Part shown: positions 1 to 34,252 of the stretch, piece after piece
Position numbering within the stretch: position 1 is the first letter of the stretch
How the letters are laid out: every line of letters begins with the position of its first letter
NCBI GenBank assembly: GCA_049975265.1
Contig: JBNGDF010000027.1
Span: forward strand, 1 to 34,252
Reading direction: 5' to 3'
DNA length: 34,252 bases
Source of the DNA: Fidelibacterota bacterium
Lineage (GTDB): Bacteria; Fidelibacterota; UBA2242
Notes under the pieces: generated by a model
What the model was told of the DNA's origin: nothing
Databases searched by the model: none
Seen by the model: only the letters and a program-made list of their open reading frames with translations
Program-made: the position numbers and the translations under genes

Positions 1-1
1 T

Positions 2-283
2 CCAAATTCTCTTGAAAAATTTGTTTTAAATTCAAATTATCCAAATCCATTTAATTCAAATACCAAAATAGAATATTCTCTTCAAAATTCAGATAAAGTT
101 AAATTGCGAATTTATGATATTACAGGAAAACTAGTAAAAACTCTTGTGAACGAAAACCAAAATTCTGGAAAATATTCTGTGAATTTTGACGGCTCAAATT
201 TGCCGTCTGGAATTTATTTATATCGATTAAATGCAGAAAATTCAAAGGTGAGCAAAACAGGAAAAATGACTCTTTTGAAATAA
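2..283 (+). CDS. 3' end (partial) of a secreted protein with a T9SS type A C-terminal sorting domain (Por_Secre_tail-like)
   Basis: Not in the ORF track. Frame 2 reads PNSLEKFVLNSNYPNPFNSNTKIEYSLQNSDKVKLRIYDITGKLVKTLVNENQNSGKYSVNFDGSNLPSGIYLYRLNAENSKVSKTGKMTLLK*, with the YPNPF, IYDITG, LPSGIY and KMTLLK* hallmarks. Stop TAA at 281-283. Confidence 0.92.
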   Translation, partial: PNSLEKFVLNSNYPNPFNSNTKIEYSLQNSDKVKLRIYDITGKLVKTLVNENQNSGKYSVNFDGSNLPSGIYLYRLNAENSKVSKTGKMTLLK

Positions 284-313
284 GTCTATTATAATATCAA
301 TTAATCTATATCT

Positions 314-357
314 GCCGGTTACAGATTCTCATTCTGTGACCGGTACTTGTTTCTTTT
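314..357 (+). terminator. Rho-independent terminator of the T9SS-cargo gene
   Basis: 12-bp stem gccggttacaga (314-325) / tctgtgaccggt (333-344) with two G-U pairs and a 7-nt loop, followed by acttgtttctttt; 30 nt after the stop codon. Confidence 0.7.
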
Positions 358-416
358 CGTGACGTCATTCCCGTCTACTCGCTCCTGCTGCGTCACGTAG
401 GTCAGGTTACACCGTT
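358..416. repeat. REP-like palindromic element, copy 1 (degenerate doublet)
   Basis: cgtgacgtcattcc...gcgtcacgtaggtcaggttacaccg aligns with cgtgacgtcgttcctacggcgtcacgcagattatgttacatcg at 17311. Terminal arms cgtgacg/cgtcacg. Lies between convergent genes. Confidence 0.65.
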
Positions 417-2426
417 CTACTTACCGGATTTTTTATTGTTGAAATCGGGATCCCACTTTTCCATACAGTCGGGACACATTCCGTGACTGAATTTGATCTT
501 GGGCAGCCGCTTTGAAATATATTCCGCCGGTGAAACCCAGGGCTTGCCGGGCAGTTCATCGTCCCGGATTTTATTGCAGCCGGCGCAGATTGGAATAAAC
601 CCTTTCAGTCCCTTTGCCTGCTCCGTGGAATTCTCCAGAGCCTGCAAAATCTCCTTCTGGCGGGTGATATCACGAATAATGGCAAAAACGGCTTTCTGAC
701 CCTGATAATCAAGAACCGATACATTGGCTTCTGCGTAGAGACCGGTTCCGTTCTTTCTTCGAAATTCCATCTCAAAACGACCGGGAACCGACTCGCCGTC
801 ATGCCATTTCTGATAAATCTCATCCAGTTCCCGGGATGAGTCCGGCGTAAAGAGTTCGCTTGCTCTGGTCGCGGAGATTTCGGATTCGGTGTAACCGAGC
901 ATGGCTGCGAAAGCATGATTGAAATAGACCAGTTTTTCATGTTGGTAAATGACTACCGCATCCCGGGAGCCCTCAACCATCATTCGGTATTTCGCCTCGC
1001 TCTCCCGGAGTTTTTTCTCCACGGCTTTTCTTTCGATAATTTCGTGAGTCAGATCTTCAATCAACTTTTCCTTCTCACTGTTTATCTGCATTATATCGGT
1101 GTTCTGCTTTCGGAGCAGGACAATCATCTTCTTGAAAGATGTTCGGCTGTAATATATCAGACCCAGGATAATCAGAATGAAGGCACCACCGATGACGAGA
1201 GCATTCCGGACCTGCCTCTGCTGCTTGATTTTTAACCGGTAGATTTCATTGTTTTTGCGGAGAAGGGCATTCTCACGACTCTGCTGTTCGTCATGATACC
1301 TGATTTGCAATTCGGTAAACTTGCTGATTTTCTCCTTGTTAAAAATGCTGTCTTTGACCGCGGAGGCGGTTTTGAAATAGTCCAGCGCCTGGAGAATATT
1401 TCCCTCTTTTTCGGCAATTTCCGCCAGCATAAAGTGGGTATCGCGAATCAGGTCGTTGTATCCGTTCTGTTCTGCCTTGGCGAGACTCCTCAGGACGTAC
1501 TGCCTCGCGCTGTCTATCTTTCCTGTTTCCAGATAGGTTTCTCCCAATTTGAATTCCGCAATGGCGCTGCGAAAACGGTTATCTTTCTGAGCAGCCAATT
1601 GTAATGACTGCCGGTAGTGCCGTAGGGCTGCCGGAAATTGCTCCATTCTGAAGTAGAGGTCGCCCATCTCTTTGGTCACCAGAGACAACGCCCCAATCTG
1701 ATCACTGACCTGATACCGGTCGTATGACAGTTGATAGTACTTCGATGCGCTTTCAAAATCCCCTGCGGCTTCGTAACAGGCACCGAGGTTGATATAGGAG
1801 TAGGCTTGTTCAAAATCACTCTGGCTTTGAATGGCATACTCAAGCGCCTGCCGATGGTATTCAAGTGCTTTATCATAGAGTCCCCATTCCTGATAAATCA
1901 ATCCGATATTATTGATGGTTAAGGATATTCCTCTGATATTATCATCATTTTTCCGAAGGTTGAATGCTCTCTGATACATATCCAGCGCTTCGTTGTAATT
2001 GCTTATTCCCCAATAGACCGCACCGATATTGTTGCAGACTCTGGCAATTCTACGATCATCCTTCAAATCTTCGAAAATAACAAGCGCCTTTTTATAATAG
2101 TCGACAGCCTCATAAAATTTCCCTAGGCGCCAGAAATTATACCCGATATCATTGAGCAGAATACCCCGCTGCAACGTTACGGCTGTGGCTGGCATCAGTT
2201 CAAGCGCCTGAAGCGAATAATCAATGGCTTTATCCAAATCATAATCATCCACATTTGTTCCCAATTTGATCAGGATGGCGACTCTGGCTGAATCGGTTTC
2301 TGCGCTGGCGAGTGCGTGCCGGAGGCTGTCAATGTCGGCGTTCTGAGCCATTGCTCTATGATATGAGCCCGACAATAGTAATAAAACCGCGAAGAGGAAT
2401 ACTTTCCGATATGCGTTCAGATGTAT
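417..2426 (-). CDS. Membrane sensor: signal peptide, extracytoplasmic TPR repeats, TM helix, PAS domain, C-terminal CxxC...HGxCxxC domain (no kinase domain)
   Basis: TPR repeats (NNIGAVY..NYNEALDMY, NNIGLIY..YDKALEYH); TM ALVIGGAFILIILGLIYY; PAS from ESEAKYRMMVE to IIRDIT; tail IPICAGCNKIRDD...FSHGMCPDC. The ORF track starts at TTG 2375, but the frame is open upstream through a signal peptide to ATA 2424-2426 with SD AAAGGA, so the start is uncertain. Confidence 0.85.
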   Translation of the reverse strand: MHLNAYRKVFLFAVLLLLSGSYHRAMAQNADIDSLRHALASAETDSARVAILIKLGTNVDDYDLDKAIDYSLQALELMPATAVTLQRGILLNDIGYNFWRLGKFYEAVDYYKKALVIFEDLKDDRRIARVCNNIGAVYWGISNYNEALDMYQRAFNLRKNDDNIRGISLTINNIGLIYQEWGLYDKALEYHRQALEYAIQSQSDFEQAYSYINLGACYEAAGDFESASKYYQLSYDRYQVSDQIGALSLVTKEMGDLYFRMEQFPAALRHYRQSLQLAAQKDNRFRSAIAEFKLGETYLETGKIDSARQYVLRSLAKAEQNGYNDLIRDTHFMLAEIAEKEGNILQALDYFKTASAVKDSIFNKEKISKFTELQIRYHDEQQSRENALLRKNNEIYRLKIKQQRQVRNALVIGGAFILIILGLIYYSRTSFKKMIVLLRKQNTDIMQINSEKEKLIEDLTHEIIERKAVEKKLRESEAKYRMMVEGSRDAVVIYQHEKLVYFNHAFAAMLGYTESEISATRASELFTPDSSRELDEIYQKWHDGESVPGRFEMEFRRKNGTGLYAEANVSVLDYQGQKAVFAIIRDITRQKEILQALENSTEQAKGLKGFIPICAGCNKIRDDELPGKPWVSPAEYISKRLPKIKFSHGMCPDCMEKWDPDFNNKKSGK

Positions 2427-2524
2427 TTTATATCCTTTTTGGCTTAATTTATATTTTCTCCCTGTAACCGAGAGGATTCCCTATTATTTCTTTGTCAAAG
2501 GCGATAAGTCCAATTGAAAAATAT

Positions 2525-4030
2525 CTATAAATCGCTGATAATGTCGAGTCCCTGAGGTTGCGGCATCACCCAGCGTACCGGCTGAATCGTTCCGTCCTTT
2601 TTCAGTGTACGCTCAATCTTTTTGCATTTAATAATGGAGTGCTCAATAAACAGGTCATCTTCGATTATTGAACCAAAGATATAGGTTGTACCTTTGATAG
2701 TGACATTGTTCCCGATGGAGGTCGGATATTCATCGCTGCCGGTCATGTTGACCCCTGATTCGATGCGGCTGTTATCACCGATCCGTAAATTGCCCTTAAT
2801 GATATCGCCGCGCATGATGATACAGTTGCTACCGATAGACAATTTCTGATGGGGATAGGTTTTAATCGAAACATTATCCTGAATAATGGTATTTTCCCCG
2901 ATTTCCACATTCCCGCGGATATTGGTATTCGTCCAGATACTGACCCCGCGGTTGAGAAGGACCCCTTTCGACAAATGCACGCCTTTCTGGAGGTAGATAT
3001 CCAGCGACGGATACTGTTTATCCAGCGCCAGAATCCGCTCCACCACTTCATCGGCGATAAAAAAATCGTCTTCGTCTTCGATAACAATAATATCGCGCAG
3101 CTGTTCATAGACCTTTTTGCGGTATATCGCATCCATCTCCTTGAGGACGCTTTTGACATTGAATCCAATTACGGCGCTGTCGTCATCGACAGGATCCGCC
3201 CCGACACTGATGCCCTTTTTATTAAAAATGGAGATGATATCCGTTAAATACAACTCCCCCTGGACGTTATCGGCGCTGATATCGTTAATATGCCTTTTCA
3301 GATACATGTACTTGACAGCGTAGATACCGGTATTGTATTCGTCAATTTTCAGCAGCTGCTCTTTGGAAAATGCATAATCTCTGCCGTTATAGTTCACGAT
3401 GTAACTATAGCCATCGGGAATCGCAAGGATGTCCTTATGTTCCTTGATTTCAATGACTTTTCCCACGTCTTCGCCGGCACTGTGACCGTCTTTATCCCTG
3501 GCGGGCACCCGGATAATACGACCATAGGTATTGGCGCTGGGAGCGCCGTGATACCGACCGGTGAGAATTTTCATACCGCAGTTGGATACCTCAAAAGCCT
3601 TTTTAAAAGTTTCCAGAACTTCGGCAGTGATCAGTCCCATATCACCGGGTAAAATATACAGATGTTCAATGTGTTGAAATCCGGCGAGAGCATTCAGTGC
3701 CTCTCTGGCGGCATCACCGGTTCCTTTCTGTTCCCTTTGTAATACGAACATCCGGTGCGGTGCCTGTCCGGCGGTTTCAGCCACCTCTTCAGCCTTGATG
3801 CCGACGATAATGACCTGGTTTTCCGATCCCAGCCCTCTGCGGGCGGATTCGGCAACCCGGACTACTGTGGGCACACCCCATATTTCATGCAGCATCTTGG
3901 AGCGCTCGGATTTAATCCGTTTTCCATGACCCGCTGCGAGAATAATGGCAACCGGCGTCCCGGTGTCCTCGATCGGATCGCTGAGTTCATCCAATTTTTC
4001 AAGAATATCACCATTGATATTGTTGGACAT
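2525..4030 (-). CDS. glmU: GlmU-like sugar-phosphate nucleotidyltransferase with a left-handed beta-helix C-terminus
   Basis: ILAAGHGKRIKS..SKMLH, QREQKGTGDA, YGRIIR, EYNTGIY, NVQGELYLTD, then hexapeptide repeats. Start moved to ATG 4030 (GAGGT SD; avoids overlap with cdsA). Confidence 0.75.
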   Translation of the reverse strand: MSNNINGDILEKLDELSDPIEDTGTPVAIILAAGHGKRIKSERSKMLHEIWGVPTVVRVAESARRGLGSENQVIIVGIKAEEVAETAGQAPHRMFVLQREQKGTGDAAREALNALAGFQHIEHLYILPGDMGLITAEVLETFKKAFEVSNCGMKILTGRYHGAPSANTYGRIIRVPARDKDGHSAGEDVGKVIEIKEHKDILAIPDGYSYIVNYNGRDYAFSKEQLLKIDEYNTGIYAVKYMYLKRHINDISADNVQGELYLTDIISIFNKKGISVGADPVDDDSAVIGFNVKSVLKEMDAIYRKKVYEQLRDIIVIEDEDDFFIADEVVERILALDKQYPSLDIYLQKGVHLSKGVLLNRGVSIWTNTNIRGNVEIGENTIIQDNVSIKTYPHQKLSIGSNCIIMRGDIIKGNLRIGDNSRIESGVNMTGSDEYPTSIGNNVTIKGTTYIFGSIIEDDLFIEHSIIKCKKIERTLKKDGTIQPVRWVMPQPQGLDIISDL

Positions 4031-4049
4031 CACAGACCTCATTCCATTG

Positions 4050-4889
4050 TTACACACAAAATAAAATATAAAGATATACGAAAGCGGGCGCAATCAGAAA
4101 AGAGTCAAAGCGATCCAGCACACCGCCATGCCCCATCAGCAGCGAGCCGGAATCTTTTACACCGACATCCCGTTTAATGACCGATTCAATAAAATCACCG
4201 GACTGTCCGAATATTCCGGCGATACCGGCAATCGCCAACAGATCGGGCAACTGCAGATAAGCCGGTTTCCAATCCAGATAGTATATCATTATGACGGTCA
4301 AAACAGCCCCGATTATACCGGCGCTACATCCCGCCCAGGTTTTACCGGGGCTGATATTCGGCGCAATTTTGCGTTTACCCAGCCACTTGCCGAAAACATA
4401 GGCAAGAGAATCGCAAATCCAGATGGTGGCAAAAACGATCATGACCAACTGACTACCCTCCCGGTATTCGCCGCCGAACCGATGCGGGCTCTCCCGCAGA
4501 ATGATCAGAATCGATAACATCAGCGGAATGTAGAAAAAACCGAACATCGTGACGGCGCCGTTTGCGGTGGCATTATCGATGGTCTTGAACAGCATAATGC
4601 CCAGAAACATCAGGATAATGAGCATGATCAAGGGAAACAGCAAACCGGGTGACAGATAAGAAACCACAATCCAGGTCAGACCCGCCGCCAGACCGCCCGG
4701 CAACCAGGGCTGGTATCCCTTTTGTTTCATCAGATCATAAAACTCAATCAGCGCCAGCAGAGCCACCAGACCGATAAACGTCACAAAGGGAATGCCGCCG
4801 TTCCGAATTAACAGAAGGATTGCCGGAATACCTAAAATATTCACCAGCATCCGGGAAGCAAAATTATTCAGTCCCTTTTTCTCACTCAT
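4050..4889 (-). CDS. cdsA: Phosphatidate cytidylyltransferase
   Basis: Polytopic membrane protein with WICDSLAYVFG, SPGKTWAG and GDFIESVIKRDVGVKDSGSLLMGHGGVLDRFDS. Start ATG 4889 overlaps the rlpA stop by 8 bp. Confidence 0.95.
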   Translation of the reverse strand: MSEKKGLNNFASRMLVNILGIPAILLLIRNGGIPFVTFIGLVALLALIEFYDLMKQKGYQPWLPGGLAAGLTWIVVSYLSPGLLFPLIMLIILMFLGIMLFKTIDNATANGAVTMFGFFYIPLMLSILIILRESPHRFGGEYREGSQLVMIVFATIWICDSLAYVFGKWLGKRKIAPNISPGKTWAGCSAGIIGAVLTVIMIYYLDWKPAYLQLPDLLAIAGIAGIFGQSGDFIESVIKRDVGVKDSGSLLMGHGGVLDRFDSFLIAPAFVYLYILFCV

Positions 4890-5367
4890 GGTGCCTGGTT
4901 TCTCCATTTCCCCATTTAATGACGGTTACTCTGACCTGTCCGACGCCGTGTTGCACCAGACCAATCTTTTTCGCAGCACCATAACTTAGATCAATGTCGC
5001 GACCGGAAACGTATGGACCACGATCATTGATCCGGACGTTGACCGACCTGCCCGTTTTCGGATAGGTGACTTTCAAAACGGTTCCGAAAGGCAGACTTTT
5101 ATGGGCGGCAGTGTAGGCATTTTTATCAAAAATCTCGCCGTTCGCCGCCTTTTTTCCGTCAAAACCATCGTTATGACCATAAAAAGAAGCCGTCATCACC
5201 GCGGTATGCTGAACGCCCTGAATCAGCATTGCCGGCGGTTTCTGCGCCGATGCTTTATTGCTAGTCCGCTGCTTCGCCGGTGGTGGCGGCGTGCCATAAT
5301 GATAGCGGGGTGCCGACGTACATGCCATTAATCCAATGCCCAGCAGCCCGATAATAAATCCCTTCAT
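4882..5367 (-). CDS. rlpA: RlpA-family lytic transglycosylase lipoprotein (DPBB domain, no SPOR domain)
   Basis: Lipobox LMAC, ASFYG, ANGEIFD, TAAHKSLPFGT, VRINDRGPY, IDLSYGAA. ATG 5367 forms an ATGA overlap with the pyrD stop. Confidence 0.93.
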   Translation of the reverse strand: MKGFIIGLLGIGLMACTSAPRYHYGTPPPPAKQRTSNKASAQKPPAMLIQGVQHTAVMTASFYGHNDGFDGKKAANGEIFDKNAYTAAHKSLPFGTVLKVTYPKTGRSVNVRINDRGPYVSGRDIDLSYGAAKKIGLVQHGVGQVRVTVIKWGNGETRHHE

Positions 5368-6278
5368 TTTTCGAGACACCCTATGATTTCACGTACCGAA
5401 TGCAAACGATTTTTTTCCATATATCCATTTATAAAATCGATGATTTCGTATACAGCGCAGGGATTCATGAAATTAACAGTGCCGAGTTGCACGGCTGTTG
5501 CGCCGGCAAGCAGAAATTCGACTACATCTGCACCGTTACAAATCCCACCGATGCCGATGATGGGGATTTTCGCCACCTCATAGACTTTGATAACATTGGC
5601 AATGGCAATGGGTTTAATGGCGGGACCCGAAAGACCGCCGATGATGGTATTGATCTTCGGTTTACGGGTTTGAATATCAATTGCCGCCCCGTAGACGGTG
5701 TTGATCAGGGAAACGGCATCGGCACCGCTGTCCTCCGCGATCTGCGCCATCTTCGCAATATCCGTTACATTGGGGGATAATTTGATAATCAGGAATCGAT
5801 TGGTCGCCCGGCGCAATGCTTCACAGAGCTGTTTCAAGACCGCCGGATCGGTACCGAAAGCAATGCCACCCTGCTTGACATTGGGACAGGAGACATTGAT
5901 CTCGTAGCCGGCTATCCAATCCTCTTCATCCAGTCTCTGAATTATGGTGATAAATTCTGTTTCGGTGCGGGCGGCGATATTGACAATGACTTTTGGATTT
6001 AGTGCCGATAAAAAGGGCGTTTTCTCCGCTAAAAATGCCGGTAATCCGATATTTGCCAGACCGATGGAGTTGAGCATCCCGGAAACCGTCTCGGCGATGC
6101 GTGGCTCAGGATTTCCCGGACGCGGTTCGAGGCTGAGCGACTTGGTCACTATCGCCCCGAATTGATTGATATCCACCAGATCGCTGACCTCATCGCCGTA
6201 CCCGAAGGTTCCCGAAGCCGTCATTATCGGATTGGTTAGAGTCAGTTTGCCACCAAGTTTAACCGTCAGATCAGCCAT
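5364..6278 (-). CDS. pyrD: Dihydroorotate dehydrogenase, family 1B catalytic subunit
   Basis: NPIMTASGTFGYG, NSIGLAN, EINVSCPNV, KLSPNV, INT, GGLSGPAIKP; adjacent to pyrK. Start set at ATG 6278. Confidence 0.97.
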   Translation of the reverse strand: MADLTVKLGGKLTLTNPIMTASGTFGYGDEVSDLVDINQFGAIVTKSLSLEPRPGNPEPRIAETVSGMLNSIGLANIGLPAFLAEKTPFLSALNPKVIVNIAARTETEFITIIQRLDEEDWIAGYEINVSCPNVKQGGIAFGTDPAVLKQLCEALRRATNRFLIIKLSPNVTDIAKMAQIAEDSGADAVSLINTVYGAAIDIQTRKPKINTIIGGLSGPAIKPIAIANVIKVYEVAKIPIIGIGGICNGADVVEFLLAGATAVQLGTVNFMNPCAVYEIIDFINGYMEKNRLHSVREIIGCLEK

Positions 6279-7050
6279 CGAAATCAATATCCTTCAGGTT
6301 AAACACCGGACCGTCCTGACAAACCAATGAATAGCCGCCATGATGACCACTGCCTTTATATTTTACAATACAACCCTGGCACAGTCCCAGTCCGCAAGCC
6401 ATGGTTTTTTCCAGCGAAACATACATCGTAAGTTCCGGAGGATATGCTGTTTTTTTAAGCGCTTTCATCATCGCATCGGGGCCACAGACACAGGCGGTCA
6501 GTGGTTGCTCTGTAGCTGTCACATATTCTTTGAATACGTCGGTAATCAAGGCTTTTTGACCAGTGGAGCCGTCATCGGTGGCAAGGATCAGTTCTGCCCT
6601 GTCATCACTCCGTAGCGGCAATTGCGCTTTTGTACGGGCGCCGATAAAAAATTTCGGTTTGATTCCGCGTTCAAACAGCCGATCCCGTAAAAACAGCAGT
6701 GGTGCTGCACCGACCCCGCCGGCAAGCAGGAGGATTTCATGTCCGGGATCGGGAATCTCAAAAAAATTTCCCAGCGGTCCCAACATACGCACACGATCCC
6801 CCCTTTTCCAGTGCCGCATCATTTCCGTCTGCGTACCGATAATTTTGTAAAGTATCTGAATATTAGCGCCATCCACACCGGCAACACTGAACGGGCGGGG
6901 AAAGATTTTTACAGAATTGGGAAAATAGAGATTAACAAATTGTCCGGGTTGCGCAGAACCGGCGATGGCGGCTAATTCGATTGTTGTCAGCCAGATATCT
7001 TCGGCAATCCGCCGGTTGGCGAGTACCCGCCCCTCCGTCTGGCATCTCAT
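6271..7050 (-). CDS. pyrK: Dihydroorotate dehydrogenase electron transfer subunit
   Basis: PGQF, RPFS, GPLGN, AGGVGAAP, TDDGS, CGP, and the [2Fe-2S] motif MACGLGLCQGC...VCQDGPVF. Confidence 0.96.
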   Translation of the reverse strand: MRCQTEGRVLANRRIAEDIWLTTIELAAIAGSAQPGQFVNLYFPNSVKIFPRPFSVAGVDGANIQILYKIIGTQTEMMRHWKRGDRVRMLGPLGNFFEIPDPGHEILLLAGGVGAAPLLFLRDRLFERGIKPKFFIGARTKAQLPLRSDDRAELILATDDGSTGQKALITDVFKEYVTATEQPLTACVCGPDAMMKALKKTAYPPELTMYVSLEKTMACGLGLCQGCIVKYKGSGHHGGYSLVCQDGPVFNLKDIDFDG

Positions 7051-8936
7051 TTGGAATCTCCGCTGACCGGTTGGTGACCAGCCGCTCCGTTTCCATCGGA
7101 TGGTACCGGCTTGGTATCCTCAGCTTGGGTCGTATCACCGGAGGCCGCATTCATCCATTCGACAATTTGGTTAAGTTTGGTGAGTTCATCGCCGGCGTAT
7201 TTGCTGTATTCACTCTCAGGATATTCGGTATTGAATTTCTGATACCACTCGATCGTCCGGTCCAGATCGTATAGACGATGATGATAGAGCCAGGCGATCG
7301 CCAGCATGCTTTTCTCAGCATAAACACTCTGCGGATACTGCTCAATCACCTTCCGATATTTGTCAATTGCCACCACCGGTCTGAAGTCAAAATCCTTCTC
7401 AGCGTCGAGAAACAACCGGCGTGCCTGGAGATTATCATCCTCCAACTGAACCTCTTTCCCTTCGATATGCTGAACATAGGGCGATTCCGGAAATTCGGAT
7501 TTCAGAGTGTCCAGATACGCCGCCGCAGCTTTGTCCCCGTTGTCATTCAGGATGAAATAGATCGCATAGAGAGCTTTATCACGAATGGGATTATAATAGT
7601 CCCGGGTATAAATCCGCTTGAAATATGCCAGCGCACTGTCAACATTATTAAACTCGAAATAATTCAACTCCGCCATCTCATACATAACCTGATAATAATT
7701 TTCAAAGACACTGGCGGTGTCGGCGATTTTCATTTTTTCTTCTTCCAGGAGTTCCATGGCTTTTTTCAGCTTCTCCGGCATCTCTTCACCACTAATATCG
7801 ACCGCGCTGGTATCGATCCTGCCTTCAATTTTATCGATGAACGGCTTAACATTTTTAAGGGATTCTGAATATTTCGTCTGCAATGTAAAATAGCGTTTGA
7901 TATCGGCGACCTTACTTTGGGCATCGAGAGCAAATCTGGAGTTGCGGTCGGCTTTTATCACATTTTCAAAATTTCTCTGAGCCTTTTCGTAATCCCTGAT
8001 CTGGTCGAGATAGAGTTGCCCCAGCAGATAACAGGCTTCTGCAGCGACCGGCGTATTGGGATACTTTTCCGCCACCTGGCTGAAGCGCGATTCGGCGGAT
8101 TTATAATCCTTTTCCGCCAGATACAGCAGCCCCAGCTGCAGTTCCAGTTCGCCCCAGATGTTTTCATTGGCGATGTCATTCAATTTGGCGTTGATCAGTT
8201 CCCGCGCCTCCTCAAAGCGTCCCGATTCACGATAAATCCGAGCCAGCAGTACCTGCATCTTATCCCGCAATTCGTCGCTGGGTGAATAGTCGCTGATCCG
8301 CTTCAAATTTTCGATCGCCTCATCGATTTTATTAAGTCCCAGATTAATTTCCGCAATATGGTATTGGGCTTCCGCCGCCAGCGGATTATCCCGATCGACA
8401 TCGGTAGTATTCCGGTAATAATACAGGGCAGAGTCCGGTTCCCCGGAAGCCTTGTAGAGGTCCGCCATAGCGTAGTAAATTTCAGATTTCAGCAGTGGTT
8501 TCTTCTCCTTTTCGCTGGATTTGCGCAGCTGATAGAGGGCATTCTCCTTCTCCCCCATTTTCCAGAGACAGCGACCGTACCAGATTTCGGCGCGTGACCG
8601 CAGTTCACTGGCAGGATAGGTGGCGAAGAAATATTCGAAACTCTTTTTGGCGGCAATATAGTCCGTTTTATGATATTGCGACATAGCAATCAGATAGGCT
8701 GCATCATCATTCCAGCGACTGTCCGGATAATTCAGTAAGACTTTATTGGATTTCTCGATGGCAGTATCAAAATACTTGCGGATATTGGCGGTGATGGCGC
8801 CCTCGGTAGTCTTCTGTAACTCCGTGAGCCCCTGTTGATAGTATTGCTGGGCATTATAAAATGTATTGTAATAGGCGCAATCGCCCAACCAGGCAATCCC
8901 TATGATCAGGATAAGTGTTTTATGGTTTTTCAGCAT
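7047..8936 (-). CDS. Large TPR-repeat (lipo)protein, BamD/YfiO-like repeats, possibly SprE/PorW-like
   Basis: Short signal peptide ending LGD-C, then AYYNTFYNA and many TPRs with YPxS motifs. Start set at ATG 8936 because the longer ORF overlaps cobB out of frame. ATGA overlap with pyrK. Confidence 0.8.
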   Translation of the reverse strand: MLKNHKTLILIIGIAWLGDCAYYNTFYNAQQYYQQGLTELQKTTEGAITANIRKYFDTAIEKSNKVLLNYPDSRWNDDAAYLIAMSQYHKTDYIAAKKSFEYFFATYPASELRSRAEIWYGRCLWKMGEKENALYQLRKSSEKEKKPLLKSEIYYAMADLYKASGEPDSALYYYRNTTDVDRDNPLAAEAQYHIAEINLGLNKIDEAIENLKRISDYSPSDELRDKMQVLLARIYRESGRFEEARELINAKLNDIANENIWGELELQLGLLYLAEKDYKSAESRFSQVAEKYPNTPVAAEACYLLGQLYLDQIRDYEKAQRNFENVIKADRNSRFALDAQSKVADIKRYFTLQTKYSESLKNVKPFIDKIEGRIDTSAVDISGEEMPEKLKKAMELLEEEKMKIADTASVFENYYQVMYEMAELNYFEFNNVDSALAYFKRIYTRDYYNPIRDKALYAIYFILNDNGDKAAAAYLDTLKSEFPESPYVQHIEGKEVQLEDDNLQARRLFLDAEKDFDFRPVVAIDKYRKVIEQYPQSVYAEKSMLAIAWLYHHRLYDLDRTIEWYQKFNTEYPESEYSKYAGDELTKLNQIVEWMNAASGDTTQAEDTKPVPSDGNGAAGHQPVSGDSK

Positions 8937-8958
8937 TGACACGATGCTTTCGAATCGG

Positions 8959-9726
8959 CTATGCTCCACTTTTGAATTGCTTGTAATCATCAATAAACAG
9001 GGGCAACAGCTTCCCGGACGGTCCTTCCAGACGGAGGTCAACCATATTACTGATTGCCGTCTGGTTTGTATTGACTTCGATAATATAGGCACCATGTTGT
9101 TTGGCTATCCGGGGCAGGTTGGACGCCGGCGCCACCTGTGCACTCGTACCGATACTGAGAAAAACATCCGCCTCTTCAGAGGCGATATATGCTCTTTCAA
9201 TACTATCTTCCGGCAGCGCTTCGCCGAACCAGACCACATTCGGTCGGATGAGTCCACCGCAGTAACAATGCGGTACATGGTTGGGATTATGACGATATAG
9301 CTCGTCAAATTCCTCCTGGGAATAACGCTGATTGCAGTTAATGCAGTAATTTTCCATAATATTGCCGTGCAATTCAACCACTTCGGTACTGCCGGCACGT
9401 TGATGCAGACCATCTACATTTTGAGTGATCAATACGAACTGTGGTGCGATTTTTTGCAGCTCTGCTAAGGCGAAATGACCGGGATTCGGTTGGGTATTAT
9501 GAATGATTTCCCGGCGGTGCTGGTACCATTCCGACACCATTGCGGTATTGTTGATAAACGCTTCAAAACTGGCTAGTTCTTCGGGTGACAATCTTTTCCA
9601 CAAGCCTTCCTCGCCCCGGAAAGTGGGGATACCGCTTTCCGCTGAAACTCCAGCGCCGGTGAGCGCGACAATTTTGGTAGCGTTGCGGAGTCTCCCGGCG
9701 GCTGTCTCATCCTTGATAATCTGCAT
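8959..9726 (-). CDS. cobB: NAD-dependent protein deacylase (sirtuin, class III-like)
   Basis: GAGVSAESGIPTFRG, YxxR (WYQHRR), ITQNVDGLHQRAG, HGNI, Zn cysteines CINC...CYC, RPNVVWFGE, IGTS. Confidence 0.95.
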   Translation of the reverse strand: MQIIKDETAAGRLRNATKIVALTGAGVSAESGIPTFRGEEGLWKRLSPEELASFEAFINNTAMVSEWYQHRREIIHNTQPNPGHFALAELQKIAPQFVLITQNVDGLHQRAGSTEVVELHGNIMENYCINCNQRYSQEEFDELYRHNPNHVPHCYCGGLIRPNVVWFGEALPEDSIERAYIASEEADVFLSIGTSAQVAPASNLPRIAKQHGAYIIEVNTNQTAISNMVDLRLEGPSGKLLPLFIDDYKQFKSGA

Positions 9727-9775
9727 GCGGTTTCGGTCTTTCTATCTAATTACAAACTCTGGTAATTTAATTCTT

Positions 9776-12331
9776 TTATCCTGTAAACCAATGAATTAAC
9801 CCGTCTTCAAAGGGGCTGCCCAGATCGGGATGTTTCGGGATGACCCGAATGGTAAAGCCGTTCAATCCGCAAACCCAGTTGTCGATCTGCCCCTTATAGC
9901 GATACTTGTTGAGTCCCGTTTCATGATCCAGCACCATGGATTGAAACATACCATCTTCGATCTCGCCCTTTTCGTCGACTTTTCCGTAATATATTTGAAT
10001 GTCAATATCATTGGGGTGAATTCCATCGAGAAAAATTTCTGTTTCTACTTCTAAGCTGTTTTTCACGGAAAGTTCCGTTATGGGACTGGTCTCAACATTC
10101 AGGAAACGGATGGATTCCCATTTTTGACGCATGTTCTTCTTCCAGGCAGCCAGCTCTTTGCTAATCTGGAAGGCGTTACTACGCATCTTTTCCGCCCGTT
10201 CTGCCGCCGGAAAATACATGATTTCGGTATAATCCTTGAGCATCCGGTTGGTATTGAAGAGATGACAGATGGTAGCGATGGAATCTTTCATATGGTGAAT
10301 CCAGTCACGGGGCAGACCGTCTTTGTCGCGATAGTAAAAGGTGGGAATGATCTCTTTTTCCAAAATATTGAGCAGCTTATTGGATTCCTGTTCATCCCAG
10401 TTTTTTTCATCCTCATAAATATCCCGGGTACCGATCGCCCAGCCGATCCCGGGATGATAAATTTCATCCCACCAGCCGTCCAGGGTACTGAAATTCAAGC
10501 CGCCGTTGACCGCCGATTTCATGCCGCTTGTACCGCACGCCTCCATTCCCCGGCGGGGATTGTTCAGCCAGATATCACAGCCCTGCACCAGATAGCGCGA
10601 AACATTCATGTCATAATTCTCAATAAAAACGATAGACTGATAAAAGCGTTCCTCATGGGAGAGTTTTAATATTTTCTGAATCAACCGCTTGCCTTCGGTA
10701 TCCTGGGGATGCGCCTTGCCGGCGATAATAATCTGGACGGGCTGCTTGGGATTGTTAAGCAGGGTTTCCAGACGGTCAGGATCGGAGAAAAGCAGGGCGG
10801 CGCGTTTATACGTGGCAAAGCGTCGGGCAAATCCGATGGTCAGGGCATCGGAATTCAGGACATTTTCCACCCGCGTTAATTCGTATTGCGGTTTACCGAG
10901 CTGACGATACTGTTTGACCAGACTGCGGCGGACAAACTCAATCAGTCGCTGCCGGCGACGCACGTGGGTTCGCCAGAGTTCGGCGTCGGGAATCTCATAT
11001 ACCTTTTTCCACAGATCCTCACTACACGGTTTCTGCGCCCAGTCAATGCCAAGATAGCGATCGTACAAGTCGGTCATTTCCCGGGATATCCAGGAAGCCT
11101 GATGGATGCCGTTGGTAATACTGATAATCGGGATTTCCTCCTCCAGCAGTCCTGACCAGAGTGAGCGCCACATCCGCCGCGAAACCACGCCGTGGAGTTT
11201 ACTGACGGCATTGGCTTTATAAGAGAGATTCAGAGCCAGCACCGCCATGGAAAAATCCTCCCTGGGATTCTCTGCTTTGGATTGTCCCAGCGCCAGCAGC
11301 TCAGGAATGGTTATGCCCACCTCTTTGCTAAAATTCCTGAAATATTTTTCCATCAGCTCAACAGAAAACAGGTCGATTCCGGCTTTCACCGGCGTATGGG
11401 TCGTAAAAAGGGAGCTGGCTTTCACCACCTCCAGAGCTTCCAGAAAAGTCAGTTTGTGACGCTGAACCAAATTGCGGATTCGCTCCAGCCCGGAAAACGC
11501 CGAATGTCCCTCATTGAGGTGAAATACACAATTCTCCATTCCAATCGCCTGCAGCAACCGCACGCCGCCCATACCAAGAACAATCTCCTGCTGAATACGC
11601 GTCTCTGTATTACCGCCGTAGAGTTCTGCAGTGATCCTGCGGTCTTCCTCACTGTTTTCATCGACATTCGTGTCCAGCAGATAGAGATGAATCCGTCCCA
11701 CTTCGGCTTTCCAGACCTGCGCATAGACTGTTCTGTCCACCATGGGAACTTCGATCGACATTCTCTGATCGTCATTGGTCTTCACTAAACTCAGCGGCAT
11801 GTTGTAAAAATCATTGGCGGCAACCTTCTCTTCCTGCCAGTCATCCACGCCGATGCTCTGCTGGAAATAACCATTCTGATACGAAAGCCCCACCGCGCAG
11901 AGCGGAATCCCCAAATCAGAGGAAGATTTTAAGTGATCGCCGGAGAGCACACCCAATCCGCCGGAATATACCGCCAGGCTCTCTGTAATTCCGTATTCCA
12001 TCGAAAAATAGGCAACCTGCAAATCAACATTCTCTTTCGGCTGAAACCAGGTTTTCCTGGAAAGCATATAGTCAAATCGCTCAGCAACCCGGTCCAACTG
12101 AAACAGGTAGCTGTCATCTTTTGCCCGCTCTTCCAGCACCGTCTGACCGACGCGGGATAACATCAGGACCGGATTGTGACGAACATCCTCCCATAAATCC
12201 TGATCGAGACGCCGAAACAGTTCCCGGGCTTCAAAATCCCAACTCCACCACAGGTTGTTGGCAATATCGCGGAGACGTTTTATGCGGTCCGGCAAGACGG
12301 GGGATACGGTAAACTTCTTTATTGGTTTCAT
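9776..12331 (-). CDS. glgP: Alpha-glucan (glycogen/maltodextrin) phosphorylase
   Basis: NLWWSW, YFSMEYG, YSGGLGVLSGDHLK, HLNEGH, TTHTPV, FARRFATYKRA, AGKAHP and the PLP motif EACGTSGMK. GGAG SD upstream. Confidence 0.97.
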   Translation of the reverse strand: MKPIKKFTVSPVLPDRIKRLRDIANNLWWSWDFEARELFRRLDQDLWEDVRHNPVLMLSRVGQTVLEERAKDDSYLFQLDRVAERFDYMLSRKTWFQPKENVDLQVAYFSMEYGITESLAVYSGGLGVLSGDHLKSSSDLGIPLCAVGLSYQNGYFQQSIGVDDWQEEKVAANDFYNMPLSLVKTNDDQRMSIEVPMVDRTVYAQVWKAEVGRIHLYLLDTNVDENSEEDRRITAELYGGNTETRIQQEIVLGMGGVRLLQAIGMENCVFHLNEGHSAFSGLERIRNLVQRHKLTFLEALEVVKASSLFTTHTPVKAGIDLFSVELMEKYFRNFSKEVGITIPELLALGQSKAENPREDFSMAVLALNLSYKANAVSKLHGVVSRRMWRSLWSGLLEEEIPIISITNGIHQASWISREMTDLYDRYLGIDWAQKPCSEDLWKKVYEIPDAELWRTHVRRRQRLIEFVRRSLVKQYRQLGKPQYELTRVENVLNSDALTIGFARRFATYKRAALLFSDPDRLETLLNNPKQPVQIIIAGKAHPQDTEGKRLIQKILKLSHEERFYQSIVFIENYDMNVSRYLVQGCDIWLNNPRRGMEACGTSGMKSAVNGGLNFSTLDGWWDEIYHPGIGWAIGTRDIYEDEKNWDEQESNKLLNILEKEIIPTFYYRDKDGLPRDWIHHMKDSIATICHLFNTNRMLKDYTEIMYFPAAERAEKMRSNAFQISKELAAWKKNMRQKWESIRFLNVETSPITELSVKNSLEVETEIFLDGIHPNDIDIQIYYGKVDEKGEIEDGMFQSMVLDHETGLNKYRYKGQIDNWVCGLNGFTIRVIPKHPDLGSPFEDGLIHWFTG

Positions 12332-12477
12332 CGATTATGTTTCTCCTTAATTTCACTAAGACGGTGATAAACTTAACCATTCAGTCAAAGTGAAGCAAGT
12401 AGAGTTCATTTGTGAATCGTAATTCCGAAATTTTTAATTTGTGAGATGCAATAACTAACATTTGTTTATTGGCTTGA

Positions 12478-12506
12478 TTTACATAAATTTGAATTATGGT
12501 TATTTT
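12478..12506 (+). promoter_or_regulatory. Putative sigma70 promoter for the GHL10/GH3 operon
   Basis: TTTACA-N17-TATTTT in the AT-rich divergent spacer, 43 nt upstream of ATG 12550. Confidence 0.3.
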
Positions 12507-12549
12507 TAACATTTCCCTGTTAACCACCGCTAATAATACGGGAGAAACC

Positions 12550-14109
12550 ATGAAAACAAACACACGTGAACTGCTTTTCTATCTGTTGGGCGCAGTTGGA
12601 ATGCTGATACTGATTTTCATCTTAATTACACTGCTTCAGCCCCTCTCGGAAATTGTCGAAATCACGCCGTCACCCACCCCACCGGCACGGGAACTGCGGG
12701 GCGTCTGGATGAGCCGTTTTAATTACACACAGAACCTGGAAACAACCGAAAAAGAGACAATTCAGGAATACATTCGCAACTCCTTCCGAACGCTGAAAAA
12801 TGCCAACTGCAACACAGTTTTTTTTCAGGTCCGCGGCAACGGTGATGTCTTCTACCCCTCCAGATATGAACCCTGGAGTCACATGCTGACTGGTACATTG
12901 GGGCAGGACCCCGGTTGGGACCCCCTGCAGTTTGCCGTCCAGACTGCGCATGAATACAATCTGCAACTGCATGCCTGGATAAATACTTTTCCCTGCTGGC
13001 GCGGCACCGCTGATCCAATCCCCACAAATCCGCCTCACCCCTTCGCTGCTCAACCCGACTGGGTCGTCTGCGACAGCAACGGTGTCCCGATGCCGAAATC
13101 CAATCACTATGTCTTCTTCTCGCCCGGAAATCCCGAAGTCCATCGCCACATTCGGAACATCGTCCTGGAAATCATCTCAACTTACGATGTTGACGGAATC
13201 CACTTCGATTATATCCGTTATCCCGAAGGCACGCTGGATAACGGCTTTTCCCATGATGCCGTCAGCGTAGCCCGGTTCAACTCCCGTAAGAGCAATCCCC
13301 TGAAACTGGACTGGGAAAACTGGCAGCGGGAACAGATCACCGAATTTCTGGCAAGTGTCTATGACACCGTCATGGTCACAAAACCCTCCGTGAACATATC
13401 GGCAGCGGTGCTTGGCAATTACAATGCCCCCGGCTGGAACGGTTACCATCAGGTCTTTCAGGATGCTGCCCGCTGGGCGGCGATCGGTAAGATCGATCTG
13501 ATCGTTCCAATGACCTACGCAGCCCGGGCAAACGGTCGCTTTCAGTCCCTGATTGATCGCTGGGTAACTCTTCCAAATATCAGACAGCCGATTACACCCG
13601 GGCTGGGAGCCTGGACCCTGCCATTTACGGAAATTCTGCAGGAGATTGAGGATGTCCGGGCAGCCGGATTGGACGGAATGACACTCTTTGCCGTGAGTTC
13701 GCTCAACGATGCCCAGTGGGATTCATTGCGGGAAATGAAATTTCCTCATCCTGCTCTCCCCCCGGCGATGCCCTGGAAATTTAATCAACCGGTTCCGGCG
13801 CCGGATAACTGCATTATGCAAATAATAGATGGCGCTCTGGTTATGAACTGGCAGAATATGCCACCGGCGGAAAAAGGCAATTTTATCCGAAATTTCATCA
13901 TTTATACCAGCGCCGAAGATTCGGTGGACATCACCGACGGTTCAGCCATTATGGCTATTCTTCCGGGTTCTGTAGACCAGTACACCTGTAAACCCGATGA
14001 TACTCACCAGAAACTACAGTACTTTATCGCAGCACTGGACGCCGCCAATAATGCAAGCGAGATTCGCCGGTTTATACTCTATCCGGTTCAAGGAGATTCG
14101 CTGCAATGA
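12550..14109 (+). CDS. GHL10-family glycoside hydrolase (YddW/DigH-like), N-terminal membrane anchor, C-terminal Fn3-like domain
   Basis: RELRGVW, NTVFFQVR, YPSRYEPWS, PGWDPL, LHAWIN, YDVDGIHFDYIRYP, PMTY. GGAG SD at 12541 before ATG 12550. Confidence 0.9.
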   Translation: MKTNTRELLFYLLGAVGMLILIFILITLLQPLSEIVEITPSPTPPARELRGVWMSRFNYTQNLETTEKETIQEYIRNSFRTLKNANCNTVFFQVRGNGDVFYPSRYEPWSHMLTGTLGQDPGWDPLQFAVQTAHEYNLQLHAWINTFPCWRGTADPIPTNPPHPFAAQPDWVVCDSNGVPMPKSNHYVFFSPGNPEVHRHIRNIVLEIISTYDVDGIHFDYIRYPEGTLDNGFSHDAVSVARFNSRKSNPLKLDWENWQREQITEFLASVYDTVMVTKPSVNISAAVLGNYNAPGWNGYHQVFQDAARWAAIGKIDLIVPMTYAARANGRFQSLIDRWVTLPNIRQPITPGLGAWTLPFTEILQEIEDVRAAGLDGMTLFAVSSLNDAQWDSLREMKFPHPALPPAMPWKFNQPVPAPDNCIMQIIDGALVMNWQNMPPAEKGNFIRNFIIYTSAEDSVDITDGSAIMAILPGSVDQYTCKPDDTHQKLQYFIAALDAANNASEIRRFILYPVQGDSLQ

Positions 14110-17012
14110 AAACGGCTCGCCCACTATTGTTGATCCTGCTTTTCTGGATTTTCAACTGTTCGCAACAAGCCGTCATCGAGCGGGACGAGACGGGTAGTTC
14201 GGACTGGATTGAAAAGACCCTTGCCTCCATGACGCTGGACCAGAAAATCGGACAGATGATCCTGATGACGTTCAACCCCTCCTATATGGCTGACTCCAGC
14301 GATGCCTGGCTGACAATCCGCGATGATATTATTCACAGGCATGTTTTCGGGTATCACATCTGGCGGGGCGACATCTATGCCGCCCGGCACTACATTCGCA
14401 AAATGCAGGCTCTGGCGGCGATCCCGCTGGTATTCTCTGCCGATTTCGAGCGGGGTGTCGGTTTGAAATTTGACGGTGCGGTGGAATTTCCGCCCAATAT
14501 GGCTTTCGGTGCCAGCGGTGATCCAAATTACGCCTATCAATTAGGCGCAATCACCGCCCGGGAAGCACGCTCCCTGGGTTTCGCAACGGTTTTTGCACCG
14601 GTTGTCGATATCCAGAACAATCCCGACAATCCGATTGTCAATACCCGCTCTTTCGGCGAAAGTCCCGAGCTGGTGTCGCGCATGCTGACCGCTTTTATCC
14701 AGGGAGCACACGATCAGCAATTCGGGACGGTGGCTAAACATTTTCCGGGACACGGCAATACGAACTTCGACTCACATATCGATCTCGCCACTATTTACTC
14801 TTCAAAAGAGGCTATCGAATCCACCGCGTTGGTGCCCTTCAGAGCCGCCATCGCAGCCGATGTTGATATGATCATGACCGCCCACATCTGTGTCCCCGCC
14901 CTGGAAAAGACCCCCGGTTTACCGGCGACACTCAGCAAATTAATTCTAACCGACCTGCTGCGTCACGAATTGGGTTACGACGGTGTCATCATCAGCGATG
15001 CGATGAGCATGGGCGGTATTCGTAATAATTTTACCGAAGAATTTGCTGCTGTTTCGGCAATTCATGCCGGCTGCGATCTGCTGATCAATAACGGCAGCAG
15101 TGCAACGTTCACCTTCGAGGCGATCAAAGCGGCGGTAAACCGGGGACGACTGACAGAAGCCCGCATCGACAGTTCAGTTCGCAGACTGCTCAGACTGAAA
15201 GCCGATCTGGGGCTGTTCCGCAATTCCCTGTTGGATCTGGACAACGGCGACCGCGTCATTGGTCATGCAAAATCCCATGCGCTGGCTCAGGAGATTGCCG
15301 AACGCGCCATTACTCTCGTGAAAGACGAACAGAGCCTGCTGCCTCTCAATACCAAGCCGGTCCGGGCAATTGTTAATCTGTACGACGTGAACACCCGGCA
15401 TGAAATCAATCTATTCCAGTCCGAAATGCAGCAGCTCCATCCGGAAGCATCCCTGTTTAATCTCGACCTCTCCGACAACACCGCCGATTATGCTGCAGTT
15501 CTGGATTCAATTCCATCGGAGTCGGTTGTAATCATCGGTGGTTTTATCCGCTATGGCGCCTATAAAGGTCATATTGATTTATCACCCGACCAGATCAACT
15601 TCATTCGTATGCTGCAGCAAAAAACGCCGAACGTCGTTTTATACTCCTTTGGTAATCCCTATATTCTGCGCCATTTTCCCGACCTGAGTACCGCTCTCTG
15701 CGGTTTCGGCTGGCAACCGGTCTGCCAAATGGCGGCGGCAAAAGCCCTGACCGGTCAGATCGACATTACCGGGAAAATGCCGGTCACGGTTCCTGGTATC
15801 ATCGATTTCAATTGCGGCATTGATTTGGCTAAATCCACAGAGCCGGTTTTACCCCGGAAAACCGGAATCACTGAATTGCCCATAAGGCGGGGTTTTCCGG
15901 AAGAGGTCCATATTGATCCTGCCAGACTCCGGGAAATTGAGAAACTTCTGCTCCTGGGTGTGCAGGACTCTGCCTATCCGGGCGGCGTCTTTCTGGCGCT
16001 CAGGGATGGTGTGATTTTCGAAGAATTCTGCTTTGGAAAACTGGATTATAATGAAAATTCGGCTTCCGTCAACAACCGTACAATCTACGACCTGGCATCG
16101 CTGACAAAACCCTGCGCTACCACTATGGCGGCAATGCTGCTGTTTGACAAGGGACTGTTAGACCTGGATGAAAAAGTCAGTGCTACGCTTCCGGTATTCG
16201 CCGGCAAGGGTAAAGAATACATCACCATCCGTCATTTACTGACTCACTCTTCCGGTCTTCCGCCGTTTATCCGGCTTTGGAAAATTGCGGATACTCCCCG
16301 GGCAATGCTCGACAGTCTGCTTGCCTGCGATCTTGTCTATACCCCGGGAACCGAGACCCGGTACAGCTGCATGGGCATGATTCTGTTGCAAAAAGTTATC
16401 GAGGCTAAAACGGGTCAGTCACTGGATCTTTTTCTCCAAAAGAATCTCTACCAGCCGCTGGGTCTGAGAAATACATTTTTCAATCCGCCACCGGAAGTTT
16501 GGGGAAATCTCGCTCCCACGGAGTACGATCCTGAGCGCGGCGGTATCGTGCATGGCAGGGTCCACGATGAAAACGCCTTTTATCTGGGCGGCGTCTCCGG
16601 CAACGCCGGGCTTTTTTCCACCGCCAGGGATTTGGCGATTCTGTCCCAGCTATTGATCAATAAAGGGAATTACAAGGGACGGCAATATATTAATCCGGAG
16701 ACTGTCGCTCTGTTTACGAAGCCGCAGAATATGGTTGCCGGCAGTTTCCGGACGCTGGGTTGGGGTATCCCTTCCGGCAACTCCTCGGCAGGTCAGTACT
16801 TTTCGGTGAATTCCATCGGTCATACCGGATTCACCGGTACCAGTATCTGGATCGATCCCGAAAAGAAACTGGCGGGAATATTGCTAACCAATCGCGTACA
16901 TCCGACCCGTGACAATCACAAACTCTACGATTTTCGCTACAAAATCTATGATCTGCTGCAGGAATCTGTGACGGATTATCCACTGGTAAAGAATCCGAAC
17001 GTGGATTATTAG
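14106..17012 (+). CDS. Fusion of a GH3 beta-N-acetylglucosaminidase (NagZ-type) and a beta-lactamase-fold serine hydrolase (AmiE-like); probable lipoprotein
   Basis: GH3: DFERG, RSFG, KHFPGHGNTNFDSH, ISDAMSM. C-terminal half: YDLASLTK (SxxK), LLTHSSGL, YSC, VHDENA, GHTGFTGT. Signal peptide ends IFN-C. ATGA overlap with the GHL10 gene. Confidence 0.9.
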   Translation: MKTARPLLLILLFWIFNCSQQAVIERDETGSSDWIEKTLASMTLDQKIGQMILMTFNPSYMADSSDAWLTIRDDIIHRHVFGYHIWRGDIYAARHYIRKMQALAAIPLVFSADFERGVGLKFDGAVEFPPNMAFGASGDPNYAYQLGAITAREARSLGFATVFAPVVDIQNNPDNPIVNTRSFGESPELVSRMLTAFIQGAHDQQFGTVAKHFPGHGNTNFDSHIDLATIYSSKEAIESTALVPFRAAIAADVDMIMTAHICVPALEKTPGLPATLSKLILTDLLRHELGYDGVIISDAMSMGGIRNNFTEEFAAVSAIHAGCDLLINNGSSATFTFEAIKAAVNRGRLTEARIDSSVRRLLRLKADLGLFRNSLLDLDNGDRVIGHAKSHALAQEIAERAITLVKDEQSLLPLNTKPVRAIVNLYDVNTRHEINLFQSEMQQLHPEASLFNLDLSDNTADYAAVLDSIPSESVVIIGGFIRYGAYKGHIDLSPDQINFIRMLQQKTPNVVLYSFGNPYILRHFPDLSTALCGFGWQPVCQMAAAKALTGQIDITGKMPVTVPGIIDFNCGIDLAKSTEPVLPRKTGITELPIRRGFPEEVHIDPARLREIEKLLLLGVQDSAYPGGVFLALRDGVIFEEFCFGKLDYNENSASVNNRTIYDLASLTKPCATTMAAMLLFDKGLLDLDEKVSATLPVFAGKGKEYITIRHLLTHSSGLPPFIRLWKIADTPRAMLDSLLACDLVYTPGTETRYSCMGMILLQKVIEAKTGQSLDLFLQKNLYQPLGLRNTFFNPPPEVWGNLAPTEYDPERGGIVHGRVHDENAFYLGGVSGNAGLFSTARDLAILSQLLINKGNYKGRQYINPETVALFTKPQNMVAGSFRTLGWGIPSGNSSAGQYFSVNSIGHTGFTGTSIWIDPEKKLAGILLTNRVHPTRDNHKLYDFRYKIYDLLQESVTDYPLVKNPNVDY

Positions 17013-17060
17013 GGATTTGCCGTAGAGACACAGAGAACACCGAGTTAGTTTTTTTTAGTA

Positions 17061-17093
17061 TGCAAAATATTTTTAAACGTAAAGTATTTTGCA
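17061..17093. repeat. AT-rich inverted repeat (hairpin or operator)
   Basis: tgcaaaatatttt-N7-aaagtattttgca; the 13-bp arms differ at one position (G-U on the + strand). Confidence 0.55.
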
Positions 17094-17104
17094 ACCCTGT
17101 GCTG

Positions 17105-17201
17105 GTCATCACGAGCACTCCCGATAAATCTGGATAAGAAGATGATCCGTGAAGTCCTATCTCCAAAGACTGCCGCGCTCTCTGTGTTCGCTCGTAGTGA
17201 C
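17105..17201. repeat. Degenerate ~97-bp palindromic element with GTCAT...GTGAC ends
   Basis: Terminal inverted repeat gtcatcacgagc / gctcgtagtgac (10/12). The right half, agactgccgcgctc...ttcgctcgtagtgac, resembles from memory the GTCATTGCGAG...CTCGCAATGAC intergenic repeats. Confidence 0.55.
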
Positions 17202-17239
17202 GGGTTGGAAAACGACATAACCAGCGGACAAACCAAACC

Positions 17240-17284
17240 GCCATTCTGAAGAAGTCCAGCTCCTGACGGACGACTGAAGAATCT
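17240..17284. repeat. Half of a GTCATTCTGA...GAAGAATCT-type palindromic repeat
   Basis: gccattctgaagaagtcc-agctcctgac-ggacgactgaagaatct, with an internal gtcc/ggac stem. Family resemblance is from memory. Confidence 0.45.
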
Positions 17285-17310
17285 GTTGCCTTATGAGGTT
17301 TAGGTTACTC

Positions 17311-17368
17311 CGTGACGTCGTTCCTACGGCGTCACGCAGATTATGTTACATCGCAGGAACGGCGTAAC
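17311..17368. repeat. REP-like inverted doublet (REPIN/BIME-like), copy 2
   Basis: Unit A cgtgacgtcgttcctacggcgtcacg (17311-17336) and unit B gttacatcgcaggaacggcgtaac (17345-17368). Each is a hairpin, and B matches the reverse complement of A at 18/24 positions. Confidence 0.75.
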
Positions 17369-17391
17369 CAGTAAAAAAAGGTTTTTCACAT

Positions 17392-17465
17392 TGTCCCTGC
17401 CCGAAAAATTCGGTTGAGGCAGGTTCTCACTCCACCACCGGTCAGATATCCCTGCAGGTATGACA
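17392..17465. repeat. Degenerate palindromic element with TGTC...GACA ends
   Basis: Nested stems cctgcc/ggcagg and ccgaa/ttcgg; ends tgtccctgc...cctgcaggtatgaca. Confidence 0.4.
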
Positions 17466-17533
17466 TTCTCAGAATTTTATTTGGTTTTATTCTGGCAATT
17501 TCCATATTTTAGTTCCGTATTTGGAGCCGGTTC

Positions 17534-19366
17534 ATGGAATTAAAAAAAGACCTGAAAGTGATTGAGGTGTTCAGTATTGCCACCGGTGCGATGATCAGCT
17601 CCGGGATTTTTATTTTGCCGGGAATCGCCTTCGCCAAAACCGGTCCTTCCCTCTTTCTATCTTACCTGTTTGCCGGAATACTGGCGCTCACCGGTGCCTT
17701 CAGCATCGCAGAACTCTCCTCGGCTATGCCCAAAGCGGGCGGGGATTACTTTTTCATCACCCGCAGTCTGGGGCCGGTATTCGGCACAGTTTCCGGACTT
17801 TTAAGTTGGTTTGCGCTTTCGCTGAAGACGGTGTTCGCCATTATCGGTATTTCAGAAATTCTGCATATTTTCTGGGGCTGGAATCTGCTGCTCTCGGCAT
17901 TTTTATTAACCACCGGTTTTCTGATCATTAATATTCTTGGAGTCAAGGAATCCGGCAAATTTAAGGTGGCGATAGTCGTGTTGCTGCTGGGGATCGTGCT
18001 GTTTTATCTTTTCCGGGGCTTGCCAGAGGTGGAGATCATAAAATTTCAGGACTTCGCCCCCGAGGGCGTTAACTCGATTTTTATGACCGCCGGATTTATA
18101 TTTGTAGCATACGGTGGTCTCTTAAAAATCGCCAGTATCGCCGAAGAGGTCGATTCCCCTAAAAAGACAATCCCCCTTGGTATGTTCTCATCGCTGTTTG
18201 TGGTTACGATTTTGTATACCCTCATCACAATCATCGTCGTGGGAACAGTTGTCCCCGAAACACTGCGCAATTCCATGACACCGATTGCCGATTCAGCCGG
18301 TGTCTTTCTCGGAAAACCGGGAATTATTCTGCTGACCATAGCGGCACTGCTGGCCTTTATCAGTACTGGCAATGCCGGCATTCTTGCCGCCTCACGCTAG
18401 CCTTTTGCCCTGAGTCGCGATAAACTACTGCCCGATTTCATCAGCCGGGTCAACAAACGCTCCGGAACACCGATTATCTCGATTATTATCACCGGTCTGT
18501 TAATCAGTCTCTCCTTCTTTCTGCAACTTGACATTCTGGTGAAAACCGCCTCGACGGTCGTGATTTTAACCTATATCCTGTCTCAGGCATCGATCATTAT
18601 TTTGCATGAAAGCAAACTGAGTAACTATAGACCCTCCTATCGCGCCCCTCTCTATCCCTGGCTGCCGATTATCAGCATTGTGCTCTTTCTATTCCTGATT
18701 TTCGATATGGGGCTGTCGGTAATTCTGATCAGCTGCGGTCTGGTGCTGTTCGGCGTCATCTTCCACCTTCTCTACGGACGGAAAAAATACAGTCAGGAAT
18801 ATGCGTTGCTTGATTTCATCGGTCGGATTCTGAATCGCAAATTTGTCTCCGATAATCTGAACAGCGAGCTGAAGCAGATATTATCCGAGCGGGACGATAT
18901 TGAATTCGACCGATTTGATCATCTGGTCAACGACGCTGTTTATCAGGACCTGGACGGCTGCCTGAACCGGACAGAGCTGTTTCAAAAGATTGCCGATTCC
19001 CTGTCGAAAAAAATGAATATACCGGCGGATAAGCTGTTGCAACTGCTGGAAAACCGGGAAGCCGAATCCAGTACCGCGATTACGGATTTTATCGCCGTGC
19101 CGCATATCATTGTGGAAGGGAAAAACCTGTTTGAAATGGCAATCATCCGCTGTAAAAAGGGTGTCCGTTTTTCAGATGAACATCCCGCCGTCAAGGCAAT
19201 TTTCGTGCTTGCCGGCTCAGCCGATGAACGCAATTTTCATCTGAAAGCCCTGTCCTCAATCGCTCAGATCAGCATGCGCTCCGATTTTCAAAAATCATGG
19301 ATGATGGCAGGCAACACCAACGAGCTGCGGGACCTTATCCACCTCGCCGAGCGGCATCGGCACTAA
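17534..19366 (+). pseudogene. APC-family amino acid permease fused to a C-terminal PTS EIIA (Ntr/Fru-type) domain, interrupted by an in-frame TAG at codon 289
   Basis: ORFs 17534-18400 and 18539-19366 are in the same frame. Read-through gives ...GILAASR*PFALSRDKLLPDFISRVNKRSGTP...LDILVKTAS..., a continuous 610-codon gene. APC motifs GAMISSGIF and AELSSAMPKAGG; EIIA motif RE..SSTAI...IAVPH. GGAG SD. Confidence 0.85.
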
Positions 19367-19373
19367 TAATACT

Positions 19374-19398
19374 CGTCACATCGCTTGACGGCGTGACG
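19374..19398. repeat. REP-like palindrome, copy 3 (single unit)
   Basis: The hairpin cgtcacatcgcttgacggcgtgacg matches unit B (gttacatcgcaggaacggcgtaac). It lies 7 nt after the permease stop, between convergent genes. Confidence 0.65.
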
Positions 19399-19486
19399 CC
19401 TGGAAGCGGCAGAACCTCAGCCCTCCCGCCTACCGCATAATTATCAGAGAAGATTATCCTGCCTGAAATTTTATCTGCGAGTCCTC

Positions 19487-20515
19487 TTACCGTCCCATGC
19501 TCTTGCCGGCGGACTTCAGGTCGTTGCACGCCTGCACCACCCGGTCCGCCATACCCTGGCGCCCGGCTCGCAACCAGGCACGCGGGTCGTAGAGCTTCTT
19601 GACACCCACTTCCCCTTCGACCTTCAGGACTTTATCATAATTGGTAAACATGTGATGCACCACCGGTCGGGTGAAAGCATATTGGGTATCGGTATCGATA
19701 TTCATCTTGACGACCCCATATTTCAACGTCTCGTGAATTTCCTCCAGGGTCGAACCCGAACCGCCGTGAAATACTAGGAAAAAGCGGGCAGCTTTGCCGT
19801 ATTTTTTCATCACCGCATCCTGACCGTCACGCAAAATAGTCGGTTTGAGAACCACATTACCCGGTTTATAGACACCATGGACATTACCGAAAGTCGCCGC
19901 AAACATATATTTTGCGCCTTTGATCTGATGCAGGGCTTCGTACACCTCCAGCATATCCTCCGGTGTGGTATAGAGTTTTTCCTTCCCGACTCCTTCGGCA
20001 TTGACACCATCCTCTTCGCCACCGACGACCCCGGCTTCCACCTCCAGAATGATCTCATTCTCGGCACAGAGTTTCAGCAACCCCACCGCATGTTTCATAT
20101 TCTCTTTCAGCGGAACGGCGCTGCCGTCATACATGTGGCTGTTGTACAGATTCGGCAGTCCGGCTTTGCGGCGACGGGCAGTTTCGGCAATCAGCGGCTT
20201 TAAGAAGGAATCGATTTTATCGGTCTGGCAGTGATCGGTATGCAAAGCGATATTTATATCGTATTTTTCTGCGATATAGTGGGCTTGTTCCGCCAGTATG
20301 ATCGCACCGAGAACAGAATCTTTTACATTCCCCGTGGCGTGCGCGCCTCCGCCGGTGGAGACCTGAACAATTCCATCACTGTTGGCGGCGGCAAACCCTT
20401 CGATGGCTGCGTTCAACGTATCGGTTGTGGTAATATTAATTGCGGGATACGCAAATTCCTCCTTGTGGGCTTTTTCCAGCATTGCCACATATTTTGCATG
20501 ATTAACTACCGGCAT
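19487..20515 (-). CDS. fbaA: Class II fructose-bisphosphate aldolase
   Basis: FAYPAIN, LHTDHC, SHMYDGS, EVEAGVVGGEEDG, FGNVHGVYKPG, VFHGGSGS, KMNIDTDTQ, YDPR. SD AAAGGAG before ATG 20515. Confidence 0.97.
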   Translation of the reverse strand: MPVVNHAKYVAMLEKAHKEEFAYPAINITTTDTLNAAIEGFAAANSDGIVQVSTGGGAHATGNVKDSVLGAIILAEQAHYIAEKYDINIALHTDHCQTDKIDSFLKPLIAETARRRKAGLPNLYNSHMYDGSAVPLKENMKHAVGLLKLCAENEIILEVEAGVVGGEEDGVNAEGVGKEKLYTTPEDMLEVYEALHQIKGAKYMFAATFGNVHGVYKPGNVVLKPTILRDGQDAVMKKYGKAARFFLVFHGGSGSTLEEIHETLKYGVVKMNIDTDTQYAFTRPVVHHMFTNYDKVLKVEGEVGVKKLYDPRAWLRAGRQGMADRVVQACNDLKSAGKSMGR

Positions 20516-20616
20516 ATTCAACTCCTTTCTGTGAATTTTATCAAATCAAAACTGAGCTTAATATAAATTTCTTTGCAAAACAATGAAAGAAATTATCCAC
20601 CGCCAATTGGATAAAT

Positions 20617-20645
20617 TTGCGGTTTATTTATCCAGACTTTATATT
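20617..20645 (+). promoter_or_regulatory. Putative sigma70 promoter of the YbaK-family gene
   Basis: TTGCGG-N17-TATATT, followed by SD GGGAGG and ATG 20674. Confidence 0.45.
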
Positions 20646-20673
20646 GATTATCAAAAGATAAAGGGAGGTTAAT

Positions 20674-21141
20674 ATGCCGCAACAGAAACGTATCCTGTCA
20701 TATTTGAAGGAAAACGGTGTGCCGTTTACTCTGTCACATCATCCGAAAGCCTATACCGCCCAGCGAATCGCCGCCACAGCCCATATTCCGGGACAAATCC
20801 TCGCCAAGACGGTGGTCGTGAAAATTGATGGAAAACTGGCACTGGCAGTGCTGCCCGCCAATGACCGGATTGCTTTCGAGGAATTTGCCCGTCAACTCCA
20901 CGTCGGCAAGGTCGAACTTGCCAGTGAAGCGGAATTCCGCCAGGCTTTCCCCGATTGTGAAACCGGCGCCATGCCCCCTTTCGGGAATTTATACGATATG
21001 GATACCTATCTGGCTTCCGATCTGGCTGCCAACCAGGAAATCGCCTTCAATGCCTGTAACCATGTGGATATTATTACTATGAAATTTGAGGATTACAACC
21101 GTCTGGTCAATCCGGTGATAGTCCACTTTGAAATGAAGTGA
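20674..21141 (+). CDS. YbaK/EbsC (ProX-like) aminoacyl-tRNA editing domain protein
   Basis: LAKTVVV, LASEAE, CETGAMPPFG, IAFNA; 155 aa. Confidence 0.9.
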   Translation: MPQQKRILSYLKENGVPFTLSHHPKAYTAQRIAATAHIPGQILAKTVVVKIDGKLALAVLPANDRIAFEEFARQLHVGKVELASEAEFRQAFPDCETGAMPPFGNLYDMDTYLASDLAANQEIAFNACNHVDIITMKFEDYNRLVNPVIVHFEMK

Positions 21142-21150
21142 GCTCTTGTT

Positions 21151-22212
21151 TTACAGCCACTTTTTCCGTTTGAAATAGAGCCCCATTCCCAGACCGACAA
21201 GCAGCATTACCAACAACGCCACCGGGTAACCGGCTTTCCAATCCAGCTCCGGCATATATTGAAAATTCATCCCGTAGACCCCGGCGATAAAGGTCAGCGG
21301 TATGAAGATCGTCGCAATGATGGTCAAGACCTTCATCACTTCATTCATACGGTTGCTTACCGTAGAGAGATAGATATCCAGCATGCCGGTGACGATATCC
21401 CGCAAATTTTCAACGGTATCCATGATCTGAATCGTGTGATCATAGACATCCCGGAAGAAAAGCCTGGTTTCGTCCCTGACCAAATCCGATTCCAGACGAT
21501 CAATCTGACCCAAAACCTCCCGCAACGGCCAGACCGTTTTGCGCATGAAAATCAACTGCCGCTTCAGGTTATGAATGCGCTGCAGCACCGAGGAATCGGC
21601 GTCTTTGAGCAGATTATCTTCCAACTGTTCTGTTGTCTCGGCGATATATTCCAGAACATTAAAGTAATTGTCCACGATCGCATCCAGCAGAGCATAAAAG
21701 AGATAATCGGAATGTTCACGCCGGATACGCCCCCTGTTTTTCCTCAGGCGCTCCCGGATCGTATCAAAGACATCGCCCTCCTTCTCCTGAAACGTGAGCA
21801 GATAATTCTTACCAATAACAAAAGAGATTTGCTCACTATTCAGCTCCTCCTGACTCGGTTCATATGTCAGTATTTTGGCAATGGAGTAACAGGACTGTCC
21901 GTACTCTTCAAATTTGGGACGGTTTTCGGTGTTGACAATATCCTCCAGAACCAGCGGGTGAATGTCAAAAATCTTCCCGATTTTCCGGATGATTTCCATG
22001 TTGTTCAAGCCGTTGATATTGATCCAGCTGACCGTATCATCAGCCAGACAGGTCTCTAATTCAGCGGGATTTTGAATCACTTTTTCCGTCACTGATTCGG
22101 CATTGTAATCAAACAGCGTCAGGGTGGTTGGAACATCCTGATTATCGCCGATATAGACCAGGGTACCCGGTGGCAGTCCCGGCTTTTTGTTGCGCCTGCG
22201 TATAATTTTCAT
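21151..22212 (-). CDS. corA: Magnesium/cobalt transporter CorA
   Basis: KPGLPPGTLVYIG, IHPLVLEDI, NEVMKVLT, AGVYGMNF..MPEL, terminal KKWL. Confidence 0.97.
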   Translation of the reverse strand: MKIIRRRNKKPGLPPGTLVYIGDNQDVPTTLTLFDYNAESVTEKVIQNPAELETCLADDTVSWININGLNNMEIIRKIGKIFDIHPLVLEDIVNTENRPKFEEYGQSCYSIAKILTYEPSQEELNSEQISFVIGKNYLLTFQEKEGDVFDTIRERLRKNRGRIRREHSDYLFYALLDAIVDNYFNVLEYIAETTEQLEDNLLKDADSSVLQRIHNLKRQLIFMRKTVWPLREVLGQIDRLESDLVRDETRLFFRDVYDHTIQIMDTVENLRDIVTGMLDIYLSTVSNRMNEVMKVLTIIATIFIPLTFIAGVYGMNFQYMPELDWKAGYPVALLVMLLVGLGMGLYFKRKKWL

Positions 22213-22218
22213 AATACA

Positions 22219-23070
22219 TTACCCTTTCTGCTCTTGAAAAATATCCCTGAATCGTTTAAAAAGCGACGCTTCGTGGGTCTCTTTCGAAACTTCAGCAGTA
22301 CTGTCATCCGGTTTGCCCGATTCCTTTATCACCTTATGAGTATACTTTTCCATCTCCTCTTTAGTGACCAGCAGACAGACACAATTTGAAATCTCATTTT
22401 TGTAATTCACAATCGGATAGATGACGAGGTTGACCGGAATCGGCTCCTCAAAGGAGTCCAGTGAAAGCGGGCTCTGCAGCGCCACATACTTGGATTTTCG
22501 CAGCTCCTGCAAAACCGGGGTGAAGGAAAATTCATCGAACACATTTTCCGCATACTGATTGAGCAGCTCCTTCTCGCTGACATCCATCTGCTCCACCAGA
22601 TGCTGACTGACTTTAGTGATCATCCCCTGGGCATCGAGAACAAAAACAGGCAGGTCAATTTTATCAAGTAATAAATTAAGCATATTCGATAAACTACTGA
22701 TTTTCAGCGTCTTCATCTCGTTTAGTTCATTCAGTTTTCGATGAATCTCGATAATTTTTTCGCCCAGTTTCCCCAGCTTTTTCAGCTGCAGTCCGCTGGA
22801 GTATTTCCCCTGGCGGGAGAGCTCGATGATCTTATTCAGTTCGCGGTACACATTCCGGCTTTTCAGCAGCGCAGCGATAAAAATTGCCGACAGAACAATC
22901 AGCAGAACGGCAACCAGGTAGAGGAAATTTTCCGCAAAATACTTCAGCGTCAGTGAACCATCGGTGTTGAATTTTATAAATAATAGATAGCCGTACACAC
23001 CGATAAAAGCAATCGCCAGAAACGCAAAAAGGTAGAGCAGAAAAATGCGCAGTTTTGTAATCAGAAACAT
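22219..23070 (-). CDS. Hypothetical membrane protein: 2 TM helices, HAMP/coiled-coil-like linker, PAS-like domain
   Basis: Two N-terminal hydrophobic helices. LLDKIDLPVFVLDAQGMITKVS...ELLNQYAENVF...IYPIVNYKNEISNCVCLL resembles a PAS fold. TGATG overlap with ktrA. Confidence 0.75.
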   Translation of the reverse strand: MFLITKLRIFLLYLFAFLAIAFIGVYGYLLFIKFNTDGSLTLKYFAENFLYLVAVLLIVLSAIFIAALLKSRNVYRELNKIIELSRQGKYSSGLQLKKLGKLGEKIIEIHRKLNELNEMKTLKISSLSNMLNLLLDKIDLPVFVLDAQGMITKVSQHLVEQMDVSEKELLNQYAENVFDEFSFTPVLQELRKSKYVALQSPLSLDSFEEPIPVNLVIYPIVNYKNEISNCVCLLVTKEEMEKYTHKVIKESGKPDDSTAEVSKETHEASLFKRFRDIFQEQKG

Positions 23071-23762
23071 CAGATTTCCTTCAGTTTATCAATATCTTTC
23101 TCCCGTCCCACCACCACCAGAATATCATCCTTTTGGATGACGGTTGACGGTGCCGGGAAATCGATGATATCTTCGACGACGGGATTACCCATATCATCAA
23201 TCTTGGTGCTGTGATGTTTAATGGAAATGATGTTGATATTCAGCTTTTTTCGCAAATCCAGCTGCACTATGGATTTACCAACCATACTCTTTGAAGCCAT
23301 CACTTCCGCCAGCATCTGATTTTGACCGATGTAGACTTTATCAATGATGTCCGGTGAAATCAGTTTGCCGGCAACCCGTTTCCCCTCTTCGATTTCGATA
23401 TTAATCACCTCGGTTGCACCCACCTGTTTCAACACCTGGGCATGAATATCCGAAACCGCCCGTGAAATAATATAGGGAACACCCAGATTTTTCAAAACGG
23501 CGGTTGTCAGGATACTGGATTCTATATTTTCGCCGATCCCTACCACCGCCACATCAATATCCTCAATCGGAGCATTTTTCAGGGACTCCTCATCGGTGCT
23601 GTCGATCAGGACGGCTTGGGTGACCGAATTTTTAACCTTTTCAATCAGCTCCGTCTGATAGTCCACGGCGATGACTTTGCCCCCCTTTTCGGAAATGACG
23701 CGGCACACCTCGAGACCAAAGGTTCCCAGCCCAAATATTCCAAATACTTTCTCTTTGGTCAT
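23070..23762 (-). CDS. ktrA: KtrA/TrkA-family potassium uptake regulatory (RCK) subunit
   Basis: GIFGLGTFG Rossmann motif, IAVD, VVGIGEN, LKQVGA, RCK_C tail. SD AGGAGG. Confidence 0.92.
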   Translation of the reverse strand: MTKEKVFGIFGLGTFGLEVCRVISEKGGKVIAVDYQTELIEKVKNSVTQAVLIDSTDEESLKNAPIEDIDVAVVGIGENIESSILTTAVLKNLGVPYIISRAVSDIHAQVLKQVGATEVINIEIEEGKRVAGKLISPDIIDKVYIGQNQMLAEVMASKSMVGKSIVQLDLRKKLNINIISIKHHSTKIDDMGNPVVEDIIDFPAPSTVIQKDDILVVVGREKDIDKLKEI

Positions 23763-23783
23763 CTATTCCTCCTATCTTCCCTG

Positions 23784-25544
23784 TTACCCGATTAATATAT
23801 TTCCAGCCGGATATTTTATCCGGATCTGATCCGGCTTCTGCGACATGGCAATGATCAGTGTCATCGGTCCCAGGCGACCGATAAACATCAGCACAATAAT
23901 CGTTATTTTACTGAAACCACACAGGCTGCCGGTTATTCCCGTCGACAAGCCCACCGTTCCAAAGGCGGATACCGTCTCGAACAGAATCTGCTCAAGCGGA
24001 AATTGCTCGAGCAGACTGAGAATAAGAGTTCCGCTGAAAACGGCACAACCGGCGAGCAGAATAATCAGAAACGACTCATTGATGATCCGCTTTGATAAAA
24101 AGTTGTTCAATAGTGTCGTCTCTTTTCGGTTGTAAAAAACTGATTTCAAATAAGCAAAGATCACTCCCACGGTATTCACTTTGACGCCACCTGCCGTCGA
24201 ACCCGATGCACCACCGATGAACATAAACAGGCACATCAGCAGCAGAGTCGGAATCCGCAAGGCAGCCATATTGATCGTATTAAAACCCGCGGTACGGAGG
24301 GTCACCGACTGGAAAAAGGCTGCCATATATTGAGTCTTCAGATCGTGATGGACGAGATTCCCGCGATGCTCCAGACCGTAAACCAGCAACATGCCGCTGA
24401 AAATCAGGATCACCGTCATTATCAGGACCACCTTTGTGTTGAGTGTCAATTGCGACTTGCGAATCCGGCGACTCAAAATACTCGTCTCCAGATTGGTTTT
24501 GAATTTTTCAACCAGATTGAATATTACTGAAAAACTGATGCCTCCGATAATAATCAAGCCGGCAATGGTGAAATTCATTCCGGGATCACTTTTGAAATGC
24601 TCCAAACTGTCGGTAAACAGAGCAAAACCGGCGTTACAGAACGCCGAAACGGCGTGAAACAGTGCATAAAATGCCGCCTTGAGCGAATCGCCGTACAGAT
24701 TGTTGAAATTTCCATACAGAATCAATGCACCGGTCAATTCAATTCCAAAGGTGATGAAGATGATTTTCATGATGGACGTGGAAATCTTCTCCATATCCTG
24801 CTCATTCAGCAGATAGGACAGCGCCAATTTCTCCTCGATGGATATGCGTTTCCCGATGACAAAGGCGCCGAAATAGGACAGGATCATGATTCCCAGTCCG
24901 CCGATCTGGATGAGGATCATGATCACAATTTTTCCGAACAGCGAAAATTTGGTCGCCGTATCCACCACAATCAGACCGGTCACACAGACCGCCGATGTCG
25001 CCGTAAAGAGAGAGTTGATAAAACCAAGGCGTGTATTGTCAGCGGTGGAAACGGACAGCATCAGAAAGATCGTGCCGACTAAAATGATAATAATAAAACT
25101 GAATGCAATCGTCTGCGCCGGGTGGCTCGAAATGGATTTGATATAGGCATTCAAACGTTTTACCCGCCCGAGTATTTTCAAAATATTGAAAGCGTTCCGC
25201 ACCAAAATAATGTTGGTGGACAATCGGCTGACGCCCCCTGCCCCCAGTATGTAACGCATATAACGCGTATAGATAAACAGCGCAACAATTACCATCAGCA
25301 GTAAAAGATCGAAGAGATTACCGCGGACATAGGCGAGTTTATTTTGCACCCGGTAAAGCCGTATCACCGTCTCACTGACGAACAGAATGATGATTATATA
25401 ATCGAGAACATTAGTGATCCAGAAAACCGTGCGGGTCTGGTGGATTCCGTATTCCAGAAACAGCGAAAGGATACTCAGAAACAGTACCAGAACGACAATC
25501 TGGTCAATTAATTGGTGTTTATGATTTGCAGATGTTGTCGTCAT
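23784..25544 (-). CDS. ktrB: KtrB/TrkH-family potassium channel subunit with a ~140-aa N-terminal extra membrane domain
   Basis: Four pore motifs (SAVCVTGL, SAFCNAGF, TLRTAGF, SAFGTVGL), loop GGASGSTAGGVK, gate MFIGRLG. The core begins at about P142. Confidence 0.93.
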   Translation of the reverse strand: MTTTSANHKHQLIDQIVVLVLFLSILSLFLEYGIHQTRTVFWITNVLDYIIIILFVSETVIRLYRVQNKLAYVRGNLFDLLLLMVIVALFIYTRYMRYILGAGGVSRLSTNIILVRNAFNILKILGRVKRLNAYIKSISSHPAQTIAFSFIIIILVGTIFLMLSVSTADNTRLGFINSLFTATSAVCVTGLIVVDTATKFSLFGKIVIMILIQIGGLGIMILSYFGAFVIGKRISIEEKLALSYLLNEQDMEKISTSIMKIIFITFGIELTGALILYGNFNNLYGDSLKAAFYALFHAVSAFCNAGFALFTDSLEHFKSDPGMNFTIAGLIIIGGISFSVIFNLVEKFKTNLETSILSRRIRKSQLTLNTKVVLIMTVILIFSGMLLVYGLEHRGNLVHHDLKTQYMAAFFQSVTLRTAGFNTINMAALRIPTLLLMCLFMFIGGASGSTAGGVKVNTVGVIFAYLKSVFYNRKETTLLNNFLSKRIINESFLIILLAGCAVFSGTLILSLLEQFPLEQILFETVSAFGTVGLSTGITGSLCGFSKITIIVLMFIGRLGPMTLIIAMSQKPDQIRIKYPAGNILIG

Positions 25545-25619
25545 AAAAACAGAAAAGTGCCCAACCGGTACTGTATTCTTCCGCTATAGTAGGAACGGAT
25601 AGTACAGCATCCGACCGGA

Positions 25620-26702
25620 CTATTCCAATTTGTAGTTCTTCAAACCCCAGATGACCTCCGTCAGGGTTACCTTGATAATACCGGTCACCGGTACGGCAAA
25701 CAGCATTCCTACGGCGCCTGCCAGATTCCCACCGATGATCACAACAATGACCACGGTCAGGGGATGCATATCGACACTCTTGGAGACCACCATCGGCGAT
25801 ACAAACGAGTTATCGATTACCTGTACCAGGACAAAAGTAATAATGATCCAGAGCAGTACCACCCCCAGATTCGCCGGATTGCTGAGGATCGCCACCAGCA
25901 GCGCCGGTACCGCACCAACAATCGGACCCAGATAGGGAATCAGATTGGCGACTCCGGCGATCATCCCGATAAACACAAACTGGGGAACGGGATTATCAAA
26001 AACCTGGTTGATGATAAACAGCCCCAGGACCGATAAACATCCGACGATAAAGGCATCTGTCGCCTGCCCCTGAATGTATTTGCTGACCTGATGCCCCACT
26101 TTCTGCAACACGTTCAGAGACATCTCGAAATATTTATTCGGAATTTTCGCAATCAGGGCACGTTTGAACTGCCGAATATCTTTAATCAGAAAAAAGGTGA
26201 TAAACGGTACAATTGCGATAGACGCCATAAAACTACCGACACTCTTGAAAAATTCCGCCATTTTGCTCAGCAATTTCAGACCGATTTCGTTGAATTTGGA
26301 GGTTACATTGCGGGCTAATTCGGCATTATTAAAATTGACCGCAAAGAAGGTTTCGATCCGACGGTTTATATCGTTGATCACATTGGATTGCAGCTTCGAC
26401 GAAAGTGACTCTACAGCGCGGATAATGCCGGGAATGATTAAACTCACCGTGAAAGCGATAATCCCGACAATCAGCAACATGGTTATCAATATCGACACGC
26501 CCCGATGAACGCCGTGGCTTTCCAGAAAATCAACCACGGGATTCAATAACACCGCCAGCAGTAACGCAAAAACAAACATTACCAGCACCGATTTGACATA
26601 GGGAAAGACGACGATCACCACCGCAATGCCGAGAAGAATGGCAAATACCCGCCAGAACATCTTTACGATATGGCTGTAGAGCTGAAAAGCGTAATCATCC
26701 AT
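25620..26702 (-). CDS. AI-2E (PerM/UPF0118) family transporter
   Basis: LAVLLNPVVDFLE, FITFFLIKD, YIQGQ, NLIPYLGP, QVIDNSFVSP..VSKSVDMHP, GMLFAVPV. Confidence 0.92.
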   Translation of the reverse strand: MDDYAFQLYSHIVKMFWRVFAILLGIAVVIVVFPYVKSVLVMFVFALLLAVLLNPVVDFLESHGVHRGVSILITMLLIVGIIAFTVSLIIPGIIRAVESLSSKLQSNVINDINRRIETFFAVNFNNAELARNVTSKFNEIGLKLLSKMAEFFKSVGSFMASIAIVPFITFFLIKDIRQFKRALIAKIPNKYFEMSLNVLQKVGHQVSKYIQGQATDAFIVGCLSVLGLFIINQVFDNPVPQFVFIGMIAGVANLIPYLGPIVGAVPALLVAILSNPANLGVVLLWIIITFVLVQVIDNSFVSPMVVSKSVDMHPLTVVIVVIIGGNLAGAVGMLFAVPVTGIIKVTLTEVIWGLKNYKLE

Positions 26703-27228
26703 TGGTATATCCCTCGTTTGCTTTCAGTGCCGACAGCTGCTCATTGGTCCGCCGCAGGCGCTCACCGATGACTTTCGACAAGGAAAACAGAATCTTGATC
26801 CCCAGCCGCGGCTTCCGGTAAAGCAGGTCCAGAAAATCGGGACGAAAAAAGCCCAGAATTTCACATTTTTCGTTGGCAATCGCCGATGCGGAACGGGGTG
26901 ATTCATCCAGCAGCGCCAGGTCTCCAAAAAAGGCACCATCCTTCAACTCCGCCAGAGTGGTGGCGCTTTCGCCCTCTTTTTCCTCCACAATGTTCACAGA
27001 ACCGGTGACAATGATATACATCCCCAGCCCCGGGTCTCCCATCCGGAAAATCGGCTCACCCTTTTTATATTCCCGACGGTGAATGATCTTCTCCACTTCG
27101 TTCAGCTCTTTCGGATTCAGATCGGAAAAAATCGGCACGTTCTTCAAAATATTGAAAATATCCTCGTCACTACGCTGTTTGCGAAACCGAACAACCTCCC
27201 ATATTGGACTATCCATCGCTGATTTCAT
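26695..27228 (-). CDS. Stand-alone cyclic nucleotide-binding domain protein
   Basis: LKNVPIFSDL, IFRMGDPG.GMYIIVTGSV, FFGDLALLDESPRSASA, C-helix; no HTH. Overlaps the AI-2E start by 8 bp. Confidence 0.92.
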   Translation of the reverse strand: MKSAMDSPIWEVVRFRKQRSDEDIFNILKNVPIFSDLNPKELNEVEKIIHRREYKKGEPIFRMGDPGLGMYIIVTGSVNIVEEKEGESATTLAELKDGAFFGDLALLDESPRSASAIANEKCEILGFFRPDFLDLLYRKPRLGIKILFSLSKVIGERLRRTNEQLSALKANEGYTNG

Positions 27229-27319
27229 CCTTCTTTTTATACTTTACAAAATGCCATGAATAAATTTACGATTGTTTTTAAACAAGTAAATAAAATTATT
27301 GAAGTCCACCTTTATAATC

Positions 27320-27348
27320 TTGAAATTAGCGGGGACAATTGCTATTTT
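27320..27348 (+). promoter_or_regulatory. Putative sigma70 promoter of the envC-holB-ricT-metG operon
   Basis: TTGAAA-N17-TATTTT with an extended -10 TGc; same -35 as the tRNA promoter. Confidence 0.5.
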
Positions 27349-27364
27349 GCAGACAAGCAGGAAC

Positions 27365-28564
27365 ATGATCATAAATATACGCACCATATTCATTTTTTTC
27401 ATCATGGCAGTCTTTACCGCCGCTGCAGCCCAGGAGGATATCGATAAAAAAATCGATTACACGTCGGAAGAGCTCCAGAAAATCCGTCAGGAAATTGAGA
27501 ACCACCGTGCCCGGCTGGAACGCACCAAATCCAAAGAGAAAACACTCCTGTCACAACTCCAGGAAACCGAAAAAGAGATCAGTCTCACCTCCAAACTCGT
27601 CCGCCAACTCAGCCGCGAACAGCGCTTGAAGGAGCAGCAGATCGAACAAACCCGCGCCTCCATCGAGCGCCTCACCGGCAATCTCGAAACCCTGAAACGA
27701 AATTTTGCCCGGCGGCTCGTGCATGTCTATAAACAGGGCGATTTCAATGATTGGGAGCTGCTACTGACGTCGCAATCGCTCAATCAGGCTATCTATCGCA
27801 TCAAATATCTCCGTATCATCGCCGATATCGACAAAAAAACCGTCGCCAATATCCGCCTGAATATCCGGGCGATCGACCAGAAAAAAGCCCAACTGACCGC
27901 CGAACTGGCTGATCTCCAGAAAATCACCAACGAGAAAATCCGCCACCGGGAATCCCTGACCCGGCAAAAAAAACAGCGCGATCAGCAGCTGAAAGCCGCT
28001 CAAAAAGACCGCAATAACCTGATTGCCCAGATCAAAGCCAAGGAGAAAGCCGCCGAAGAGCTCTCCAACCTGATCGCCAGTCTGGAAAAAGAACGCGCCA
28101 CAATTCAGCGTGAATTGGAGCGCCAGCGCCAGCTGGCGGGAATGGCAACCGCCAATCCGTTTCTCAAGAGCCGCGGCAAACTCATCTGGCCGGTGAACGG
28201 ACAGGTGGTGTCCAAATTCGGCATCCAGAAGCACCCCACACTCAAAACAATCACCGAAAACTCAGGCATTGATATCAAAGTCAGCAAAGGCACACCGGTA
28301 CGCGCTGTCCTGGATGGTGTCGTTACCACGATCACCTATATCCGCGGTTTCGGTAATCTGGTGATCATTGACCACGGCTCCGGATTCTACACCGTCTATT
28401 CCCACATTGACAACGTAACCGTCTTTGAGAAAGAATATGTCAAACGAAACAGCATCATCGCCGAAGTCAGCGATTCCGGCACTCTGAGCGGCGCTATGTT
28501 GCACTTTGAAATCTGGAGCAATCGCACAAAATTAAACCCCGAAGAATGGCTGGCAAAACGCTGA
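27365..28564 (+). CDS. envC: EnvC-like murein hydrolase activator (coiled coil plus degenerate M23/LytM domain)
   Basis: Signal peptide, long coiled coil, GKLIWPVNG, NSGIDI (His of HxxxD lost), IIDHG, MLHFEI (first His of HxH lost). Start set at ATG 27365. Confidence 0.88.
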   Translation: MIINIRTIFIFFIMAVFTAAAAQEDIDKKIDYTSEELQKIRQEIENHRARLERTKSKEKTLLSQLQETEKEISLTSKLVRQLSREQRLKEQQIEQTRASIERLTGNLETLKRNFARRLVHVYKQGDFNDWELLLTSQSLNQAIYRIKYLRIIADIDKKTVANIRLNIRAIDQKKAQLTAELADLQKITNEKIRHRESLTRQKKQRDQQLKAAQKDRNNLIAQIKAKEKAAEELSNLIASLEKERATIQRELERQRQLAGMATANPFLKSRGKLIWPVNGQVVSKFGIQKHPTLKTITENSGIDIKVSKGTPVRAVLDGVVTTITYIRGFGNLVIIDHGSGFYTVYSHIDNVTVFEKEYVKRNSIIAEVSDSGTLSGAMLHFEIWSNRTKLNPEEWLAKR

Positions 28565-29700
28565 TGACCCTTTTTCCTCTGATCAACCAACAGACCAACC
28601 TCGACTTTCTGACCAATGCAATTAAGCACGACCGGGTCAGCAACGCCTACATTTTTTACGGACCGGAAGGGAGCGGCTCCGAAGGCTTTGCCCTGGAATT
28701 TGCCGCCATGTTAAATTGCCAGTCCGGAACACCGACGCCCTGTGGAACCTGCAGCGCCTGTAAAAAAATCCGCCGCCTCGAGCACAGCAACCTTGAACTG
28801 GTTTTCCCGATTCCAAGATACAAGGACAGCACCGCAGACGATGAACCTTTCAAAAAATTTACGCAGGCACAAATCGATGAGATTCAGGAGCTGATCCGCA
28901 ATAAAGCACAAAATCCCTACTTCAAAATCAAAGTCCCGAAAGCTCTCCACATTCCCATCAATTTCATCCGCGAAATCAAGCGCCGCACCTATCTCCGGTC
29001 GCAGGAATCCGGTTGGAAAGTAGTAGTCATTTTCGACGCCCATCTGATGACCGAACCCGCCGCCAATGCTTTCCTGAAAATTCTCGAAGAACCGCCGGAA
29101 AAATCCACCTTCATTCTGTCCACTTCCAACCTCAGCGTAATGCTGCCTACCGTCGTCTCCCGCTGTCAGACCCGTTACTTCCCCGCCCTGTCTTTTGACC
29201 AATTGCGGGACTATCTGATTCAGCAAAAGGCTACCGAAAACCATATCAATCTGATCACTCGCCTGAGTGCCGGAGACGTCCAACAGGCACTCTGTCTCAT
29301 CAATACGGAAATTGACATGTTCATCAACCTGATCCTCGATATTATGCGATCCGTCGCCGGCTGGAACATTAAAAACATCTATAACCTCGTTGAATCGCTG
29401 GCAGCCATTCAGCGGGAAGATGAGATTCGTTTCAAACAGATTCTCATGGCGATCGCTTTCTGGTTCCGGGACGCTATTGTCCTGAAAACCGAGTCAGACC
29501 CACAGCAAATGATCTATACCGATTTGCAAACCGAAATCGGTAATTTCGTCAGGGCTTACCCCGATTTTGACCCCTTTTTCGCCCTGACTTCCGTCGAGAA
29601 TTGTATTGATTTCATACATCGCAATGTCTATATTAATCTTGCTTTGTTACATCTATTTTTCAATCTAAATAAATCACTCAAACCAGGAAAGCAGCTATAA
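28564..29700 (+). CDS. holB: DNA polymerase III subunit delta'
   Basis: NAYIFYGPEG, Zn module LNC...PCGTCSAC, AANAFLKILEEPP, LPTVVSRC. ATG 28564 overlaps the envC TGA; 28546 is an alternative start. Confidence 0.93.
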   Translation: MTLFPLINQQTNLDFLTNAIKHDRVSNAYIFYGPEGSGSEGFALEFAAMLNCQSGTPTPCGTCSACKKIRRLEHSNLELVFPIPRYKDSTADDEPFKKFTQAQIDEIQELIRNKAQNPYFKIKVPKALHIPINFIREIKRRTYLRSQESGWKVVVIFDAHLMTEPAANAFLKILEEPPEKSTFILSTSNLSVMLPTVVSRCQTRYFPALSFDQLRDYLIQQKATENHINLITRLSAGDVQQALCLINTEIDMFINLILDIMRSVAGWNIKNIYNLVESLAAIQREDEIRFKQILMAIAFWFRDAIVLKTESDPQQMIYTDLQTEIGNFVRAYPDFDPFFALTSVENCIDFIHRNVYINLALLHLFFNLNKSLKPGKQL

Positions 29701-30521
29701 TGTCCTCAAAGGAACCCTTGGTTAAAATAAAGTTTCAAAACTCCCGGCGTGAAATATTCCGCAACCCTAAAGAATTCCCCATCAAAGATAACGACACTGT
29801 TGTAGTGGAAGCCGAACGAGGCGAAGACCTGGGTGTGGCGATTACGTATCCGAATCCGAAAAATGCCGGCGACGCCGATCGGGATAAATTGACCGTGCTG
29901 CGCAAAGCCAACTCCCAGGACATCTCGAAAAACAGTGAAAACCTAATTCGCCAGAAAACCGCCTTTACCTTCTGCCGGCAGTGCATTCAGGACCTGCGGC
30001 TGCCGATGAAACTGGTGGATGTCGAATATCGCCTGGATCGCAAAAAGATCATTTTCTATTTTACCGCCGACGACCGGATCGATTTTCGCGAACTCGTTAA
30101 GATGCTGGCATCCGAATTCAAAACCCGCATCGAAATGCGACAGATCAGCACCCGCGAAGAAATTCGCCGGGTTGGTGGAATCGGTCCCTGCGGCAAACCG
30201 GTCTGCTGTTATCGCTATATCGATGATTTCGATCCGATCAGTACCCAGCTGGTCAAAGAACAGAACCTGCCGATGAATCCCACGAAAATATCGGGGCTCT
30301 GCGGAAAACTGAAATGCTGCTACCGCTACGAACACGATTTTTATAAAGAATGTCTGGGAAAATACCCATCCTATGGCACCAGAGTAACCTTCCGCAAACA
30401 GACGGTTGTGATTGAAAAAATTGATATTTTCCAGCAAACCGTTGCCCTTAAATACGAAAACGAAGAGATCGAAGAAATCCCGCTGAAGGATTTCGATAAC
30501 CAATATAAAATACTGACCTAA
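29700..30521 (+). CDS. ricT: PSP1-domain protein RicT/YaaT
   Basis: VVVEAERGEDLG, MKLVDVE, FYFTADDRIDFRELVK, RIEMRQI, GGIGPCGKPVCC, SGLCGKLKCC; usual position after holB. Confidence 0.92.
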   Translation: MSSKEPLVKIKFQNSRREIFRNPKEFPIKDNDTVVVEAERGEDLGVAITYPNPKNAGDADRDKLTVLRKANSQDISKNSENLIRQKTAFTFCRQCIQDLRLPMKLVDVEYRLDRKKIIFYFTADDRIDFRELVKMLASEFKTRIEMRQISTREEIRRVGGIGPCGKPVCCYRYIDDFDPISTQLVKEQNLPMNPTKISGLCGKLKCCYRYEHDFYKECLGKYPSYGTRVTFRKQTVVIEKIDIFQQTVALKYENEEIEEIPLKDFDNQYKILT

Positions 30522-30542
30522 TTTCAACGGTTGAAAAGCGCT

Positions 30543-32435
30543 ATGAACTCCGGCAAAACCTTCTATGTCACTACCCCGATTTATTATGTAAATGATATGC
30601 CCCACATCGGACATGCCTACACGACAATCCTCGCCGATGTCCTGGCTCGTTACCACCGCAACAACGGCGACGAAGTCTTTTTTCTGACCGGCACCGACGA
30701 ACACGGTCAGAAAATTCAACAAGCCGCCGAAAAAGCCGGCATCTCACCCCAGAAACAGTGCGACCGCATGGCAAGGCATTTTCAGGAAGCCTGGCAACGC
30801 CTGGAAATCTCCCACGATTTTTTCATCCGCACCACGGCTGATTTTCATAAAACCGCCGTCCAGAAAGTATTACAGGATTTATGGGACCGGGACGAAATCT
30901 ACGAACACAAATATGGCGGTTACTATTGCGTCGGCTGCGAACGATTTTACACCCGGAAAGAGTTGGTTGACGGCAAATGTCCCCAGCATTTGAAAGAGCC
31001 GGAGTACATCAAAGAAAAGAACTACTTTTTCAAGATGAGCCGGTATCAGGACTGGCTGATCGATTACATTCAGCAACACCCCGCTTTTATCCAGCCTGAG
31101 ACCCGCCGTAACGAGGTTTTAGGTTTCCTTAAGGGTAAACTTGAGGACCTGTGTATATCGCGCCCTAAAACGCGGCTCAGCTGGGGCATCGAATTGCCCT
31201 TTGATAAAAATTTCGTCACCTACGTCTGGTTCGATGCACTTCTGAACTATGTCACCGCCATCGGTTATAAACAGAATGACGACACATTTAAGAAATGGTG
31301 GCCGGCGGATTATCATCTGATCGGCAAAGACATCGTTACCACCCATTGCGTCTACTGGCCGACGATGATGAAAGCCGCCGGGATTCCCATGCCGAAAACC
31401 ATCTTCGCCCACGGCTGGTGGATGGTGGATGCCACGAAAATGTCCAAATCACTGCAGAATATCGTCAAGCCCCTCGATCTGATCGATAAATACGGCGTCG
31501 ATCCGCTGCGCTATTACCTGATCCGGGATATGGTGCTTGGGCAGGACGCCAATTTCAGCGAAGAGATGTTCATCAAACGTTATAATTCGGACCTGGCAAA
31601 CGATTTCGGGAATCTCGCCAGCCGGATCACGACATTGATCCGGAAAAATTTTCAGAATAACATTCCCCCGGAAAAGAATCCCGGCGAAGCAGAAAATGCA
31701 ATTCGGGACGATGGCGTTGCGCTCGCCAGGCGTGTCCATGAACTCATCGATCAGATGCGTCTTAATGAGGCGATTGAGACCATCATCGCCTATATCCGCT
31801 CCATCAATCGCTACATGGAGCAGAAGGCACCCTGGAAACTGGTCAGGAAGGACCTCGATAAAGCCGGCACTGTGCTCTACACAGCCGCCCAGGGTTTCTG
31901 TATCGCCGCCCGTTTGCTGAGACCGGTAATGCCGTCGAAAATCGAAAAAATCTTAACGGTTTTCCCCCTGAATCCAACGCAGGATTCCTGGGGCAGTCTG
32001 AAAAGCGGCAGCAGCTTGGGAAAAACCGCCATTCTGTTCCCCCGAATTCAGGACGCGGATAAGGAAAAAGTGCAGGAGAAAAAAGCTATACCGGTAGATC
32101 ATGAAAACCTGAATCTGATCACCATTGATGATTTTCAAAAAATCAAGATGGTTACCGCCAAAATTGTCGCCGCGGAAAAGGTAGCAGATGCGAACAAGCT
32201 GCTGAAATTACAGATTGATACCGGTGCTGACCGGCGTCAGATCGTCGCCGGTATTGCTGCGCACTATGCACCGGAGGAGTTAATCGGTAAAACCATTGTC
32301 ATCGTTGCAAATATGAAACCGGCAACCATCCGGGGTGTAGAGAGTCACGGGATGCTGTTGGCGGCTAAAAAGGGTCGGCAGTTGCGGCTGGTTACCGTAT
32401 CCGACGAAATTGAGCCCGGTGCATCAGTTGGCTAA
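30543..32435 (+). CDS. metG: Methionine--tRNA ligase with C-terminal tRNA-binding OB domain
   Basis: TTPIYYVN, HIGH, TGTDEHG, CVGC...CPQH knuckle, YVWFDAL, KMSKS, C-terminal RQIVAGI...SHGMLLA. Confidence 0.98.
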   Translation: MNSGKTFYVTTPIYYVNDMPHIGHAYTTILADVLARYHRNNGDEVFFLTGTDEHGQKIQQAAEKAGISPQKQCDRMARHFQEAWQRLEISHDFFIRTTADFHKTAVQKVLQDLWDRDEIYEHKYGGYYCVGCERFYTRKELVDGKCPQHLKEPEYIKEKNYFFKMSRYQDWLIDYIQQHPAFIQPETRRNEVLGFLKGKLEDLCISRPKTRLSWGIELPFDKNFVTYVWFDALLNYVTAIGYKQNDDTFKKWWPADYHLIGKDIVTTHCVYWPTMMKAAGIPMPKTIFAHGWWMVDATKMSKSLQNIVKPLDLIDKYGVDPLRYYLIRDMVLGQDANFSEEMFIKRYNSDLANDFGNLASRITTLIRKNFQNNIPPEKNPGEAENAIRDDGVALARRVHELIDQMRLNEAIETIIAYIRSINRYMEQKAPWKLVRKDLDKAGTVLYTAAQGFCIAARLLRPVMPSKIEKILTVFPLNPTQDSWGSLKSGSSLGKTAILFPRIQDADKEKVQEKKAIPVDHENLNLITIDDFQKIKMVTAKIVAAEKVADANKLLKLQIDTGADRRQIVAGIAAHYAPEELIGKTIVIVANMKPATIRGVESHGMLLAAKKGRQLRLVTVSDEIEPGASVG

Positions 32436-32510
32436 ACCGACATCAGGATGTGAAGATTCCCAATACAAAGAAATCCTCTCTCCTAATTCACTTCCGGTTG
32501 ATAATCCGTA

Positions 32511-32572
32511 TTTGAACTTAAACTTTGAACTTTAAACTTTAAACTTTGAACTTTAAACTTGCCACTTTAAAC
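32511..32572 (+). repeat. Heptamer tandem repeat (TTTRAAC)n, 9 units
   Basis: tttgaac ttaaac tttgaac tttaaac tttaaac tttgaac tttaaac ttgccac tttaaac; ends 9 nt before the tatD ATG. Confidence 0.92.
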
Positions 32573-32581
32573 TCGTCATAA

Positions 32582-33343
32582 ATGTTTATCGACACTCACT
32601 GCCATCTGAATTTTCCGGAACTGTACGATAAGCGAAAAACCATCGTTGAGCGCGCTATCGCCGCTGATGTGACAAAAATCGTCACCATTGGCACTGATAT
32701 TGAATCGTCGCGCAGATCTGTTGAAATTGCCGCCGAATTTCCGGAAGTGTACGCCGCCGTCGGCATACATCCCACCGATTTACTGAATGTAAATGATAAC
32801 TGGCAGGCTGAACTCGCTGAGCTGCTTCGTCAGCCGAAAGTCGTCGCCGTCGGAGAAATCGGACTGGATTACTACTGGGATACCACCGAACCTGAGGATC
32901 AGAAACGCTTTTTCAAGGCTCAAATCGATATTGCAAAAAGGTTAACCTTGCCGATGATCATTCATAATCGCCGGGCAGATGCAGACATTAAATCCATTTT
33001 ACTGGAAAAACAGTATTTCAATGGCGTACTGCACTGCTACTCCGGTGATGAGATTTACGCCCGGGAAATGCTGGATTTGGGTTTGCTACTTTCGTTCACC
33101 GGCAATTTCACCTACGGCTCCAAAAAATTGCGCCGTGTCCTGCAGAAGGTGCCACTGGATAGAATCATGCTCGAAACCGATGCCCCGTTTATCACTCCGG
33201 TGCCGCACAAATCCGAGACCAATGAACCGGCTTACATTCCCTTCATCGCAGAAAATATTGCTGAAATAAAAAATATCCCGCTTGCGACAATCGCCGCTAC
33301 CACTACCCGGACGGCTCTAAAATTTTTTCGCATTTCACAATGA
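32582..33343 (+). CDS. tatD: TatD-family hydrolase/DNase
   Basis: IDTHCHL, VGIHP, VGEIGLDY, IIHNR, LHCYSG, ETDAP. Confidence 0.95.
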   Translation: MFIDTHCHLNFPELYDKRKTIVERAIAADVTKIVTIGTDIESSRRSVEIAAEFPEVYAAVGIHPTDLLNVNDNWQAELAELLRQPKVVAVGEIGLDYYWDTTEPEDQKRFFKAQIDIAKRLTLPMIIHNRRADADIKSILLEKQYFNGVLHCYSGDEIYAREMLDLGLLLSFTGNFTYGSKKLRRVLQKVPLDRIMLETDAPFITPVPHKSETNEPAYIPFIAENIAEIKNIPLATIAATTTRTALKFFRISQ

Positions 33344-34113
33344 AACCGTATGCGAAAAAGCGCTTCGGGCAGAATTTTCTGATTGATCCCAATATTCTCA
33401 GGAAAATTGTCGGCGCCATCGCGCCTCAGCCGGATGATATCATCGTTGAAATCGGACCGGGCAAAGGCGCCTTGACAAAATATCTGGCAGAATCACGGAC
33501 TGAGGTGTATGCCATTGAGATTGACGCCGATCTGATTCCCGGACTGGAGCAGAAATTTGCCGATTATCCCAATGTAAGCATTATTTATCAGGATGCTCTT
33601 AAATTCGATTACAGGTTTATTGCAGGTAATCATAAAAAACTAAGAATCGTCGGTAATATTCCCTACAATATCAGTTCTCCGCTGCTGTTTAGAATGTTTG
33701 AATTTCATGACTCGATTGCTGATATTCATTTTCTGGTTCAGCGCGAAATCGCCCGGCGAATCTGCGCCGGACCGAACAGCAAGGAGTACGGAATTTTATC
33801 GGCGATAACCCGATTTTACGGCGATCCGGAAATCGCTTTTGCGGTTTCGCCAACAGTTTTCCGCCCAATCCCGGAGGTCACCTCGGCACTGTTAGCCATC
33901 CGCATGAAAACAGTGTCCGGCGATCTGGAGTTTATTGAAAATTTTCACAGAACCGTACGAACGGCTTTCGCAAAACGGCGTAAGATTCTCCGCAACACTC
34001 TGGCAGAGATTATACCTCGCTCTGCAGTCGCCGGTCCGGTGGATTTGTCCCGACGGGCGGAGTCCCTGACAGTATCTGAATTTATAGCCCTGACTCACTG
34101 GCTTTTCAGATAG
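33340..34113 (+). CDS. rsmA: 16S rRNA adenine dimethyltransferase KsgA
   Basis: KKRFGQNFL, EIGPGKGALT, IEID, VGNIPYNISS, RRAESL. ATGA overlap with tatD. Confidence 0.96.
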   Translation: MKPYAKKRFGQNFLIDPNILRKIVGAIAPQPDDIIVEIGPGKGALTKYLAESRTEVYAIEIDADLIPGLEQKFADYPNVSIIYQDALKFDYRFIAGNHKKLRIVGNIPYNISSPLLFRMFEFHDSIADIHFLVQREIARRICAGPNSKEYGILSAITRFYGDPEIAFAVSPTVFRPIPEVTSALLAIRMKTVSGDLEFIENFHRTVRTAFAKRRKILRNTLAEIIPRSAVAGPVDLSRRAESLTVSEFIALTHWLFR

Positions 34114-34132
34114 AAGACGGTATTATTTTTTC

Positions 34133-34161
34133 TTGAAATCTCGCTGAAAACAGAATAACTT
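34133..34161 (+). promoter_or_regulatory. Sigma70 promoter of the tRNA gene
   Basis: TTGAAA-N17-TAACTT followed by a GC-rich discriminator (acccgc), 17 nt upstream of the tRNA. Confidence 0.65.
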
Positions 34162-34178
34162 TACCCGCTTTCTGACAG

Positions 34179-34252
34179 GGGCCTCTAGCTCAACGGTTAG
34201 AGCGCCGGACTCATAATCCGTCGGTTCGGGGTTCGAATCCCCGGGGGCCCAC
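34179..34252 (+). tRNA. tRNA with CAU anticodon, most likely tRNA-Ile2 (lysidine-modified); 3' end cut by the window edge
   Basis: Acceptor GGGCCTC/GGGGCCC, D-arm GCTC/GAGC, anticodon loop CTCATAA, T-arm CGGGG-TTCGAAT-CCCCG, discriminator A 34251. C4-G69 and C5-G68 are TilS determinants; G1-C72 is paired, so not an initiator tRNA. Confidence 0.93.

Follow-up and report, generated by a model that had tools for sequence, protein, structure and literature searches.

The ktrB operon and its neighbours

The DNA analysed here, referred to as the window, is a 34,252-nt stretch from a Fidelibacterota bacterium (assembly GCA_049975265.1, contig JBNGDF010000027.1, positions 1–34,252, forward strand). 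It carries a reverse-strand operon of ktrB, ktrA, and a third gene, followed by corA (Table 1). The ktrA gene begins 21 nt downstream of ktrB and encodes a single-RCK subunit, and the same adjacency is found in relatives. The start of the third gene overlaps the ktrA stop (TGATG). The corA gene follows this cassette only in close relatives; in one spirochaete locus it lies upstream of ktrB, and a K+/Mg2+ link is possible.

Table 1. Features of the ktr operon, with positions in the window
Feature	Position	Strand	Basis or remark
ktrB with N-terminal voltage-sensor-derived domain, 586 aa	23784..25544	-	ORF, Pfam, TIGR00933, alignment to solved KtrB, AlphaFold, Foldseek
N-terminal domain, aa 1–140 of KtrB	25125–25544	-	
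S1 helix, aa 5–33	25446..25532	-	AlphaFold, family alignment
S2 helix, aa 38–65, with D48, F55, E58, R62 (D-x6-F-xx-E-xxx-R)	25350..25433	-	Aligns to S2 of solved Nav/Kv chains
Short S2–S3 helix (aa 69–75) and S3 (aa 77–100), with N76-x-x-D79	25245..25340	-	
Unbroken helix, aa 109–138: charge-poor putative S4 (R116, N117, K123, R127), then basic S4–S5-linker-like stretch (K129, R130, K136)	25131..25220	-	
KtrB core, four M1-P-M2 repeats: filter glycines G190, G306, G420, G532; gate arginine R557; C-terminal G586	23787..25121	-	
ktrA, RCK subunit, TrkA_N and TrkA_C, 230 aa	23070..23762	-	
Third gene, 283 aa: two predicted membrane helices, HAMP-like coil, PAS-like domain, no kinase; candidate accessory subunit	22219..23070	-	
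corA Mg2+ transporter	21151..22212	-	7 nt downstream of third gene

By its sequence, the ktrB frame is an intact KtrB. Similarity begins at aa 134, and aa 134–586 match solved KtrB with an E-value of 4e-81, versus only 0.012 for TrkH. The protein scores 338 bits against TIGR00933 (cut-off 331.15), and Foldseek aligned the core to solved KtrB at E 3.5e-28. Each of the four M1-P-M2 repeats has its filter glycine. Among 115 homologues, G452, G453, and K455 of the intramembrane-loop gate and the gate arginine are invariant, and G586 is kept in at least 90%. The loop gate, gate arginine, and C-terminal glycine are given as KtrB features in passages of PMC12059179. ATP/ADP-gated K+ uptake is the putative function of this KtrAB. 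An assembly chimera or frameshift was ruled out by the single open frame here and in relatives from several phyla.

Immediately upstream of ktrB, on its strand (window 25620–27228), lie genes for a free-standing 177-aa protein that binds cyclic nucleotides and for a transporter of the AI-2E family. Their order is kept in most host-family relatives, and none were seen beside ktrB in spirochaete loci. No upstream riboswitch reached the Rfam gathering score in the window or in eight loci, where only tRNAs were found; one tRNA gene lies at the contig end (window 34179–34251, + strand). At 417–2375 (- strand) a 652-aa protein has TPR repeats followed by a PAS domain, and Pfam gave no output domain. 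At 17534–19366 (+ strand) an amino-acid permease is fused to a PTS EIIA domain with one in-frame TAG (18398–18400). The frame reads as permease on both sides of this codon, which more probably reflects a nonsense mutation or a fault in the assembly than recoding. The host genome also has a second, distant Trk/Ktr-family gene (contig C1, about 162700–163250).

Homology of the N-terminal domain to voltage sensors

In voltage-sensing domains, FxxExxxR in S2 and NxxD in S3 form the charge-transfer centre. The first-pass annotation had placed 140 aa before the KtrB core, read them as four helices resembling S1–S4, and proposed a chimera of a voltage-sensing domain and Ktr. The extent of this segment agrees with the onset of KtrB similarity, and F55, E58, R62, N76, D79, R116, K123, R127, K129, and R130 each lie where that annotation had put them. 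AlphaFold predicted the four helices and a short helix between S2 and S3 (boundaries in Table 1), with the first KtrB helix starting at aa 142. The suggested Pfam search of aa 1–140 returned Ion_trans at E 1.3e-7 and 31.5 bits, above the cut-off of 25. Sequence homology and predicted topology support the chimera.

A Pfam scan of the whole protein gave TrkH only; Ion_trans (PF00520) surfaced with the isolated 140 aa, and it is annotated for 2 of the 120 best homologues. The fusion appears to have been overlooked because whole-protein Pfam scans mask the sensor domain.

Profile searches against the PDB, which matched solved Kv, Nav, and Cav sensors, point the same way. In one search, all 15 matches at E ≤ 1 were chains of the voltage-gated-channel family. 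In a second, 38 of 47 belonged to this family, and the remaining nine were TehA (E 0.12–0.21). Alignment by hhalign reached a probability of 96%, covering S1–S3a only and leaving S4 unaligned. Sensor homology was scored at E ≤ 0.1 by 13 of 20 family members. A profile built from the N-terminal halves of 11 bacterial Kv proteins gave the domain 34.0 bits, whereas none of 1000 shuffles exceeded 13.8 and the reversed sequence scored 0.2. With this profile, ktrB was the sole significant match among 10163 ORFs of the host genome; this test is partly circular, since those Kv proteins were retrieved using the fusion's own profile. A chance hydrophobic match was ruled out by the Ion_trans score together with the shuffle, reversal, and genome tests. 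SLC9C1 structures (8otx, 8pcz) were among the fold matches, and an ESM Atlas feature search with aa 1–140 returned unnamed clusters only, with scores up to 0.83.

Homology of aa 1–140 to voltage-sensor S1–S4 is firm at the sequence level for the S1–S3a part. For helix 109–138, assignment as S4 is suggested by topology and by Pfam coverage to aa 138. AlphaFold predicted this S4 as one helix unbroken into the linker. S3 does not have the proline present in the Kv controls examined.

Distribution, loss, and S4 charges in the family

Among named homologues, the nearest come from Candidatus Marinimicrobia/Neomarinimicrobiota and share up to 87% identity across aa 1–200. Named carriers also include Spirochaetes, with cultured Treponema denticola and T. 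putidum, Omnitrophota, and a Myxococcales record. The domain profile matched 44 of 201 host-phylum genomes, three of them by weak matches in ORFs of 150–506 codons, and 246 clusters at 50% identity. Among the best 150 of these 246 clusters, 86 run on into a KtrB core, six are Kv channels, and 58 are neither. The 58 are mostly short, look mostly like fragments, and do not demonstrate a stand-alone form of the domain. Of 81 spirochaete genomes, 53 contain a Ktr/Trk-family reading frame 560 codons or longer. Among 28 such loci examined, the domain profile still matches 13 and no longer matches 15. The N-terminal part spans about 120–165 aa in most long forms examined. A search of plasmids gave one weak match (E 0.9).

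Four genomes of the host's order have the ktrB–ktrA–third gene arrangement with a KtrB of 464–472 aa. No sensor remnant was found in any frame upstream of these four genes. In a 45-row tree their products group with the host protein (SH-aLRT 97) inside the long-form clade, and the short N-terminus that they retain is partly basic and resembles the linker. With the operon kept in this sister lineage, the domain is dispensable in at least one lineage. A fifth short KtrB lies elsewhere in the long-form clade. Some short KtrBs fall within the long forms, weakly supported, in a 129-row FastTree but not in the 45-row tree. At L089/L051 (G328:C40) a long KtrB has one TAG just past S4, parting sensor from core. 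A 1356-aa KtrB–AcrB fusion (L077, G279:C32:1–6000) is an artefact in which a run of N joins two genes.

Charges were compared in 101 diverse full-length fusions, kept at <65% mutual identity from 274. The longest every-third K/R run in S4 is at most two in all 101, versus 3–8 in 10 of 13 control channel proteins and two in the other three, the controls being counted over a wider stretch than the S4 of the fusions. In the host protein the longest run is two (R127, R130), at the cytoplasmic end and short of the three taken as a repeat. R116, K123, and R127 are spaced i, i+7, i+11, which bears out the caution of the first-pass annotation that the S4 charges do not strictly follow an every-third spacing. 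F55, E58, and D79, its proposed charge-transfer residues, are all present in the host protein and are held in 74, 92, and 67% of 115 close relatives (E or D counted at 58 and 79), but family-wide the triad is complete in only 32 of 101 fusions. The same 115 relatives keep R116 in 89%, K123 in 94%, R127 in 98%, D48 in 98%, and E58 in 89%. Across the 101 fusions, E31 in S1 is E or D in 77. The best-kept S4 positions are N/Q117 (83) and K/R130 (85), position 130 already being in the linker. P142, which opens the first KtrB helix, is present in all 101.

The fusions fall into two S4 types. The pair K123/R127 is present in 51, of which 41 also have R116; these keep D48 (50) and E58 (43) and often lose F55 (29) and D79 (25). 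The pair is absent from the other 50, of which only four have R116; these keep F55 (49) and D79 (44) and often lose E58 (20). The complete triad and the pair occur together in 17 of 101, or 17 of the 51 pair-bearing fusions. The types are defined by the S4 residues themselves; a core-only FastTree nevertheless separates them, with 56 of 129 rows, including the host protein, in one clade (support 100) and a charge-poor clade of 48 rows (99). Acidic residues track the buried basic ones, and F55 and the S3 Asp do not, a pattern closer to static salt bridges than to conservation of a charge-transfer centre. These charges are equally what one would expect in the host's clade if its domain were a weak sensor moving about one charge. 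Real sensors with few S4 charges exist, among them BK and KCNQ1.

The first-pass annotation had suggested that the chimera may respond to membrane potential. The complete triad of the host protein speaks for such a response; it is nonetheless the less likely reading, and voltage gating is doubtful because no S4 run exceeds two, the triad is complete in 32 of 101 fusions, the K123/R127 pair is absent from 50, and a sister lineage no longer has the domain. Judged from these patterns, the domain is a charge-poor relative of the voltage sensor, and the KtrB that carries it is probably not voltage-gated.

The third gene was found after ktrA in 37 of 60 long-KtrB loci with enough DNA and was missing in 23, a count in which many loci helped build the profile, related loci are not independent, two rows were left out (internal stop, contig end), and four further loci were set aside for lack of sufficient DNA. 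An invariable three-gene cassette was thereby ruled out. Beside short KtrBs it was found in none of 12 chosen by family search; five intact short KtrBs chosen via the third gene itself have it. In most members PAS scores at or below cut-off. Distant homologues of 231–269 aa with 2TM, HAMP-like, and PAS-like parts (L136, L138–L144) lie away from ktr, beside housekeeping-like genes, in several spirochaetes. Complex prediction for the third protein with KtrB aa 8–586 scored 0.51, versus 0.00 for the best control, with runs agreeing in 100% of contacts and partner pLDDT of at least 73; no interface was given. Among reference pairs, 116 of 157 solved ones and 2 of 215 mismatched ones attained this mark, but only 18 of the solved pairs, along with both mismatched ones, did so at scores of 0.60 or below. 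Taken together with the conserved operon as a prior, this weak support gives physical association of the third protein with KtrB about an even chance.

Possible roles of the domain and related systems

In Vibrio KtrAB, ATP-driven opening requires a short disordered N-terminus to attach to membrane lipid by its basic and hydrophobic residues (PMC12059179). Here the basic helix aa 127–138, continuous with S4, lies at that position. We lean towards a KtrAB-type subunit whose four-helix domain descends from a voltage sensor, likely no longer senses voltage, and would instead anchor and tune the gating N-terminus. The sensor would have been joined through its own S4–S5 linker to the first KtrB helix, which replaces S5, and would then have lost its every-third charge repeat. 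The few buried charges would be held as static salt bridges, R116 and K123 by D48/E31 and E58. By holding the basic linker against the inner face of the membrane, the site of the gating N-terminus in short KtrB, the domain would alter the ATP/ADP set-point at which the KtrA ring acts. As a further regulator, the product of the third gene would likely dock on the KtrB core.

In the host's clade, a low-charge sensor might still work, with the F55/E58/D79 centre occupied by K123 and D48 paired with R116; helix motion on a change in potential would pull the linker and first KtrB helix, giving both voltage and nucleotide gating. The S2 and S3 motifs are canonical in the host protein, the S4 basic residues are conserved across the well-supported 56-row clade, and the 19 aa from K123 to P142, versus 20 for the S4-to-S5 equivalent in one Kv (L058), make the mechanical link look preserved. 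This is unlikely given the every-third repeat in 0 of 101 fusions, the joint triad and pair in only 17, one sensor per pore rather than four, an S4 predicted as unbroken with its linker, and loss of the domain in close relatives. A broader form of this idea, a three-component Ktr in the host's clade made up of a KtrB gated by its own minimal voltage sensor, a nucleotide-sensing KtrA ring, and an undescribed 2TM/HAMP/PAS subunit, is improbable taken whole. Were it true, the Ktr/Trk/HKT superfamily would gain its first member gated by both voltage and ligand, for which charge-free and sensor-less variants would serve as natural controls and Treponema denticola as a cultured member.

A purely structural relic, serving membrane insertion, stability, or dimer packing like the extra N-terminal helices of TrkH and leaving gating unaffected, would account for a domain that is very divergent or unrecognisable in many lineages, was lost at least once, and has a charge-free S4 in the 48-row clade. 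It is distinctly unlikely: about 120–165 aa are retained in most long forms examined, specific polar residues are held at 89–98% in the host's clade, and attachment is exactly at a site that controls opening in Vibrio KtrB (PMC12059179). The domain might also be a docking site for the third gene's membrane protein, passing on a PAS-sensed signal. The gene's presence in 37 of 60 long-KtrB loci, versus none of the 12 short KtrBs from the family search, and the weak predicted binding to KtrB agree with this. Such a role is very improbable, as five intact short KtrBs without the domain keep the third gene, 23 of 60 long loci lack it, and the complex prediction came without an interface.

Ktr/Trk is the main bacterial potassium-uptake route and is described as gated by an RCK ring, with at most a short N-terminal helper. 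The fusion is a real, widespread, and apparently undescribed KtrB variant, a subfamily with a voltage-sensor-derived domain at the Ktr gating site. Charged S4, charge-free S4, and loss of the domain form a natural series for how a sensor grafts onto a foreign pore and what follows charge decay, and conservation of the third gene suggests that Ktr may have a subunit not yet recognised. No description of the fusion was found in the full-text literature searched, whose coverage excluded most subscription journals, transporter databases, and Supplementary Fig. 12 of PMC12059179 (an alignment of KtrB N-termini). In the covered part of PMC6888753 the word "voltage" does not occur, and PMC5379921 was likewise among the literature covered.

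The closest known system is KtrB of KtrAB from Bacillus subtilis (4j7c, 8k1s) and Vibrio alginolyticus (7zp9, 7zpr), which is alike in its core from end to end, the four filter glycines, the loop gate, the gate arginine, and a separate adjacent ktrA. The solved KtrB sequences found are 436–465 aa with a short N-terminus, whereas four additional membrane helices and a third operon gene are present here. TrkH of TrkAH belongs to the same superfamily and also has additional N-terminal membrane helices. In TrkH these are two; here there are four, derived from a sensor, and the partner is a single-RCK KtrA of 230 aa. The S1–S4 domains of Kv, Nav, and Cav channels (PF00520; KvAP 1ors, 4dxw, Kv2.1) share the S1 Glu, the S2 motif D-x6-F-xx-E-xxx-R, the short S2–S3 helix, N-x-x-D in S3, and, by prediction, the four-helix topology. 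The present domain differs from them in having neither the every-third Arg repeat nor the S3 proline, and in placing one sensor on a pseudo-tetrameric pore formed by a Ktr core. Voltage-sensor-like domains of TRP and PKD2 occur in tetrameric six-helix channels, and no sequence evidence ties them specifically to the KtrB fusion. In SLC9C1, the sperm Na+/H+ exchanger, a sensor domain is likewise attached to a transport protein that does not belong to the voltage-gated channel family. SLC9C1 is eukaryotic, has a different transporter fold, and its S4 keeps a full arginine repeat and gates transport.
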